DNA of 64,000 nt. Origin: an uncultured archaeon. GTDB taxonomy: Archaea; Asgardarchaeota; Thorarchaeia; Thorarchaeales; Thorarchaeaceae. This document shows, in pieces, positions 1-64,000 of the stretch (within the stretch, counting starts at the first letter, position 1; each line of letters begins with the position of its first letter). The stretch covers positions 20,299 through 84,298 of the forward strand of contig CAZPWM010000002.1 in the NCBI GenBank assembly GCA_964590575.1. The letters run 5' to 3'. The position numbers and the translations under genes are program-made. The notes below the pieces were generated by a model that had not been told where the DNA came from, did no database searches, and saw only the letters and a list, made by a program, of their open reading frames with translations.

Positions 1-574
1 CGTAAGGAGTGACATAATGCACTCCCGCGACAGCCATTATTGATTGGTCATCCTCTATAATTCCATAGAATGGTCCAAGGTTCATAGCATTAGGGGTCCA
101 TGCTGGCGTACCACTTAGTCGGTATAGCTCTTTGAGCTGTTCAACATCCTTCATAGAAAGCCTGACCGGCTTTGTCTTGCAATCACATTGAAGTTGCGTT
201 GTTCTGTCAGCAATCATCTGTCTTTCTTCAATTGGTTTCAGAATTACACAAGCTTCGCCAAATTGATCAAGTTGTTCTTTCGTACAGATTGCTATGAACT
301 CTTTTCCAACCAACCTTTCTGAATAATCTTCCATTATTTGTCGTAGTGACTCCACATTCCTGCACCAAAATGCTGTTGCCAAGAAATCCAAATCACTGTA
401 GAGTGAAAACATAGCATCAATTCTGCCATTTTCCACTAATACCCGAACATCGCACCAATCTTTCAGTTGTGTACAATCAGCAATCAACACGATATTGGAT
501 AGTGAATCCTCTGATAGAATACTGAGCACATCATCAATTAGGTCATCTGAGAGTGTTTGGATTTGTGCGACCAT
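1..574 (-). CDS. GNAT-family (FR47-like) acetyltransferase, runs off the window's left edge
   Basis: Not in the ORF track. ATG at 574-572, open frame MVAQIQTLSDDLIDDVL...GPFYGIIEDDQSIMAVAGVHYVTPY; the ending resembles the start of a GNAT domain. Confidence 0.6.
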   Translation of the reverse strand, partial: MVAQIQTLSDDLIDDVLSILSEDSLSNIVLIADCTQLKDWCDVRVLVENGRIDAMFSLYSDLDFLATAFWCRNVESLRQIMEDYSERLVGKEFIAICTKEQLDQFGEACVILKPIEERQMIADRTTQLQCDCKTKPVRLSMKDVEQLKELYRLSGTPAWTPNAMNLGPFYGIIEDDQSIMAVAGVHYVTPY

Positions 575-639
575 AAGTCAATTTAGAACCCTTCTCCTTT
601 TATCAATGGCTATCCAAATAAGAACTACAGGTGTGAATC

Positions 640-1122
640 ATGTGTCTAGAGATTAACCCAATTGGTGTGATTAGAACACCATTCAAATCTAGTGATAAAA
701 TTCCAATCCAATCAAGCAAGTCTGACACAATTGCTGAAGTTGAAGTGTTCCCAGAATTCTCTGAGGGACTTGATTCATTGGATGGATTCTCGCACGTCAT
801 CTTATTGTACTGGTTTCATAAAGTCCGACCTCACAAATTGAAAATCATACCATATCTGGAAACAAAGGAAAGAGGTCTTTTCTCCACGCGCGCACCATCG
901 CGTCCTAATCCTATAGGACTCTCTATTGGCAAGATAATCCAAATCAAAGAGAATATTGTGATATTTAAGGGGGCCGACATGCTGAATGACACTCCACTCA
1001 TCGATATCAAACCCTTTGTTCCTGAGTTTGACAATCGATTAGATGCTACTTCCGGGTGGCTTACTGACTCGTTCTGTTCTGAAAAGCACGATTATCTCGG
1101 TGATGATAGATTTCTAGATTGA
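640..1122 (+). CDS. tsaA: tRNA m6t6A37 methyltransferase TrmO/TsaA (YaeB family)
   Basis: PIGVIRTPF, FSHVILLYWFH, GLFSTRAPSRPNPIGLS and TPLIDIKPF family motifs. Confidence 0.92.
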   Translation: MCLEINPIGVIRTPFKSSDKIPIQSSKSDTIAEVEVFPEFSEGLDSLDGFSHVILLYWFHKVRPHKLKIIPYLETKERGLFSTRAPSRPNPIGLSIGKIIQIKENIVIFKGADMLNDTPLIDIKPFVPEFDNRLDATSGWLTDSFCSEKHDYLGDDRFLD

Positions 1123-1142
1123 GAATCCACAAAAGTTGAATA

Positions 1143-1220
1143 TTACCAATCGTCATCATCATTCCACTCATCGTCATCCCAATCTTCTTCTTCCCATAGA
1201 TCATCATCATCGAAGTGCAT
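1143..1220 (-). CDS. 25-aa acidic Trp-rich micropeptide MHFDDDDLWEEEDWDDDEWNDDDDW
   Basis: Clean ATG..TAA frame; SD-like GGTGA 4 nt upstream (TGGTGAAAGA-ATG); strongly periodic codon pattern. Confidence 0.6.
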   Translation of the reverse strand: MHFDDDDLWEEEDWDDDEWNDDDDW

Positions 1221-1285
1221 TCTTTCACCACAGCAATGTGCCATCAACTAGAATAATGCACAATGGAACTTTAATGGATCTCTGA

Positions 1286-2098
1286 TTAAAACACATCCAA
1301 ATCATGCCCCGACACGACTTCTCCATTATATTGTTCTGACACTTCTGATATCAGGTCCTCTTCTGTTTGCCCCCATAGAAGTTGGTGATACATCACTAGC
1401 AATCCCGGCTTAACCAGATTGGCTATCTCGGCTAATTCATGTGATGATGTATGAACTGTTGAATGGTACTTCTGCCAACCTTCTGGCCGACTCTCTAGTC
1501 CAACCGCAGAATACACCTCATGAATCAGAACGTCACAGCCCTTCGCAATATCAACAAGATTCTGAGTAGGACTTGTATCTCCTGAAATTACAACTGTTCT
1601 ATCGGGAGCTTCAAACTTGTATCCATATGATTCCAATGAACCATGATCGACTTGGAATGCCTCAATCTCAATGAAATCGTCCTGGTAGATATGCCCCTCG
1701 GATATCTCATGTGTATTCACAATATATGAAAATCTCTCAGCGGGTTCTAAGCCAAGAACACGTTCATTGATATCCACCTCATAAGCAGCCATGATGTGTC
1801 TAGTCATGTCAGTGAGACCCTTTGGCCCATACACTTCCAAAGGCTCAGTCCTTCCAGCAACCCCTGGAGTGAAGATGAGGTCTGGGTATCCGATAGTATG
1901 GTCTGAGTGTAGATGTGTTAGAAATGCTCTGGTGAGCTTAGTCACTTGGATGCCTGCTTTTGCTGCTCTTCTTACCACACCAGTTCCGAAATCTATGATG
2001 TACACAGACTCGTCAACTGTTATTGCCACCGAGGGTCCGGACTTGTCTACCTCTGGATTTGGAGTTCCAGTCCCCAAGAGAATGACTTTACTCACCAA
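1286..2098 (-). CDS. MBL-fold metallohydrolase (RNase Z/AtsA-like)
   Basis: LLGTGTP, THLHSDH, ISGDT, DVLIHE and HTS motifs. Confidence 0.88.
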   Translation of the reverse strand: MVSKVILLGTGTPNPEVDKSGPSVAITVDESVYIIDFGTGVVRRAAKAGIQVTKLTRAFLTHLHSDHTIGYPDLIFTPGVAGRTEPLEVYGPKGLTDMTRHIMAAYEVDINERVLGLEPAERFSYIVNTHEISEGHIYQDDFIEIEAFQVDHGSLESYGYKFEAPDRTVVISGDTSPTQNLVDIAKGCDVLIHEVYSAVGLESRPEGWQKYHSTVHTSSHELAEIANLVKPGLLVMYHQLLWGQTEEDLISEVSEQYNGEVVSGHDLDVF

Positions 2099-2132
2099 TT
2101 ACACAACCTCCTAGTACAGGGCTGCAGTTGGA

Positions 2133-2573
2133 TTATTGTTCCTCGTGTTTTACTAAGTTATCCAAAACTCGCTGAAGATACGTTTCAAACTGGTCCATCT
2201 CTTCAGGTTGAAAGCCTCTGTAGAAGATATTGGTCATCTTCTTTGAAACCTCAATGTATACGTTCAGCATTTGTCTAGTCTTCTCAGTCAACTCAATCAG
2301 AACCTTACGACGGTCCTCCTCTGATTGTACACGTCTAACAAGTCTGGCACTCTCAAGACTGTCTAACAGCTCACTCAGCGTTGATTTTCGAAGAAGTGTC
2401 TTCTTGATTAGTTTGTTTATTGGCACTCCATCCTCTTGCCAAAGTGCAAACAGGATTCTCCCCTGTCCTGGACCGATGTCGAGACCGCGCTCCTTCAATA
2501 GTTCTGAGAAGACTCTCCTTCCAAGATGATGAATCTGCGTTACTAGAAAACCGCCTGATCTCTGAGACATCAT
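2133..2573 (-). CDS. MarR-family transcriptional regulator
   Basis: wHTH with wing motif LVRRVQSEEDRRKVLIELT. Confidence 0.9.
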   Translation of the reverse strand: MMSQRSGGFLVTQIHHLGRRVFSELLKERGLDIGPGQGRILFALWQEDGVPINKLIKKTLLRKSTLSELLDSLESARLVRRVQSEEDRRKVLIELTEKTRQMLNVYIEVSKKMTNIFYRGFQPEEMDQFETYLQRVLDNLVKHEEQ

Positions 2574-3058
2574 TGTACATCACCTAGTTCTAGTTTGAAT
2601 GTACTACTACCAGTCCAGCCCCTAGCTACCTTTGGTATGATTTTCAATACGGTATGGTCAGGGTCATCGTACCCCTTGGGGTAGTATCTTTCCCACCCCT
2701 CATGCCACATTTTCTTCTTCAGGTCCGAATCTTCAACAACCTCAATCTCTCCTCCAAACATAACCCCTTGCCAGTCATCAGGATTACAGTAGTAGACCGA
2801 GGTTTTGGGTCTTAATCTAATATCCTCGATTTTTGTAGAGCTTGTATTGGTCGTAAAAATAATCAAGAAATCGTCCTTGTGCTCATCGAAAATCGATGTC
2901 AGTTTTGGGAATCGTTCCTTGTTTCGAAGATTGAACATCGCCCGGGTCTGAGGATATCCTTTCTCATCAACCGTTGTTAGATATGCTGGCCAGCCTGTAT
3001 CCAACAGGTTCAGACACATCTCTCTGATATCTTTCTCATCCAACGGAAACAGCCTCAA
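2570..3058 (-). CDS. Pyridoxamine 5'-phosphate oxidase-like FMN-binding protein (general stress protein 26 type)
   Basis: AYLTTVDEKGYPQTRAM, FTTNTSSTK, YYPKGYDDPDH; 4-nt overlap with the marR gene. Confidence 0.85.
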   Translation of the reverse strand: MRLFPLDEKDIREMCLNLLDTGWPAYLTTVDEKGYPQTRAMFNLRNKERFPKLTSIFDEHKDDFLIIFTTNTSSTKIEDIRLRPKTSVYYCNPDDWQGVMFGGEIEVVEDSDLKKKMWHEGWERYYPKGYDDPDHTVLKIIPKVARGWTGSSTFKLELGDVQ

Positions 3059-3094
3059 CTAGTTCGGAACCTAATCAACTAGTTCGGAACCTAA
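3055..3094. promoter_or_regulatory. Perfect 2 x 20-bp tandem repeat (TCAACTAGTTCGGAACCTAA), putative MarR operator pair
   Basis: Copies at 3055-3074 and 3075-3094, each with the dyad GTTC-G-GAAC; lies between a minus-strand BRE/TATA (AAAAGCTATATT, about 3097-3108) and the TTG start. Confidence 0.65.
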
Positions 3095-3184
3095 CTAATA
3101 TAGCTTTTGGTCAATGAAATCTGCCGCCTTATATACAATACAAGAGCGATATTTTACCATCATCTTATATACTAACTAAGAAAG

Positions 3185-3499
3185 GTGCGTTTTATGACCG
3201 AATTTAGATATGAAGAAACAAAACAATTAGCAAAGCAAGTTCTTACTGAACTGGACCTTCCGGAGCAGACCTACACAAGATGTCTGGCTATCTTGGATGA
3301 TCGCAGAACAAAGGATATCCTAACGGAGCAAAATGCAGACGGAATCATCGCTGGAGCAATCTATATTGCTGGTATTCTGACCGACTATCGACTCACCCAA
3401 CAATCATTGGCTGATGTGATGGACATCTCCAAAGCTACTATCGGCAAGTACTATGCAATGCTTGTTAAAGTGTTAGAAATCAAGAAGAAAAAGAACTAG
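3185..3499 (+). CDS. Single cyclin-fold TFB/TFIIB repeat protein
   Basis: GIIAGAIYIAG...LTQQSLADVMDISKATIGKYY resembles the TFB C-terminal repeat with its BRE-binding HTH; no zinc ribbon. Confidence 0.75.
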   Translation: MRFMTEFRYEETKQLAKQVLTELDLPEQTYTRCLAILDDRRTKDILTEQNADGIIAGAIYIAGILTDYRLTQQSLADVMDISKATIGKYYAMLVKVLEIKKKKN

Positions 3500-3699
3500 G
3501 TGTCCTTCTCTTCGTTTCTCTGGTAAAAGTTGTCTAGTATACGGACGTCTTCGAATTCGTTGCTCATGTCTATCTAGGCCTCGTCCAAGTAGATTGTAGT
3601 ATGAAAGTGGCCCCGAGATCATTTCGAACTACTATTCATATATAATTAATCTCTAATATAATGATAATTTATTGAATTTAAGATTACAAAAAGAGGGGT

Positions 3700-3725
3700 G
3701 AGGAAGCAGACTAGTCTGCTTCCTC
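3700..3725 (-). terminator. Perfect 26-bp palindrome GAGGAAGCAGACTAGTCTGCTTCCTC followed by a T-tract on the minus strand
   Basis: 13 nt downstream of the stop codon of 3739..4686. Confidence 0.65.
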
Positions 3726-3738
3726 TGATGGTGTACTA

Positions 3739-4686
3739 CTAACGTTTCCTGAGCAGTACAACTGCCAGGATTACTATGACTGCGGCTCCAGCCACTATTC
3801 CAAGAGTCATCGGATCAAGCACAAGACCTGATTCGGAGGGAAGAATACCAAGAATTGGGTCATACTCAAGAGTTTCATTACCGAAGTTCTCGAAGGAGAG
3901 AAAGATAGCATTACCTGAATAGTCTCCTGAGGGTTCACCATAGCTGGCTTTCACCTGCAGACTGTTGTTTGCTGCAAGAGCTGTTTCATTATACTCAAAG
4001 TACCCGTTCTCAAACTGGAACTTTGTACCATCTCGCTGGAATCCGGATGGGTCCGTATCACCTTGATTCTGTCCATGGGCACTCTCAGTCACTGTGAACA
4101 TGAGAACAAGGAGAGAATCCTCGTAGGTCCAGCTCCAACCTTCAACAATAAGATCGAACTTGAACTCACCCGGTCTTTCAAGATACATGTGCACATTGAC
4201 ACTCACATTCACATCGAAGGCTGGTAGACTGGGTAGGTTACCATAGTCCATCCCTGTGCCTTCTGGACGGGGATCAAAGGTTGCTTCTGTGGTGAAGTTG
4301 AAATGCACTTCGGTAGTGTTTCCATCATCTTCCACAGTTTCAAAACCACTGAAGTCCCACCCTGCTGTAGGAAGTGCGAATGGAGCACCAATCATTGTGT
4401 CAACGCCATTGTCGTAGACATCATTTGCGTTGGTGTCATTAGCCTCAAACATTCTGGCAAACATGACATGATAGTCTATAGTTGGAGTGTTAGGGTCCCA
4501 CCAGTGAAAGTGTGGGGCTTGATCGTTTCCTGTGACCTTGATAGCAATATCATCTGTTTCTAGTGATACGATACCAGCGGAGTGTTGGTATAGAATTCCT
4601 GTGCCCTGCGCGGCAGCAAGCGGCACTCCCATCCCAATTATCATGAGAGCAAAGAGTGCAATTGATGTTTTTTTGTATGTGTTCAT
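3739..4686 (-). CDS. Secreted, C-terminally membrane-anchored surface glycoprotein (beta-rich)
   Basis: Signal peptide, several N-x-S/T sequons, C-terminal TM helix followed by RKR. Confidence 0.8.
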   Translation of the reverse strand: MNTYKKTSIALFALMIIGMGVPLAAAQGTGILYQHSAGIVSLETDDIAIKVTGNDQAPHFHWWDPNTPTIDYHVMFARMFEANDTNANDVYDNGVDTMIGAPFALPTAGWDFSGFETVEDDGNTTEVHFNFTTEATFDPRPEGTGMDYGNLPSLPAFDVNVSVNVHMYLERPGEFKFDLIVEGWSWTYEDSLLVLMFTVTESAHGQNQGDTDPSGFQRDGTKFQFENGYFEYNETALAANNSLQVKASYGEPSGDYSGNAIFLSFENFGNETLEYDPILGILPSESGLVLDPMTLGIVAGAAVIVILAVVLLRKR

Positions 4687-4829
4687 TAAATCACCAAGAT
4701 AATCCGTGAATTATTACTATTAAAGGAGTGTTGAACAGCAAGGGTTCGACCTCATACGTAAAAGGCCTATAAATCCATAATATCACGTTTAAAGGTTTAT
4801 GAACACTTAAAATCCTTTGATGGACTCAA

Positions 4830-6833
4830 TCACTTACCAAGTAACCCTCGCGCCTTTTCGAGGACATTCTCCACAGTGAATCCATAGGCTTTGAAGACTG
4901 CCTCCGAGGGTGCAGATTTCCCGAATTTGTCTACTGCAATGATGTCGCCTATATCACCCACCCATTTCTTCCAACCCTGAGAAACTCCTGCCTCCACAAC
5001 AAGACGAGTTTTAACATTGGGGAGAAGCACAGAATCACGATACTCTTGGCTCTGACTCTCAAACAATTCCCAGCTTGGGAATGAAACAAGCCGTACACTA
5101 ATTCCTTCTGCATGCAATTTCTCTCCAGCTTCCACAATCAATGAAACCTCAGAACCAGTAGCCATCAGAATAATCTCTGGCTTCTCTCCGAGATCCGCAA
5201 GCACGTATGCACCTTTCCGTAGACCAGATGCAGGAGTAAATTTACTCCGGTCCAAGATAGGAATATTTTGTCTTGTGAGTGCCATGAGAGTTGGACCATG
5301 AATTCGTTCTATAGCAATCTTCCATGCTTCGACCACCTCATTTGCATCTCCTGGTCTTATCACAACAAGTTCTGGAATAGCTCTCAATGATGCTATCTGT
5401 TCTACTGGTTGATGAGTAGGGCCATCTTCTCCAACACCGATGCTATCGTGTGTAAAGACCCAGATGCTTCTATATTTAGAAAGTGCTGACAAACGGATTG
5501 CAGGACGCATATAATCCGAGAATATGAGAAATGTCCCGCAGAATGGAATCAATCCCCCATGAGCTGCCATTCCATTCACGGTCGCACTCATTGCATGCTC
5601 GCGCACACCATAGTGAATATTTCGTCCAGTAGGTGAATCCGCTTGGAATGAGGGGCTATCATTAATCCATGTTTTGTTTGATGGAGTCAGATCGGCAGAA
5701 CCGCCAATCATCTCTGGCAATTTGAGGGCGAGAGCGTTGATGACTTTTCCAGAAGCACCTCGTGTTGCGAGAGGGCCTTCCTTTGCACTAAAACTTGGTA
5801 ATTCACTGTCCCATCCCTCCGCGAGTTCACCTTTCATTCTTCGTTCTAGTTCAGCTGCTAGTTCGGGATACGACTTCTTGTATGCATCAAATTGCTTGTT
5901 CCACTCATTCTCTTTTTCAGCTCCGCCTTTCCCTATCTTGTGATAATAATCTAGAACATCATCAGGGACATAGAACATTGGTTCTTGAGGCCAACCAAGT
6001 TTCTTCTTGGCACCTGCTAGTTCTTCTTCACCTGCAGGTTCACCATGTGCTTTTGCAGTGTCCTGTTTGTTGGGCATACCGTACCCAATATGTGTCCTAC
6101 AGAGAATCAGCGATGGTCGAGGATCCTTCTTAGCGTTCTCGATGGCTTTGTCTACCGCATCTACATCATTCCCATCATTGATATGTTGAATGTGCCATCC
6201 AAACGCTTCGAAACGTGCTCCTCTATCTTCAGAGAATGTCAGATTCGTACTTCCATCAATTGAGATGAGATTGTCATCATATAGGAGTATTAACTTACCA
6301 AGACGAAGGTGTCCAGCAAGAGAAGCCGCCTCAGAAGAGAGCCCCTCCATCAGATCTCCATCTGTAACAATGGCATAGATATAGTGGTCCACTATCTTGT
6401 GGTCTGGTCTGTTGAAAATAGCTGCTAAATGAGCCTCTGCTATCGCCATACCTACTGAGTTTGCAAGACCTTGCCCAAGTGGTCCTGTGGTGACTTCAAC
6501 TCCGGGAGTGCAGAAGTTCTCAGGATGACCTGGAGTCTTGCTGCCTAATTGCCTGAACTCCATAATATCTTCCTTACTGATTTTGTAACCAGTCAGATAC
6601 AATAAGGAATAGAGCAGCATTGATCCATGACCACCAGAGAGGATGAAACGATCTCGGTCCCACCAGTCTGGATTCTTTGGGTTAAAGCGAAGATGTCGAG
6701 TCCATAGGGTATATGCCAGTGCAGCTGCGCCCATTGGCATTCCTGGATGCCCTGAATTTGCACGTTGAACAGCATCTGCAGACAAGAAACGAATAGTATT
6801 GATTGAACGATTTTCAAGAGTTGCATCAGGCAT
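4830..6833 (-). CDS. tkt: Transketolase (single-chain, bacterial type)
   Basis: [43 protein letters not shown]. Confidence 0.97.
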
Positions 6834-6924
6834 CAGGTCTGTCTCCTTGTACGATTCTGGATATAATTAGGCGACTTAACGTTTCGACTTCTTATTGATT
6901 GTTGTGCTTCACTCGTAGATTAAC

Positions 6925-7494
6925 TCAAGGTTTACCAACTTCAGTTCCAGGAGGATACTCTTTGAGAAACTCTTCTTTGAGTATGTCCATCATAATAAAG
7001 TCTTGAAACGCACCTTTTACGAAAGCCGCCTGACGATGAACTCCTACATTCTTGAAACCCGCCTTCTCATAGGCCCGTTGTCCACGCTCATTGATATCTA
7101 GTGTAATGAGAAAGACACTATTGAGCCCTAGAATATGGAACGCAATCCAGAGCATCACACGAGTTGAGTCTGTACCATAACCTTTCCCAAGATTCTCTGG
7201 ATTGTGAATCGCAATTCCCAACTCAGCTCGTTTGTGTTGCTTGGAGATATTGAAGAGACTCACTGTTCCAAGAAACTCACCAGTTTTCTTTTCCTCAATA
7301 GCCAGTGTCATTCCACCATCTCGCCAAGGATCCATCGTAGTAGCGCGCTCCAACCACTGGCGTTCTGCTTGTTTGGACATAGGTATCTGGTGGTTCAAAT
7401 ACTGTCGCAACTCGAGGTTGTTCCAGTGTTTCAAAATGTCTTCAAGATCATCCATCTCAAGTGCCCTTAGACGGACCTTCTCACCATAATACAT
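6925..7494 (-). CDS. GNAT acetyltransferase, RimJ/RimL family
   Basis: VRLRALE, RAELGIAI, GKGYGT, AYEKAGF. Confidence 0.9.
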   Translation of the reverse strand: MYYGEKVRLRALEMDDLEDILKHWNNLELRQYLNHQIPMSKQAERQWLERATTMDPWRDGGMTLAIEEKKTGEFLGTVSLFNISKQHKRAELGIAIHNPENLGKGYGTDSTRVMLWIAFHILGLNSVFLITLDINERGQRAYEKAGFKNVGVHRQAAFVKGAFQDFIMMDILKEEFLKEYPPGTEVGKP

Positions 7495-7584
7495 GGTCTT
7501 TACCTAGAAGAGGTTGAAAATAAAGATGTCCCATAAACAGCACTGTTCGATACACTCTTTACACATCAAACCAAAAGATGAAAA

Positions 7585-8202
7585 ATGGAGGTCCAATTCG
7601 TGAGTCCTCGGAAAGAATTTTTTCATGAGCCACTTGTCAGGGTTGATTTTCTGAAGGCACGTTTTCCCAAGACCTGTCCAGTCTGTGGAGCTCCTGCAAC
7701 TAAAGTTGTCCGTATGAAAATCGTCAAGGATGGGAAACAAGATCTACGACGCTCATGGGGGTATACTTACGGTCCTTACGTACGACATAGATATGACCAA
7801 CAACTTTCTGAGATTAAAGTACTCCCAATTCAAGTTTGCGAGGACCATGCCAATCCAGATGATGGTACTGATAGATACCAATCTCTGTGCCTGATTTTAG
7901 ATGGACTTCTCATGGCTTTTGTAGTCTTTAGTCTACTAATTATCGGTGATAGACTCGCAAGAGCTCGTCCAATCTCTTTCTGGCCTTTTTTCTTCATAGG
8001 TTTCTTCGGTTTCGCTTTGCTACTATCGAAAGTCGCATTTAGCCCAAATGTACTGGAAAAGGCAGTGCGTATAATCGGATTTGATCCCGGAATGCAGAAT
8101 GTATTGCTTGCTTTCAAACGGTCAGATTATCGGGACCAATTCTTGAATGAAAACCAGATGACTGCAGAATTAGTCACTTGGATTCTACGAACAGATAATT
8201 AG
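7585..8202 (+). CDS. Hypothetical membrane protein with CPVC...CxxH zinc site and 2 TM helices
   Basis: CPVCG, VCEDH and two hydrophobic segments. Confidence 0.7.
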   Translation: MEVQFVSPRKEFFHEPLVRVDFLKARFPKTCPVCGAPATKVVRMKIVKDGKQDLRRSWGYTYGPYVRHRYDQQLSEIKVLPIQVCEDHANPDDGTDRYQSLCLILDGLLMAFVVFSLLIIGDRLARARPISFWPFFFIGFFGFALLLSKVAFSPNVLEKAVRIIGFDPGMQNVLLAFKRSDYRDQFLNENQMTAELVTWILRTDN

Positions 8203-8230
8203 GAGAAATTGCAGCAGAGGAAAAATCAGC

Positions 8231-8268
8231 ATGAAGTGCTTACTTTACTTCCATCATAAGCACTTCAT
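8231..8268. terminator. 12-bp perfect hairpin between convergent genes
   Basis: ATGAAGTGCTTA (8231-8242) / TAAGCACTTCAT (8257-8268). Confidence 0.55.
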
Positions 8269-8341
8269 CGAGTGTGTGGTAACGTCGTTTTGAATTGTCG
8301 TTGAGTGAACTGAACAATTCAATCTAATTCGTCAATGAACT

Positions 8342-8722
8342 TTAGAGCTTTAGTTCAGCTTCACTCTTCCAGAGACCGTGAATATTACAATAGGATGTTG
8401 CCATCAAGGTACCTGGTTTACCGGTCTTGAAGACAAAATTGGCAACAGGTTCGCTATAGATTCCATTAGTATCAGGACCTTTTGCACTTTCTCCGTGGTG
8501 ATCAAAAGTTGCGTATCCGATCTCGCAAGGAAAGTTCTCTCCCTCTGGCCAGAAGAAAAGATCCAACCATTTTATGTGGTGATTTGTTGTGTTAGGATGT
8601 GCAATCTCCTTGCCAACAGAAACCATGACAGTGACTTTTCCATCTTCGACCTTCTTAATCTCAATCACAGGAACGTGTTTCTCGCTTTTCCAATCAGCAG
8701 TCTGTATCCATTTCTTTGACAT
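8342..8722 (-). CDS. sor: Neelaredoxin-type (1Fe) superoxide reductase
   Basis: EKHVP, HPNTTNHHIKW and SYCNIHGLW iron ligands. Confidence 0.93.
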   Translation of the reverse strand: MSKKWIQTADWKSEKHVPVIEIKKVEDGKVTVMVSVGKEIAHPNTTNHHIKWLDLFFWPEGENFPCEIGYATFDHHGESAKGPDTNGIYSEPVANFVFKTGKPGTLMATSYCNIHGLWKSEAELKL

Positions 8723-8919
8723 TGTTCCCTACCTCAATACTGATAGTGCAACAGCTGATTATTCAGACTGCGCACACTAGTTCTTATGTTTAGTCTGTTA
8801 AAAAAGTGTGGTTAAGACCGTTAACGGCTCACCACTAGTGTTACTCCACTCATAAGCTCAAGGTTATATACGTCCTCTTTTATCGGACAGGTGTTGGTAC
8901 CGTGGAAGGTGTCTAAAAG

Positions 8920-9462
8920 ATGGAGATGGAGTATTTTCACCCATCAGGTAAGAATTCTGCAATCAATATAGCTCTGCTTGCCATAATGACTGCACTTGTA
9001 ACAATTATGACTCTTGTTATCCAGATTCCATATCCCGGAACAAGTGGTTACTTCAACTTTGGAGATACCATGGTGATGCTAGCTGGTCTTCTCCTCGGAC
9101 CCGTTGGTGGTTTCTTTGCTGGTGGAATTGGGTCCGCGCTTGCCGATATGATTAGTGGCTACACGTTCTATGCACCAATCACCCTCATTGTCAAGGGTTT
9201 CGAAGGTATGGCTATTGGCGTTTTTAGCTTTAAAGTTAAGAAACAAGTCTGGCTTAGTAAATGGGACATTGTTGGTGTTCTAGTTGCAGCATTTATCATG
9301 TTGACCGGATACTTTGTTGCACAGGTCATTCTTTTTGGGGTAGCAGTCGCTATTGGAGAGCTTGTAACTGTAAACCTAGCTCAGGTTGCTATCGGTGGTG
9401 CAGTAGCTCTCTTGATTGGTCCACCCATCAGATCCTACCTCCGTACTGTGAACCCTCAATAA
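8920..9462 (+). CDS. ECF transporter S component
   Basis: IPYPGTSGYFNFGD, GIGSALAD, APITLIVKGFEG. Confidence 0.9.
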   Translation: MEMEYFHPSGKNSAINIALLAIMTALVTIMTLVIQIPYPGTSGYFNFGDTMVMLAGLLLGPVGGFFAGGIGSALADMISGYTFYAPITLIVKGFEGMAIGVFSFKVKKQVWLSKWDIVGVLVAAFIMLTGYFVAQVILFGVAVAIGELVTVNLAQVAIGGAVALLIGPPIRSYLRTVNPQ

Positions 9463-9594
9463 CTCGCGCTTCTAGAGGAATATGTCAATAAGCCTATAGA
9501 AGTGTAGAGGAATTTTAATGTCGGAATCGTTTTTTAGGATGTAAAATCCTCCGAACCTGTGGTCGTTTAGGCCATATTTAATTGCTTAAATAAA

Positions 9595-10890
9595 TTGGAT
9601 GCTCCTGATATGACTGACCGGCAAAAGTTGAAAATCGATAGTAATCGTTTGAAAGAAATCAACGAGTTTCTTCTTCGTGATGATAATCCACTTGTCAACG
9701 ATCTTCTCAAGGTGATTGAGAAATACGGTGGCGTGGATGAGATAAATAGGACTGCTGAGGAAGCAAGAAAACTTGAGAATCTTCTTTCTCAACTTGAAGC
9801 AAAAGACTCCGCTTATTTGAAGGACCTCACTTGGCTTCAGGAACAACGTGACGATGATGCATTCATTTCGATACCTGATTATCGACGGAAAATTCTTGGA
9901 GACAAGGCTGACAGCACAAAGTTCGATGACAGTTTTGCAGTCACTCTTGAGATAAGTGCATGTCAATACTTCCCTTGGCTCATTGATGAGGCAAAGCAGT
10001 CACTCGAGAAAGATGAACTCATGCCTGGTCGTTTCATTCGTGTTAGAAACATGGCCGAGCAGACCGCAGATGACCAAGTCATTGCGTTTGCTGCTGGAAT
10101 GCAGATAGTCGGTGCATCCTATGTCGAAACACTAGATACGAAGGGAACTTATCCCGGTACAGATGGTGCTCCTGTCAATGTACATCTAGGTGGTCCAGAT
10201 ACGATTACTGGATATTTTGGTGGTGTTGGGATGCCAAACAAGTTTCCACTGAAATGGGCTGATGAGTATCTCAACTACTACACAACATATGGTGTAAAAC
10301 AGGTCCTAAACGTCAACCCTGGTACTGTGCTGTTAGGTTACATGATGCACAAGCTTGGGATTGACATGGAGTTCAAGATATCTGTCTACATGGGGAATGA
10401 TAATCCCTATGCTTGTTTCTGGACATTGTTGACTGCAAAACTATTCAGTCGAGATGATGGTACTAGTCCTTTGATTGGTTTCAATCTTTCAAATAGTGTA
10501 GACAATAAGACAATCGAAATGGCTGCATATGTTCGGGAAGACTTTGGTTTTGAAGATGTGGTTAGAATCGAGCACCACATCACTGAAACCTACAAATCCA
10601 TCGTTCGACAACCCTACGATAGACTTCCTGAGCTACTTGAGCTTGCTGACCATGTGAAGAACATAAGCGCTAAGCATGAAGGTGCAGTCCCTGAGATTGA
10701 CGCTAAACGAGAATATCCTAGCGACATCCTCGATTACTTCAGACCAAAAGCTGACATCATTGAACAAGGTCACATGTCATTTAATCTACGGAATTATCTA
10801 GACAAACATCATTCACTGAATCGAACTGCAGAGGAACTGACCAAACGTGGTCTGACATTCATTGCTGCACAGAAATTACACAAGACGTAG
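9595..10890 (+). CDS. Conserved hypothetical protein (possible alpha/beta-barrel enzyme; ATG 9610 is the likely start)
   Basis: 431-aa ORF with enzyme-like motifs (ETLDTKG, TITGYFGGVG, RIEHH, SAKHEG); function not recognised. Confidence 0.7.
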   Translation: MDAPDMTDRQKLKIDSNRLKEINEFLLRDDNPLVNDLLKVIEKYGGVDEINRTAEEARKLENLLSQLEAKDSAYLKDLTWLQEQRDDDAFISIPDYRRKILGDKADSTKFDDSFAVTLEISACQYFPWLIDEAKQSLEKDELMPGRFIRVRNMAEQTADDQVIAFAAGMQIVGASYVETLDTKGTYPGTDGAPVNVHLGGPDTITGYFGGVGMPNKFPLKWADEYLNYYTTYGVKQVLNVNPGTVLLGYMMHKLGIDMEFKISVYMGNDNPYACFWTLLTAKLFSRDDGTSPLIGFNLSNSVDNKTIEMAAYVREDFGFEDVVRIEHHITETYKSIVRQPYDRLPELLELADHVKNISAKHEGAVPEIDAKREYPSDILDYFRPKADIIEQGHMSFNLRNYLDKHHSLNRTAEELTKRGLTFIAAQKLHKT

Positions 10891-10920
10891 GACTACTCGT
10901 GAAATGAGAATATACGGTGG

Positions 10921-10940
10921 GAGGGCCTTAGAAGGCCCTC
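10921..10940. terminator. Hairpin GAGGGCCTT-AG-AAGGCCCTC between convergent genes
   Basis: 9-bp perfect stem abutting the stop codon at 10941. Confidence 0.55.
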
Positions 10941-11408
10941 TCACATGTCTGGTTGGAATATATCATCATACATATTCTGCAGTTTAGTCTTGTGAGCTTC
11001 TTCTTCTTTTGCTAGAGTTTCAAAAACAGATCTGTGTGATGAATTACCTGTTAGCTCAGAGAGCGCCTTATAGAAACTATTAGCAGCGGCCTCTTTCTTT
11101 ATTGCCACAATCACTACATCTTGTGGTGCTGATGATGGTAGAAGTGGTATATCGACGAGATATTTATCCAAATCTAATTTTTCCACCTCTTCAACAGAGC
11201 TGCAAGTGAAAGTATCACAAACCCCTTCCTTGAGTGCTTCTTCCAATTTCTGCTTATGGATTACTTCTTGACTTGCAAGATCCTTGAGCAATTTGGCAGA
11301 TGCTTTCAACTCTGAATCTTCAGCGGCTTTCATGTAGAAATCGTGAGCTTCCTCCTCCCTTTTGATAGCAAGGGAGACTAATTTTTCAAAAGTCTGTTGA
11401 ACCGACAA
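10941..11408 (-). CDS. Rubrerythrin/ferritin-like diiron protein
   Basis: Duplicated AIKxExxA..FY...LAxxExxH motifs. Confidence 0.88.
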   Translation of the reverse strand: MSVQQTFEKLVSLAIKREEEAHDFYMKAAEDSELKASAKLLKDLASQEVIHKQKLEEALKEGVCDTFTCSSVEEVEKLDLDKYLVDIPLLPSSAPQDVVIVAIKKEAAANSFYKALSELTGNSSHRSVFETLAKEEEAHKTKLQNMYDDIFQPDM

Positions 11409-11526
11409 TGATGTTCCCCAGATTTGGCATTAAGAAAGCCCGTATTAAGCTTGATGTTAGGATAAGATACAACAAAGCAATGCTTTTGAAGTGGTTCAGT
11501 TTCGGCCGATGCTGGAGTAACAAACC

Positions 11527-11973
11527 TTGGAACAGAACAATGGACGTTCATTCAACTGTGCAGAAAGTGTAATTATGAGAGTGAATCGTGAATCATCCTT
11601 GCCAGGATTCAATGACTCTTGTATGCGTGTTGCATCAGTCTTGGGGGGCGGTTTTGCTGGGTGTGGTGAAGTCTGTGGAGCTGCTAGTGGTGCAGTCCTC
11701 GCTCTTGCCCTTCTAACTGGGACTACCGGTGATGAACCAGTAATGGACTTCAAAGAAAGACGGAGTTTTGCACGTACCGTGATAAGTGACTTCATGAACA
11801 ACTTCACCGATAACTGGGGATCAGTTGAGTGCAAATTCCTACGCGCAATGGATTCAGGTGGGGTTCCACCAAAAGGTAAACTCCGTAGTGGACCTGCTAA
11901 GAAACTCTGCGACGAGTATGTGGATTGGAGCACTGAGAAGGTGTTGAGTATCAGAGAGAATCTCAATATGTAA
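11527..11973 (+). CDS. C_GCAxxG_C_C family putative redox protein
   Basis: FNCAESV, GCGEVCGAASG, VEC, LC. Confidence 0.85.
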   Translation: MEQNNGRSFNCAESVIMRVNRESSLPGFNDSCMRVASVLGGGFAGCGEVCGAASGAVLALALLTGTTGDEPVMDFKERRSFARTVISDFMNNFTDNWGSVECKFLRAMDSGGVPPKGKLRSGPAKKLCDEYVDWSTEKVLSIRENLNM

Positions 11974-11977
11974 CTGA

Positions 11978-13273
11978 TTACTTCTTCTGAAACACTATCT
12001 CTTTCATTCCAGATGGTAGATACTTGTGCAATGCCTTGGGAATTTCCACACTTCCATCTTCTTTCTGATAATTCTCAATGATTGCCACCATTGTCCGCGG
12101 ATTTGCCATCATTGTGCTGTTCAAAGTGTGAAGGAATGCCTTCTCAGTACCTCCCTTCTTCAGACGGTATTTGATGTTGAGCCTGGTTGCTTGATAGGAC
12201 GTGCAGTTACTGCATGAACCGCCCTCTCTATACTTTTGTTGTCCTGGAAACCAGAACTCGAGGTCCAGCTTCTTTGCAGCTACTATCCCAATATCTCCTG
12301 TACAAACATTCACCACACGGTATGGCAATTTTAATGCTTGAATAAAGGTTTCTTCATTCTTGATTAGTTCTTCATGGATATTCCATGATTCTTCAGGCAG
12401 ACTGAACACAAACTGTTCAACTTTATTGAATTGATGCACTCTGAATATCCCCTTTGTGTCCTTACCATGAGAACCTGCCTCCTTTCTGAAACAAGTACTC
12501 ACCCCGGCAAGTTTGAGAGGAAGATCCGTTGGTTCAAATATCTCCCCCATATACATTCCTGCCATTGGATGCTCTGAGGTTGCAATCAAGTAAAGGTCCT
12601 CTCCTTCAATCTTATACATGACATTTTCAAAATCTGCAAGATCTGTTACACCCTCGTAGGGCTCCCGTCGCATCATGAATGGTGGATAGATTGGAGTGTA
12701 TCCTTGCTTCAAGAGCATCTCTAGTGCCATCTGTTGCATAGCAATATCAAGCAAGACTAGTTCGTTTTTCAAATAGTAAAACCTTGAACCTGAAAGTCTT
12801 GCAGCTCTTGGGATGTCCCCTATATCTAATAATTCAAGCAAGTCTACATGGCTCCGACACTCAAAGTCGAACTCAGGTCTACCACCCCATTCTTTCACAA
12901 CTTCATTATCTTCCTCATCTACACCATATGGAACACTTTCATGGAGGATATTTGGGATGCTCATTTGGATACCCCTGAGCTCTTGTTCAATCTCATCTGT
13001 TTCAGACTCTATTGTCTTGATCTTCTCATTTACCGCGTTTACCTTCTTGACAATCTTGGAATCATCCTTTCCCGATTTCTTCAGCTCACCAATCTCTCTT
13101 GAGAGTCTGTTGCGTTGAGTCCTGAGGACCTGAATTTCCTTCTTCAACGCTTTTACCTTCTCATCGAGCTTGAGAAGATACTCAAACTGTTTCAATTTTT
13201 CATCATCCTGTCGCCGTTTCAGGTTATCACGGATTAGGTCGATGTTTTCACGAATGAATCGGATGTCTAACAT
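11978..13273 (-). CDS. serS: Seryl-tRNA synthetase
   Basis: N-terminal coiled coil, LIATSEHP, CFRKEAG, IFRVHQF, SCSNCTSYQ, HTLNST. Confidence 0.97.
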   Translation of the reverse strand: MLDIRFIRENIDLIRDNLKRRQDDEKLKQFEYLLKLDEKVKALKKEIQVLRTQRNRLSREIGELKKSGKDDSKIVKKVNAVNEKIKTIESETDEIEQELRGIQMSIPNILHESVPYGVDEEDNEVVKEWGGRPEFDFECRSHVDLLELLDIGDIPRAARLSGSRFYYLKNELVLLDIAMQQMALEMLLKQGYTPIYPPFMMRREPYEGVTDLADFENVMYKIEGEDLYLIATSEHPMAGMYMGEIFEPTDLPLKLAGVSTCFRKEAGSHGKDTKGIFRVHQFNKVEQFVFSLPEESWNIHEELIKNEETFIQALKLPYRVVNVCTGDIGIVAAKKLDLEFWFPGQQKYREGGSCSNCTSYQATRLNIKYRLKKGGTEKAFLHTLNSTMMANPRTMVAIIENYQKEDGSVEIPKALHKYLPSGMKEIVFQKK

Positions 13274-13356
13274 AGAACGATTTCACCTGTCAAGGTTATG
13301 TATTCTTGAGTGATTTCAGAAGCCAGATAAGTCGTTTCCTAGTCAGCCATTGGAAA

Positions 13357-14004
13357 TCATTTCTCATCTAACTCAGCAGAAGGACACAGATCATTGAGTG
13401 AACAATCGATGCAATTTGGCTTCCGCGACTTGCACGTTCTCCTTCCATGAGCTCCAATCAGTTTAGCGTAATCGCTCCACAGCTTTTTTGGAAGCAATTC
13501 CATCAAGTCTCTCTCGATTTTTTGCGCATTCTTATCATGTTTACTTAAACCAAGGCGAACAGTCACACGCATAACATGCGTGTCTACTACAACTCCCACA
13601 CTGAGCCCAAACACAACTGAAAGGACTACATTTGCTGTTTTCCTACTTACGCCTGGGAATGAGGTAAGTTCCTCCATAGTTTTAGGAACCTTATTGGCAA
13701 ACCTCTCGATTAGCTGGCGAGATGTTTCAGTGATGTATCCTGCTTTTTTGTTAAAAGCACCAAGTGGTCTTATGATCTGACCTATTTCATCAAGGTTTGC
13801 CTTTGCCATCTTCTCAGGAGTGGGATATTCTTTGAATAGTATTGGAGATATCTTATTCACGCCCGCATCTGTAGCGCGTGCTGAGAGAATTGTTACTATC
13901 AACATCTCAAATGGATTCTGATAGTTCAGATACGTCTTAGGAGCATCAGGGTAGGTTTTATCCAGCATTTTGACTATCTCTACTGCTTTGCTACTCATGC
14001 TCAT
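13357..14004 (-). CDS. nth: Endonuclease III
   Basis: HhH PGVSRKTANVV, VDTHV, Cx6Cx2Cx5C 4Fe-4S motif. Confidence 0.94.
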   Translation of the reverse strand: MSMSSKAVEIVKMLDKTYPDAPKTYLNYQNPFEMLIVTILSARATDAGVNKISPILFKEYPTPEKMAKANLDEIGQIIRPLGAFNKKAGYITETSRQLIERFANKVPKTMEELTSFPGVSRKTANVVLSVVFGLSVGVVVDTHVMRVTVRLGLSKHDKNAQKIERDLMELLPKKLWSDYAKLIGAHGRRTCKSRKPNCIDCSLNDLCPSAELDEK

Positions 14005-15613
14005 CTATCTCACCATCATTGACAATCTTGGTTTCTTTTTCAGTTTTCACAAGTCCCTTGGTTGCAATCCATCCGAGTATTATGAGATTAAGACAGAAGA
14101 TGATAATGAAGAGATAGGCCTGAGGGAAATAATGGAAGATGACTCCTCCAAAATATGGGCCTATTGATGCAAATAGATAAACAATGAACCAAAACACACT
14201 GAGGATCTTCGATGTATCTCGTCTCGGGAGATTCTTTTGGATAATTGTCAGCAACAACAAATTCCACACAGCATCATTAACGGACTTCATTACTATGGCC
14301 AGAAAGGGGGTCGAAAACACAGCTCCGAGTCCAGCGAATAATGACTCGGCTTGATTAATTACTGATTGTGGAGCCCAATAGGGAAATATTGGAGCTATAT
14401 AAAGAAGAAGAGCACAAATTGGCATTATGCTATAAACAATCAGTGAAGTTTTCCTCTCACCACGTCTATCAGACAACCGTCCGGTTCCCAATAGCAAAGG
14501 TACTGATACTAGAATAGTGACGAGACTCATCAGAATTATTCCTGGAATTTCGATATGTACTTCTTCGTAGATATAGATGTAAGCACCGAATTTGAACAGT
14601 GAATCGCTTAAGGAGTCGAAAATAGCAATAGTAATCATCCCAGGAACTGCTTTGAGGAGCAAACCTGCAGCTCTTTTGTTATCTTGGATGAAGAATCTTA
14701 CGAGCGAAACACCTTCTCGTTTCACTTCTGGAGCTTTCCCCTCAAGGAAAACAGCTCTCACTATGGAAGCACCAACGAGAAATAGACCGCCAGTTAGGAA
14801 CATCAATCGAAGGCTCGGTCCAAATTCCATCATTGGAGTCAGGACGATAAAAACACCGAGAGTTATTATTCCGAAAACTCTTCCAGCACTGAAGAATGAA
14901 ATCCCCAGTCCACTGTGCTCTTTGGGGATGTTGTCCATTATGTACGCGGTTGAGCCACCTTTGAAAACATCCATTGTCGAGAAGAATATGAGCGCAATAA
15001 TAATCCATGAGAACTCTACGAAGATACCCATTATTAGATTGTATACTGCCATCATGAACATGGCTACAACTGAGAGATGCTTCCTGTTGGACACATCTCC
15101 AACATACCCCCCAATCAGACGTGACGTTGCAGATATTGCACTCATGATGGATAATACAGTGCCAATTAACACATATTCCCAGTCCAACTTAAGTAGATAG
15201 AGATTGAAGAATAATCCTAAGTAGCTAAAAGCAGTGAATATCCATGAAGTTACAAGGTATATAGAATAATTACGCCATGAAAAAACTGTTCGAAGAGAAT
15301 CTAGGAGACTTGGGTCTTCCTTTTTTGTTTCATGGAGTCTTCCTTCAATTTCCTTGAGTCTCTCTCTGATTTTATGGAGTTTTTCCTTCTCCTCTTTTAT
15401 TTCATCGAGTCTTTTTCTGTCTTCTCTCTCAGATTTCATCAAGGCTTCCTGAGCAAGAAGATCCCATTCCATCTTAGAGGGGTCATCATCCAAGTTGTTT
15501 TTGCTCCTTTCGTTAGAATGATGGATGAGTTTCACTACTCTCTTGTCTCCAAACTGGTTGAAATGTGTACTGCCGTTCCAACTGGGACCCATCCGAACTA
15601 ACTTCGGATTCAA
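13991..15613 (-). CDS. MFS transporter with charged N-terminal coiled coil (true start probably near 15472, MEWDLL)
   Basis: GGYVGDVSNRK and GRLSDRRGERK motif-A copies; about 12 TM helices. Confidence 0.85.
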   Translation of the reverse strand: MNPKLVRMGPSWNGSTHFNQFGDKRVVKLIHHSNERSKNNLDDDPSKMEWDLLAQEALMKSEREDRKRLDEIKEEKEKLHKIRERLKEIEGRLHETKKEDPSLLDSLRTVFSWRNYSIYLVTSWIFTAFSYLGLFFNLYLLKLDWEYVLIGTVLSIMSAISATSRLIGGYVGDVSNRKHLSVVAMFMMAVYNLIMGIFVEFSWIIIALIFFSTMDVFKGGSTAYIMDNIPKEHSGLGISFFSAGRVFGIITLGVFIVLTPMMEFGPSLRLMFLTGGLFLVGASIVRAVFLEGKAPEVKREGVSLVRFFIQDNKRAAGLLLKAVPGMITIAIFDSLSDSLFKFGAYIYIYEEVHIEIPGIILMSLVTILVSVPLLLGTGRLSDRRGERKTSLIVYSIMPICALLLYIAPIFPYWAPQSVINQAESLFAGLGAVFSTPFLAIVMKSVNDAVWNLLLLTIIQKNLPRRDTSKILSVFWFIVYLFASIGPYFGGVIFHYFPQAYLFIIIFCLNLIILGWIATKGLVKTEKETKIVNDGEIDEHE

Positions 15614-15700
15614 TATGAACGGCGTGAGAATAAGTAGGTGTACTGAATGAAGCTATATAGATGCCTCACTTTTCATACATACTGTACTAACTGTACTTCT

Positions 15701-15724
15701 CCGGGGTGACCGAAGTGACCCCGG
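15701..15724 (-). terminator. GC-rich hairpin CCGGGGT...ACCCCGG ending the small-ORF cluster
   Basis: 7-bp perfect stem about 35 nt after the stop codon at 15759. Confidence 0.45.
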
Positions 15725-15758
15725 TTATACGCCGGGTCCATTGCATTCACCGTGGCTA

Positions 15759-16028
15759 CTATTCGAACACTAGCACCTTGATGTCACCATCCGCTGTCGG
15801 GATGGCCATGATTTTCTGTGTGCCGATGTCCGCTGTAACCACAAGACTCTCTGGTGGTGCATTTGCACTGATCAGATTCCTTACTGCAAGCTCGAGGTTG
15901 ATAGCAATGAGTCTAACAGTTTCTGAATCAGTGAATGAGTCCACCTCACGTCCATTCTCGGGCGTGGTGATGTCTCCGAATACTGGTTCGATTCTTTGTG
16001 TTCGTATCATTTTCTTTTTTTCCTCCAT
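15759..16028 (-). CDS. 89-aa protein, Roadblock/LC7-like pattern
   Basis: Hairpin (ITTPENGREV), amphipathic helix (RLIAINLELAVRNL), then three short strands (SLVVTA, KIMAIP, IKVLVFE). Confidence 0.5.
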   Translation of the reverse strand: MEEKKKMIRTQRIEPVFGDITTPENGREVDSFTDSETVRLIAINLELAVRNLISANAPPESLVVTADIGTQKIMAIPTADGDIKVLVFE

Positions 16029-16056
16029 AACGGGTTAACCGTATGTTTTTCGTTTT

Positions 16057-16263
16057 TTACCAAGGCTCATAACATGGGGCGTCTGGTTTTCCATCCATCA
16101 TTTTTTGTTTTCTCTCCTCGTATACTTCATTGTTCTCCAATCTCTCGTAAGGTCGGTTTTGGACTCTCTCCCGGATCCAAGGGAGTGGGTCCGGAATCCA
16201 ATTCTCCTTCGTTGTAGATTCTCTCTTTGAACTCTCACACTGCAGAGAATGACAAGAATCCAT
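16057..16263 (-). CDS. 68-aa hypothetical peptide (WIPDPLPW...APCYEPW)
   Basis: Co-oriented in the small-ORF cluster; start uncertain. Confidence 0.45.
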   Translation of the reverse strand: MDSCHSLQCESSKRESTTKENWIPDPLPWIRERVQNRPYERLENNEVYEERKQKMMDGKPDAPCYEPW

Positions 16264-16345
16264 ACCAACCGTGCCAGCAACGATTCATTCCAACTGATGT
16301 ACTGCCTGTGTTCACCTATTTCCTAGTCGTCGTACATGACGATGA

Positions 16346-16543
16346 CTAGAAGGGACTAGGATCTTCACATGGCGGCTGCACAACAGTAGAAATGCCGCGC
16401 ACAACTCCGATTGATAACAACTCCAATGCTGCACGATTCTTAGTCATGCTCTCGTAAAGAGTTCTCATCCGGTCAGTGCTTATCGTTTTCACCTCCGTCG
16501 CTGGTTGTTGATATGGCGGATTCACTTGATTTTCTATGGTCAA
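16346..16543 (-). CDS. Small hypothetical peptide ending QPPCEDPSPF (alternative ATG at 16468 gives 40 aa)
   Basis: GGAGGTGA SD-like site at 16488-16495; hairpin at 16324-16348 right after the stop codon. Confidence 0.45.
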   Translation of the reverse strand: MTIENQVNPPYQQPATEVKTISTDRMRTLYESMTKNRAALELLSIGVVRGISTVVQPPCEDPSPF

Positions 16544-16845
16544 TGCGGTCTATGTTTCTCTTGTTCATAGCTTACGCCTACCTTAGACTAACTTGGAAGC
16601 TAGATACAACTGACATAGTCAGAATTACCTATCTTCTGAGCTCAGTCTGCAGTGTGAATCCAAGTAAGATACTAGGAAACGAGTATAATAAGGGAGTGTC
16701 GCACAAAGAACCACTTCTAGTAAGCCTCTTAGCGCTTTTTCAGGCCTGTTTTACAAAATTCATTGAAAATTATGTCAAACTCAACTTATTGTTTCAACAA
16801 ATACGACTGACATCACATTCATAACTAAACAATTGGCCATAATAC

Positions 16846-17955
16846 GTGGGTATTTTCTTGACAATATCGCGGTCTCTTAGTCGTAGCGAGTTACATCTAC
16901 TCAATAGACTTGCTCTCGATCCGTCGATGAAACGGGCTAATCTTGCACGTGAACTTGGCGTGACGAGATCGGCAATAAGCCAACTATGGACTAAACTTGA
17001 AAAAGAATACGAATTAGTCGTTCGCAGCAACATTGATTATGGACAGCTTGGTTTGCGTCTTTTGTTTGGCTGGGCAAAAGCCTCTGAAACCTCAGATGTT
17101 TTAATGAAATTCTCTCAATGGTTGAAATCAAATTCCCTTGTTACGAGACTTACCAATTCTGTGATGTCGTCAACCTTGGGTGAGATAATATATTTCGAAG
17201 TAATATCTCCACTTGGTGAAAGGCACTCGTGGTTTCAAAAACAGATTGATCGATTTAGGAAGCGGCCATATAGCTTGAATATCGAGCTAGGTGAAGCATC
17301 AAACATTTCGTACAACATGAACCTTGCTCTCTTCAATGGAACCACTTGGTCATTCAGCAACGATTTTCGGCTTCTTGCATCTATTGATGCCGCGAAGGGG
17401 TATGTTGATGTGCTACCATCTGTTGGTAATGTCGAACAAACCGAAGGTGCGACTATCTCACTCGAAGATTTGGTTATTGCATCTGCAGTCGAGTCTAACT
17501 ATCATGTGACTGCGGCTGAGCTTGCGAATAAATTTACAGATCTGCAAATGAAACCTAGTGCAGGAAGAACACTCCGACGCAAGATTGCCAATATGAGGAT
17601 GAAAGTATCTATTCCTTATGCAGACCTTCAGAATATCGGACTCTCTCAAAAGCTCATTGTCTGTATTAAAACAGAATCCGAGGAGTCGTCTTTCTCGCGG
17701 GTTCTTCATGCACAAGCCAGTACATTCCCTAAAGCGAGGGTTATTTCGAGTCAATCAATGACCGTGCTCGATTTAGAGGCGCCAAAAGCAGTGGATTGGC
17801 TGACCGTGTCACAAATACTCACCAATCTCGCAGGTAACACTTCAGAGATATGTACATTTATAGCAGACCGTAATGAGATTAGTAAACGACTTGAGAGTGT
17901 GGTTTCAGCAATTGCATCACGTATGCCCTCTGGAGATCATCAAGTTCGGCGTTGA
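16846..17955 (+). CDS. Tandem wHTH / Lrp-AsnC-like transcriptional regulator
   Basis: RANLARELGVTRSAISQ HTH followed by IDYGQLGL (Lrp linker); second degenerate HTH/linker (DLQNIGL). Confidence 0.75.
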   Translation: MGIFLTISRSLSRSELHLLNRLALDPSMKRANLARELGVTRSAISQLWTKLEKEYELVVRSNIDYGQLGLRLLFGWAKASETSDVLMKFSQWLKSNSLVTRLTNSVMSSTLGEIIYFEVISPLGERHSWFQKQIDRFRKRPYSLNIELGEASNISYNMNLALFNGTTWSFSNDFRLLASIDAAKGYVDVLPSVGNVEQTEGATISLEDLVIASAVESNYHVTAAELANKFTDLQMKPSAGRTLRRKIANMRMKVSIPYADLQNIGLSQKLIVCIKTESEESSFSRVLHAQASTFPKARVISSQSMTVLDLEAPKAVDWLTVSQILTNLAGNTSEICTFIADRNEISKRLESVVSAIASRMPSGDHQVRR

Positions 17956-19424
17956 AAAAATTGGATAATGCTCGTACACCATCTGGAAAATCCTTTCAAG
18001 ATATCCCATCACGTAAGAGCATTTCAATTGATATTGAAACTCCATACGACGACCTTTTCCCAAGCGTCAACGATTCATCAGTGCAATTCTATCTTGATGC
18101 GATGCGTATCTATCTAGGAATTTGTGCTGGCACTGTTTCAATAGATAGCGCATTGAAAGCAGTTGAACGGTTGAAAGGAAATCCAGAGTATGTCGCTTAT
18201 CCTACTAATCCTACGCTGGTCCCAATTAATAATATGTTCAAGAATAAAGTCTTAGAGAATCTAAAGACATTGAGCAAGTTTAATTTGCTTACAAGAGACT
18301 CCGTTAGATCCGCTTATACGTTTGCGTTTCTAACTGAAGAAGTTCCAATTACAAAGACTGACTATGACGTACTCAGTCTCCTGACAATTGACCCAACAAT
18401 CACTCTTGTTAGGGCTGCTGAAGTATTAAAAATGGCTCCTCGAACGGTTGCCAGATCATTGGATCGTATTCGTGAACGTCATTATGTGAGATTTAGTGCA
18501 CTACTTGATTACTCAGCATTCAACATCCAATCTATAATGCTCTTCTTCACACTTCAGGACAATGTCGATTGGACTGAAGTAGAAAGAGGGTTATCGGAGT
18601 ATCCATTTACAAAAAGTCTCCTTAAGACCACAATGACCGATCTTGGCTATGTCACATTCATGATACCGAACCATGAGAAAAATCTCCCAGCATTCCATGA
18701 TTCGCTTAGATCAGTTTCTAGAACCTACTTCGACTACGCAAGCCTTCATCATCAGACCGGATCTGGCGCAAAATCAAATCTAGCACTTTTCAAAGATGGT
18801 CGTTGGGCTCTTGCGCGAGCTGTAGATTCTCCCTTTGAAGATGCAAAGCTAGACGTGGCTGGTTTGCCTCTTTTACTGCTGTGTAAAGGTGTAAAGAACG
18901 ATTTTGGTCAGACCGATTTAGCTGTGGGTTCACAACTTCAATTAGATGTCCGTGCCCCACCAAGTAAAATCAGTAAGAGTTTGGCTACCCATGGGTGGGA
19001 GATTGATCCCCGGCGTATATCTCAGGTCATCCAAAAACTTCATAGCAGGGCATTAATCCATCCCTATGTAACAGTGCAAGGTCTTGGACTATCATCGAAT
19101 TTTTGTTTTGAAATAGTCTGTAACGAATCTTGGAGAGACCGTATTCTCTCCACAATCGTCACATTTCCTTGGACTATGTATTATCTCTCAGCCAGAGGAA
19201 TTATAGTTTGGACAAGCGTGCCAGCTTATCATCAGGTAGAATACTATCAGGTATTTCGAGCTCTTCAACAAATGAGTGGCGTTGAAATCGTTCAACCCAT
19301 CATGACAATTAGTCAGAGCGGGTCAAGATCAACCATTGACCTCACTCGAAACTGGGAGTATGAAAATGGAGTCTGGTCTGTTACACCGGAAGAAGTTGAC
19401 CTTCGTCAATACCTTCTCTCCTAA
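17952..19424 (+). CDS. Tandem wHTH / Lrp-AsnC-like regulator with N-terminal extension
   Basis: LVRAAEVLKMAPRTVARSLDRI...LDYSAFNI; second repeat ...VQGLGL; 4-nt overlap with the upstream paralog. Confidence 0.75.
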   Translation: MKKLDNARTPSGKSFQDIPSRKSISIDIETPYDDLFPSVNDSSVQFYLDAMRIYLGICAGTVSIDSALKAVERLKGNPEYVAYPTNPTLVPINNMFKNKVLENLKTLSKFNLLTRDSVRSAYTFAFLTEEVPITKTDYDVLSLLTIDPTITLVRAAEVLKMAPRTVARSLDRIRERHYVRFSALLDYSAFNIQSIMLFFTLQDNVDWTEVERGLSEYPFTKSLLKTTMTDLGYVTFMIPNHEKNLPAFHDSLRSVSRTYFDYASLHHQTGSGAKSNLALFKDGRWALARAVDSPFEDAKLDVAGLPLLLLCKGVKNDFGQTDLAVGSQLQLDVRAPPSKISKSLATHGWEIDPRRISQVIQKLHSRALIHPYVTVQGLGLSSNFCFEIVCNESWRDRILSTIVTFPWTMYYLSARGIIVWTSVPAYHQVEYYQVFRALQQMSGVEIVQPIMTISQSGSRSTIDLTRNWEYENGVWSVTPEEVDLRQYLLS

Positions 19425-20341
19425 TCTGCGTAATAGATTGATTTTGCATTCACTAGAATTTCCACACCATGCTGTCTAATTCCCTGAGGCGGACCAAAAA
19501 CAATTGATGTAAAACCCATCTTCTCTAAAGCTTTCATATAAACATGGAGTTGTTCACTAGTCCCGCAAAATGCAAATCTTTGCAAGAACTCGCTTCCCAA
19601 CGAATTTACAACATCCATTCTCATTTGCCCATGTTCCTTCATCAAGCCTCTAGCCGTCTGTAGACGATTCTGGAATCCAAAGGAATTACTGACTACACGA
19701 CTTAGACCAATAGCGACCATTGCAGCTGAGTATGAAATTGATTCATTTGATAAGAAATCTTGACAATCTCCAACATATGTAGGTGGAAAAAGGCCAAGTT
19801 GAAAACCTGCAGGAATTTCGTTCTTGATCTGGTTCAGAGCCCATTCTATCATCTCAAGATCTGAGTAGTTGAGTAGGACACCATCTGCCTTTAGTGCTGC
19901 CTTGATCATCACTGGTCCTTGAGCTCCAAGGAATACAGAACAACTATGTCCTGCTTCTGATATCCGCTGCTTTATCTCCATAAGTGCACTTGTAGTCTTT
20001 TCGACCATGATTTTAGATGAGTATGATATACCCACTCTAGCTAGAGCAAGTTTGTCCCCAGGACCTAATAAGAGGTCAAATCTTTCTCCATAGCTATCAG
20101 CCAGAGTCGACATGAACTGCACAATCTGTGTTGAGGAGTATAGAAGCGGACTCACAAGACCTACTCCAATTCTGCATGATTTGGTTCTCTCAGCAATCGC
20201 TGCTGCTACAGTTGGAGCGTATCTTAGGGCTGGAAAATCTGTAATCCATACTTGGTCGATTCCACCTCGGTCAGCATGCTCTGCCTTTTGCAAGGTTTCA
20301 GTAATTGTTTCTCTGACATTGAGAGCAACTCCCCATCTCAT
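19421..20341 (-). CDS. LLM-class (Mer-like, probably F420-dependent) oxidoreductase
   Basis: DQVWITD, RIGVGLVSP, GERFDLLLGPGD, FLGAQGPVM, ADGVLLN. Confidence 0.85.
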   Translation of the reverse strand: MRWGVALNVRETITETLQKAEHADRGGIDQVWITDFPALRYAPTVAAAIAERTKSCRIGVGLVSPLLYSSTQIVQFMSTLADSYGERFDLLLGPGDKLALARVGISYSSKIMVEKTTSALMEIKQRISEAGHSCSVFLGAQGPVMIKAALKADGVLLNYSDLEMIEWALNQIKNEIPAGFQLGLFPPTYVGDCQDFLSNESISYSAAMVAIGLSRVVSNSFGFQNRLQTARGLMKEHGQMRMDVVNSLGSEFLQRFAFCGTSEQLHVYMKALEKMGFTSIVFGPPQGIRQHGVEILVNAKSIYYAD

Positions 20342-21420
20342 CGCCCACCCCTCCTAGAGTCAACCTCTGCAAATATATCGATTAGAGCCTCCCTCCAATC
20401 TCCTGAGAAAGGTGGACCAAGTACAATTTCGGTAGCACCAATTCCAGCTATATCCTCAAATCGATTAACCATATGCTCCTTTGTACCACTTATCGAAAAG
20501 ACATCCAACAGCTCGTCATCAACGAATTTTCCTCCTTCTTTAGGACTAGACGCCGCAACAGTTTCGCGAATTTTATTCACTTTGTTTCTGTCTACCGTAA
20601 GCATATCCAGCACTGCATCTGGTGTATCTGCAATCACCAATGCAACAACTCTCCGAGCAACCTTTTCCTGGATGCCCTTGAAGGTCGGAATTGTCGGGAC
20701 CCAAACCACTTTCTCAATATCATCCTTATTTCTTCCGGCTTGGTTAGCAGCAGCATCAACCATCTTGATTGCATTTCTTAGATAGTCAAAAGGTCCGGAC
20801 AAAATCACTCCATCAGCTATCGTACCTACAAGTTTCAACATCTGAGGCCCTCTGACCCCTAAAAAGACTGGAATATTGACTGGACTTGATTGACCCAAAC
20901 CAAAGCCACGCAAAGAGAATAGTTCACTACTGGAATCTACTGTCTCTCCTGCCCATAACCGTCTGAGAATCTTCACTGATTCCCTAAGTTCTGATACAGG
21001 TTTTTTGATGTGGATTCCATGCTTCTCGAGGTCTTGGATGCCTCCAATTCCAAAACCAAATGCGAACCGTCCAGCACCAATCTCATCCAGAGTGACACCT
21101 ACACGAGCAAGAGTTGAAATATTGTGAACAGTTACAGGTATAATACCAGTTCCAACTCGTGTTTTCTTTGACTGGAGCAGGGTCGCTGCTGTGAGCACAA
21201 AGGTTTCTTGTCCAAGTGCGATATCTTCACCAATCCAGACACTCTTTGCACCAAGCGAGTCTGAGTTCTGTGCAATCCAATCCGTTGCATTTACACCCAT
21301 GTGCGTGGTGATACCAATACTGACTTCGTACGAGCCACTCATATCAATCAAATCATTCCATTCAAATATAACCCCTCTCAAATATCCAGCTTTTGTAAGG
21401 GGATATGTATTTCTGGGCAC
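20338..21420 (-). CDS. LLM-class (Mer-like) oxidoreductase paralog (true start likely near 21342)
   Basis: SVWIGED, GTGIIP, GRFAFGFGIG, GVRGPQML, ADGVIL. Confidence 0.85.
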   Translation of the reverse strand: MPRNTYPLTKAGYLRGVIFEWNDLIDMSGSYEVSIGITTHMGVNATDWIAQNSDSLGAKSVWIGEDIALGQETFVLTAATLLQSKKTRVGTGIIPVTVHNISTLARVGVTLDEIGAGRFAFGFGIGGIQDLEKHGIHIKKPVSELRESVKILRRLWAGETVDSSSELFSLRGFGLGQSSPVNIPVFLGVRGPQMLKLVGTIADGVILSGPFDYLRNAIKMVDAAANQAGRNKDDIEKVVWVPTIPTFKGIQEKVARRVVALVIADTPDAVLDMLTVDRNKVNKIRETVAASSPKEGGKFVDDELLDVFSISGTKEHMVNRFEDIAGIGATEIVLGPPFSGDWREALIDIFAEVDSRRGGR

Positions 21421-21434
21421 GTTCCTAAGTCAAA

Positions 21435-21995
21435 ATGATTACATTGGCACGAATAGTCTGGGGGATCACTGGTTCTGGTGACCTAATACATGAGATACTC
21501 ACAACAATGAAAAAGTTAGAGGATAATACAGACATTCGCCTTACCGTTATCGTTTCCAGAGCAGGTGAGCAGATGCTTAGACTTTACGGTCTTTGGGATG
21601 AACTGAATGGATCATTCTCAAAGGTCCTGAAAGAAACCAATGCAAATGTTCCGTTCATTGCCGGGCCTCTTCAGATAGGCAAGTATGATGCTTTCGTCGT
21701 AGCTCCCTTGACAGCAAATTCAACCGCTAAAATTGCACATGGTATAGCTGATACATTAATCACAAATGCCATCGCTCAGACTCTGAAGGGAAGTACACCA
21801 GTAATATTGTACCCTGTAGACCAAGTTGATGAAGAAGTACAAACAGTAGGTCCCAAAGGCGAGAAGTTCTCAATCAAACCTCGTGGGATTGATTTAGACA
21901 ATGTGAGGCGACTTCGAGAGATGGAACGAGTCATCGTTGTAGATTCGCCTCTTGTGATTCCTAATCTTATTGCAGACCTCCTCAAGAAAGTGTGA
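21435..21995 (+). CDS. afpA: Archaeal flavoprotein AfpA (HFCD superfamily)
   Basis: IVWGITGSGD, NANVPFIAGPLQIGKYD, APLTANSTAKIAHGIADTLITNA, YPVD. Confidence 0.85.
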   Translation: MITLARIVWGITGSGDLIHEILTTMKKLEDNTDIRLTVIVSRAGEQMLRLYGLWDELNGSFSKVLKETNANVPFIAGPLQIGKYDAFVVAPLTANSTAKIAHGIADTLITNAIAQTLKGSTPVILYPVDQVDEEVQTVGPKGEKFSIKPRGIDLDNVRRLREMERVIVVDSPLVIPNLIADLLKKV

Positions 21996-22004
21996 GGAAT
22001 CTAA

Positions 22005-22664
22005 ATGGGTGGTAATGCTCGTAGAGAAGCTCTTGTAAGAAAGAGAGTGATTAATTGGTATGACAAACATGGTCGTGATTATCCGTGGAGGAACACGACT
22101 GATCCTTTTCTCATTTTGATTGCAGAGATACTACTACGTCGAACAACAGCTTCTGCAGTATCACGAGTCTTCCCTGACTTCATACAAAGATTTGGCACAC
22201 CTATGTGTATAACACAGGCGCAAGAATCTACTATTACACAAGCTTTGTCTTCTTTGGGTTTACAATTACTCAGAGCAAAGCAACTCAAGGAAACCGCTTC
22301 TATTATAGTAGAAGAACACGACGGGGAAGTTCCTCGATCTAATGAGAGGCTTCAATCTCTCCCCGGCGTTGGTGTCTATATTGCTTCTGCTGTGAGAAAT
22401 TTTGCTTATGGTGAATCTGTTCCACTAATCGATGGGAATGTAGTTCATTTTATCTCACGAGTTTTTGGAATCCAATTTACTGGACCCAGTGATGCAAAAG
22501 CAGAGGAATTCGTAGCCCAGTTTGGAGGCGTACATGAAGCCAAACTGTATTGGGGGATTATTGACCTCGTCGCCACTGTCTGCCTAAGGCGGAATCCAAG
22601 GTGTGGAGTTTGTACTCTATCTAATGTTTGTAATTACAGAAAGGTCAGTCTAGATCTGGGATAG
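22005..22664 (+). CDS. HhH-GPD mismatch DNA glycosylase (Mig/TDG- or MutY-like)
   Basis: RDYPWR, EILLRRTTA, LPGVGVYIA, IDGNV, Cx6Cx2Cx5C. Confidence 0.88.
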   Translation: MGGNARREALVRKRVINWYDKHGRDYPWRNTTDPFLILIAEILLRRTTASAVSRVFPDFIQRFGTPMCITQAQESTITQALSSLGLQLLRAKQLKETASIIVEEHDGEVPRSNERLQSLPGVGVYIASAVRNFAYGESVPLIDGNVVHFISRVFGIQFTGPSDAKAEEFVAQFGGVHEAKLYWGIIDLVATVCLRRNPRCGVCTLSNVCNYRKVSLDLG

Positions 22665-23016
22665 GTATATCGATTGCTATCTTCTCGCCACATGGACAAG
22701 TTGCATTTATTGGGTATGTACTAGGTGTGTCAATACTGACTGAAGCTCCCTGTACTGCCGCTTTATCTATTAACGCTTGCATATTGTGGACCATATATCT
22801 GGCAAACCCCACTACGAGGTCTGGAATACACATATCATTAATCCAATACACGTAGCGGGAACAACTAGGACAATGACTAACGAGAATGTGTGTCCCATCA
22901 CCACACTTCGTACAAGTGAGGTCAGTATGGTGATATTCAGGGGCATTTGGCATGGGGAGATCTAGTTGATTTTCTTCACCACAGCGGTAGCAAAAATAGC
23001 TGAATTCTTTATTCAT
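22645..23016 (-). CDS. Cys-rich multi-zinc-ribbon hypothetical protein
   Basis: CYRC, CTKC, CPSC and CPC motifs. Confidence 0.7.
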   Translation of the reverse strand: MNKEFSYFCYRCGEENQLDLPMPNAPEYHHTDLTCTKCGDGTHILVSHCPSCSRYVYWINDMCIPDLVVGFARYMVHNMQALIDKAAVQGASVSIDTPSTYPINATCPCGEKIAIDIPIPDLD

Positions 23017-23141
23017 TGATTGTTAGCCTCTCTTATTGGGTTCCTAGGAGTCTGTTATTGGGAAGAAATAAATCAACGCTATTAGAAAATTGTCCTGTGG
23101 TTCTAATAAGGCATTATTCACACAATACTGAGGAAGTGAAT

Positions 23142-23345
23142 ATGATGTTAATGCAACAACAGAACACGAAATTGATGTCCTTGTTACTCGTGTTCCTCAC
23201 CGAGAATTACACAGCTGAACTACGACGCTGTAACGTCTGCGACACAACTACGCCACGATTCGAAAGAAGTTTTCTAATTAGCGGAGAGTGGGTATGTGTT
23301 GATTGTATTCTCTCACGAATAAATGGCATTCCGCGCCCCTGTTAG
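23142..23345 (+). CDS. Small zinc-finger protein
   Basis: CNVC...WVCVDC; ATG 23142 follows GAGGAAGTGA. Confidence 0.55.
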   Translation: MMLMQQQNTKLMSLLLVFLTENYTAELRRCNVCDTTTPRFERSFLISGEWVCVDCILSRINGIPRPC

Positions 23346-23378
23346 CATCTGCTAAACCGAACAGTGTAAAAGTAAGTA

Positions 23379-24176
23379 GTGGACCCTGAATCTAGTCAGG
23401 TGAATCCATTGAAGACACGAATTCAACCTCATCTTAGAGTTGGAGAAGGCGATGTAGAGAAACATGTCATTATTACGGGCAATCCCGATCGTGTACCTGT
23501 GATTGCCTCCAGGATGAAAGATTCAGAGGAAGTATCACGCTATCGTGGACTTGTCACTTATCGTGCTTATACACCAAAAGGTACGCCAGTAACTATCTCT
23601 GGTACTGGTATGGGTGCTGCATCAACTCATATTTGCATTGAAGAGTTGGCGAAACTTGACTGCGAAGTTATCATTCGTCTTGGTAGCTGTGGTGGCATTG
23701 ATCCCTCTGTTAAGACCGGTGATGTTGTGGTACCTACTGCTGCTGTACGCGATGAGCGTGCAAGCCTCAATTATGCACCAATAGAGTATCCCGCCGTAGC
23801 TTCTCCTGAGTGGTATCTTGCGCTCTATGAGAGCATTTCACAACTGCTACCCCCGGATCGTGTGCATTCAGGTATCAATTGGACCTCTGATATTTATTAT
23901 GTGAATCCAGCACTCAATCAACTTGATCTGTGGACCCGAGCTAAAGTGAAGTGCGTCGAGATGGAGGCGTCGCTTCTTTTCACATTTGCCCAGACTCGCG
24001 GGTTGAAAGCAGCTGCAATTCTCTCATGCGATGGCAATCTTCATGGAGCACAGAAAACCGAACAAGCTCATGAAGGAGAGGAAACAGGGGAACAAAACCC
24101 ATTGTTGGTGGAGGCTATAGCAAAGTCACTTGATGCCCTAGTTATGGCAATCGATAAGATGGAAGAATCAAAGTAG
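23379..24176 (+). CDS. udp: Uridine/purine nucleoside phosphorylase
   Basis: ITGNPDRV, TGMGAAS, IIRLGSCG, VEMEAS. Confidence 0.85.
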   Translation: MDPESSQVNPLKTRIQPHLRVGEGDVEKHVIITGNPDRVPVIASRMKDSEEVSRYRGLVTYRAYTPKGTPVTISGTGMGAASTHICIEELAKLDCEVIIRLGSCGGIDPSVKTGDVVVPTAAVRDERASLNYAPIEYPAVASPEWYLALYESISQLLPPDRVHSGINWTSDIYYVNPALNQLDLWTRAKVKCVEMEASLLFTFAQTRGLKAAAILSCDGNLHGAQKTEQAHEGEETGEQNPLLVEAIAKSLDALVMAIDKMEESK

Positions 24177-24205
24177 TCTCTTCTGAACAACTGGGCAGGT
24201 TTTTA

Positions 24206-25339
24206 GTGGAGTGCTGCACTGGAAGAAGTATCATGCAGGAATCAGGGGTTCGCAGCGGCGTAATCTGTGATTCAGGTCAACAAATCACGTTGCGCTACTT
24301 TGACAAGGTGAGCAACCCTAAATCGATTCATGGAATCTATCCTTATCGTGGAAAGATGTCAGCATTAGATGCAGCACATGTCATCTCACAATTATCCACA
24401 TCTGCCGTTCTCTTAGACCCATTCTGTGGGACAGGTACGATAGTCTATGAAGCACAAGCTCATGGCATGAGATCAATCGGTATCGATAACAATCCACTAG
24501 CTTGTGTAATTGCACGGGGAAAGACTGAACCCGTTGAACCGGAGTCCGTCATCAGAAATCTATCATCTGCGATTTCAGAAGCACAATCTCAAGAAGATGC
24601 TCCAAAAATGCCTGCAACTCCTGCGAAGTATTTTCATCCTGAAACAGCAAATCAAATCATGAGAATCATACAAGTTTCAACTACATTCTCTTCTTATCTT
24701 CTCTCAGCGCTTTATGGGTCGATTTGTGTGGCAGCTCGAGCCTGTAACGGTTGGTTGTGGACATCTACGTCAACAGGCCGTATCAATGACCCGCTGCGTA
24801 GGATTGACTTCTACTCGACATTTCAGCGAAAAACAAAGAAGCATATAGAATTCGTTGGCAAGGGTCACCCTGCATCGATTCTTACTCATGACACACGTCA
24901 GATTCATGAGATTATTGACGAAGAATCAGTAGATGTTGTGTACACAAGTCCTCCCTACTTTGACGCATTGGACTACACTAATTATTACTCCAAGATTGTC
25001 CTTGAGATACTTGGTATGGATAGAGCCTCTGTCCGTAAAGGTCTCATTCAGCGATACTCAACCTATAGAGAAGATATGAAAAAAGCATTAGAGGCGATTA
25101 GTAGAGTAGTCCATGATGAATCAATCATAATCTTTGTAGTTGGGGACCGTAAGGTTCGTGGAAAATTGATTCGGGGGTGTGATTTCTTCACTGAAATTGC
25201 TCCTTGGGACCATTCATACATTGTTGAGCGAGAGTATACAAGCACAGCAAGTGGTCTCTGGGATAAAATCAACAGAACTCAGAGAAAAGAGCAGATGATT
25301 GTCTGGGATCTTGGTAATGGAGGTAAGAAGCCAGAATGA
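24206..25339 (+). CDS. DNA methyltransferase, N4-C type, alpha motif order
   Basis: HGIYPYRGK, LDPFCGTGT (motif I) preceding TSPPY (motif IV). Confidence 0.85.
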   Translation: MECCTGRSIMQESGVRSGVICDSGQQITLRYFDKVSNPKSIHGIYPYRGKMSALDAAHVISQLSTSAVLLDPFCGTGTIVYEAQAHGMRSIGIDNNPLACVIARGKTEPVEPESVIRNLSSAISEAQSQEDAPKMPATPAKYFHPETANQIMRIIQVSTTFSSYLLSALYGSICVAARACNGWLWTSTSTGRINDPLRRIDFYSTFQRKTKKHIEFVGKGHPASILTHDTRQIHEIIDEESVDVVYTSPPYFDALDYTNYYSKIVLEILGMDRASVRKGLIQRYSTYREDMKKALEAISRVVHDESIIIFVVGDRKVRGKLIRGCDFFTEIAPWDHSYIVEREYTSTASGLWDKINRTQRKEQMIVWDLGNGGKKPE

Positions 25340-26166
25340 CTCATCACTTGGTTGTGATTGGTGATAGTACATGCATGGATGAGGTACAGGACGCGTCTGT
25401 CCACCTTGTCGTCACTTCCCCGCCCTATTGGAACCTGAAGAACTACGGTGAGGATAGAGGGATTGGACAGACTGCCACAACCTATGAGGACTATTTCAAG
25501 TCCATCTGCGATGTCTTTCGCGAGTGCGTTAAGAAGCTTGTTCCAGATGGTAAGCTCATCATCAATATCATGCCCATTCTTCTAACCGGAAAGAACACTA
25601 AATTTCATCGTAGGGTTACAAAAACAGTCTTGCCAGATCTTGAGGAATATATGACCTCGCTTGGCAATATGTACTTCCAATCATTGTATATCTGGGATAA
25701 ACGAAAGGCAGTCAGATTCAGTTCTTGGGGCTCTTATCCATATCCACCAAATCTTCTCTCAACCTATCCCTATGAATGGATTATCGTCTTCTCAAAGAGT
25801 GGAAGGAGGCCTCCGATTGACAAAGAAATCAAAGAAGCATCGTCTATAACGCACAACGAATTTACAGACTGGGTTCAGAACTCAATTTGGGATTTCCAGA
25901 CAGCTTCAGCTAAACAAGAAAATCATCCTGCACCATTTCCTGAGGAACTTCCCCGAAGATGCATACGTTTGTATTCCTTTGTTGGTGACACTGTGCTGGA
26001 CCCATTTGCTGGTAGTGGCACAACACTCAAAGTCGCTCGAGAGCTAGGAAGAAATTCTATTGGATATGAAATCAATCCTGATTACGAGATTTTGATTCGT
26101 GAAAAGATTGGGTCTACAGCACAGGATACTGAGGACAGCTTCGAGTTCATATCGAATAAAGGCTAA
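25336..26166 (+). CDS. DNA methyltransferase, N4-C/N6-A type, beta motif order
   Basis: VTSPPYW, HPAPFPEELP, VLDPFAGSGTT; ATGA overlap with the upstream MTase. Confidence 0.92.
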   Translation: MTHHLVVIGDSTCMDEVQDASVHLVVTSPPYWNLKNYGEDRGIGQTATTYEDYFKSICDVFRECVKKLVPDGKLIINIMPILLTGKNTKFHRRVTKTVLPDLEEYMTSLGNMYFQSLYIWDKRKAVRFSSWGSYPYPPNLLSTYPYEWIIVFSKSGRRPPIDKEIKEASSITHNEFTDWVQNSIWDFQTASAKQENHPAPFPEELPRRCIRLYSFVGDTVLDPFAGSGTTLKVARELGRNSIGYEINPDYEILIREKIGSTAQDTEDSFEFISNKG

Positions 26167-26261
26167 ACCTAAATAGTTCACAAGTCAATGGGAGATTATC
26201 GAGCAGAAGAATTGGTATTCTGCATACAAACGCAATTTTCTAAGGGAGGTCCACAGAAGTT

Positions 26262-27482
26262 TTGACATATGATGTCATTGTAGTTGGAGCTGGTCCTGCA
26301 GGTTCAACTGCAGCATATGATTGTGCCAAGCAAGGCCTCAAGACATTGTTACTGGAAAAGTACAAACTTCCACGTGAGAAACCATGTGGTGGAGCAGTAA
26401 TGTATCGGGCCCTCCGGATAATTGGCGAAAAAATACCTCGAGAACTGGTTGAGCAACGGATTTACGGTCTCAGATTTCTTCTACCGGATGGCAGAGGAAC
26501 TGAATTTATTTCAGACAAGTTGATTGGAATCACCGTTTTTCGAGACCGCTTTGATGAGTTTCTTGCACGGCGTGCAAGTAATGTAGGGGCTGAGCTCATT
26601 GATGGTGCTCCAGCTGTAGATGCATCTGTATCATCACAAGCAGCTAACGTTCGTCTTGCTGACGGAAGAGAGTTCAGTGCAAAATATCTCATTGGAGCTG
26701 ATGGAGTGAACTCTGTTGTGAGTCGAAAACTTGGACTCCGTCCTAAGAGGAAGGACTTGACTAAGGTAGGTCTCGGAATGGAGGCTGATTTCCACGTTGG
26801 TGAGGCTGGAGTTTTAGAGGCAACTGGTGGAAATCCGTCAATCCTAGAAATGTGCCCAGTTGAGGGTCGAGTTAGTTATGGTTGGGTCTTCCCAAAAAGG
26901 GAACACCTTGCTATTGGGATTGCAGGAGCCGGTGTTCATATGCGTGCTCTGAGGACTCAATTTGACTCATTTTACAAACATGCGGAGAAACGGTTAGGTA
27001 TTAGTCTCAACTTGGAGAAGAGAAGAACATTCTTTCTTGGTGGAGATGGGCTCGGCAGTAAGAACGTAACTCGACGTGCAATCTTAATAGGCGATGCAGC
27101 AGGTTTTGTCGATCCCCTGATGGGCGAAGGGATTGCCTATGCAATGCAATCCGGCGTTTTTGCAGCTTCAGTCATCTGCAATGCGTATGATGAAGACCGC
27201 TATGATGAAGATACACTCTCTAAATATCAGGATCTCTGCCACGGGGCGTTTTCAGCTAATTTTGGTTTAGCAACTCAAATTGGAATTAGAGGACCTATGT
27301 TAGCAGAGATTATACTCCCTAAAGCGAATGGACACAAGCTAGCTTCGAACGTAATGACAATGGTGGCTCGTGGTGAGATTGGCTATGCCGACATACCCTA
27401 TGTTGTACTCAAGAAACTCCCAAGAGAACTACCCGCTATAATCAAACAAGTAGTGCTTTCTCATCTTACCACACTAAACTGA
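26262..27482 (+). CDS. Geranylgeranyl reductase family FAD oxidoreductase
   Basis: GAGPAG, KPCGG, YGWVFP, GDAAGFVDPLMGEGI. Confidence 0.9.
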   Translation: MTYDVIVVGAGPAGSTAAYDCAKQGLKTLLLEKYKLPREKPCGGAVMYRALRIIGEKIPRELVEQRIYGLRFLLPDGRGTEFISDKLIGITVFRDRFDEFLARRASNVGAELIDGAPAVDASVSSQAANVRLADGREFSAKYLIGADGVNSVVSRKLGLRPKRKDLTKVGLGMEADFHVGEAGVLEATGGNPSILEMCPVEGRVSYGWVFPKREHLAIGIAGAGVHMRALRTQFDSFYKHAEKRLGISLNLEKRRTFFLGGDGLGSKNVTRRAILIGDAAGFVDPLMGEGIAYAMQSGVFAASVICNAYDEDRYDEDTLSKYQDLCHGAFSANFGLATQIGIRGPMLAEIILPKANGHKLASNVMTMVARGEIGYADIPYVVLKKLPRELPAIIKQVVLSHLTTLN

Positions 27483-27520
27483 AAACCTTCATAGGCACGA
27501 AGTCATCGGTTAATTCACTA

Positions 27521-28510
27521 ATGAAAATCCCGTGGACTGGACTGATTGTAGTCTTGCTTATCACTTTGGCAACAAGTCCAATCAGAATGCAGCAGACATC
27601 TCATGTTCCTATTTTCAGTGGAGCCAATGCGTATGAGTATCTTGTAGATCAATGTGATTTCGGCCCTCGTCCACCAGGTACCGAGAATCTCAGTCTCTGC
27701 AGAACAATGATTGCGGAAACATTCGAATCTTTCGGATGGAATGTCACATTTCAAAATTTCACCTACAAAGAAGTTGAGTGTGCAAATGTCATAGCTAGTT
27801 GTAACTCGCAGAATAATTCACCAATCATTCTTGGAGCTCACTACGACACGCGCCCACCAGGAACATCCGACCCCGGATCGGGCCTAGGAGCTAATGATGG
27901 TGCAAGTGGAGTTGCAGTTCTGTTGGAACTAGCTAACATCCTTCCGGCGGAAATCCGTTCCAATATAGAAATAGTCCTTTTCGATGCCGAAGACTCAGGG
28001 GGGATCACAGGCTGGGATTGGATTCAAGGATCGACATACTACGTTTCTCATCTCAGTACAGAACGCAGAGATTCAATACACGCTATGATATTACTGGATA
28101 TGGTCGGTGATATTAATCTCGAGTTACCTCGCGAACGAAGTTCAACAACCTCACTTCAGAACTCTATCTGGAATATTGCTAAAGATCTAGGTTGCAATGA
28201 CACATTCATTGATTCCTACCGTGGTCCAATTATTGATGATCACAAACCCTTTCTAGACGCTGGTATCCCTGCAGTCGATTTGATTCAAGTGCCGTTTCCA
28301 TCATATTGGCACACGCTGGAGGACACGCCAGACAAGTGCAGTGCTCAAAGTCTTGAGATAGTCGGTAAAGTCATAGAGGTTTTCGTCGTAGAGGAATCTG
28401 ATAGAACCACAAATTTTCCACTTGATTCATCCCCAATCATTTTCATTGTAGCTATTGTGGTTGTGGCTCTTGTAATCCCAGTACTCATTGCCCAACAAAA
28501 AAGAAAGTAG
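27521..28510 (+). CDS. M28 peptidase / glutaminyl cyclase-like, membrane anchored
   Basis: GAHYDTR, GANDGASG, FDAED, LLDMVG, DDHKPF, YWHT. Confidence 0.9.
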   Translation: MKIPWTGLIVVLLITLATSPIRMQQTSHVPIFSGANAYEYLVDQCDFGPRPPGTENLSLCRTMIAETFESFGWNVTFQNFTYKEVECANVIASCNSQNNSPIILGAHYDTRPPGTSDPGSGLGANDGASGVAVLLELANILPAEIRSNIEIVLFDAEDSGGITGWDWIQGSTYYVSHLSTERRDSIHAMILLDMVGDINLELPRERSSTTSLQNSIWNIAKDLGCNDTFIDSYRGPIIDDHKPFLDAGIPAVDLIQVPFPSYWHTLEDTPDKCSAQSLEIVGKVIEVFVVEESDRTTNFPLDSSPIIFIVAIVVVALVIPVLIAQQKRK

Positions 28511-28577
28511 AATGTTACACACTTTTAAACCGAAATTCCTCGACGATTGATTGGTACTTATCCTGTGGTGAAGCAGT

Positions 28578-29474
28578 TTGGAGAAAATAGACCTGTACAA
28601 ACCAACTGATAGTTTTCCCTCTCCACTGACAAGTATCGCAATTACTCCAAAAGGCCATCTGTTAGCATGTGGGACAATGGATTCCCAGATTCTATTGATT
28701 GATTCCAAGTCTGGAAAAACAAAACGTGGGATTCTGGGTCATAATGGTGCAGTGTCCGATGTGTCCTTCGTTGGAACTGCGAACTCAATCCTCTCATGTA
28801 GTTGGGATAAGACAACCCGATTATGGAATCGGAAGAACATTGACGAGTCACTTGTTCTCGAAGCCCCTTCAGAGGTGAAGGCTCTTACCATCTCACTAAT
28901 GCATGGAAAGGGTGCTTCTGGTTCCCGCGATGGTATGGTGAAGATATTCTCATTGCGCCATCTCAAAACAATACGAAACCTTCAAGCTCATCGTTCAGAT
29001 ATCTCAGGTATTGCATTTATTGATGAAGAAAAAAAGATTGTAACTGCATCATATGATGGAACTTGCAGACTGTGGGATCTCTCGTCGTATGATGCGGAAA
29101 AGACCTTGGTCAAGCAGAAACAACGTATCCGGTCAATGGTTACATCACCAGATGGATTAATGGTTTTCTTAGGTTCTCAGAACGGCACAATATCTCAAGT
29201 TAGTATCGATGATACCAAGAAGAAATCAGAAATTACAGGACACACCGACCTTGTTAGTGCATTATCTATGGATCCCACAGGACAATACCTTGCATCTGCG
29301 AGTTGGGACCGTACAATTAGAATCTGGTCCTTAAAGGACAGAATACAAGTGGCCAAGGGCCAACTTATGTCAGGAATATCATCGACTACCTGGTCCCCAG
29401 ACGGGACTATTGTTTATACTGCTGATCTCTCGGGATCAATAGTGTCATGGATGCCTTCACTGCGAACTAGTTGA
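28578..29474 (+). CDS. WD40-repeat beta-propeller protein
   Basis: About 7 GH...SxSWDxTxRLW repeats. Confidence 0.92.
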   Translation: MEKIDLYKPTDSFPSPLTSIAITPKGHLLACGTMDSQILLIDSKSGKTKRGILGHNGAVSDVSFVGTANSILSCSWDKTTRLWNRKNIDESLVLEAPSEVKALTISLMHGKGASGSRDGMVKIFSLRHLKTIRNLQAHRSDISGIAFIDEEKKIVTASYDGTCRLWDLSSYDAEKTLVKQKQRIRSMVTSPDGLMVFLGSQNGTISQVSIDDTKKKSEITGHTDLVSALSMDPTGQYLASASWDRTIRIWSLKDRIQVAKGQLMSGISSTTWSPDGTIVYTADLSGSIVSWMPSLRTS

Positions 29475-30045
29475 GCATTGACTCTTGTTTTAAGGCTCGA
29501 ATGTCAATATCTGCAAACCCCTCTTTGTTCCAAGTTATTCTGATACGACCATATTTCTTGTTGATTTCTCCTTCTTTTGAACCTCTAAGAATCTCTACTA
29601 ATTTTTCGGAAAGTCGATTTCTGCTACGTTTGTCAAATGGAATTGGAAGCAAGCTATTATCAGCGAGAGTGAGTGTGACCGTTTTTTCATCCAGCCTTGC
29701 AATGGGTTGTGAAAGAATGAGTCGACCCGGTTTGAAAAATGGCGTCTTATCCCTCATACTCCGAATGGTTTCTGCTAACTGACGGTGTTTGGTAATCTCT
29801 ACACTCGCAGTCTTCACCACATCTTCTAGATATTTACGTCTCTTGTCATACTTGGCCACAAAGTCTTCTTGAAGAACCTCCATTGTTTTTGTTCGGGATG
29901 AGAGACGTTGTTTGAGTATCTGTTTTATTGTCCAATTGGTTGCTGCTCCATATCTCTGAAGCTCTTCTTCAAGAATATCCTGCTTCTCTCTCGTCAGAGT
30001 GACGCTTAGTAATTTCAATATTTCAATATCCTTCATGGACAACAC
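29467..30045 (-). CDS. TnpB/Cas12f-like N-terminal (WED/REC) protein lacking RuvC
   Basis: LTREKQDILEEELQRYGAATNW, KTPFF, LPIPF and RIRITWNKEGFADIDI are collinear with the N-terminal half of the TnpB at 38495-40231; ends before the RuvC-I strand. Confidence 0.55.
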   Translation of the reverse strand: MLSMKDIEILKLLSVTLTREKQDILEEELQRYGAATNWTIKQILKQRLSSRTKTMEVLQEDFVAKYDKRRKYLEDVVKTASVEITKHRQLAETIRSMRDKTPFFKPGRLILSQPIARLDEKTVTLTLADNSLLPIPFDKRSRNRLSEKLVEILRGSKEGEINKKYGRIRITWNKEGFADIDIRALKQESMLN

Positions 30046-30200
30046 AGTCTTTGGAAAACCTAAACAGGTCTAATCAATTTTATCTCTTGACGCGATTCGC
30101 TTCTCCCGTTCCTCTGGCAAGAAAAAGATGGCACAGATAGTTTTCTTGCTGTTACTATTCGCGCTCAGATTAAGTAGCAACAGGTTGCAATCATTTGAGT

Positions 30201-31250
30201 CTAGAGGCGTTGTAAAATGTACTGAGCTTCTCCAATAATCCTCAGTATCTCCTTTGGGAGAATGTCGTAAGCACCATATTCTACCAATATCTCTTCATAG
30301 AATCCAGGTTCGATTTCACTGATTTGATCCATGAAGACTCCATCTACCATGCTGGAGAATTCCTTGAGGATGATGAGAGTTCTACCCAGGGAGCAGGCAG
30401 CCTGTCGCATTTCAAAGACAGCCATTTCATAGTCACCATTATAGGTCAATCCTCGAGCCCCATTATACTCTCTCTGGGCACTCGCCAAGAAACCAGTAGC
30501 AAGTATGGCCTGCTCATCGACTATTGCACTACTTATTCGTGACTCGGCTATGTCTAGCCATTGCTGCAAATCTTTGAGCGCTGTCAATAGTTTTGGCTCA
30601 TCCATTCCCTTGAGCTTGAATGCCCTTAACAATATAGAATAGGTCATAGGGTCAAGCATTCTTAGCTCGGTCAAGACCTCCGCTGGTTTGAGTATCAAGA
30701 AGGTGTTGTTCAGCATTAGGACGACACGTCCAAGATTGAACAGGCCTTGACGCAGCTCAAAGATTGCACTCGGTCCCTCATCCTCTTCAGCGAGTTTTTT
30801 AGCTCTGGTTAAGTACTCCAATGTTGAACTCTTGACCTGTGAGATGGACTCTTCAGACCATACATAGTCCTTGGTCTTCTTCTGCCATTCACCCGCCTTT
30901 CCATCGGTGTCATGCATTACAAGTGAATTTCTTAAACGATTGATGACTTCGGATATCTTGGTAACATCGCTCGTGACCCTATCAAATACATTCTCAACCT
31001 CTTTAACGGTCATAAAAACCATGTCCACAAGCACCTCTTTATGCGAGGACATCAATCTCACTGGAGCCTCATCTGCATCCCAAACGATGCATATGTCCAA
31101 GTCCGAGTTTGCTGTGGCAGTTCCCCTTACATACGATCCATACACGAAAATACCTTTGACATTCTTATGTCTCTTCCATTCATTCACAGTGTCTTTCAGT
31201 GCTTCTGTAAAACGTTTACGAACGTCAGCCATCTTCTCCTTCGACTCCAA
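30201..31250 (-). CDS. Pol-beta-type nucleotidyltransferase with two helical (HEPN-like) bundles
   Basis: YGSYVRGTATANSDLD (GSx10DxD); repeated AxFExRQ...LGR segments. Confidence 0.8.
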   Translation of the reverse strand: MESKEKMADVRKRFTEALKDTVNEWKRHKNVKGIFVYGSYVRGTATANSDLDICIVWDADEAPVRLMSSHKEVLVDMVFMTVKEVENVFDRVTSDVTKISEVINRLRNSLVMHDTDGKAGEWQKKTKDYVWSEESISQVKSSTLEYLTRAKKLAEEDEGPSAIFELRQGLFNLGRVVLMLNNTFLILKPAEVLTELRMLDPMTYSILLRAFKLKGMDEPKLLTALKDLQQWLDIAESRISSAIVDEQAILATGFLASAQREYNGARGLTYNGDYEMAVFEMRQAACSLGRTLIILKEFSSMVDGVFMDQISEIEPGFYEEILVEYGAYDILPKEILRIIGEAQYILQRL

Positions 31251-31358
31251 TGTTCACTAACAATGTGCTACCAGTGTTTCTCAAAGGGCCTCATGTCAAT
31301 AAAGCTATCTGATACGGGTCCCGACACTAATTAATAGTCGATTTACGAATGCTTTGTT

Positions 31359-32066
31359 ATGTCCCGAATAGATGGCAGAGCCAATGATGCGATAAGAGCT
31401 GTAGAATTCACACGTAATTTTCTCAAACATCCCGAAGGTTCTGTTCTAGTTGCAACTGGAGAAACCAAAGTTATCTGCACTGCAACCGTAGAGGAAGGAG
31501 TTCCTGGTTGGCTGAATGGCAAGGGACAGGGGTGGGTAACAGCTGAGTATGGCATGCTGCCTCGGTCTACAGACGACCGAATGAACAGGTACAAAGTCAG
31601 TGGAAGAACTCAAGAAATTCAACGACTAATTGGACGGTCCCTCAGGGCAGCTGTAGATATGACCAAAATTGGAGAAAACACGGTTCGGATTGACTGCGAT
31701 GTCATTCAGGCTGATGGTGGAACACGTACCGCATCCATAACAGGTGCCTATGTTGCTCTATGTGATGCAATCCAATACATGATTGAAATGGACATGATCT
31801 CCGAGAGTCCAATCATTGGTAACGTGGCTGCTGTAAGTGTTGGAATAATCACTGGTGAAACATTACTTGATCTCTGCTATTTTGAGGACTCTCAAGCAGA
31901 TGTTGACATGAATATTGTCATGCGTGGGACTGATTTTGTTGAGGTTCAAGGAACTGCAGAAGGAGCAACCTTTGGTCGTGAGGCAATGAATGAGATGGTG
32001 GATTATGCAATAAAAGGCATCTCAGAACTTATTGAGTTTCAAAATAAGACGTTGTTAGTGAAATAG
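31359..32066 (+). CDS. rph: Ribonuclease PH (bacterial type)
   Basis: [54 protein letters not shown]. Confidence 0.93.
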
Positions 32067-32089
32067 AGCTCAATAATACGGCCTCTGGC

Positions 32090-32101
32090 AAAAGCTTTAT
32101 A
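32090..32101 (+). promoter_or_regulatory. BRE/TATA promoter of the 23S transcript
   Basis: AAAAGCTTTATA about 24 nt upstream of the structured leader starting near 32125. Confidence 0.6.
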
Positions 32102-32124
32102 CGTGAATTCTGAGAATTTAATAT

Positions 32125-32420
32125 GCTCTCGTCGAAGAGAGGGTCTTATGCGACGTAAACGTCGTGAGGCTTTTCTGGTGGCCCCGGTGACGGAAACTAC
32201 CCTCGACGGATAGCAAGCTTTAAATCGCCAGCAAATTAGGCTGGCGGAGCGCTCACTGAAATAGTGATGTGCTAGCGTTTGGTCCGGAGTTCAGAGTTTT
32301 CGAACAATGAACAAAGGTTCATCGGGACCAGGTCATGAGTGAGGTACCATTCCCGATGGAGGACCGTCAACGTGTACGGCTCTGTGAAATGTGTCATGGA
32401 GAGTCAGACGCGTGGACTGC
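32125..32420 (+). ncRNA. Highly structured ~300-nt 5' leader of the pre-23S RNA (or a co-transcribed ncRNA)
   Basis: Nested helices GTCGA 32131/TCGAC 32203, CGCCAGC 32226/GCTGGCG 32240, GCGTTTG 32275/CAGACGC 32405; no ORF. Confidence 0.55.
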
Positions 32421-32559
32421 AGAGGATGGAGGTACACTGATTCAAAATGAATTGTAGGGTAAAAAAATTAAGTTACTACAATAACTCCTTGGCATGATTA
32501 GAGATAATCATGTTCACATTGAGTGGACAACAGGTAATACTGTGTCAATACATAAGTAG

Positions 32560-32566
<7 letters not shown>
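32421..32566 (+). other. 5' arm of the 23S processing stem, including the BHB half GACAAC-AGGT-AAT-ACTGTG (32526-32544)
   Basis: 32421-32435 pairs with 35703-35717; 32473-32491 pairs with about 35674-35695; BHB half pairs with 35656-35674. Confidence 0.85.
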
Positions 32567-35632
<3,066 letters not shown>

Positions 35633-35640
<8 letters not shown>

Positions 35641-35717
35641 CAAAAGTGTACTTCGCACAGTACCTAGGGTTGTCAAGAAGAGTTCATTGTAGTAGCGAAG
35701 TAGTATCTCCATCCTCT
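35633..35717 (+). other. 3' arm of the 23S processing stem with BHB half CACAGT-ACCT-AGG-GTTGTC (35656-35674)
   Basis: Forms a canonical 3-4-3 bulge-helix-bulge with 32526-32544. Confidence 0.85.
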
Positions 35718-35873
35718 AGTCTTACCTATCATTTTAATCCATTCCACAATTTCAAACCCAGTGGAAGTTTTACTTGGCTTTTAGGCATAGGTTCTACGAA
35801 AGGGGTGGCCTTGTGGGGTCAGAAAAAGGAAACAATAAGTAAATATGAATCTAAGTAAAGTGGTGTATCCATT

Positions 35874-36575
35874 ATGAGAGGGGAATCACATCTGACAGCT
35901 TCATTCATGATTAGCCTGCCTACTCTCATGGTTCTGTATAATATGGCACCAGATACAATGATTGACGTGATGGGTTATGTCCTTGGAGGGGTATTACTGG
36001 GTTGCTTACTACCTGATGTAGATGCTTCGGATGCCAAGGTGATGCATGGATATTGGAGGCCAATCGGTCTTTTTGGAAAATACCTATTCTATAAACCAAT
36101 GACATGGATTTTGAGAACTCGCTCTGACGCATATCGAGAGCAACACCGCGGATATTTACACTCATTTATTGGTTGTTTTCTCGCAACGATTTTCTTTGCA
36201 ATCCCGATAGCTATCATATTTCTACATTCAACATATGTACTGCTTCTTCCCTTAGAAACGACTATTTGGGTTTGGTTTGCATGGATTGGATTACCCTTTG
36301 GTTTTCTAATGCATTTGGTTGAAGACAGCTTCACAAAATCAGGAGTACGATGGATTTTTCCTGGCGGTAAAACCTATTCAAGTCAGACAACCACTGGAAA
36401 AAAGAGTGAGTATAATCTTCTATCAGCATTCGTCGTCACATATGGCATTCTCACAGTTATTGTATACATGGCGCCTCCCTCGTTTATTGTTCTATTTGGG
36501 GCTATTCTTGGATCCCTGGTTTTGTTGGGTGCGCTTTATGCGGCTAATCCGATAATTAGTAGACTTTCAAAGTAG
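35874..36575 (+). CDS. YdjM-family membrane metal-dependent hydrolase
   Basis: MRGESH, GCLLPDVD, HRGYLHS, HLVEDSFTKSG. Confidence 0.88.
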   Translation: MRGESHLTASFMISLPTLMVLYNMAPDTMIDVMGYVLGGVLLGCLLPDVDASDAKVMHGYWRPIGLFGKYLFYKPMTWILRTRSDAYREQHRGYLHSFIGCFLATIFFAIPIAIIFLHSTYVLLLPLETTIWVWFAWIGLPFGFLMHLVEDSFTKSGVRWIFPGGKTYSSQTTTGKKSEYNLLSAFVVTYGILTVIVYMAPPSFIVLFGAILGSLVLLGALYAANPIISRLSK

Positions 36576-36921
36576 ACTGGTGCCAAGTAAAAATGACCGG
36601 AAATAGAACTGTAGAAAGTGCTACTTTTCCGGGTCAGTAAGGGTTGTGGGAACAGATTAGTACTGTCAGTGTTCCAATGTCGCAAAATCATCTGGAAAGA
36701 CCGGTTGGAAATGGGTGCGGTGCGAGAGCAACTTGCCCTGTTGGAGAGAGCCTGATTCGTATTTGAATGGTCGGAAGTGCAGTCACCTCACTTGCATCCT
36801 CTTTGTCACAGTCCACCTCACGGATCGAACCCACTGGCAGGTCATGCTCCTGCAACTTTTCTCTCCACAAGCCTTGAGTATAGTATAAAAGAGCTTGCTG
36901 GAAAGATGATATCGGAGGGAA

Positions 36922-37896
36922 GTGACGTTCAAACCAGACAAACTCAGTAAGGATGCTATATCCGCAGTGAAGCAGATAATAGGTTATAGAAGCACTCCGA
37001 TGGAAGACAGACCACAAGTAGAAGATATGTTTCAGACATCATTTGGAAAAACACTTGGTAGCCAAGTTGGTGAAATTCTAGATTTTGCAAAGAGAGGACA
37101 AATTCTCCTAATAATACTTCCACTCACTAAAATCATGGAGAAATTACAGAGATTCATTCAAGATGGAAGTTATCTTAGGGCTGAGGAAAGCTCTCTATCA
37201 CCCAAAGATATTGATAAGATGAAGGCCTTTGAGGTTGTCATGCAGGATGTCGATGTTGAGGACACTGTAGAAACTGTGGAAGATGTGATAGACCAGGACG
37301 ATGAGCTCTGGTACCTGTCATTGATAACATTTACAGTGTATGCGTATGTGGATGTTTACTCGAAGAGTCTAATCAAAAGTTTGACATCAAATCCATTACT
37401 GATGGAGAAATTAGAAACATATCTTGAAAGAGAAGCGCTTCAAAATAAAGACGATATAGAGAGAAAATATGTCACATCAGTTACAGATCTCTCGCAGTAC
37501 GGAGTTAGTCGGAGGCTTTGGACCATAGAAAGAGGTCTGTCAATAGACCAGATTTTATCTAAGATCACAAATCCAGATGTTCTTAGCATAATTAGAAGCA
37601 GCTTTATCAAAATCATAAAAACAAGACATAAAATTGCACATAGAAATCCAAAGTTGAAAAGAGATGACTACACATATGAGATGTTTGAGGGTGTTTCAAA
37701 CACTGTCGAAGAATTGGATTTCACTTTTAATGAAATAGAAGAAACATTCGGATTTCTGAAGCCAATATTTGGCACAATCAAAAATCTGGGAAAGCAGACA
37801 ATGGATAGAATTAAGAGAACTATGAATATTGCCTACATGACAATGCTGTATCCAGCATTAATTGATGTAGTAGTTCACGATTTGATGGAAGATTAG
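36922..37896 (+). CDS. HEPN-domain protein (putative RNase/defence effector)
   Basis: All-helical pattern with RHKIAH (R-x4-H); TATAAAA at 36884 and GGAGGG SD before the GTG. Confidence 0.6.
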   Translation: MTFKPDKLSKDAISAVKQIIGYRSTPMEDRPQVEDMFQTSFGKTLGSQVGEILDFAKRGQILLIILPLTKIMEKLQRFIQDGSYLRAEESSLSPKDIDKMKAFEVVMQDVDVEDTVETVEDVIDQDDELWYLSLITFTVYAYVDVYSKSLIKSLTSNPLLMEKLETYLEREALQNKDDIERKYVTSVTDLSQYGVSRRLWTIERGLSIDQILSKITNPDVLSIIRSSFIKIIKTRHKIAHRNPKLKRDDYTYEMFEGVSNTVEELDFTFNEIEETFGFLKPIFGTIKNLGKQTMDRIKRTMNIAYMTMLYPALIDVVVHDLMED

Positions 37897-38185
37897 TAAT
37901 AGTGATAATGATAAGTCATTTCTAATTATGAGTAAGAATCTCTCAAAAAGGATGGTAATCGTTTCTTAGTGCACAGGGAGTGATGACTTCATAACATCGT
38001 AGGTACCCAGACTAGAAATGTGAGGTTACCATTGATCTTGAAATCGAAAACAAGACAGGACATACACTCGCACCTAATAATATGGCAATTAGCACAATGG
38101 ATGGATGGTTTAAGGGCATCCACCCACAAGTATCAGGACTACCCCAATGAAGCACCGCACCGGATACAGACACTTCGGGTGAAGT

Positions 38186-38220
38186 GAAAAAAGAGGGGGC
38201 GGCAAATTAGCACCGCCCCA
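38186..38220 (-). terminator. Intrinsic-type terminator of the SMP-like gene
   Basis: GGGGCGG...CCGCCCC stem followed by CTCTTTTTT on the minus strand. Confidence 0.65.
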
Positions 38221-38239
38221 TTGAACTGAGAATTAGTGA

Positions 38240-38368
38240 TTACTTCTTTGATCCACCTCGATCGGCTGCACTCTGTGCACGTCTAGCAAAACCTTGATTT
38301 CGACCAGACTTGGCTGAATGACTCTGGATTCTGGATGCTGAACTCTTGGACATTCCTTTTTTTCCCAA
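38240..38368 (-). CDS. 42-aa SMP/LEA-like small basic stress protein
   Basis: GGAGGTGA SD plus TTG at 38368; ASRIQSH...GFARRAQSAADR motif; own terminator. Confidence 0.7.
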   Translation of the reverse strand: MGKKGMSKSSASRIQSHSAKSGRNQGFARRAQSAADRGGSKK

Positions 38369-38452
38369 TGATTCACCTCCGTATTCATCATGAGGAATAC
38401 TTGGCAGAATCAGAATATCAGACTTTGATGATGTGCATTGCATACGAATATT

Positions 38453-38482
38453 GTGCAAATCAGATTCACAGTACCTAGAGTT
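38453..38482 (+). repeat. Left half of a degenerate second copy of the 23S 3' arm, ending in the 10-bp direct repeat ACCTAGAGTT (38473-38482)
   Basis: GTGCAAATCA vs GTGCAGATCA (35633), 9/10; CACAGTACCTAGAGTT vs CACAGTACCTAGGGTT (35656), 15/16. Confidence 0.8.
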
Positions 38483-38494
38483 AAAACCTGTATC

Positions 38495-40231
38495 TTACAA
38501 TTGTGAGTGAACTGCAAGAGACTCCTGTGTTCCACCTTTCTCACGACTACTGTCACCAGCTTCTGAATGTCTGGGGTCTTTCAGAGTGTCGCAAGCTTTG
38601 CCCCTCTTCACTGGAACATCGTTCCTCTGATGGGACCTGGCTTCTGTCCGCTGCATTGATTCACACTCACCAGTTGGTGCGATTGCAGTCGGTGTTTCCA
38701 CAGCATTTGCCATGGCAAGGTCTTTGCCCCTCACAAACTCCACAAGTGAAGTCTGGTCATAGGAGCCAGCCACGGACTCCCCTTTCGAGTCTGGTGTCCC
38801 CTGGGGGAGTGCGGACTTCCCTACAGAAGAAGACTTCTTCCTCCGGGCTTTCAGTATGGCCCTATCCTTAGAGGTGAGCCACATCCCTAGTCCGTTCTCA
38901 TCTCTCAGTGAGGGGATGAGCATGATGAGGCGCTTCCCAATGTTGAGAGCGCCATTCAGGTCGGCGTTCAGCTTTAGTCCACAAGTGGTACAGATGAAGA
39001 GATTCTGCTTCGGTCTCGCTCCCTTATGTCCGCATTTGTGACACATGATGGAGGTCCATTGCTCTGGAACTGCTTTGAACCTCTTGGGATCGAAACCAAT
39101 TGATGCGAGCTTGTGCTCCAGCATCCCACTGATTCTTGCAAAGGCCCATCGGTGAATCTTTCCCCTGTACTCTCTTCCCCTGCTGTTCCCCTTGCGGGCT
39201 ATGTTCCTGATTCCCTTCAGCCGACCGATTGAGACATAGAGGTCATTTTGGTTTGTCATCTCTCTGATGTGGTCAGAGATGTCCCTAATCAGTTTCTTGT
39301 CATACTCTATACTGATTCGTTCTCTCTTTCCACTCAGACTCCTGAGCTGTGCAGTCACTCGATCAGTGTTCTGACCTTTGGAAACAAGGAGCTCTTTCTC
39401 TTTCTGGAGTGAAGCAACCCTCTCATCCAAAGACCTTATGCGTCGGAGCTTGTCCTCTTGTTTCCAATATCTGACGTGCTTGTATCCCTTCTTGGTTAGA
39501 AGGACTGAACACGCAGCCTTGTTTATTCCAAGGTCGATGGAGAGAACAGCAAGGGGCTTTCTAGCGGTATCAATCCTGTCAACAGCAAGAGTGACGGTGA
39601 AGATAGCCCACCACTTGCGACGAGAATCCTTGAAGATTCGAACTGTCTTCACATCTCCCTCCTTCATCCTGTTTAGATGAAATGATGAGATGGAGAGGGG
39701 AATCATGAGTCTATCATGCTGATAACGCCCCTCATTCACAGAGTCCAGCGAGTCCCGTAGTTTCAACCAGTGTCTAATCTCCAGCTCTGGTGAGTATACA
39801 AGCTCAAAACGTTGGATGAATGCAAAGCGTGGGATCTTTCGAGTAGAATATCCTATTCTCCTAAGGGGTTTGGAACCACCTTTTTCAAGATAGCTCTGCC
39901 ACATGGCAACTGCAGTACCCCTACACTCCTGAAACTCGTTCACTGAAATGTTTGGAAATCGAACCTTGAAGTCATGGGGTACCGAACTTCGGTTGGCTTT
40001 GCCTCGGGATGCTGTCAGGGTGAGTTCATCTAGTTTATTTGCGTCAAGTTTACTTCGTCTACGACCTATCAGCAACTCGTCTTCGTGACATTCAATCACT
40101 CCAAGATACGCCCTGATGACTCTTGTGTCTCTTCCAGTAATTCGGTTGAGCCGAGTCTTCTGCTTGTCAGTCATAGAGTCCCAACGTATTGGGACCTTCA
40201 CACTGATTATTGTACCCTTGGAGCGACCCAT
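38495..40231 (-). CDS. tnpB: TnpB-family RNA-guided nuclease with rearranged (Fanzor-type) RuvC and a long C-terminal tail likely overlapping the omegaRNA
   Basis: RuvC-I SIDLGINK; canonical Glu replaced (VSIGRL); alternative Glu VPEQWTS; CHKC..CTTC zinc ribbon; RuvC-III NADLNGALNI. Confidence 0.9.
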   Translation of the reverse strand: MGRSKGTIISVKVPIRWDSMTDKQKTRLNRITGRDTRVIRAYLGVIECHEDELLIGRRRSKLDANKLDELTLTASRGKANRSSVPHDFKVRFPNISVNEFQECRGTAVAMWQSYLEKGGSKPLRRIGYSTRKIPRFAFIQRFELVYSPELEIRHWLKLRDSLDSVNEGRYQHDRLMIPLSISSFHLNRMKEGDVKTVRIFKDSRRKWWAIFTVTLAVDRIDTARKPLAVLSIDLGINKAACSVLLTKKGYKHVRYWKQEDKLRRIRSLDERVASLQKEKELLVSKGQNTDRVTAQLRSLSGKRERISIEYDKKLIRDISDHIREMTNQNDLYVSIGRLKGIRNIARKGNSRGREYRGKIHRWAFARISGMLEHKLASIGFDPKRFKAVPEQWTSIMCHKCGHKGARPKQNLFICTTCGLKLNADLNGALNIGKRLIMLIPSLRDENGLGMWLTSKDRAILKARRKKSSSVGKSALPQGTPDSKGESVAGSYDQTSLVEFVRGKDLAMANAVETPTAIAPTGECESMQRTEARSHQRNDVPVKRGKACDTLKDPRHSEAGDSSREKGGTQESLAVHSQL

Positions 40232-40263
40232 TCATTTCACCTGAGGATTTAAACTTCTGACCT

Positions 40264-40314
40264 GTCTCTTTCGAGTTCACTCCCTTTCTCGTCAAGATGA
40301 AAGGTTTTGAACTC
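40264..40314. repeat. ~50-bp imperfect inverted repeat of 38478-38522, bracketing tnpB
   Basis: Collinear complementary blocks GAGTT, AAAACCT, ATCTT, GAGTGAACT, AAGAGAC. Confidence 0.75.
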
Positions 40315-40480
40315 CTACTATTTTCTGTTACATAAGGGGATTTAAACTTATTAAGCCGTTTATGAAATAAGGCATTATGAGGCACTATTATTTAAAATAA
40401 GACATTATCAATCCTTATTTGACTCACCAATAAGAACGGATATCTTATAAATTAAAATATAAGGAAGATACTGATTTGAT

Positions 40481-43400
40481 ATGGGTCGCAAGCCTAGGGA
40501 GATACATCCGAATGCAATACTGACTGTCTCGATCTATACAGGACTTGCTGCATTGGTCAGGCTTGCGAGAAAGCGAGTTGACAAGAAGACACGGAAATAC
40601 CTTGAGAGCATTCTAACACATTGGAGCAAAGCTCGAGAAGAACACAAGAAGAATCGAGAGAGTGTTGGAAGACAACGACTTGACTTCTCCTCAATCAAGA
40701 ACGCAGAGTCCAACATGCGAAAATTCTTCCTCAAGATTCTCTGGCACAGTACGCGACGTTATGGGAACAAGGAATTCAAGCGGGTATACAGCTGGGAAGA
40801 GGGAACTGTTGGACCACTTAATGCATTACTCAACTACCTTGGAGCCCGACTGAGAGACCTAGCAATGACCAGATATCCATTTCCAGAACCCGAGAAATTC
40901 CAGATCAGGGTATATCCAGATGAGACAAGATTGACGGTTCAAAAGAAACACGTGTCTAATTATGCACAGGATAATGCTGAAGACACATACTGGAAGGCAG
41001 GATACAAGGGAAACAGGAAACATCCCACAGTGTTGTTGACACACCCCTCACTACCAGGATTGGACTTTGTTGATATGATACGTGCCCATGGTGTTGAGCT
41101 TGTCCGTCAGTGTTTCATCCACAATGTTCCACGGTCTGAAGCTCACAGGTACATCAGATTGTTGCTCCATAGACTCACTCCGTTCTTGGACCATGTCTAT
41201 ACTCAAGGAAAGTGTGGTAGAAACTACTTCGAGCCAGATGCCGACAAGGAGCTCAGAAGACTGGTTCTGGAGATCCGTAGTCGATACAGTGGGCGTGTGG
41301 GGAAGAAACAGTCCATATCCAGAGGTCTGGACCTGGACATCCCGGAACCCGATGTGGACATCTTGTGGAAGAAAGTGAGTGAGCTGGTTGAAAACACTCA
41401 GGACAAGAAGACAAGAAAGAGATACGGAAAGATTCTGGATAATATTGACCAAGGACTAATTGTAGACAGGGACATCCAGAAGCTCTATGACCAGGTCTTT
41501 GCCCTTGGACAGAAGGAGGGAAATGACTGGCACAGAGTCCTCCTGTCGGACCTTCACCACCCCGTGTCGTTGAGGTCTGTGATCTTTGCTGGGGACAGGA
41601 TGCTTGACAAGCCCACATCGGTCCTGATTGTAGCCGAACTCCCAGTGAAAGGACTCGAAGGGATTGGACGCATAGATTTGACCGTGTTCATCAGGCTAAA
41701 CATCAAGGGGCGCGTGTTCTGGAGTCCTGTGATGGTCATTGAGGTCAAGTCAAAGACCTCTTTCGACTTCAATCTCTATGCTGTGAAGACTGGTAAGAAG
41801 AAAGAGTGGCCCCCAGTACTATACGTATGGAAGAGAATTCTGACACAGGAGGAATGGGACAGGACCATAGAGTCAGACCCTGATGACCGGGTCTTAAAGC
41901 AACTCGAGGCCTACGAAAAGGCATTGTTGGAGGAGAGCAGGACTCTGATTCCCAATGGTGTCGAACTCCCAAAGAGGCTCCTGAAGGGAGTTATTGTGCT
42001 TGACACAGATCAGGACTACTCGGAGGTATTCAATGCTTTCCACACTCTTCTCGATGAACTGACCACTGAGATTCTCAAAGGCGGACTTGATGTGAGAGCA
42101 ACTCAGACACTGTCTCTCAAGTCAGATGATGTTGGTGTTACCATTCCACGAGTTGCACTGATGCTTCTAGAGAGCGAGAACATAGACACATTCCTCAGGG
42201 AGCAGTCAGCTACTTTGTCACTCTCTGTTGAGAATCCCTTCAAGGAGAGAGTGTCTGATGACCGTCTGCTGACACACTATGTTTCAATTTCTTCTTCAAC
42301 ATCTTTCGGGAACGCAGCAGCATGGGTTTCTAGAAACTGGCACCTTTTGAACCACATCGAGGAGGTCGCTGAAGGATTGAGTGAGGACCTACAAGTCTAC
42401 TGGCTCGATCTCTTGGGTGACTATCCATCCAAACAACTCATCAAGAGAAGGTTTGGTCTTGACACTCTATTGAAGCACAAGCAGATTGCCAAGAAGAGGC
42501 ATGAAGCACTGACCTCTCTCCTTGAGAGTATCACCTTTGTCAACCTGAGAAACAATGTTGAGTCTATTATCTCTGGGGAATCTGCCGAACTCCAAGAGAT
42601 CAAGATGAAAGGCCCTCATGACATGGAGAGAATCATCATTGTTGATGGATGGGTTCAAATCAGAGAGATGGTTTCTCCAGGTGAAGCGGACATTCTGAGA
42701 AACTTTGAAAACCACCTCTTAGATGTTCTACCCACCCAGAATGTGAATGTGATTTGGATTGACAGTGGAGTCACCCACACAAAGATGAACAAGCACTATC
42801 AGAGGGCCTGTATAAGACCTCTACGTCACGACTCCCCTCGCCGGTTTCACATAGACGAAATTATCTACAATGTACCAACTGCACCACGGTTGTTTGGTTG
42901 GAGGGTTCCAAGAAATGAGGACACGAGGTTCATCATCCAAGACACTCCAACCTCCGCAGATCCCTGGATACGACCCATAAGAGTGCCGCAACTGAGGGGA
43001 TGGGCCCGAAAGTATCGAGGAGTCACAAAAAGGGATGGATTCGTCGACCCAGCAGATGTCTATGGGATTGACTTCGAGGGAGTACCTATGTATGGTCGTT
43101 CTGTGACACTCAATGAGGTCCACTCATCGATTGCACCCCTGACATCTGAAACTGTAAAACATCTGCAAGGAATTGGAAAGACCCTCATCCCAAGTCTATC
43201 AAGGCGAGAGGAATCAGCTCCAGACAGACAGTCAACAGAGAAACAATGGAGGGGGGTTCCGTTGCCCGTCACCAGAAAGGACTCTCCTTCACTCACCGAC
43301 AGAATGACTTTCACACCTGGGAGACCTCCTCCACAGCATCACAAGAATAGGGGATTGTATGTTGATTTCTTGAAAATCAAGAGGGGCTGGTACTATGACA

Positions 43401-46120
43401 GAATCCCCATTGATATCAATGACGAGGAGTATGAGGTGGGAGTTTCCCGAAGACCACCAATATATCGAAGGACTGGACTGGATGAGGTGGATTCACAAAA
43501 AGTCCGCAGGAGAGAGGTCAAACGAGTCATGAGCGCAGCGAGATTCCTGAGAAGACAGCTTGACAAAGACAAGAATAGTCGCCTTCACTCATGCTGCGGC
43601 GACATTATCAGAGTGTGCGCAGATGTGCTCTCAGACACCCATGATGAAGAGGCCTTGTTGGTCGTTCTATCGGAGGTTAGAGGCATCATTCTCCGTGATT
43701 CTTGGAGGGCCCAACTATGGGACCTTGTTGAGAGTTCAAGAGAAACAGTTGGTGACGTCCTGACGACTGACAACAGGACTGTACTGACAATGGCTAGAGA
43801 ATTCTGTCCTGACATTCTCTCCCTCTATGGGAACAATCTGTTCCTTGCCCTTCTCACAGTTATCAAGACACACTCCCTGAAACCTTCGGAGGACGTTATC
43901 ATAGCCCTCTGGGAGTCGATGGCTGAATGGCGGTTGTACCAGATGGGATTCCGTCAGAAGGACCATGCAGAGGAGACTGCAAGTTCACAGTATGACTTCC
44001 AGTTCATCTACTCGAAGCTGGTGCTCCGAGTAGAACATCTGACTGATGTTACCACCCCACCTCTTCAAGCACCAGTCGAGGATGTGGCCTACGGCCAGCT
44101 TGTTTGGACTGAGAGAGAAGGTGCTCAGGATGTATGGGTTGTGTTACCAGACGTAAAAACGCCACTCCTTGGCCTTGAGTGCGGAGTCAGGGGTAGTGGA
44201 ATGAAGCCTGGGTGGCATCAATGCGTGACAGATCCATCTACCCTGAAGACCTCAGTCAAGACTCTATCTGAAACTACGCTGAGGAGTCAGATTGCCCGGA
44301 CCGTTATTGGGAAGACTCACATTCTATGGTTCATGGATGAGGTCGAAGGGGAGTATCAGTGGACTACACCAACAGTCTTTGAATTTGCCATCAGTAAAGA
44401 GGATGGCCGATTGCTTCGATGGTTCAGGCTCTCTCCTGTTCTTGAGAGTATCTTCTTGGAACTGGAGAAGAACAGACCCAGACAGATTCCAAGGGCTGGA
44501 ACTGATGTGGACTCTCTGCTTTTTGGAGCCTTCAAAGGTTCACAGGACATTGAAGAAGTGAAAGTCCAAGTGAGTGTGGACATTGAAAACGAACTGTACT
44601 TGGTAGAGTTCAGTTCCGGTCATGTTTTCAGAGTGAGGAACACGCATGAACTAATCGGTCTGCTCAAACATCCTTACCTGAAGGGAGCACCTCTCAGGAC
44701 AGATGATGATAGACTGTTGTTCTGGGACCATAAGAAGGACATCGAGTATGCATATGTTGTTGACAGGCGAGGGAAGAAAGGTCATGTCATAGACCTTTCA
44801 TTTCTCAGACCTCTGGTTCATCGTGCGAACCTATTTTCTCTTGGTGACTTATTTCCCAAGACCTGTGCAGATCTCCTCAACACGAGTGATGGAGGAACCA
44901 TCACTCTGGTTGCGAAGGTGGATAATAATCGTCGGAATAGGGGTGATTTCAACTTCATCAAGGTCAGACTGATAGGACTACCAAAGAGGTCGCGGTTGAA
45001 GACTCTTGAGGATGAGTGGATGAACCCATATGATTTAGAACTGATTCTTGGGTGTGAAGGATTGGTTGACTCCACTATTGGAAACAACTTCTCCCTTGAA
45101 ACAGATGTGAGTGAGCTGAGGGGTGTTCGTCTGCCTTCGGGACTGGATGAGGACTCACAACTAGTCAAATCCCTCGTTATTGAAGACGATGGAGAGGAAG
45201 AACAGAAACCGTTACTTCCGGAAGGTGAGTGGACCCTGTCCAGTAAGTTCAAGGGGGGAACTATCCAATGGAGTCTAGACTCACCACTCGCAAATCAGTT
45301 GTGGATGGGCAAGACCTTTAGTACAAGGCTGGACGGGACTCTGAGTATAGAGGAAATGGTGAAGGAGTTTATCGGGGAGCTGAAGATAGTAGGTGCATCA
45401 AAAGATAATATCCACAACTTTGATGAAGAGCTCGATGACATAAGAGAAGGACTCAGAGGATGTGGTTGGGGGAACGAGCGTCCAGAGTGTAGGGCTGAAG
45501 CTGTGCAAACTGGCGGAGGGGTCAGAATATCTCTAAGAACCTGTGGAGAGAATGAGGTCATAGTCTATGAAGATGTCATCAATCCAGGTGAAGATGATGC
45601 TGCGGACTTGGTAATCGATGCTCTTGATGATTATGAATGGTCTAAATACACTACTGTGAACAAAGAGGAGTTCAGGAGGATGTTGAGAGGAATCTTGGAC
45701 GACGAAGAGCTGGAACCAGATGTTGTTGATGTTGAAGAGGCAGAACTGCTGATGATTGTTGAAGAATGTAGAGTCGAGGGTAACCTTAGGTGGATGTGTA
45801 GTCAGACAAACACACTGGTAGATTATTACTTACGACAAGAGCGGCTTGATGTTGCTCTAGAGAAGATAGATGAGAATCTCTCAAATCTCGAGACCTTGGA
45901 CTTGGATGATGAAGATGGACGTTGGTACTTGTTCATAGCCAGAGTCTTAAGAGCTGAGATACTCCTTGCAACAAATAATCCCAAAGAGTCAAGGAAAGAA
46001 ATAGACAAAGCCTTTGAGATCATTCCTGATGATGTTGAGTTGTGGATGTTAGGAGTTGGGACAAGAAGAGAGTACTATGAGCGAGGTATGAAACTTAGAA
46101 CTGATGTAATTGATTGTTAG
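40481..46120 (+). CDS. 1,879-aa protein: PD-(D/E)xK nuclease, degenerate P-loop/RecA-like region, long uncharacterised C-terminus
   Basis: AELPV..GRIDLTVF..VIEVKSK..QLEAY; YVSISSSTSFGN, VYWLD, IIIVDGW; TPR-like terminal helices. Confidence 0.75.
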   Translation: MGRKPREIHPNAILTVSIYTGLAALVRLARKRVDKKTRKYLESILTHWSKAREEHKKNRESVGRQRLDFSSIKNAESNMRKFFLKILWHSTRRYGNKEFKRVYSWEEGTVGPLNALLNYLGARLRDLAMTRYPFPEPEKFQIRVYPDETRLTVQKKHVSNYAQDNAEDTYWKAGYKGNRKHPTVLLTHPSLPGLDFVDMIRAHGVELVRQCFIHNVPRSEAHRYIRLLLHRLTPFLDHVYTQGKCGRNYFEPDADKELRRLVLEIRSRYSGRVGKKQSISRGLDLDIPEPDVDILWKKVSELVENTQDKKTRKRYGKILDNIDQGLIVDRDIQKLYDQVFALGQKEGNDWHRVLLSDLHHPVSLRSVIFAGDRMLDKPTSVLIVAELPVKGLEGIGRIDLTVFIRLNIKGRVFWSPVMVIEVKSKTSFDFNLYAVKTGKKKEWPPVLYVWKRILTQEEWDRTIESDPDDRVLKQLEAYEKALLEESRTLIPNGVELPKRLLKGVIVLDTDQDYSEVFNAFHTLLDELTTEILKGGLDVRATQTLSLKSDDVGVTIPRVALMLLESENIDTFLREQSATLSLSVENPFKERVSDDRLLTHYVSISSSTSFGNAAAWVSRNWHLLNHIEEVAEGLSEDLQVYWLDLLGDYPSKQLIKRRFGLDTLLKHKQIAKKRHEALTSLLESITFVNLRNNVESIISGESAELQEIKMKGPHDMERIIIVDGWVQIREMVSPGEADILRNFENHLLDVLPTQNVNVIWIDSGVTHTKMNKHYQRACIRPLRHDSPRRFHIDEIIYNVPTAPRLFGWRVPRNEDTRFIIQDTPTSADPWIRPIRVPQLRGWARKYRGVTKRDGFVDPADVYGIDFEGVPMYGRSVTLNEVHSSIAPLTSETVKHLQGIGKTLIPSLSRREESAPDRQSTEKQWRGVPLPVTRKDSPSLTDRMTFTPGRPPPQHHKNRGLYVDFLKIKRGWYYDRIPIDINDEEYEVGVSRRPPIYRRTGLDEVDSQKVRRREVKRVMSAARFLRRQLDKDKNSRLHSCCGDIIRVCADVLSDTHDEEALLVVLSEVRGIILRDSWRAQLWDLVESSRETVGDVLTTDNRTVLTMAREFCPDILSLYGNNLFLALLTVIKTHSLKPSEDVIIALWESMAEWRLYQMGFRQKDHAEETASSQYDFQFIYSKLVLRVEHLTDVTTPPLQAPVEDVAYGQLVWTEREGAQDVWVVLPDVKTPLLGLECGVRGSGMKPGWHQCVTDPSTLKTSVKTLSETTLRSQIARTVIGKTHILWFMDEVEGEYQWTTPTVFEFAISKEDGRLLRWFRLSPVLESIFLELEKNRPRQIPRAGTDVDSLLFGAFKGSQDIEEVKVQVSVDIENELYLVEFSSGHVFRVRNTHELIGLLKHPYLKGAPLRTDDDRLLFWDHKKDIEYAYVVDRRGKKGHVIDLSFLRPLVHRANLFSLGDLFPKTCADLLNTSDGGTITLVAKVDNNRRNRGDFNFIKVRLIGLPKRSRLKTLEDEWMNPYDLELILGCEGLVDSTIGNNFSLETDVSELRGVRLPSGLDEDSQLVKSLVIEDDGEEEQKPLLPEGEWTLSSKFKGGTIQWSLDSPLANQLWMGKTFSTRLDGTLSIEEMVKEFIGELKIVGASKDNIHNFDEELDDIREGLRGCGWGNERPECRAEAVQTGGGVRISLRTCGENEVIVYEDVINPGEDDAADLVIDALDDYEWSKYTTVNKEEFRRMLRGILDDEELEPDVVDVEEAELLMIVEECRVEGNLRWMCSQTNTLVDYYLRQERLDVALEKIDENLSNLETLDLDDEDGRWYLFIARVLRAEILLATNNPKESRKEIDKAFEIIPDDVELWMLGVGTRREYYERGMKLRTDVIDC

Positions 46121-46123
46121 ACA

Positions 46124-46179
46124 ACCTAGAGTTGTTCAAGGAATGTGTGTTGTAGTAATGAATAGTATCTCCATCTTCT
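46124..46179 (+). repeat. Right half of the degenerate 23S 3'-arm copy, starting with ACCTAGAGTT
   Basis: ACCTAGAGTTGTTCAAG..TTGTAGTA..TAGTATCTCCATCTTCT aligns with 35662-35717. Confidence 0.85.
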
Positions 46180-46218
46180 GATGTCTTTATTTTTCTCCTT
46201 GCATTTTATGAAACAGCA

Positions 46219-47188
46219 ACCTCCATCCTTTGTTGTCGTTTTTTTTCTTTTTCACAAACGTTGATTAGATAAACCAAAACTGAGAATCATTACGATGATT
46301 CAGAGAGTTCTATTGTTCAGAAACCTACTAGATAACATACCTAAGAACATTGGACTATACTCAGTGGGCGTCATGCTTCTTTTTCTGTTTCGTGTCACAT
46401 TTGACCCATTGCAATTGCTGTTGGGACTGCTTGCCTTCATGGTTTCTTATTCATCGATTTATGTGCTTAACGATCTATATGATATTGAAGACGACAAGAA
46501 AGATGAAAAGAAAGTTCTGAGAAAACCCTTAGCTCAGGGCGTCGTGAATAGAAGCGAAGCTGTGAAGATTTTCCTTTCATTTTTGATTCTGGGTCTTCTA
46601 CTCTCTATTTTTCTCAATATGTTATTCTTCTGTGTAGTTAGCTCATTAGTCTTCATCAACATGATTTACTCTATTCCATTAACAACAAACACGAACCAGA
46701 GCATAGAAGAGGTGAGTCCAAGAAGATTGAAACACACTATGTTTGGACCATTTCTAGTTTTCCTCATGCAATTTCTGAAGATTTTCCTTCCTTGGACATT
46801 TAACACAGAGGTGATGCAATTTCCAGTTCTTTTTGCTATCGGATTTTCTCTCGTCTATGTTATACTTTTCAAAGGTTACAAAGAATATCGCACTATTGGA
46901 GAATCTGTCAAGCAGACACCGTTTTCCTTTTGCTTCGCGATTGTTGTTTTCTTATTGTCAATGAGCATATATCCCGAACCTTTAGTTCAAGCATCAATAG
47001 TACTCTACATAATTGCAGGAATCATGTTCTTCTGGAATTCACACATTACTGATAGAAGGATCTTACTATTGAGCCCAATCTATATCCTTCTAGGAATTCT
47101 GATCTTGTTCTATTTAATGACAAATGTACTGACCTGACAACAAAGTTATGCTTGATGAGTAGCACGTGACCTCCATCACTTGTTGTCG
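46219..47188 (+). repeat. 18/20-bp direct repeats flanking the ubiA-like gene
   Basis: ACCTCCATCCTTTGTTGTCG (46219-46238) and ACCTCCATCACTTGTTGTCG (47169-47188). Confidence 0.6.
46295..47137 (+). CDS. UbiA-family prenyltransferase-like membrane protein
   Basis: YVLNDLYDIEDD..RKPLAQG; multiple TM helices. Confidence 0.8.
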   Translation: MIQRVLLFRNLLDNIPKNIGLYSVGVMLLFLFRVTFDPLQLLLGLLAFMVSYSSIYVLNDLYDIEDDKKDEKKVLRKPLAQGVVNRSEAVKIFLSFLILGLLLSIFLNMLFFCVVSSLVFINMIYSIPLTTNTNQSIEEVSPRRLKHTMFGPFLVFLMQFLKIFLPWTFNTEVMQFPVLFAIGFSLVYVILFKGYKEYRTIGESVKQTPFSFCFAIVVFLLSMSIYPEPLVQASIVLYIIAGIMFFWNSHITDRRILLLSPIYILLGILILFYLMTNVLT

Positions 47189-47226
47189 AATATTTCTAAC
47201 AACCTACTTCTGACATTGAATAGAAT

Positions 47227-48600
47227 CTACACACGTCTTGCAGCTTCATAAACAGGTAACAAACGAGCTCTCCAAGCTGCAAGCTGCTTCGGTGATTTCG
47301 GATAATCAGCGTAAATCTCCCTCATGTTAGCCATCAATTTAGAAACCGCAGACACCCTCTTTAGAAATGATACATTCCCGAGTCCAGAGATTAGTCGTTT
47401 AAACTTCTCGCTACTACTTGTCTTCATTTCACCAGTTACGCTTACACTGAGGAGGTCTGAACCTTTGATGATTCCCTTTCTGAATGCAAAATTGATTTCA
47501 TCATTTGTGACATTGAGGAGATATTCCTTGAAGATATCGAGTGCTGCTTGTTTCACACCATAGCTTCCCATGTATCTCTCATTATAAGACCAAAGAGATT
47601 CGATAGATGTATCATTCACATTAAGTGCTTCAGAGGCTGTTATTCCAGCAAGAGCGCCTCCCAGCATGGAAGGACCTATTCCTCCTCCATGGACCGGATT
47701 GACCTGACATGCCGCATCACCCGCAAGCATGAAGTTATCATCAACCAACGAATCTATTGGTCTCCTCATTGGCGCTATCCCTCCACTGCTATCAATGTCA
47801 ATATTCTTCTTTTTCATGAAGTCCCAATTGGTCCGGACAAAGTTATCGAATATCTCATGTGGTCCTCCATGTCCTGAGAGAGTTAGTAAACCAACTCCTA
47901 CGTTCACCTTATGGCTGCCCCGAGGAAAGACCCATGTGTATCCTCCGGGTGTTTGGGTCTGGTTCCAGTAGATCTCAAGAATATTGGGGGTTTCAAATGT
48001 GTGTTCAGGTGTTTCAAGGATAGATCGCCATGCAACCATCATATCCTGTTTATCGATATTTCTTTCAATCAGCGAATTCTCAGGCAACTGCCTTCTGAGC
48101 ATCCCCGCTGCACCCGTGGCATCTACAATGATTCTAGCAGTAAGACTCTTGTCTTTATTTTCGTCATCGAGTTTTACCCTCACACCAGATACTTTTCCTT
48201 CATCAAAGAGAAGGTGCTTTACTCTGGTAGATGGCAGGACTTCTACTCCCTCCTTTTCTGCCAGAGATAACAACCACTGACCAAGCTTTAGCCTGTTGAA
48301 TGAAAACCCCTCAATAGTCGGACCATCCAGTCGTAACCTATTCTCTCTATTAGGTGCAATCAAGTCTATGCCATTAAGGGTGTGCTCCACTATGCTATCA
48401 GGTATTGATGGAAATCCAATTAGCTCTTTGAGTTTCCTTGGATGATGAGCGGCAAGTGCATCACCACAAGTCTTGTCACCGATTTTCTCCTTGTTCTTTC
48501 TGTCAATCAATAAGATTGTATATCCTCTCCTTGCAATAGCCAATGCGGTTACCGCACCTGCAGTGCCAGCTCCTGACACGATAACATCGTAGTCTTTCAT
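47227..48600 (-). CDS. Digeranylgeranylglycerophospholipid reductase-like (GGR family)
   Basis: GAGTAG, GDKTCGDA, PGGYTWVFP, GDAACQVNPVHGGGI. Confidence 0.9.
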   Translation of the reverse strand: MKDYDVIVSGAGTAGAVTALAIARRGYTILLIDRKNKEKIGDKTCGDALAAHHPRKLKELIGFPSIPDSIVEHTLNGIDLIAPNRENRLRLDGPTIEGFSFNRLKLGQWLLSLAEKEGVEVLPSTRVKHLLFDEGKVSGVRVKLDDENKDKSLTARIIVDATGAAGMLRRQLPENSLIERNIDKQDMMVAWRSILETPEHTFETPNILEIYWNQTQTPGGYTWVFPRGSHKVNVGVGLLTLSGHGGPHEIFDNFVRTNWDFMKKKNIDIDSSGGIAPMRRPIDSLVDDNFMLAGDAACQVNPVHGGGIGPSMLGGALAGITASEALNVNDTSIESLWSYNERYMGSYGVKQAALDIFKEYLLNVTNDEINFAFRKGIIKGSDLLSVSVTGEMKTSSSEKFKRLISGLGNVSFLKRVSAVSKLMANMREIYADYPKSPKQLAAWRARLLPVYEAARRV

Positions 48601-48799
48601 CTCCCAAATTCACCTAACTTGTCCAAATTTCAATATGCGATGGAATCTAAGATTCTTGTGAATAGCTTTGTCCAACTTAAGCGCTCATTTTCGTGCATTA
48701 TTGCTCTTTAGAATTCAAGACATCCCTATGGAGAATGTTATCAAGCGGTTCAATATCGCAGTGCGAAGTTATCTATTCAAGATTGAAGGATTTGGTTCA

Positions 48800-49495
48800 A
48801 TGAGTAAAGGAGTCCTCAAAGTCTTCTCAGAGGTTGCTCGCCAGTATGAATTGGTGAACCACATCCTGACATTTGGTCTTGATATTCCTTGGAGAGAGAG
48901 GGCCGCCCAAGTAGCTGCGTCAGGTGGAGGGGCTCTCTGGTTAGAGGTCTGCAGTGGGACCGGAGAAATGGCTGTTAATCTCAAGAAGATCGCAGATCCT
49001 ACCACTAAGATTGTTGTATCCGATTTCTCCATGCCCATGGTTTCAAAGGCTAGTGAAAAAGAAGAACTTGGCACAGCTTCGATTTCACTTGCTGACTCAC
49101 TACATCTTCCCTTCATTGAAAATACGTTCGATCTTGTGATAATTTCTTTTGCAACTCGTAACATCACACCTACCCGTGCAAAATTGACAATGTTTCTCCG
49201 AGAATTTTATCGTGTATTGAAACCTGGTGGTCGCTTCATCAACCTCGAAACCAGCCAACCTTCTTCAACGCCAATCAGAATCGCTTTTCGCCTATACACA
49301 AGACAAGTCATTAAATTGGTCGGAAGGATAATCTCAGGCTCAAAGACAGGATACGCATACTTGGCACATACTGTCCCCAGATTCTTTAATGCAGAAGAAC
49401 TTTCAGACATTCTTTATGAGTCTGGGTTTTCAAACGTAAAATACATTAAATTGACATTTGGTGCTGTGGCAATCCACCGTGCTCTGAAAAAATAG
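48800..49495 (+). CDS. ubiE: UbiE/MenG-family methyltransferase (ATG 48800 preferred over the track start 48668)
   Basis: FSEVARQYELVNHILTFG, EVCSGTG, DFS, RVLKPGG, YAYL. Confidence 0.82.
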   Translation: MSKGVLKVFSEVARQYELVNHILTFGLDIPWRERAAQVAASGGGALWLEVCSGTGEMAVNLKKIADPTTKIVVSDFSMPMVSKASEKEELGTASISLADSLHLPFIENTFDLVIISFATRNITPTRAKLTMFLREFYRVLKPGGRFINLETSQPSSTPIRIAFRLYTRQVIKLVGRIISGSKTGYAYLAHTVPRFFNAEELSDILYESGFSNVKYIKLTFGAVAIHRALKK

Positions 49496-49579
49496 AGTTC
49501 ACATTAAACCAGAAACCTTTTCAAAAAGGCGAATGTTTTTACTAGATTATTTGAAGAGCCCTTCTAGGTCTAAAAGACC

Positions 49580-49777
49580 ATGCTTCAATTAGCATCTATC
49601 GGAATCATGTTGATGGCTCTCAGCATTATTCCCCTTCTTTTCCTTCTGTACACAATAACGCACCTAGGAAAACTGGGAATTGAAATTAAACATCCTAGAG
49701 TGATAGTCGAACTAATGTTATTTATTGGACTCTTATTGGTGGGGCTAATTTTCTGGTTTGGCCAACCTATAATCTGA
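49580..49777 (+). CDS. Small 2-TM membrane protein
   Basis: Two hydrophobic segments around KHPRV. Confidence 0.6.
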   Translation: MLQLASIGIMLMALSIIPLLFLLYTITHLGKLGIEIKHPRVIVELMLFIGLLLVGLIFWFGQPII

Positions 49778-51020
49778 TTACCTTCTCCTCTTTTCTGCTT
49801 CTCTCAGCGGCAAAGGTCATCAGATGTGTTTCTAGAGTTTCCTCAGGTCCTGAAAGAATCAGACTTGGGTCATTATGCGCAACTGCAGACACGAAGGTAT
49901 CTATGAGAGTATAATCACCACCACCGTGATCTGCGAGGGAATCAGGAATACGCGGGGCATCTATGGTAGTATCAAAAATTTCTGTTTTGCCGCTTAGAAA
50001 CTGGTGGATCTGGATTTTCTCGCTGTTTGCGTATATCTCACCACGACTGCCGAAGATTCGAGTTTCCCTTTGCCTGGCTTTAGTGAACCCAGTCATCGTG
50101 AATGAGGCTGTTTCTCCTCCCTCGAACTCCATATTGACTACTTGATGATCCACGACATCATTGTCGCATTCGTACACACACCGACCGTATGGTCCTGTTC
50201 TAAGCTCATGAATTATTCCTCCCTTTGTCATCTCCGAAGTGATTGTACTCAGAGGCCATTCGGTCCTTCCCTGTTCAAAGAGTTTCAAATAGAATCTCTT
50301 TGCAGAATACGGACATTCCGGTTCATAATCACATTCCAAACAATTACTTCCTGCAGTTTCAGGTTTGTTTTCACTACGAAAATGTGTCAGAGACCCGAAT
50401 GAAGACACAGTCGTGCATTTCTTTCCCATGATGTATCTAATCCAGTCGAGGTCGTGACAGGATTTTGTAAGTAACATAAAGGATGATTCTTTCTCATTTC
50501 TCCAGTTTCCTCTCACAAAGGAGTGTGCCTGATGCCAATATCCAACTGGTTCCAGATGTTGAAGACTTATGACATCTCCAATAATACCCGAATCAAGAAT
50601 CGCTTTGAGTTTCTGAGTGTACCTGGTGTATCTGAGAACATGACCAACAGCGAAGACTATGTTTCGTGAAAGAACGGTTTTTGCGATCTCTCTGCAGCTC
50701 TTTTCATCGGGTGCCATAGGTTTCTCTAACAGAATGTGGTAGTCTTTCTTGGCAAATGCAATTGCAGGGTCTCGATGCATATGATCTTGAGTTGTGATTA
50801 TGACTGCATCTGCGAACTTCTTTTTCTTTGCCATGTCTTTCCAATCAGTGAAAACATTCTCTTCGGGTATATTATAGTCCTTTACCATTTTCTCTCGATA
50901 GAAATCACGTGGTTCTGCAACACCAACGATTTGTGCTCTTTTCGGGTGTTCTTTAGCATAGGAGGCATATACGAAACCTCGATCTCCAGCTCCTGCAATT
51001 ATCAACTCGACTGGTTTCAT
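49767..51020 (-). CDS. Gfo/Idh/MocA-family oxidoreductase
   Basis: GAGDRG, LEKPMA, HSFVRGNWR, KSCHDLD, HGGGD. Confidence 0.9.
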   Translation of the reverse strand: MKPVELIIAGAGDRGFVYASYAKEHPKRAQIVGVAEPRDFYREKMVKDYNIPEENVFTDWKDMAKKKKFADAVIITTQDHMHRDPAIAFAKKDYHILLEKPMAPDEKSCREIAKTVLSRNIVFAVGHVLRYTRYTQKLKAILDSGIIGDVISLQHLEPVGYWHQAHSFVRGNWRNEKESSFMLLTKSCHDLDWIRYIMGKKCTTVSSFGSLTHFRSENKPETAGSNCLECDYEPECPYSAKRFYLKLFEQGRTEWPLSTITSEMTKGGIIHELRTGPYGRCVYECDNDVVDHQVVNMEFEGGETASFTMTGFTKARQRETRIFGSRGEIYANSEKIQIHQFLSGKTEIFDTTIDAPRIPDSLADHGGGDYTLIDTFVSAVAHNDPSLILSGPEETLETHLMTFAAERSRKEEKVIRL

Positions 51021-51162
51021 AGTATTTTCCTACCCAGTGGACATTCTATGGACTGAATGCATGGTCCATTTCAATGTATACCTTAGTCCAATCCGATACA
51101 ACTCTTATTCCTTCCCCAAACTATAAAACAGGATAATTAACTATAGTTTATAGTGATACATC

Positions 51163-51456
51163 ATGACTATTGTGATGCTATACCATACCAAGGTCAAACA
51201 GAATTCTGTTGAGAAGATGGATGAACTCAGAGAGGGTTTCCGCAGGCTGTATGAAGAACATAGTATTGATGTGATTGGTCGATGGAAAAGCGTTGAGATG
51301 CCTCACGAGAGCTATTACATGGTCAAGTATGAGAGTGAAGATGACTATCAGCACAAGACAAGAACGCTCCATGATGATGAACAATACTTGCGTCTAACAT
51401 CTCAGCTTAATGAGATTCGAACAGATTTCAAATCCATAAGACTAGTTCCGCAGTAG
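51163..51456 (+). CDS. NIPSNAP-like dimeric alpha/beta barrel protein
   Basis: Size and pattern (IDVIGRW, YYMVKYES, SIRLVP). Confidence 0.7.
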   Translation: MTIVMLYHTKVKQNSVEKMDELREGFRRLYEEHSIDVIGRWKSVEMPHESYYMVKYESEDDYQHKTRTLHDDEQYLRLTSQLNEIRTDFKSIRLVPQ

Positions 51457-51501
51457 CGGAAAGCGTAGAGTTCTTAATCACTCGTTGATTCACTTTGCCA
51501 T

Positions 51502-52092
51502 GTGGAAGAATTGGGAGATTTCAAGAAAGAGCAAGAATTGAGCCACACCAATACAACCCACTCCAGCAAAGCATCAAGCATTGCAATCTTGATGACACTT
51601 GTGGTGTTCCTCGCACCAATTGCTACGGCTGGGTATATTGCATATGGATCCTCTTTCTATCTCACTATCACTGCATTACTTTGGTCAGTATACATAACTA
51701 ATACAGGAATCAGTTTCCAATTTCCATTTCTATTTGTATACAATCTACTGACTATGTTTCCAATCTTGTTGTTTCGAATTGCCTTGGTATATCAAATAAC
51801 CAGATACTATCAGGGAAAGACAACAAGAGGACGAACAGCTGTAGTTGCGTTCCTTAGTGAATCTCCTCTCTTAGTGTTTTATTTCTTATTTCTAATCACC
51901 GCAATGATGTATGGTGGAGTGGGACTTAATTTCCCCTTGCCTATACTAATGATTCTAGGTCTTCTATTATTATGGAAGTTTCCTGTTCATGAGGCTACCG
52001 TTCCTTGGGAGGAGGAGGATGAACCTACCTACTGGTGGGAGAATGTTTCAGAAGATGAACCTGAACCTGCAGCAGATAATCAACCTTGGTAG
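51502..52092 (+). CDS. Hypothetical multi-TM membrane protein with acidic Trp-rich tail
   Basis: About 5 TM helices; tail PWEEEDEPTYWW...NQPW. Confidence 0.7.
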   Translation: MEELGDFKKEQELSHTNTTHSSKASSIAILMTLVVFLAPIATAGYIAYGSSFYLTITALLWSVYITNTGISFQFPFLFVYNLLTMFPILLFRIALVYQITRYYQGKTTRGRTAVVAFLSESPLLVFYFLFLITAMMYGGVGLNFPLPILMILGLLLLWKFPVHEATVPWEEEDEPTYWWENVSEDEPEPAADNQPW

Positions 52093-52138
52093 TCTTTACA
52101 TGCACAAGTTAAGTTAGACCTAAATGAGGATTTCAATA

Positions 52139-52972
52139 ATGTGTGATCTACTTGGTCTATCATTCAGCACTCCCGTAGCTGCGAAGATATCGCTTGATGT
52201 GTTTCAAAAACGCGGTCAGATGAATCCGGATGGATGGGGCGTAGCGTTCTACAATGATGATCGAATTCAGGTCATTAAAGAGGCAGAACCTGCTATTGAC
52301 AACAGACTCTTTGATTTTATTGAAAAGTATCCACGATCACGGACAATCATTACGCATGTGAGACGGTCTACACGTGGAGGCCGCAGTTATCTCAATACCC
52401 ACCCATTCTATCGATATCTCAAATCCGAGTCATGCAAACGTGAGTATGCTTTTGCTCATAATGGGACATTGCTTCATCATGAACAACTCAAGCTCAAGCA
52501 ATTTCATCCTATTGGAGAAACTGATTCAGAATACGCCTTTTGTTTTCTTCTTGATGCTTTATCAACCCGGCAAATTGATGAGTGGAAGATTGATGATTTT
52601 CAATTCATCGAAGAATTACTTCGAAGCATTAATGATGGCAAGAACACTCTAAATTGCATATTTTCAGATGGTGAGCACTTATTCTGTTATTCAGATGAGA
52701 ATGACCACAACAATGGACTCCGCTATGTCAAACAAACACATCCCTATGGAATGGTTGAGCTAGTAAGCTCAGATGAAAAATTAGGACATATCAATATCCA
52801 TACTGACTCTAAAAAACCATCTCAAACTGGATATATCATTTCCACGAGGATTTTGACGAATGAGAGGTGGACTGAGTTCGGTGGAGGAGAGCTAATTGTG
52901 TTCAGACATGGCAAAATCATATATCCAAATGAGCGAGTCCGAGCAATATCTTATCAAGATGATAAACGTTGA
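52139..52972 (+). CDS. Class II glutamine amidotransferase-like (YafJ/EgtC family)
   Basis: MCDLLG (N-terminal Cys), NPDGWG, NTHPF, FAHNG, GETDSE. Confidence 0.9.
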   Translation: MCDLLGLSFSTPVAAKISLDVFQKRGQMNPDGWGVAFYNDDRIQVIKEAEPAIDNRLFDFIEKYPRSRTIITHVRRSTRGGRSYLNTHPFYRYLKSESCKREYAFAHNGTLLHHEQLKLKQFHPIGETDSEYAFCFLLDALSTRQIDEWKIDDFQFIEELLRSINDGKNTLNCIFSDGEHLFCYSDENDHNNGLRYVKQTHPYGMVELVSSDEKLGHINIHTDSKKPSQTGYIISTRILTNERWTEFGGGELIVFRHGKIIYPNERVRAISYQDDKR

Positions 52973-53391
52973 AGAGTTGCTTCATTTGCCTCCGCAAGTA
53001 ACTCAAACAAATAAGCAACTTCGCTCAAGAAGTCTATCTTGACCGCTGCTTGATTGTAAAACTCATTAAGATTCTTCTCAATTATCACTGCTACCCTTTT
53101 TACAGTGTTATCATCACTGCCTTCGGAACTTGTTGTTTCTGGTTTGTATGTTTCAGAATTAAGGCCAATAATAGGTTCAAGAATCATCTCAGTCACGTTT
53201 TCTCTGCGAATACGTTCTAACGTTTTGATGCGTTTCTGTCCTCTACTAAACAACTCGCCAAACAAGCCTGAGAGATTTTGGTCTCTAGCGTTCTGACTTG
53301 CAGATTCGTAGAAACTTAATACTTCATTCTCAATTTCGAGTGCAAACTTCATTATCGCGCCGAAGGTTCCAAGTTCCATCTTGTCGTTCAC
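52954..53391 (-). CDS. Ferritin/rubrerythrin-like four-helix protein, degenerate ligands
   Basis: FALEIE..FYE, RRENVTEMILEPI, IE...FY. Confidence 0.7.
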   Translation of the reverse strand: MNDKMELGTFGAIMKFALEIENEVLSFYESASQNARDQNLSGLFGELFSRGQKRIKTLERIRRENVTEMILEPIIGLNSETYKPETTSSEGSDDNTVKRVAVIIEKNLNEFYNQAAVKIDFLSEVAYLFELLAEANEATLQRLSS

Positions 53392-53398
53392 ACCTCAA

Positions 53399-54880
53399 TC
53401 AGAACCATCGAGTGACCACGACCTTGTTCTCTGTGAAGAAACTCACAGCATCTTGACCTTGCCCATGAAGGTCTCCCAAGAATGAGTCCTTCATTCCTGA
53501 GAACGGAAACGTTGCTATTGGTGCAACAACTCCAATATTGATACCGATATTTCCTGCCTTAACCCTGTATTGATAGTCCCTCGCAGTCTTTCCACTCGAT
53601 GTGAAGACAGATGATGCGTTTCCATATGGATTTGCATGGATAATATCTATGGCTTCATCAAGATCCTTTACATGAATTATTGGGATAACCGGTCCAAAGA
53701 TTTCCTCGCGTGCAATTGCCATCTCTGGTTTGACTTTGTCGAAGATAGTTGGCCCAATGAAATATCCTCCTGGATACCCTGGAACCTCAACTCCGCGACC
53801 ATCGAGTATTAGTTCTGCACCCTCCTTGACCCCCTTCTCAATATAACCAAGAACATTCTCCATTCCTCTCTTCGAAGCCAATGGACCCATTTGTATCCCT
53901 TCTTCGAGACCATTACCAACACTATATTGCTTGGCTGCCTCGACCACAGCCTCCTTGAGAGGTTTGTAGATATCGCCAACTGCCAGAAGCACACCCCCTG
54001 CTAAACAACGTTGCCCTGCACAACCATAAAACGAGGTGATAAGTGCAGGAACGGTCCGTTCTAAATCAGCGTCTGGCATCACAGTGAGAAAGTTCTTCGC
54101 GCCCATTTGAACCTGAGCTCGTTTACCGAACTCTCCTGTCTTCTTGTAGAGGAGCTTTCCTACTGGAGAAGAACCGACGAAAGACAAACCCACCGTATCA
54201 GGGCTTTCTATGAGTGTATTGACCGCCTCAGGTCCGCCATGGACCATGTTCAGTACACCCCTTGGTAATCCAAGCTCATGAATTATCTCAAACTGCTTGA
54301 CTTGACTCAAGGGTACCTGTTCTGATGGCTTCACGATGTATGTGTTTCCAACACCTATCGCGAAAGGCCAGAACCAAGTCGGAACCATTCCCGGGAAGTT
54401 GAACGGTGCTACGCAAAAGAAGACACCAAGGGGTTGTTTAATGACCATCTCATCGATTCCTGCGGATATATCCTCCGTGTTGTAACCCATCTGGAGAGAC
54501 GGAACGCTAGTAGCGCATTCCAGGTTCTCAATTGTACGACGATATTCGCCTCTGGCTTCATCAATAGCTTTTCCCTGCTCCATCGTGAGAATTTTTGAGA
54601 GTTCCTCGAAATTCTCTTCGAATGCATCTCGTATTCGGTTAAGATGTCTCACGCGTGTGAAGACAGGAGTTGCTCGCCACCGATCGAACGCAGCTTTTGC
54701 AGCTGCAATTGCCACAAGGGTCTCTTCTCTCGTACTCATGGGGGTCTTGGCTATCAGCTCACCAGTGGCTGGATTGAAAACATCTCGTGTCTCCTTAGCC
54801 TTAGACTCTACCCATTTTCCATTGATGTAGTTCTTTACAACTTCTACTGTCAAGATGGTCACTTCCAGTTCGGAACTCAA
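53399..54880 (-). CDS. mmsA: CoA-acylating (methyl)malonate-semialdehyde dehydrogenase
   Basis: PFNFP, KPSEQVP, FVGS, GAKN, GCAGQRC, EEIFGP. Confidence 0.92.
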   Translation of the reverse strand: MSSELEVTILTVEVVKNYINGKWVESKAKETRDVFNPATGELIAKTPMSTREETLVAIAAAKAAFDRWRATPVFTRVRHLNRIRDAFEENFEELSKILTMEQGKAIDEARGEYRRTIENLECATSVPSLQMGYNTEDISAGIDEMVIKQPLGVFFCVAPFNFPGMVPTWFWPFAIGVGNTYIVKPSEQVPLSQVKQFEIIHELGLPRGVLNMVHGGPEAVNTLIESPDTVGLSFVGSSPVGKLLYKKTGEFGKRAQVQMGAKNFLTVMPDADLERTVPALITSFYGCAGQRCLAGGVLLAVGDIYKPLKEAVVEAAKQYSVGNGLEEGIQMGPLASKRGMENVLGYIEKGVKEGAELILDGRGVEVPGYPGGYFIGPTIFDKVKPEMAIAREEIFGPVIPIIHVKDLDEAIDIIHANPYGNASSVFTSSGKTARDYQYRVKAGNIGINIGVVAPIATFPFSGMKDSFLGDLHGQGQDAVSFFTENKVVVTRWF

Positions 54881-54916
54881 TAGACGCTTCGATGTCTATT
54901 TGATTCTTGCGTACTG

Positions 54917-56131
54917 TCAATTTGTATGGACAAACTCAATTGCATCATCTCTGCATACTACATAGCAGAGTCCACATCCATCACACTTCTCGGGATTGAT
55001 AACGGCTACTTTATCCCTCATCTGAATGGCTGCATAACCGCCATCTGCACAGGCAATGACACAGTCCTTGCATCCTGTGCAATTATTATCAATAACACGA
55101 GCCACAATCGGAGGAAGCTTACTTAGAGCAGTCCATGTAGTGATCTTAGGTAATGCTTTCCCGACCATAGAATCGAGTGTTGAATACTCTTTTCGCTCCA
55201 TGAATTTAACAAGTCCTTCTTTTAGACCTTTGATTATAGAGAATCCATGCCACATTACTGCTGTACAGATCTGAACAGTTCTTGCCCCCACCATAAGATA
55301 TTCTGTTGCACTGGTCCAATCCTCAATTCCTCCAATACCTGAAATCGGAATATCTGGGAATGCTCTCGCAATTTGTGATACAAAACGAAGTCCAAGTGGC
55401 TTAACCGCTGGTCCGCAGAATCCGCCATATGTGCTTAGTTGTTCTTTCTTGTCCACACCGTATGCAATAGGAAATGGAGTCGCTGTTTCGATATTAATTC
55501 CAATTAAAGACTCTACAGTATTTATCGCAGAGAGACCATCAGCTCCACCTCTAATAGCCGCCTCAGCAATAGGCACAATGTCCGTTACGTTAGGGGTTAG
55601 TTTCACTATTACTGGGAGATCAGTCCCTTTTTTGGCAGCCTTTGTCACGCGTTCTACCAATATTGGGTCTTGACCAATGAATGCGCCCATGTGCTTTTCT
55701 GGAGACCCGTGAGGACAAGAAACATTCAGCTCAATCGCATCTGCTCCTGTCTGAGACATGGTTTCAGCAAGTGCAGTCCATCCTTCTGGTTCAGGACCGC
55801 TCATCATGCTGGCAATAAAGATGAAGTCGTCTGAAGCTTCATGTTTTATCTTTGGGATCCACTCTTCAGTCCATATCTTCAGGGGCTCACGAGACAAGAG
55901 TTCTATATTATTCATTCCAATAGCCCTTCCATTTTTACGGAGAACTCCTAATCGTGTTCGTGGATCAACCGTAGGTTCATCTGTTACAGTTTTCATCACC
56001 GCTCCACCCCATCCAAGCTTTGCAGCTCGAAGAATATGACGAGGACTCATTGTTGGAGGTGCAGAAGATAATAGGAATGGATTCTTGAAAGTAATTCCCG
56101 CGAACTCGATTTCTAGTGGGTTTGAGACCAT
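54917..56131 (-). CDS. preA: Dihydropyrimidine dehydrogenase subunit PreA
   Basis: NPFLLSSAPPT, NNIEL, ELNVSCPHG, KLTPN, GPAVKP, two C-terminal 4Fe-4S motifs. Confidence 0.92.
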   Translation of the reverse strand: MVSNPLEIEFAGITFKNPFLLSSAPPTMSPRHILRAAKLGWGGAVMKTVTDEPTVDPRTRLGVLRKNGRAIGMNNIELLSREPLKIWTEEWIPKIKHEASDDFIFIASMMSGPEPEGWTALAETMSQTGADAIELNVSCPHGSPEKHMGAFIGQDPILVERVTKAAKKGTDLPVIVKLTPNVTDIVPIAEAAIRGGADGLSAINTVESLIGINIETATPFPIAYGVDKKEQLSTYGGFCGPAVKPLGLRFVSQIARAFPDIPISGIGGIEDWTSATEYLMVGARTVQICTAVMWHGFSIIKGLKEGLVKFMERKEYSTLDSMVGKALPKITTWTALSKLPPIVARVIDNNCTGCKDCVIACADGGYAAIQMRDKVAVINPEKCDGCGLCYVVCRDDAIEFVHTN

Positions 56132-56170
56132 GTTTCAATTTTCCTCCAGTTCCAAGTTAGTAATACTACG

Positions 56171-56190
56171 TCCCTAAAGGCCTTTAGGGA
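56171..56190. promoter_or_regulatory. Perfect 20-bp palindrome TCCCTAAAGGCCTTTAGGGA in the divergent preA/aminotransferase promoter
   Basis: Exact dyad near the centre of a 91-bp intergenic region. Confidence 0.6.
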
Positions 56191-56222
56191 GTTGTTACTT
56201 TGCACTGAGCGCGTTTACAGAA

Positions 56223-57572
56223 GTGGTGAATAGAGTGAAAGATGAACTAGTGCCAAAGGACCTTACAAGGAAATACTCACAGAAGGAAATTCTAGAGATT
56301 GAGAAGAAATACCTAGCCCCTGCTGTTGGCCACTATTACGAGGACCCAGTTCTATTTGTTGATGGTGAAGGTGCCGTATTGAGAGACTCTGCAGGGAAAG
56401 AATACATTGACTTGTTTGCTGGAATCTGCACGACGATAACGGGTTACAACCATCCAAAATACGTATCAACCATCCAATGGCAAGCAGAGCATCTTGTGTA
56501 TACTAGTTCTCTATACTCAACAATTCCGTATGCTGTGTTAGTCAAACGGCTTGCCGAGATTGCTCCTAAGGGTCTTTCCAGTTCGTTTATTGTCAATAGT
56601 GGTTCTGAGGCAAACGAGGCCGCACTTGCCATGGTACGCAAGCACACAGGGAATCCGTACATTGTAGCCTGTCAACGGGCTTATCATGGTCGAACAACAC
56701 TCACTCGCGAGCTTTCTAGCGCAGGGTGGCGTACATATCCAGAGGCTCACCCTTCTGGTGTCCGATTTACACCCTATGGTTATTGCTATCGTTGTCCCTT
56801 TGGCAAGGAGCATCCAGGATGTGGCATGGAGTGCGCACACTATCTGAGAGAGGTGATACGCACACAGACAAACAAAGCAATAGCGGCATTCATTGCTGAA
56901 CCGATCCAAGGAGTAGGTGGTATTGTCCAACCACCAGCTGAATATTTCCAGATTGTGAATGAAATTGTGAAGGAGTATAATGGTATCTACATCTCTGATG
57001 AGGTACAAACTGGTTTTGGTCGAACAGGTGAAAAGTGGTGGGGAATCCAACACACCGGTGTCGAACCTGACATAATAACACTGGCAAAGGGATTTGGAAA
57101 TGGTATTCCTATTGGTGGATTCATATCTCGTCCAGAAATTGCATCTGGCTACACGGTTACTGACGCATTTGCAACTTTTGGGGGAAATCCTCTCTCATGC
57201 GCGGCCGCTGTTGCCGTAATTGAAATCATCAAGGAAGAGAAGTACTTGGAAAAGGCTGCAAAGCTAGGTAAACTCCTGAAGAAAAACATGGAGGACCTTA
57301 AGGTGGACCACAAGATAATCGGTGACGTTCGTGGTCAGGGCATGATGTTAGGTATAGAGCTAGTCCGAGATCAAGCATCAAAGGAACCTGCTACTCAGGA
57401 ACTACTAACAATCATGGAGGTCTGTAGAATGAAGGGACTACTCATAGGTAAGGGTGGACTAGATAACAATGTGATTCGACTTCAACCTCCGCTGGAACTC
57501 ACCGGGGAGCAGATTGACCAAGCATATGTAATCCTGGGTGAAGCCTTCTCTAAGGTCGAAAAGAGCCTGTAA
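56223..57572 (+). CDS. Class III PLP aminotransferase (beta-alanine/AGXT2-like)
   Basis: NSGSEANE, AEPIQGVGG, DEVQTGFGRTG, TLAKG, TFGGNP; pathway context. Confidence 0.9.
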   Translation: MVNRVKDELVPKDLTRKYSQKEILEIEKKYLAPAVGHYYEDPVLFVDGEGAVLRDSAGKEYIDLFAGICTTITGYNHPKYVSTIQWQAEHLVYTSSLYSTIPYAVLVKRLAEIAPKGLSSSFIVNSGSEANEAALAMVRKHTGNPYIVACQRAYHGRTTLTRELSSAGWRTYPEAHPSGVRFTPYGYCYRCPFGKEHPGCGMECAHYLREVIRTQTNKAIAAFIAEPIQGVGGIVQPPAEYFQIVNEIVKEYNGIYISDEVQTGFGRTGEKWWGIQHTGVEPDIITLAKGFGNGIPIGGFISRPEIASGYTVTDAFATFGGNPLSCAAAVAVIEIIKEEKYLEKAAKLGKLLKKNMEDLKVDHKIIGDVRGQGMMLGIELVRDQASKEPATQELLTIMEVCRMKGLLIGKGGLDNNVIRLQPPLELTGEQIDQAYVILGEAFSKVEKSL

Positions 57573-57580
57573 GACCTAAA

Positions 57581-58465
57581 TCACAGTTTCGTGAGATCCC
57601 CGTAGCTTTCTGGTCTACGATCTCTGAAGAACTGCCATGTGTTACGGACCTCTCGAATCATATCGAGGTCAATATCTGCTACAATAAGCTCCTCTTTATC
57701 ACGAGAGCCTTTAACGACCATTTGCCCTCTAGGATCTGCGATGTACGAGCTGCCATAGAAAGTCCCAGTTTTCCAAGGTTCCTCACCTACTCGATTTATG
57801 GCAGCTATGAAGTATCCATTTGCTACAGCGTGTGCTGGTTGTTCTATACTCCACAAATGCTCAGAGAGACCTGCTACAGTAGCTGATGGGTTGAAGACGA
57901 TTTCCGCCCCATTGAGTCCTAGTGCACGAGCTCCTTCTGGAAAATGACGGTCGTAACAGATATAGACACCAATCTTTGCGATTGATGTGTTGAAGACTGG
58001 GTATCCAAGGTTTCCAGGTCGAAAATAGAATTTCTCCCAGAATCCGGGATCCAAGTGCGGGATGTGCATTTTCCTCATTTTTCCCAGAAGACTTCCATCC
58101 GAGTCAATGACGATTGCTGTGTTGTAATAAACACCTACTGACTCCTCCTCATACATTGGGGCAATCAGTACAAGGTGGTTGTCCTTGGCTAGTTTTTGCA
58201 TTCGTTTACTCAGGGGACCGGGAATTGGTTCAGCATATTTGTACCACCTTCGGTCTTGCTCTGCACAGAAATAGGGTCCATAAAATAACTCCTGAAAACA
58301 GAGGATCTGAACATCCTGCTGTTTTGCGATGGTGGCAAAACCTTCGTGTTTTCGAATCATCTTCTCGATATTTTTCTCTATAGATGTTTCATCTGAAACG
58401 TCGCCTTCCCAAGTAGCTTGAACCAAACCTATTCGGACATTTCTCAATGCTATCACTCCACTCAC
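57581..58465 (-). CDS. Beta-ureidopropionase (nitrilase fold)
   Basis: FQELFYGPYFC, RKMHIP, FWEKFYF, ICYDRHFPEG, RDRRP. Confidence 0.9.
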   Translation of the reverse strand: MSGVIALRNVRIGLVQATWEGDVSDETSIEKNIEKMIRKHEGFATIAKQQDVQILCFQELFYGPYFCAEQDRRWYKYAEPIPGPLSKRMQKLAKDNHLVLIAPMYEEESVGVYYNTAIVIDSDGSLLGKMRKMHIPHLDPGFWEKFYFRPGNLGYPVFNTSIAKIGVYICYDRHFPEGARALGLNGAEIVFNPSATVAGLSEHLWSIEQPAHAVANGYFIAAINRVGEEPWKTGTFYGSSYIADPRGQMVVKGSRDKEELIVADIDLDMIREVRNTWQFFRDRRPESYGDLTKL

Positions 58466-58519
58466 GTTAGAGATTGAACTGTCATTGTTTCATCTAATAG
58501 GCATTTCCCAAACCGATTT

Positions 58520-59947
58520 ATGGTTAGTTTTTCACTGTTTAATGGAGGACTTTTCATGTCCGAGTTAGATCTCATTATTAAAAACGGAAGTGTCGTGACT
58601 GCAGCTGACACCTACAAGGCTGATGTTGGAGTCAAAGATGGAAAAATAACAAATCTTGGGTCGGACCTGAATCCTGGGTCTAGCACACAAGTTGTGGATG
58701 CAAAAGGGAAGTACGTCTTTCCCGGAGGTATCGATGTTCATGTTCATCTTCAGCTCCCCTTTTCAGGGACAATCTCAGCTGATGATTTCGAGAATGGAAC
58801 TAAGGCTGCAGCATGTGGTGGAGTTACCACTGTACTTGATTTTGCCATTCAGACTAAAGGGCATCCAATCATGGAGGCTGTGGAGGCTCGGAGGGCTGAG
58901 GCTGACCCGAATGTGTGCATTGACTATGGTCTACATGCAGCCATAACAGACTGGAATCCTCAGACGCAGAACGAGATCAAGAAAATCATAGACTACGGGA
59001 TTCCCACATTCAAGATGTTTATGATCTACAAGAATGAAGGATGGATGGCTGATGATGGCATGCTCTTCAGCGCTCTTGAAGAAACCGCCAAGTTTGGAGG
59101 TCATATTGGCGTACATGCAGAGAGCGTTGATGTATTGGACCTGCTCATCGAAAGGTACGCGCAAGAGAAGGAGAAATGGGGTGCGTATGGCCATACTCTT
59201 TCGAGACCCTGCTTCACAGAGGAAGAGGCAATCATCCGGGCAATCAAATGGGCTGAGGTCACGGGTGGACAACTGTACATCGTACATATGTCAACAGGCG
59301 AGGGTGCAGATGCTGTTCATATAGCTAGGAAGAAAGGTGTGAATGTCTACGCTGAAACATGTCCGCAGTATCTGTTACTGGATGACGAGGTGTTTAAGGG
59401 TGAAAATGGTCACCTCTACGCCACCTGTCCTCAGGTCAAAAAGCCTCATGACAGCGAACGTCTATGGAAGGGACTTGCGAATGGAGATGTACAAATCATC
59501 GCGACTGATACTTGTACGTTTGATACAAAGCAGAAAGCGGCATGGAACGGGGACTTCAGGAAGATTCCATTCGGAATGCCTGGTGTCGAAACCATGGTGC
59601 CTCTGATGTATACGGAAGGAGTCGGAAAGCGTGGTTTTACAGTGAACCATTTAGTATCTCTTGTTAGTACCAATCCTGCAAAGCTCTTCGGCATGTATCC
59701 TGAGAAAGGAACAATCGCAATTGGTAGTGATGCGGATTTAGTTGTCTTTGATCCCAAAAAGGAAGTGACAATCAAGGCTGAGAATCTTCAGACAAACTGT
59801 GATTGGAGTCCATTTGAAGGGTGGAAACTTGTAGGGTATCCTGCCAAAACCATCTCTAGAGGGAAAATTGTTGCTGAGGATGGGAAATTCATTGGCGAGG
59901 TCGGTCATGGACGGTTCTTGAAACGGAAACCATATGGGAAACTCTGA
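58520..59947 (+). CDS. hydA: Dihydropyrimidinase (likely start ATG 58556)
   Basis: PGGIDVHVH, GGVTT, VHAE, YIVHMS, ETCPQYL, NPAKLFG. Confidence 0.93.
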   Translation: MVSFSLFNGGLFMSELDLIIKNGSVVTAADTYKADVGVKDGKITNLGSDLNPGSSTQVVDAKGKYVFPGGIDVHVHLQLPFSGTISADDFENGTKAAACGGVTTVLDFAIQTKGHPIMEAVEARRAEADPNVCIDYGLHAAITDWNPQTQNEIKKIIDYGIPTFKMFMIYKNEGWMADDGMLFSALEETAKFGGHIGVHAESVDVLDLLIERYAQEKEKWGAYGHTLSRPCFTEEEAIIRAIKWAEVTGGQLYIVHMSTGEGADAVHIARKKGVNVYAETCPQYLLLDDEVFKGENGHLYATCPQVKKPHDSERLWKGLANGDVQIIATDTCTFDTKQKAAWNGDFRKIPFGMPGVETMVPLMYTEGVGKRGFTVNHLVSLVSTNPAKLFGMYPEKGTIAIGSDADLVVFDPKKEVTIKAENLQTNCDWSPFEGWKLVGYPAKTISRGKIVAEDGKFIGEVGHGRFLKRKPYGKL

Positions 59948-59994
59948 ACAACCATCTCGTCAACCTCATAAGCCATTGTCAGTAATCATGTTCT

Positions 59995-60837
59995 ATGCGA
60001 TTTCCTAATAGTCGTGCCTATCACGTGATCTATGATGACTCGTTGATGGATGCAGTCAAGTATGCAGCTGAGAACAACTGGACAAGTATTGTTCCAGACA
60101 TCGGTGTTCCAGCCTTCTCACCCGAGAGAATACCTTCTGAAGAACGAACTCAATTGAGAGAGATGTCACGTGACCTTTCTATTGGCTGGGGATTTCATGC
60201 AGCTGGTGATAATGTCAGTCTGTTTTCGACTTACCCTCCAATAAGGGCTGGAATAATGCAGTATTTCAAACAAACTATTAATCTTGCTCGGGAAATCAGT
60301 ACAGGACCAACTAATGTCGTGATTCATGCAGGAGCACCTCCGCAGTTCAAGCAGGCACGAAACAAACCGGGGAATTTCAGCGCGATTTATCGTGACACAT
60401 ATGCTCAGACTTTGCGCGAGAATTTGACAGCACTAATAGAACATGCATTTCCTCATGTTAAGATAGTTCTCGAAAACACCGAATGGACTCCTTTAATCCG
60501 AGATGTGATTAGACAACTTCTCCCCGCAGGTCTGAAGATTTGTTTGGATATTCCTAAGCTCTATGGTCCAGGATTCAAAATCATTGAAGAGGACTGGAAT
60601 TTCATCCAAGAACACAAAGGAGCCATTGAGGTCGTTCATATTCATGATATAGACCCAACACTTGGCTCCCATCAAGTAGTTGGAGAGGGAATTATTGACT
60701 TCGAACGATATCTTCGTTTTCTGGGAGGTCTTTCAAACAAACCCCACTATGTCTTCGAAGTAAGACCTCGGGAAGCAGCCACCGAGAGCCTCAACAATAT
60801 TGGTCGACTTCTAGAGGTTCTCAAATTGGATCTCTAG
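59995..60837 (+). CDS. Sugar-phosphate isomerase/epimerase (AP endonuclease 2 TIM barrel)
   Basis: VVIHAG, VLEN, CLD, VHIHD..H..GEGIID, VFE. Confidence 0.85.
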   Translation: MRFPNSRAYHVIYDDSLMDAVKYAAENNWTSIVPDIGVPAFSPERIPSEERTQLREMSRDLSIGWGFHAAGDNVSLFSTYPPIRAGIMQYFKQTINLAREISTGPTNVVIHAGAPPQFKQARNKPGNFSAIYRDTYAQTLRENLTALIEHAFPHVKIVLENTEWTPLIRDVIRQLLPAGLKICLDIPKLYGPGFKIIEEDWNFIQEHKGAIEVVHIHDIDPTLGSHQVVGEGIIDFERYLRFLGGLSNKPHYVFEVRPREAATESLNNIGRLLEVLKLDL

Positions 60838-60851
60838 TTGCCACGTGAATG

Positions 60852-61592
60852 TTACCACAGTACACTGGTCTTAGACTTCTGATGAATTTCCCATTCATCC
60901 TTGACAAAAAGTAATCCTTCTAGAGAATTTTCATGCGAAAACTGTCCCAAACTATCAACAGAGTACCACGATAGTCTGTTATTACTCCATTCCTCATTTC
61001 CCAACACTCTTTCATTCATATCAATATCATCAACAACAGTTCCAACGATGATCATAGCTATGCCAACTGTTCCATGGAGTTGTGACAACATGGCTACTAA
61101 TTCTTTCTCAAGTCTCAATTTTACACTGACCTCTTCACTAATTTCTCTTAAGCATGCATTTTCAAAATCAGCGTTTGTATCTCCTACCTCTAGTATACCC
61201 CCCGGCACAGCATGAAAGAGGGGACAGTACATCGATTCGGCAGAGCGCTCACCAACAAGGATATGCTGTTTGTCTGGAGAGAATATGATTGCTTGGACTC
61301 CAAGTGTTCCATATCCTTCTGGTCGTTGTTTAGCCTGATCTAGTGTCAGCACACGCAAGAACCGTATGAATCCTAAATCCATGGAAATTGAATCTTCAGT
61401 AGCACGAAAATCATCAAGAGTGAGAACCTTCCCGTCATAGGTCTCTGGATGTGATTCAATCGTCTTCTTCCAAATCTCATCTCGCTTCTTCTCAAGAGAG
61501 TCTGAGAGGAATTGTTCTCTTTCATGTGAGAATTGCCAGCTCACATTTCCCACTGGAATTCGACCCCTCCAGTAAATCTGATATCTAGTCAT
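60852..61592 (-). CDS. NUDIX hydrolase (NUDT22-like)
   Basis: PGG..E...ACLREISEEV Nudix box. Confidence 0.85.
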   Translation of the reverse strand: MTRYQIYWRGRIPVGNVSWQFSHEREQFLSDSLEKKRDEIWKKTIESHPETYDGKVLTLDDFRATEDSISMDLGFIRFLRVLTLDQAKQRPEGYGTLGVQAIIFSPDKQHILVGERSAESMYCPLFHAVPGGILEVGDTNADFENACLREISEEVSVKLRLEKELVAMLSQLHGTVGIAMIIVGTVVDDIDMNERVLGNEEWSNNRLSWYSVDSLGQFSHENSLEGLLFVKDEWEIHQKSKTSVLW

Positions 61593-61718
61593 CCTCTAAC
61601 ACCTAGAGTTCAAGGTAGTTCAGTCTACATCTGTGTTGAAAATATGATGTAGAAGACTAGGGCTGAAATGAATAGTATTATCCCGACGACGAATGCGATT
61701 ATACTTCTTAGTTCCAAG

Positions 61719-62492
61719 TCATTTTTTCTCCTGTTGTTGAATTAGAGCATCTCTGACCTCACGAAACGTTTCTAGCGTTTCACGATTGAATACTCTCTTC
61801 CTCTTTCTTGGTTTTCCTTTCCGTTCTATTTGAAATGGAATTCGACCAAATCCTCGAAGTTCACGTAGAATGAAGTCTCTGAGTTCCTCGTGGAACTTTA
61901 CACCCTCAATATTCTCAGCTCCTGCCCCTCCTCTCATGAGCCTCTCAAGTATTAGCGCGATCACTCCACCTCCACCATGTGCAGTCGAAGACTTAGCTGC
62001 AGTCTCAATCTGAATTGTCCCTATTCCAAAGAGTCTGTCGAAGACTCCCCTTCGTGTCTTCACATAAGTAATTGTGCGAAAGGGAACATGTCTCTGGGTG
62101 ATTTGGATGATCCCTTTTCTCACGTAAATCTCAGGGCTAACATCCCCCTCCCAGCTGGCCAATGAGTAATCGATACGCTTGACGTAGATGTATGTGTAAA
62201 TCATCCAAATTGCAAAGACGCTAATTGATATAGTCCAATAGAAGAGGTTGAACGTTTCCCATCCAAGTATGTAGAAGACCTCAGTCCATTTGGCTAGTTC
62301 TAATATATCTGCCACAAACACCGGATCGTTCGAGAGTGCATAGAAAACGAAGAAACCTGTCCAGATTAGAACTATGATGATAAACACCCTCAGCCACTTC
62401 TTATAGAGAAAGGCGTTATGCGGATGAAACACTCTCCCGCTGACCACTTGTTCAATAGGCGGTTTTATGACTCGCCCTTCTCCTTGAGTCAT
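61719..62492 (-). CDS. bPH_2 (YdbS-like) membrane protein, paralog 1
   Basis: 2 TM plus IYVRKGII..HVPFRTIT..FDRLFGIGTIQIETA. Confidence 0.85.
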   Translation of the reverse strand: MTQGEGRVIKPPIEQVVSGRVFHPHNAFLYKKWLRVFIIIVLIWTGFFVFYALSNDPVFVADILELAKWTEVFYILGWETFNLFYWTISISVFAIWMIYTYIYVKRIDYSLASWEGDVSPEIYVRKGIIQITQRHVPFRTITYVKTRRGVFDRLFGIGTIQIETAAKSSTAHGGGGVIALILERLMRGGAGAENIEGVKFHEELRDFILRELRGFGRIPFQIERKGKPRKRKRVFNRETLETFREVRDALIQQQEKK

Positions 62493-62504
62493 CTGGTGAG
62501 TCCC

Positions 62505-63218
62505 TCACTTTCTGTCTTTCTTCAATAAGTCACGAATCTCTCGTAGAACTAGGAGGATTTCATCCTCCAGATTATCCTCCACTCTCAGTACTTGTTCCTC
62601 TTCGGGGTGTACAACTTCAGTGCCTGTCACATAGGGATCTTTGAACTTGCGGAGTTCCATGAGGATGAAGTCTCGCAACTCCTCGTAGAAGGTCAAACCC
62701 TCTAGTTTCTCCTCAGATGACTGAAAGGAACTTCCAGACCCGCCTGCAGTTTCAACCTCGATTGAGCCAATTCCAAACAACCGATCGAAGGGTCCTGCCA
62801 CGCTTTGTATATTCGTTATAGTTCTGAATGGAACGTGTTTCCTTGTTATGTTGATGAGTCCCTTTTTCACATAGATCTCTGGCATTGTTTCGCCGGATTT
62901 ACCGACTACCGAATATTCGAATGATCTGATATAGATGGGGTATACAATCAGGTAGGGTATCAAAACAATGAGTGCGATGACCCAATACCAGAAGTTAAGG
63001 GGGAACCATATGACTGCTAAATATCCTGAGGGTCCACTAACTAGTTCCACTAGCCAGAATACGAGAAACATTGAACAGATTACAATCAACCACAACATGA
63101 TGGCACTGAAGATACCCAGAAACCAGTTCTTGTTTCGGAAGTACTTTGATGGCTTGAAGACCTTCCCTCTGGCAATCTCTTCCATTGGGGGTTTGATCAC
63201 TTTGCCTCTACCTGACAT
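62505..63218 (-). CDS. bPH_2 (YdbS-like) membrane protein, paralog 2
   Basis: IYVKKGLI..HVPFRTITNI..GPFDRLFGIGSIEVETAG. Confidence 0.85.
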   Translation of the reverse strand: MSGRGKVIKPPMEEIARGKVFKPSKYFRNKNWFLGIFSAIMLWLIVICSMFLVFWLVELVSGPSGYLAVIWFPLNFWYWVIALIVLIPYLIVYPIYIRSFEYSVVGKSGETMPEIYVKKGLINITRKHVPFRTITNIQSVAGPFDRLFGIGSIEVETAGGSGSSFQSSEEKLEGLTFYEELRDFILMELRKFKDPYVTGTEVVHPEEEQVLRVEDNLEDEILLVLREIRDLLKKDRK

Positions 63219-63225
63219 GTCTATT

Positions 63226-63987
63226 TCATTTCTCCTTCTCGAATTTTTTGTTAATCTTTTCTAACACATTCCTAATCTCACGAAGCGTTATGAGTATCTC
63301 GTCGTCGAAACTATCACTCATTCTCGGGACCTTTTCATCAACGGGATGAGTCACTTCAGTGCCAACAACATATGGGTCTCTGAAGCGACGTAGCTCATGA
63401 AGTACGAAATCACGAACCTCCTCATAGAAAGTTATACCTTCGATTTTTTCTTCAGGACTCCGACCTGCCTGAGCACCCCCTGAAAATCCTGCTGTCTGAA
63501 TCTCAACAGTGCCTACTCCAAATAACCGGTCTATTGGACCAGCTCTGGAAGAGATGTTCGTAATAGTACGGAAAGGCACGTGTTTCTTTGTAACATTGAC
63601 GAGACCTTTCTTAACATAGATTTCTGGCATTGTAGCACCAGCTTTAGAGATAACACTATACTCAAAGCTTCGTATGTACAACGGAATAGCAACCAGTACT
63701 GGGAGGAACCAGAACACTGACGACACTACATACCAGAAGTTGACAGCAGGTAACCAGTCATAGAAGATGACCCAGAAAATTGGGACCCAGTCACTAGCTG
63801 TGTCTGATGCTCCAATCCAGGACCCAAGTACAAGAATACCTATTGCACAAAGCCAGAAGAACAACCAGACAATTACTGCTCCAAACCACTCTTTGTAGTA
63901 GAACCTACGGTCTGGTTTAAACACACGACCCGCGGTCACATCTTCCATTGGAGGCTTGATCACTACACCCCTACTGTCACTTTCCAC
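63226..63987 (-). CDS. bPH_2 (YdbS-like) membrane protein, paralog 3
   Basis: IYVKKGLV..HVPFRTITNI..GPIDRLFGVGTVEIQTAG. Confidence 0.85.
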   Translation of the reverse strand: MESDSRGVVIKPPMEDVTAGRVFKPDRRFYYKEWFGAVIVWLFFWLCAIGILVLGSWIGASDTASDWVPIFWVIFYDWLPAVNFWYVVSSVFWFLPVLVAIPLYIRSFEYSVISKAGATMPEIYVKKGLVNVTKKHVPFRTITNISSRAGPIDRLFGVGTVEIQTAGFSGGAQAGRSPEEKIEGITFYEEVRDFVLHELRRFRDPYVVGTEVTHPVDEKVPRMSDSFDDEILITLREIRNVLEKINKKFEKEK

Positions 63988-64000
63988 TTACATCATCTCC

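Follow-up and report, generated by a model that had tools for sequence, protein, structure and literature searches.

A TnpB-like gene of a Thorarchaeaceae archaeon probably specifies a genuine omegaRNA, and the close match between its guide and the host's own 23S rRNA processing stem would stem from shared descent, with the TnpB unit residing in a displaced, spare copy of the 23S flank (we put the probability of this reading at about 70%). The gene lies in a window of 64,000 nt, by which we mean the whole stretch of DNA that was analysed (positions 20,299-84,298 of the forward strand of contig CAZPWM010000002.1, assembly GCA_964590575.1, from a 3.4-Mb, 91%-complete genome). To judge from the predicted guide, this would be a natural case of a transposon guide RNA aimed at a conserved sequence beside an essential gene, here the 23S processing stem. 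It would also illustrate a harmless origin of such a guide, an earlier cassette having made the original stem redundant.

The tnpB frame and its RNA-like 3' end

The tnpB-like gene spans 578 codons (38495..40231, minus strand), of which only codons 1-450 (40231-38882) behave as protein-coding. Its product matches the Pfam TNB domain (PF07282) with 51.2 bits against a cut-off of 26.3 and the NCBIfam model guided_TnpB (NF040570) with 94.4 bits, slightly below the cut-off of 100; its best relatives of solved structure are TnpB/Cas12f chains (E 1.6e-7 to 1e-6). The RuvC-I aspartate is found as D233 in the motif IDLG (invariant in 20/20 aligned homologues), the RuvC-III aspartate as D424 in NADLN, and the zinc ribbon as four invariant cysteines (C397, C400, C414, and C417). 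The position of the canonical RuvC-II glutamate is occupied by G336 (VSIGRLKGI) in all 20 homologues and in all four copies in the genome. Another glutamate, E390 (PE.WTS), is invariant and sits in the strand before the zinc ribbon, which makes it a candidate relocated Glu on which activity may depend. Because the canonical RuvC-II Glu is Gly family-wide, nuclease activity is a property that we infer by analogy with other TnpBs. Both tnpB and the partner gene described below are intact and of full length in comparison with their homologues.

Upstream of tnpB, a promoter-like BRE/TATA element (~40356-40340), probably the promoter of the gene, and a 5' leader (together 40276..40360, minus strand) are conserved in at least 20 copies. 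The leader contains a palindrome, GAGTTCA...TGAACTC, in which the final ~40 nt of the right end (38483-38517) can be recognised by eye, inverted and imperfectly copied. The left ends of the family are layered, with promoter, partner gene, and deletion variants, and alignments of the left flanks of full, tnpB-only, and mini copies yielded no common word that could serve as a TAM. A search for orthologous empty sites returned two loci (G008:C337 and G034:C14), in which the left boundary is ambiguous.

The initial annotation had taken the ~120 low-complexity codons behind the nuclease domains for read-through across an RNA scaffold, and the pattern of codon variability bears this out. Among the six full copies, variability at the third position exceeds that at positions 1-2 by a factor of 2-5 in codons 1-450, and in codons 451-578 it is about equal at all three positions, periodicity being gone after codon ~450. 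RNAalifold on 21 copies predicted 62 pairs, with 97.3% of cells paired. Compensatory changes occur at 18 of the 62 pairs, against 7.4 +/- 1.7 in shuffled alignments (none out of 500 reached 18) and 4-9 in slid controls. Nine of the 21 units are gene-less and share only the last 450-690 nt, with the module retained; these mini copies begin at GAACGGACTAGGG. In two of the 20 homologues (P0084 and P0099), the conserved GGUGACAG..GGUGGAACACAG stretch stands in a shifted frame. Comparison of the copies confirms that, over its final ~385-415 nt, the tnpB frame is under the constraints of a structured RNA rather than those of a protein.

The scaffold (38483..38897, minus strand, ~415 nt) lies inside the open tnpB frame, and its 5' limit is the point at which mini and full copies join. 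Its terminal hairpin (38494..38518, minus strand), which also appears in the single-sequence fold, bears the invariant loop GUUCACUCAC at 38512-38503 and is followed by a short linker to GGUUUU at 38483. By eye, subfamilies combine the same loop with different stems (ACA/TGT, ATA/TAT, GGAGT/ACTCC, AGTTG/CAACT, and AACAGT/ACTGTT). The right end was mapped by comparing the 341-nt 3' region with its 64 other matches, found across 28 genomes of the genus. Of these matches, 20 end at 38483-38481, three continue for another 5-11 nt, and 41 break off sooner. The aligned ends share ...GTTCACTCAC..TGTAAGA.A.GGGTTTT and then continue into unrelated flanks. This drop in conservation agrees with the earlier proposal that the scaffold ends at the element boundary, 38483; the rival end at 38507, the case named there as speaking against it, is not seen in the aligned copies. 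At the level of sequence, the alignments show 38483-38897 (minus strand) to be a conserved structured RNA module, with the anatomy expected of a TnpB omegaRNA whose guide is encoded in the flank.

One contig from a DNA run spans the junction of right end and flank (38231-38623) with zero differences. Contigs from three RNA-library runs cover tnpB and are deepest at 38611-38830, and each carries 1-6 differences, so they derive from related copies and are uninformative on RNA ends. None of the RNA contigs covers 38446-38536, and we base no conclusion on this gap.

The guide, the 23S stem, and the split flank copy

Since the scaffold ends at 38483, where conservation drops, TnpB logic would place the guide in the first 16 nt beyond the element end (38467..38482, minus strand), which are also the left remnant of a displaced flank copy (F2). 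The sequence of the predicted guide is AACUCUAGGUACUGUG, which is that of the genus-wide 3' arm in the 23S bulge-helix-bulge (BHB). The 23S rRNA gene itself occupies 32562..35641 on the plus strand (Rfam RF02540, 2494.9 bits), and the flank that is now contiguous with its 3' end (F1, 35656..35724, plus strand) is of the 'G' variant. On the plus strand, 38467-38482 reads CACAGTACCTAGAGTT and 35656-35671 reads CACAGTACCTAGGGTT. Read directly, the two agree at 15/16 positions, as had been noted, and the match of the guide to the rebuilt empty site is perfect.

The identification of 35671-35656 as a real 23S BHB arm is upheld by a cofold of 32505-32561 with 35642-35700, in which 35656-35671 forms the 3' arm and 32525-32545 its partner. 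The result is the canonical motif of helix, 3-nt bulge, 4-bp helix, 3-nt bulge, and helix (in order ACUGUG/CACAGU, bulge AAU, AGGU/ACCU, bulge AGG, and GACAAC/GUUGUC). The base that differs between the flank variants is the third nucleotide of the BHB 3' bulge; there the single mismatch, at guide position 4, is an rU-dG wobble, a kind of mismatch that is well tolerated in Cas9/Cas12 work. On the TAM side, the working arm further differs from the empty site at positions -3 and -4, and the 5'-adjacent words given in the initial annotation are present (CCTTGAAC at 46141-46134 and TCTTGAC at 35678-35672, both minus strand). The mismatch, a TAM difference, or both might shield the rDNA, as that annotation had proposed. 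In the whole 3.4-Mb genome, only 38467-38482 and 35656-35671 lie within one mismatch of the 16-mer (estimated chance expectation ~0.08 genome-wide and ~2e-4 within +/-5 kb), and no unoccupied perfect target for the guide is left in it. The guide has perfect matches in 14/27 sister genomes, nine of them within 23S-end matches.

The inserted unit measures 7,641 bp (38483..46123) and comprises tnpB, the omegaRNA, and the partner gene. It is bounded by a 10-bp direct repeat, ACCTAGAGTT, at 38473..38482 and 46124..46133, and the far junction therefore keeps 10 nt of the guide match, as claimed before. An anchored 10-mer is expected ~0.01 times within 10 kb (estimate). The element proposed earlier stands as regards tnpB and the omegaRNA; its extent had to be revised, as the unit also includes the conserved partner gene of 1,879 aa. 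Paralogous units of equal extent occur at C64 (74.7% over 7,662 nt) and G012:C270. At the far end, the units are similar as far as 46095-46106, and homology to the flank begins again at 46124. Elsewhere, no target duplications beyond chance were found in two other composite copies and ~14 other copies (9-11-mers at chance level), and direct repeats stand out only at the window copy, with 10 nt at offset 0, and in the C11a type, with a 22-mer. The latter is a side branch with a conserved 22-mer after the end; a tRNA as the target of that repeat was considered and rejected, no tRNA being adjacent. IS200/IS605-type transposition makes no target duplication, yet a 10-bp repeat is present here, an observation that sits uneasily with our preferred explanation.

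Once the insert is removed, the rebuilt empty site (38467-38482 + 46134-46200) aligns with 35656-35724 over ~71 columns, just as the earlier reconstruction had suggested. The right part of F2 (46134..46190, plus strand) aligns with 35672-35724 and leads to a UbiA-like gene (start 46295). The alignment shows 38467-38482 + 46134-46190 to be, by homology, a duplicate 23S 3' flank that was split by the unit. No extended rRNA homology is found left of 38467, so F2 is not a remnant of a pseudo-23S gene. In relatives, too, an F2-type flank is followed by a UbiA homologue. AGAGTT is carried by 11/15 distinct flank copies from relatives' loci, and the G variant occurs in four genomes, this one included. 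Flank comparison thereby shows the interrupted copy to correspond to the variant directly behind 23S in most genomes of the genus.

The two flank copies are separated by a cassette of ~2.7-2.8 kb (35725..38466) with three ORFs: a YdjM-like ORF (35874-36575, plus strand; Pfam YdjM, 58.9 bits), a HEPN-like ORF (36922-37896, plus strand; RiboL-PSP-HEPN, 22.3 bits, below the cut-off), and a 72-aa ORF (38240-38458, minus strand). In the genome studied, the G-variant flank behind 23S goes together with this YdjM cassette; in one relative (G013), the YdjM part (94.6% identical) stands by itself between copies of the 23S end. Relatives carry 2-6 repeats of the 23S 3' end/flank along with cassettes of 0.8-2.9 kb. 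No integrase was found in eight ORFs scanned, nor in the three cassette ORFs of the window.

The divergent partner gene (P0002; 40481..46120, plus strand; 1,879 aa) stops 3 nt short of the unit's far end. Its N-terminus lies upstream of tnpB in 15/26 left-end loci, and many copies lack the partner. The family comprises 78 clusters, from Thorarchaeota, Lokiarchaeota, or Promethearchaeati where the source is named. Neither the whole protein nor five segments of it matched Pfam, except for a weak TPR, and there was no match in NCBIfam or PADLOC. A model of residues 1-840 (pLDDT 83.7) contains a RecA/DnaB-like domain. By eye, the protein also has a PD-(D/E)xK-like motif (D399...E421-x-K423), and the atlas gave a weak NucS/Mrr lead with scores of at most 0.81.

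Origin of the match and alternative readings

In the mechanism that we favour, a cassette that brought along a 23S 3' flank of its own would first have integrated behind 23S, and the original flank would have been displaced 2.8 kb downstream and become redundant. The TnpB unit would next have inserted into this spare flank copy. We infer this order of the two insertions, the cassette before the TnpB unit. On this view, the guide would owe its identity with the conserved 23S processing stem to the element's arrival in a redundant, displaced version of it, and the match to the working arm would be 15/16 because the two arms are paralogues. By analogy with established TnpB biology, the RNP would recognise unoccupied copies of the site by the TAM and the 16-mer, and would help the element to be retained or to home. 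The loci compared give no sign of a TnpB attack on the working 23S arm.

The 23S 3' arm might also be targeted purposefully, as a homing site or safe harbour, with the RNP cutting or binding flank copies and so driving both spread and the cassette arrays. The guide indeed equals a conserved sequence that is perfect in about half of the sister genomes, relatives do carry repeated 23S ends with cassettes, and the unit sits in the perfectly matching copy with the variant copy spared. We nonetheless consider this reading unlikely. In relatives, 14 contigs match the 23S end, and none of them also matches the right end; the TnpB match is absent from the six cassette-array loci examined. Searched for exactly, the right end followed by the guide had 0 matches in species-representative genomes and JGI metagenome contigs, and a looser pattern retrieved 101 loci from public collections, 0/101 with the right-end motif. 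The guides of ~25 other copies are unrelated sequences, and a 10-bp repeat is not expected from homing by recombination. It would be a long shot to see in the unit a guided site-specific invader of the 23S stem, whose omegaRNA is tuned to the genus-wide BHB 3' arm, whose cuts at flank copies seed cassette stacking and whose nuclease/ATPase-like partner inserts with a 10-bp duplication, and thus a new type of RNA-guided transposon in Asgard archaea. Also unlikely is an RNP that, in the manner of TldR or Cas12k, binds DNA but no longer cuts it and whose guide marks the site for the partner nuclease/ATPase, for example in insertion. The missing RuvC-II Glu, the conservation of the partner in more than half of the left-end loci, its PD-(D/E)xK-like motif and RecA-like fold, and a target duplication that TnpA-type transposition does not make would all fit such a role. 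On the other hand, both RuvC aspartates and the candidate replacement Glu are invariant, many copies do without the partner, and the identical Glu-to-Gly change is treated as a rearrangement and not as inactivation in PMC10691335.

Action at the RNA level, in which the guide or the whole 3' tail pairs with the pre-23S 3' trailer and disturbs or senses BHB formation, seems very improbable to us. The guide is complementary to the 3' arm of the pre-rRNA with one G-U pair (-26.0 kcal/mol vs -26.8 for a perfect partner), but this complementarity follows automatically from the match between the DNA sequences. Moreover, the other copies give no hint of a relation to rRNA, and we know of no TnpB that targets RNA. 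Hardly credible is the proposal that there is no RNA at all, the 3' 125 codons encoding a disordered protein tail and the 16-mer matching by chance. That the frame is open in all six full copies and that family members typically have 559-631 aa would agree with a protein tail, yet this stretch shows no codon periodicity, has 18 covarying pairs, is read in a shifted frame in some homologues, and persists in gene-less mini copies. The match itself, furthermore, grows far beyond 16 nt when the insert is removed. Shared descent through a spare flank copy remains the reading that we prefer.

Relation to known systems

In the TnpB-omegaRNA systems of IS200/IS605 elements (ISDra2), a protein with RuvC and zinc ribbon is combined with an RNA that shares sequence with the 3' end of its gene and stops at the right end of the element; the guide is the adjacent flank and hence matches the unoccupied site. 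The window unit resembles these OMEGA systems in its RuvC/zinc-ribbon gene, its structured RNA over the gene's 3' end, and its predicted guide from the adjacent flank. It differs in that the scaffold, of ~415 nt, lies wholly inside the open frame, the RuvC-II Glu is Gly, and a partner gene of 1,879 aa is present. It also departs from IS200/IS605 elements in its 10-bp direct repeat and in the lack of a detectable Y1 (HUH) TnpA, as no PF01797 match was obtained in the 91%-complete genome (controls positive in 6/14). The unit does not look like a TldR-type domesticated TnpB, which would have a fixed locus, a conserved guide, and lost catalytic residues: the gene is multi-copy with unrelated flanks and retains both Asp residues.

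Likenesses are also found with the RuvC-II-rearranged clades (RIIr-5 and related), for which Altae-Tran et al. 2023 (PMC10691335) report a Glu-to-Gly change with a substitute Glu in beta-5. Like the RIIr TnpBs described there (PMC10691335), the window TnpB has the RuvC-II Gly, an NADxN RuvC-III motif, and, as a candidate substitute, an invariant glutamate, E390, in the strand before the zinc ribbon. The same paper (PMC10691335) describes Asgard aCas1-associated TnpB loci (Cas1H-Asgard-1/2) with a 'hypervariable region' upstream of a GTTCACTCA motif, an arrangement that may imply another guide position. The window unit resembles the loci described there in having an Asgard host and, beyond the part that encodes the nuclease domains, a conserved GTTCACTCA motif. 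Unlike in those loci as described, this motif in the window precedes the variable flank, by 20 nt, instead of following it, and Cas1 is not detectable: PF01867 had no match in the genome at E <= 1 (controls positive in 9/14) and none in the partner protein.

Integrative elements at the 3' ends of stable-RNA genes, as in tRNA-gene integration, carry their own copy of that end. The cassettes behind 23S are similar, as each lies between direct repeats of the 23S 3' end/flank, and the gene stays intact since the incoming copy takes the place of the displaced one. They differ in their target (the 23S 3' end and processing stem), in their size of 0.8-2.9 kb, and in that the scanned ORFs hold no integrase. 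Our data point to a cassette hot spot behind 23S in Thorarchaeota that has not been described; in the literature we found no account of such a hot spot or of this Asgard TnpB clade. For this uncharacterised clade, the locus provides coordinates of an in-frame long omegaRNA, a putatively rearranged RuvC site, mini copies, and a giant partner. With one site that matches the guide perfectly and another that differs by a single wobble, the element also offers ready substrates on which to measure how far a putatively rearranged TnpB tolerates mismatches and TAM changes.

The guide and the flank of the 23S gene

The window (contig C2, 20299-84298) comes from a 3.4 Mb, 91%-complete genome and carries a 23S rRNA gene (32562-35641, plus) followed by a tnpB-like frame of 578 codons (38495-40231, minus), whose relatives are named Candidatus Thorarchaeota by their database sources. 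The initial annotation read the 16 nt just past the element end (38482-38467, minus) as a guide and paired them with 35671-35656. Both 16-mers are exactly as written there and lie one base apart. A pattern search found no further site within one mismatch of the 16-mer, leaving the pair alone in the whole genome, and the five sites with two mismatches equal the count for a reversed control pattern. By the same genome-wide search, the source genome retains no perfect unoccupied target of the guide.

When 38483-46133 is removed, 38467-38482 joined to 46134 onward aligns with 35656-35724 over ~71 columns. The 23S 3' flank is thus present twice, as F1 (35656-35724), which adjoins the 23S gene, and as F2 (38467-38482 plus 46134-46190), found 2.8 kb downstream and interrupted by 7,641 bp of inserted DNA with the 10-bp direct repeat ACCTAGAGTT on either side. 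Similarity to paralogous units ends at 46095-46106 and flank homology starts again at 46124; left of 38467, no rRNA homology was found. The 5' flank and F1 cofold into a textbook bulge-helix-bulge, in which the 16-mer contributes one strand to the outer helix and one to the 4-bp central helix, supplies the 3-nt bulge, whose third base is the variable one, and reaches three bases into the lower helix.

The match of the guide to the host's 23S processing site holds, and across the genus it is stronger than the initial annotation knew: 14 of 27 sister genomes contain a perfect copy of the 16-mer (19 of 27 when one mismatch is allowed), and nine perfect sites fall within the 23S-end matches of relatives. 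Of 15 distinct flank copies in the loci of relatives, 11 have the F2 form (AGAGTT) immediately behind a 23S 3' end, the F1 form (AGGGTT...) being the minority and travelling with the YdjM cassette, which in the window lies between F1 and F2. Between the 23S gene and a UbiA-like gene, relatives carry direct repeats in two to six copies, each made of the final 23-60 nt of 23S and 35-90 nt of its 3' flank (array loci L037, G002:C33:1-8400; L038, G013:C34; L039, G001:C32; L040, G016:C18). Spaced by 0.8-2.9 kb, these repeats enclose gene cassettes for LRR proteins, an esterase, YdjM, and unknown proteins, with no integrase among the 8 ORFs scanned. The arrangement suggests a hot spot for cassettes with the 23S 3' end as its anchor, of which literature searches yielded no description.

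In the simplest history, a cassette with its own flank copy would have integrated behind the 23S gene and displaced the original flank, and the TnpB unit would then have entered this original flank, by then spare; in a third fold, insertion into the working stem would break the lower helix. The match between guide and 23S is best explained as a consequence of the unit's landing site, not as evidence of regulated self-targeting. For the TnpB family in general, nothing points to a link with rRNA. The right-end matches in 28 genomes lie on none of the 14 contigs on which relatives have a 23S-end match, six fetched array loci gave no TnpB hits, and the guides of ~25 other copies are unrelated sequences. 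The right end joined to the window guide was found in none of the species-representative genomes and JGI metagenome contigs, and the right-end motif in 0 of 101 loose-pattern loci. Position 4 of the guide would form an rU-dG wobble with F1, and on the TAM side F1 differs at -3 and -4; mismatch or TAM might protect the rDNA, as was initially proposed. No TAM could be derived: the left ends combine promoter and partner gene with deletion variants in layers, and the single empty site at an orthologous locus was ambiguous.

Beside the YdjM-like membrane protein, a cassette ORF (36922-37896, plus) scores 22.3 bits for RiboL-PSP HEPN, below the cut-off of 28.4, and may be a defence or toxin-type passenger.

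The right end and the predicted omegaRNA

The last 341 nt of the tnpB gene plus flank were searched in 28 genomes of the genus. Among 64 other matches, 20 end at window 38483-38481, 3 extend 5-11 nt beyond, and 41 end earlier. The aligned right ends read ...GTTCACTCAC..TGTAAGA.A.GGGTTTT, after which the flanks diverge copy by copy; a terminal hairpin holds the invariant GUUCACUCAC in its loop, on a stem that varies from subfamily to subfamily. An end of conservation at 38507, which the initial annotation had named as the case against its guide, is not seen.

In six full-length copies, third positions of codons 1-450 are 2-5x more variable than first and second ones. Past codon 450 the frame is still open and the three positions vary alike (0.18/0.19/0.27, 0.18/0.29/0.26, 0.24/0.20/0.14, and 0.22/0.18/0.28). 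In a protein alignment of 20 family members, the best-conserved stretch is translated in another frame in P0084 and P0099 (LVTA..R.VEHRS versus AGDSSREKGGTQ), and conservation therefore acts at the nucleotide level. RNAalifold predicted 62 pairs from 21 distinct copies, with 97.3% of cells paired. Two-sided changes occur in 18 pairs, compared with 7.4 +/- 1.7 in 500 shuffles (none reaching 18) and 4-9 pairs when partners were slid by 1-3 columns as a control. Gene-less copies delimit the same region: 9 of the 21 units compared have only the last 450-690 nt in common, with the tnpB leader joined to GAACGGACTAGGG, which is window ~38897. An omegaRNA of ~415 nt ending at 38483 is well supported, since the conservation stop, the lost codon periodicity, the covariation, and the gene-less copies all agree with what was first suggested.

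In three metatranscriptome runs, contigs span tnpB between 40259 and 38611-38625, most deeply at 38611-38830, and as contigs are uninformative on RNA ends; with 1-6 differences from the window, they derive from related copies. One contig from a DNA run is identical to the window across 38231-38623.

Mini elements of ~455-690 nt (tnpB leader plus omegaRNA, without the gene) are common in the genus (for example loci L121, L122, L125, L127-L129, and L131-L133), their module corresponding to window ~38483-38897. Several sit at contig ends, and some have an upstream stretch like another right end (ATGTAAGATTT). In a single-sequence fold of the minus-strand RNA, the scaffold 5' start (ACGG.CUAGGG, 38885-38894) pairs with the guide (CUCUAG.., 38470-38480); this pairing, which would mask the guide, is probably due to chance.

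TnpB and its divergent partner

The protein carries a TNB zinc-ribbon domain (Pfam), reaches 94.4 bits against the NCBIfam guided_TnpB cut-off of 100, and has TnpB and Cas12f as its closest solved chains. In the family alignment, D233 and D424 (NADLN) are invariant, the canonical RuvC-II glutamate position is an invariant glycine, and an invariant E390 lies in the strand preceding the zinc ribbon. Passages of Altae-Tran et al. 2023 (PMC10691335) on 'rearranged' clades report this Glu-to-Gly change, place a proposed replacement Glu in beta-5, and argue for retained activity. Nuclease activity of the window TnpB is a prediction.

The divergent partner gene (40481-46120, plus; 1,879 aa) starts 250 nt from tnpB, and 15 of the 26 left-end loci contain its N-terminus. 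Complete units of equal extent occur on C64 (74.7% over 7,662 nt) and on G012:C270. The partner family spans 78 clusters (where source-named, Thorarchaeota, Lokiarchaeota, or Promethearchaeati) and gave no Pfam domains. At fold level, an AlphaFold model of residues 1-840 (pLDDT 83.7, pTM 0.80) resembles ATPase domains of the RecA/DnaB/RAD51 type (E 1e-4, TM ~0.45 to targets). A PD-(D/E)xK nuclease is suggested by a D...ExK motif at 399-423, on a beta-sheet of the model, together with weak atlas leads to NucS/Mrr.

Neither a Y1 transposase nor Cas1 was found in the 91%-complete genome, and the unit therefore fits neither IS200/IS605 nor the published aCas1-TnpB transposons. With the latter it shares the GTTCACTCA motif.

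Repeats in the unit and its relatives

Within the tnpB 5' leader (40276-40317), the final ~40 nt of the right end (38483-38517) recur in imperfect, inverted form, the GTTCACTC word included; this could be a site of leader/omegaRNA pairing or, for a tnpB-only unit, its terminal inverted repeat. In a 67%-identical tnpB subfamily, a 22-mer (AGCCAAGCTAGRCCACCGACCC) follows the right end in three genomes and is repeated 2,140 nt upstream, before the tnpB promoter (G000:C11:27507-27528 and 29650-29671, or L004 1200-1221 and 3343-3364; also in L134, G031:C56, and L136, G012:C383). It could be an att-like repeat, or a conserved guide directed at the left border of the very unit that carries it. An unrelated ~110-nt repeat, present at L125:10166-10278 (G015:C254) and >50 other places in 13 of 28 genomes with copies 75-85% identical, is probably another miniature mobile element.

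Follow-up and report, generated by a model that had tools for sequence, protein, structure and literature searches.

A giant aCas1 protein paired with TnpB in a Thorarchaeaceae archaeon is a candidate Cas1-type integrase

The giant protein encoded beside tnpB in the genome of an uncultured Thorarchaeaceae archaeon belongs to the Asgard Cas1 homologues (“aCas1”) already published in connection with TnpB, and the reading that we favor, with a probability of roughly 0.55, is that it is the Cas1-type integrase of its element, with TnpB-ωRNA serving homing. The analysis supports the domain folds and the conservation of catalytic residues. It also shows that the pairing with tnpB is obligate, that several copies exist in contexts unrelated to one another, and that a duplication of 10 bp flanks the window copy. 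The window, i.e., the whole stretch of DNA that was analyzed, comprises 64,000 nt (positions 20,299 to 84,298, forward strand) of contig CAZPWM010000002.1 of assembly GCA_964590575.1. The giant gene (40481 to 46120, plus strand) is an open reading frame with an ATG start that encodes 1,879 aa. Profile and rRNA annotation placed an archaeal lipid gene and an archaeal large-subunit (LSU) rRNA in the window, and nearly all named homologues of the giant carry “Candidatus Thorarchaeota” as their source.

Cas1 homologues of Asgard archaea and the aCas1-TnpB module were reportedly treated by Makarova et al. in 2020 (CRISPR J 3:156). The gene is known as a kind, because the aCas1-TnpB module has already been published, with TnpB groups Cas1H-Asgard-1 and -2 (Altae-Tran 2023, PMC10691335); no bench test of the class was found in the literature searched. 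The window locus consists of a large Cas1-homologue-containing protein adjoining tnpB in an Asgard genome, and it resembles the loci described in that paper in its Asgard (Thorarchaeota) host and in the giant Cas1-homologue gene beside tnpB. The family to which it belongs shares with them two distinct TnpB lineages (here S and L types), a tnpB 3' end with the GTTCACTCA motif, and flanking repeats at some copies, and the sections of PMC10691335 that deal with these loci contain no difference that excludes the window copy from membership. The first-pass annotation had called the protein uncharacterized, which does not hold for a family already published as aCas1, but the 1,879-aa reading frame and the motifs to which it drew attention are real. 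Searches of the giant with Pfam, NCBIfam, and PADLOC returned nothing apart from a subthreshold TPR, and phmmer and the family HMM found nothing relevant among PDB sequences. Against 1.84 billion representatives, the family HMM had 164 matches, the best 150 of which were family members or fragments.

Several lines of evidence indicate that the N-terminal ∼260 residues are, as modeled, a Cas1-type catalytic domain (aa 1 to 270; 40481 to 41290, plus strand). First, residues 2 to 256 of the AlphaFold2 (AF2) model that holds this domain (pLDDT, 84; pTM, 0.82) matched the Cas1 chain 4n06_B (VIA Z, 12.9; rmsd, 4.1; 193 aligned residues), followed by 8flj_A (Z, 12.9), 4w8k_A (12.0), 7kft_D (11.4), 7mi4_A (10.9), and the casposase 6opm_A (11.0), and a second search added the Cas1 chains 9p11_C and 9p1d_F (13.0). 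All top VIA rows for this region were Cas1 or casposase chains, and the predicted model thus has the Cas1 alpha-helical fold by comparison with more than 10 Cas1/casposase entries (Z, 11 to 13; rmsd, 3.7 to 4.1 Å; 171 to 193 residues), where Z values of up to ∼13 can arise by chance for helical domains. Second, E76, R101, N114, H188, D195, D198, and R201 are invariant in 28/28 family sequences and stand in register with the E155, R179, N189, H220, and D232 that are invariant in 29 Asgard Cas1 proteins; the catalytic residues of Escherichia coli Cas1 are E141, H208, and D221. Third, the Glu, His, and Asp-x-x-Asp-x-x-Arg motifs of Cas1 are conserved in the family, the LDFVDMIR of the giant lying in register with the LDLSExFR motif, and the catalytic Glu/His/Asp set of the Cas1 superfamily is thereby matched in sequence register by E76, H188, D195, and D198.

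The N-terminal beta-sandwich domain of Cas1 is absent from the giant: residue 2 of the model already aligns to Cas1 residues ∼81 to 114 onward, which leaves no room for it. At the level of sequence or profile, the giant showed no significant similarity to Cas1 (PF01867): a PF01867 search did not recover the giants, hhalign of the N-terminal domain with the 29 Asgard Cas1 proteins was not significant (Prob, 0.6; P, 0.09), and the family HMM had no Cas1 match among PDB sequences. The N terminus had been described from the sequence as basic and helical; the helical region is there, but the Cas1-like catalytic domain within it (aa 2 to 256) had been overlooked and came to light with the fold search on a structure model that the first-pass annotation proposed (VIA Z, 11 to 13).

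The Cas1-like domain is followed by a RecB/Cas4-like PD-(D/E)xK nuclease domain (aa ∼361 to 535; 41561 to 42085, plus strand) with E386, D399, E421, K423, Q474, and Y478. Across 28 aligned family members, E386, D399 (in GRID), K423 (in IEVK), Q474, and Y478 (in QLEAY) do not vary, and E421 is kept in ≥90%, which bears out an earlier call made from these motifs. In the AF2 model, the residues lie on a run of three strands and then a helix, in the order that a nuclease core expects; the assignment consists of motifs and the order of secondary structure, the domain being absent from fold-search listings filled by other domains. No Cys occurs among the invariant or near-invariant columns of aa 360 to 535, and the four Fe-S cysteines of Cas4 are accordingly missing.

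A RAD51/RadA/KaiC-like domain occupies aa 593 to 890 (42257 to 43150, plus strand). In the model, residues ∼593 to 890 (YVSISSSTSFGNAAAW ... IIIVDGW) take on a RecA/RAD51/RadA/KaiC/DnaB-like fold, with Foldseek E values of ∼1e−4 (1.6e−4 and up) and VIA Z values of 11 to 12.4 for the RecA core. In place of the Walker A GxxxxGK(S/T), the family consensus reads SPTSSGxxAAW with no Lys, and the region first seen as a degenerate NTPase is thus RAD51/RadA-like in fold and devoid of the Walker A lysine throughout the family consensus. Beyond it, the AF2 model (pLDDT, 87; pTM, 0.40) contains a helical domain (aa ∼1006 to 1190) and beta-rich domains (aa ∼1202 to 1739), together at 43493 to 45724 on the plus strand. 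Residues ∼1005 to 1748 gave no credible fold match, which is not evidence of a new fold: the rows were filled by TPR or by low-probability nucleoporins, B-family polymerases, and Vip3, the polymerase rows having probabilities of 0.07 to 0.25, and an ESM Atlas search with residues 1000 to 1750 of a homologue returned no usable match. The TPR-like character proposed for the C terminus was confirmed for aa 1749 to 1879 (45725 to 46117, plus strand) by VIA (Z, 13; rmsd, ∼2 Å), with Pfam TPR_14 at an E value of 0.008, under the curated cutoff.

The giant gene and tnpB together form a two-gene mobile unit of 7,641 bp (38483 to 46123), delimited by homology with the copy on contig C64 and by a direct repeat of 10 bp. 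DNA homology with this paralogous copy in the same genome stops near both stop codons. The repeat, ACCTAGAGTT, is a candidate target-site duplication with its left copy at 38473 to 38482 and its right copy at 46124 to 46133 (both plus strand), 3 nt past the stop codon of the giant, and only two genes lie between the copies. A shared 10-mer in 55-nt flanks arose in 45 of 20,000 shuffles. Terminal inverted repeats beyond chance were not found (best end-to-end alignment score, 7; shuffle mean, 7.2), nor was a tandem or CRISPR array between 30 and 52 kb or a repeat family between 31 and 49 kb of the window.

The unit sits inside a second copy of a 23S rRNA trailer repeat. The LSU rRNA occupies 32562 to 35641 and is followed by the first copy of the 3' trailer repeat (35656 to 35717, plus strand), part of the rRNA processing stem and ∼79% identical to 46124 to 46179, the right part of the second copy on the same strand. 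The first 16 nt of the second copy (CACAGT plus ACCTAGAGTT) stand at 38467 to 38482, on the opposite side of the element, and flanks joined by script restore a single trailer-like repeat. In support of the stem, an inverted match links 32415 to 32433 with 46219 to 46237, and pairing of the 5' flank with 35703 to 35717 can be read off the sequence. A single 10.4-kb element spanning both trailer repeats (35718 to 46123) was considered and rejected, since the C64 homology ends at the stop codons and the duplication brackets only the 7.6-kb unit. DNA contigs joining 35674 to 46219 and 35678 to 46222 were also seen, with sides of only 26 to 30 nt at 90% likeness, and give a faint hint of relatives that lack the whole island. 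The catalytic D/E/K residues are conserved and the window copy has its 10-bp duplication, two points on which the first-pass annotation had staked its reading.

The window tnpB (38495 to 40231, minus strand) is of the short (“S”) type and encodes 578 aa (NCBIfam NF040570, E = 8.6e−27; Pfam Cas12f1-like_TNB, E = 1.4e−13). In an alignment of 19 TnpB proteins, it keeps the RuvC-I Asp and the RuvC-III Asp; Gly replaces the canonical RuvC-II Glu, with a conserved alternative Glu in VPExWTS, and section 8 of PMC10691335 describes a rearranged RuvC class of TnpB. A 249-nt spacer (40232 to 40480) separates tnpB from the giant gene as their divergent promoter region and is 78% conserved with C64. Metatranscriptome contigs of two studies contain tnpB, and RNA contigs from two studies both end at 40259, a slight hint that tnpB transcription starts there. 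The giant gene had no coverage in two RNA runs, which does not show that the gene is silent.

Overlapping the tnpB 3' end and ending in the element terminus is a conserved, probably structured ωRNA-like region (38483 to 38742, minus strand). Alignment of 14 S-type 3' regions revealed conserved blocks and hairpins that, judged by eye, seem to be kept by paired changes. The GTTCACTCA motif (38504 to 38512, minus strand) is present in 13/14 aligned copies, with TTCACTCA in its place in L028, and thus matches the motif published for aCas1-TnpB loci (PMC10691335, section 9). The stretch between the ωRNA-like scaffold and GTTCACTCA varies from 4 to 11 nt in length and also in sequence, and L093, L033, and L028 carry 2 to 4 repeated end-like units of the GTTCACTCA..N..GGTCA type, 4 to 60 nt apart, downstream of tnpB.

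These features, and the fact that CRISPR adaptation is marked by the pairing of Cas1 with a Cas4-like nuclease, invite an explanation in which the giant is an adaptation-like enzyme that inserts or replaces short DNA beside the ωRNA scaffold and GTTCACTCA and so reprograms the TnpB guide in a CRISPR-less or proto-CRISPR manner. In its favor are the hypervariable stretch that section 9 of PMC10691335 reports beside the GTTCACTCA motif, with its likeness to the start of a CRISPR repeat, the variation in length and sequence at this place, and the repeated end-like units, and canonical Cas1 (PF01867) was not found in 14/14 searched genomes of the genus. We regard this explanation as improbable, as neither the vicinity of the window copy nor the aligned 3' regions contain a regular repeat-spacer array, the 4 to 11 variable nucleotides are too few to make a guide, the repeated units are incomplete and unevenly spaced, Cas2 was not seen, and the rRNA or tRNA DNA is matched by the flank past the element end rather than by an internal spacer. 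Dual activity, in which the giant moves the element and also writes DNA at the GTTCACTCA repeat-like unit to give TnpB acquired guides, is very doubtful; if true, the guide-writing giant would represent a surviving intermediate on the way from TnpB transposons to adaptive type V CRISPR, and the irregular end units of L093, L033, and L028 would be its first “arrays.”

The gene neighborhood survey, also proposed beforehand, found the giant gene head-to-head with tnpB in 27/27 informative loci of ∼20 Thorarchaeota genomes. A tnpB-like gene lay 200 to 260 bp upstream and divergent in 23/23 loci with the giant's N terminus on the contig (four further loci cut by contig ends were left out of this count) and in 4/4 further places. 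The type of tnpB (S or L) changes at least four times across well-supported branches of the giant tree, a quick tree only, and the pairing therefore survives partner swaps. Solo tnpB copies without a giant occur at C111, C11, and C8. In C123, L034, and L036, the stop codon of the giant is closely followed by an IS607-type TnpA gene (Resolvase plus MerR-type HTH) on the tnpB strand, and L030 retains a remnant of one. C123 and L034 also have inverted repeats (14 and 21 nt, respectively), one arm at the tnpB stop and the other immediately beyond tnpA; these positions put the giant within an IS607-like frame, where it runs antisense with tnpA on one side and tnpB on the other.

The giant might accordingly ride as accessory or cargo in an IS607-type tnpA/tnpB transposon that a serine recombinase moves in cis or in trans, and might help element or host otherwise, for instance in end processing, in recombination-coupled repair after TnpB cutting, or as a nuclease effector. 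Both the TnpA genes with their inverted repeats and the solo copies, by which tnpB can persist without a giant, speak for this arrangement, but it is unlikely on the whole. TnpA was seen only with L-type units (three and one remnant of those checked) and with none of the S type, in which no other recombinase was recognized; the window copy has no serine-recombinase tnpA, and the only match in this genome to two TnpA queries (tblastn) was on C123. Serine recombinases produce no target-site duplication, yet one flanks the window copy. It would be surprising for cargo to stay beside tnpB in 27/27 places through at least four partner swaps, and the Cas1-type catalytic residues are invariant. Defense cargo protected by TnpB, one of two earlier suggestions, finds no support, given the strict pairing in unrelated genomic contexts and the lack of a PADLOC match. 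The other, a mobility enzyme, has gained support through the Cas1-like N-terminal domain, not through the R2- or TnsA-type use of a restriction-like nuclease on which it had been modeled.

Copies of the unit are numerous and dispersed. The genome has ∼8 giant paralogues, and its nearest copy is only 70% identical, which gives no sign of recent transposition. Flanking genes are unrelated from locus to locus, and other copies adjoin tRNA or rRNA genes, which suggests that the elements land beside rRNA and tRNA genes as safe-harbor-like sites. Direct repeats from a tRNA 3' half flank the unit in L087 and L092. Among 12 S-type units, direct end repeats (10 bp or ∼45 to 60 bp) occur in 3, inverted tRNA pieces in 2, and neither in 7. 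The G098 locus (L029) was rejected as a simple insertion, no rRNA sequence having been found past the giant's end.

Some positions are common to genomes, namely tRNA-Lys beside tnpB in C69, L031, and L032 and the shared flanks of L033 and L093. Together with the age of the copies (at most 70% identity within the genome) and the metatranscriptome contigs with tnpB, they would fit a domesticated, immobile host gene pair, i.e., lineage-specific Thorarchaeota paralogues in which TnpB would serve the cell, close to rRNA and tRNA genes, as an RNA-guided nuclease or regulator. There is little to recommend domestication, as the giant is patchy even within the genus (14/24 genomes, with varying copy number), the flanks are unrelated, the 10-bp duplication splits a repeat, and same-genus genomes retain the 23S-to-UbiA synteny without the unit.

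We return to the giant as the integrase of its element. The Cas1-like domain would join the element ends to staggered target positions, which would account for the 10-bp duplication, and the nuclease domain would cut or trim the ends. The dead RecA-like and TPR parts would bind DNA or protein and help in assembly. With the DNA beside its end as guide (candidate guide, the flank after ...GGTTTT, AACTCTAGGTACTGTG..), TnpB-ωRNA would cut empty sites, and the element would therefore be copied back (homing or retention). Counting against the integrase are the lack of a sequence link to Cas1, the small number of units with end repeats and the very different lengths of these repeats, the lack of terminal inverted repeats, the TnpA in some L-type units, the absence of any sign of recent transposition, and the solo tnpB copies; in the L-type units that carry TnpA, the IS607-type enzyme may itself be the transposase.

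Both the memory of CRISPR systems and the transposition of casposons depend on Cas1 as integrase, and Cas12 descends from TnpB. An element in which Cas1 and TnpB stay together without a CRISPR array therefore bears on the origin of adaptive type V systems and on how transposons use RNA-guided nucleases. The window copy is a usable test case, with exact ends, a clean 10-bp duplication, an empty site that can be reconstructed (the 23S rRNA trailer repeat), catalytic residues that are all intact, and a tnpB represented in metatranscriptome contigs.

Three known systems invite comparison. Casposons duplicate their target site (14 to 15 bp) and insert beside conserved genes, among them those for tRNA. 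They are like the giant in having a Cas1-family protein outside CRISPR that is proposed as transposase (for casposons, in PMC4046053), and the casposase 6opm_A matches the N-terminal domain (Z, 11.0). Unlike casposons, the window unit has only two genes and hence no family B DNA polymerase gene, has no terminal inverted repeats above chance, has a duplication of 10 bp, and carries tnpB, and its giant lacks the N-terminal beta domain of Cas1. The Cas4-Cas1 fusions of type V-B and I-U adaptation modules, mentioned in PMC10691335, likewise join a Cas1-like integrase and a RecB/Cas4-like nuclease in one polypeptide with a Cas12/TnpB-family nuclease adjoining, and the Cas4/Cas1 complex 7mi4_A matches the N-terminal domain of the giant (Z, 10.9). 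The giant differs in its order (Cas1 and then nuclease), in having no conserved Fe-S cysteines, and in its ∼1,300 extra residues, and its unit has no CRISPR array and no Cas2 that was seen. With IS607-family tnpA/tnpB elements, the family shares a tnpB whose ωRNA-like 3' region reaches the element end and, in L-type relatives, a serine-recombinase TnpA and short inverted ends, whereas the window copy has no tnpA, is bracketed by a 10-bp duplication, and has an antisense gene of 5.6 kb next to tnpB.

The ORF at 40481-46120 (+) is uninterrupted over 1,879 codons, and its product (the giant) is a real, intact member of a published class that is unexplored at the bench. A word-index search recovered 78 homologues (1,035 to 1,889 aa, 25 to 71% identity), and those that are named are nearly all 'Candidatus Thorarchaeota'. 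The window is itself archaeal in character, with an archaeal LSU rRNA (32562-35641) and a digeranylgeranylglycerophospholipid reductase gene, and the genome to which it belongs (3.4 Mb, 194 contigs) carries approximately eight giant paralogues. Members were detected in 50 of the 76 genomes from the host's taxonomic family, in 3 of 11 from one other family, and in none from the other 28 families sampled; across the whole phylum, 54 of 301 genomes carry the family. Searching 1.84 billion representatives with an HMM built from residues 1 to 560 gave 164 matches at an E value of 1e-3 or better, and the 150 listed are all giant-family members or fragments.

The first-pass annotation proposed a restriction-like nuclease fused to a degenerate NTPase-like region and a TPR-like C-terminus, and every motif that it listed is present and conserved in a 28-member family alignment. 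The PD-(D/E)xK and QxxxY residues E386, D399, K423, Q474, and Y478 show no variation, at least 90% of members retain E421, and the P-loop-like stretch lacks the lysine (family consensus, SPTSSGxxAAW). Structure models were predicted for residues 1 to 900 (73-sequence alignment; pLDDT, 84.1; pTM, 0.82) and 940 to 1879 (69 sequences; pLDDT, 87.4; pTM, 0.40). Modelled residues 593 to 890 resemble the cores of RAD51, RadA, DMC1, KaiC, DnaB, and Twinkle (Foldseek E values from 1.6e-4; VIA Z, 11 to 12.4), and residues 1749 to 1879 match TPR (Z, ∼13; rmsd, ∼2 Å). Residues 1005 to 1748 have no assignable fold in fold searches of the model and an ESM Atlas search.

The key addition to the first reading is a Cas1 domain at the N-terminus. 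In VIA comparisons, the model of residues 2 to 256 resembles the alpha-helical catalytic domain of Cas1, with matches to Archaeoglobus fulgidus Cas1 (4n06_B; Z, 12.9; rmsd, 4.1; 193 aligned), Cas1-Cas2/3 (8flj_A; Z, 12.9), 9p11_C and 9p1d_F (Z, 13.0), ICP1 Cas1 (Z, 12.0), RT-Cas1 (7kft_D; Z, 11.4), a casposase (6opm_A; Z, 11.0), and Cas4/Cas1 (7mi4_A; Z, 10.9). Because helical domains can reach Z scores of up to ∼13 by chance, support from motifs was sought. E76, R80, R101, N114, G121, R125, H188, D195, D198, and R201 are invariant in the Cas1-like domain of the family, and H188...LD195FVD198MIR201 is the counterpart of GFLH...LDLSExFR in Cas1. The best local profile-profile alignment with 29 Asgard Cas1 proteins falls short of significance (Prob, 0.6; P, 0.09) but places E76 opposite the invariant E155 of Cas1, R101 opposite R179, and GPLNALLNY opposite PPxDPxNALLSxGY. 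Searches with Pfam and NCBIfam, with PF01867 over the genomes, and with an HMM against the PDB returned no Cas1 match for the giant. Sequence methods thus miss Cas1 by themselves, and the independent backing for the predicted Cas1 nature of this domain is the motifs. Asgard Cas1 homologues reportedly have their primary description in Makarova et al. (CRISPR J, 2020). Cas1 domains recognised by the canonical PF01867 profile (E values, 1e-6 to 3e-10) also lie inside open frames of 1,325 to 1,367 aa in a different Asgard family (G041:C5:121343-122176, G041:C4:342074-342907, and G058:C9:5285-6127); these are other giant Cas1 fusions, outside the aCas1 giant family.

The divergent gene upstream of the giant, at 38495-40231 (-), encodes TnpB (NF040570, E value of 8.6e-27; Cas12f1-like TNB, E value of 1.4e-13). 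In the window genome, a TnpB-family gene lies head-to-head with every giant paralogue whose 5' end is on the contig, being of a short type (578 aa) on C2 (the window copy), C64, and C141 and of a long type (∼700 aa, with visible RuvC and zinc-ribbon motifs) on C6, C69, and C123. Of 27 loci drawn from the window genome and others, all 23 that contain the start of the giant have a tnpB partner, the remaining 4 being cut by contig ends, and a partner was also found in 4 further places. On a quick maximum-likelihood tree of the first 560 residues of the giant, partner type switches at least four times across well-supported branches. In all nine full-length short-type sequences, Gly replaces the canonical RuvC-II Glu, and a conserved Glu occurs in VPExWTS about 50 residues beyond it; the long type retains FE(D/N/S)L. 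The combination of this Gly and a second, alternative Glu corresponds to the "rearranged" class of TnpB described by Altae-Tran et al. 2023 (PMC10691335). The window genome also has solo short-type tnpB genes, on C111 (7574-9310; 81% identical), C11 (27888-29651; 61%), and C8 (45864-47057; 45%), which lack a giant gene and in which homology to the window stops 65 to 85 nt ahead of the tnpB start.

The window and C64 copies, with protein identities of 70% and 80%, are homologous in DNA from stop codon to stop codon and not beyond. The resulting 7,641-bp unit (38483-46123) is bracketed by a 10-bp direct repeat, ACCTAGAGTT (38473-38482 and 46124-46133); shuffled 55-nt flanks shared a 10-mer in 45 of 20,000 trials. 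When CACAGT plus ACCTAGAGTT on the left is joined to ACCTAGAGTT plus GTTCAAGG... on the right, one copy of a 60-nt repeat is formed, the other copy of which (35656-35717) follows the 23S rRNA 3' end and is part of the rRNA processing stem. The flanks thus restore one trailer repeat, and the unit was therefore inserted into the second trailer copy with a 10-bp duplication. The 23S rRNA...UbiA order is kept in same-genus genomes, with 0.9 to 9 kb of differing DNA between, and the rRNA 3' end and trailer recur there as multiple partial copies (at least six in one genome, G137). These consist of the last 25 to 200 nt of the rRNA plus the trailer and are separated by 1 to 2.5 kb of unrelated DNA. 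On the evidence of 35642-35760 and 46121-46240 in the window and of five compared loci (L080, L076, L082, L081, and L084), insertions in this genus have a hot spot at the 23S rRNA 3' end/trailer.

Other features of this region are the 23S rRNA gene (32562-35641 [+]), with no 16S or 5S gene beside it within the window, and a YdjM-family membrane hydrolase gene (35874-36575 [+]) between the two trailer repeats, with no counterpart at the same place in the same-genus genomes checked. No tRNA was found across the whole 64 kb. A 324-aa gene (36922-37896 [+]) has a weak, below-cutoff HEPN_RiboL-PSP match (E value, 1.4e-4); its same-genus counterpart (L029 8302-9300; 90% identical, DNA 94%) adjoins the giant's end of a different, 39% identical aCas1-TnpB unit. 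Between the HEPN-like gene and the tnpB end are a small ORF (38241-38351 [-]) for a basic 36-aa peptide (MSKSSASRIQ...) and then a GC-rich hairpin (∼38190-38225) with a T-run.

Elsewhere, the tnpB end of a different unit in G098 (39% identity) directly abuts a partial 23S copy, 201 nt from the 3' end. This partial copy (L029 1-201) resembles the 23S of the window genome (92%); compared with the partial copy, the resident 23S (L029 12652-13557) carries a variable helix close to the 3' end that is longer and of another kind. tRNA-Lys lies ∼100 nt from tnpB at three loci (L031, L032, and C69, the last from sequence reading only), and tRNA-His and tRNA-Leu adjoin units in L030 and L028. At L087, a direct repeat consisting of the 3' half of a tRNA and an additional ∼22 nt lies on both sides of the unit, and L092 has a diverged version. 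Among 12 short-type units with both ends available, 3 have direct repeats at their ends, 2 have inverted tRNA pieces, and 7 have no end repeats that we could see. The genes flanking the units vary by locus (RNA polymerase B, ribosomal proteins, ABC transporters, and others). That the giant and tnpB are a domesticated pair is a rival reading that we consider very improbable.

Three long-type units (C123 of the window genome, L034, and L036) have a serine-recombinase TnpA gene just past the giant's stop on the tnpB strand, and L030 has a TnpA remnant. Inverted repeats of 14 nt (C123) and 21 nt (L034) have one arm at the tnpB stop and the other immediately beyond tnpA, and the giant therefore sits antisense between tnpA and tnpB in an IS607-like frame. 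Short-type units have no tnpA. The giant could be accessory to an element moved by a serine recombinase, a reading that we consider unlikely.

In IS200/605 and IS607, the guide of TnpB is supplied by DNA just outside the tnpB end. The last ∼230 nt of short-type tnpB and the sequence just beyond form a conserved block whose hairpins, judged by eye, seem to be maintained by paired changes and which ends in ..GGTGGAACAcAGAAGTTTC, 4 to 11 variable nucleotides, and then GTTCACTCA (38504-38512 [-] in the window). Beyond this end lies antisense rRNA trailer in the window, with a 16-mer that recurs at the first trailer copy with one mismatch, and sense 23S rDNA in G098. A hypervariable stretch adjoining conserved GTTCACTCA is described for aCas1-TnpB loci in PMC10691335. 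The giant could accordingly be imagined as a guide-acquisition enzyme, but to this we attach a low probability. Downstream of tnpB (tnpB-sense), L093, L033, and L028 have two to four end-like units of the type GTTCACTCA..N..A(G/A)CAGGTCA, 4 to 60 nt apart beyond the element end and some partial, which could be repeated-insertion footprints or a rudimentary array. Contigs from two metatranscriptome studies match tnpB at 97 to 100% identity and in both end at 40259, 28 nt upstream of the tnpB ATG, a weak hint of the transcript start.

We favor, with a probability of roughly 55%, a Cas1-type integrase working with a TnpB-ωRNA that serves homing or retention. From the predicted folds, conserved residues, pairing, and mobility footprints of the unit, we infer that the giant would insert the unit by a staggered cut, its nuclease domain would process the ends, and its dead RAD51-like and TPR parts may act in binding or assembly. 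Literature searches found no bench work on the aCas1-TnpB module, and the clean ends and rRNA-trailer target of the window copy make it a good substrate for a first bench test of the class. Altae-Tran et al. 2023 (PMC10691335) describe two groups (Cas1H-Asgard-1 and -2) of Asgard Cas1 variants (aCas1) that stand in for the usual transposases beside some TnpBs, at often repeat-flanked loci, and grade aCas1 as "likely to be the transposase." The class is thus already published, and to the motifs noted earlier the present analysis adds the Cas1 domain reading.
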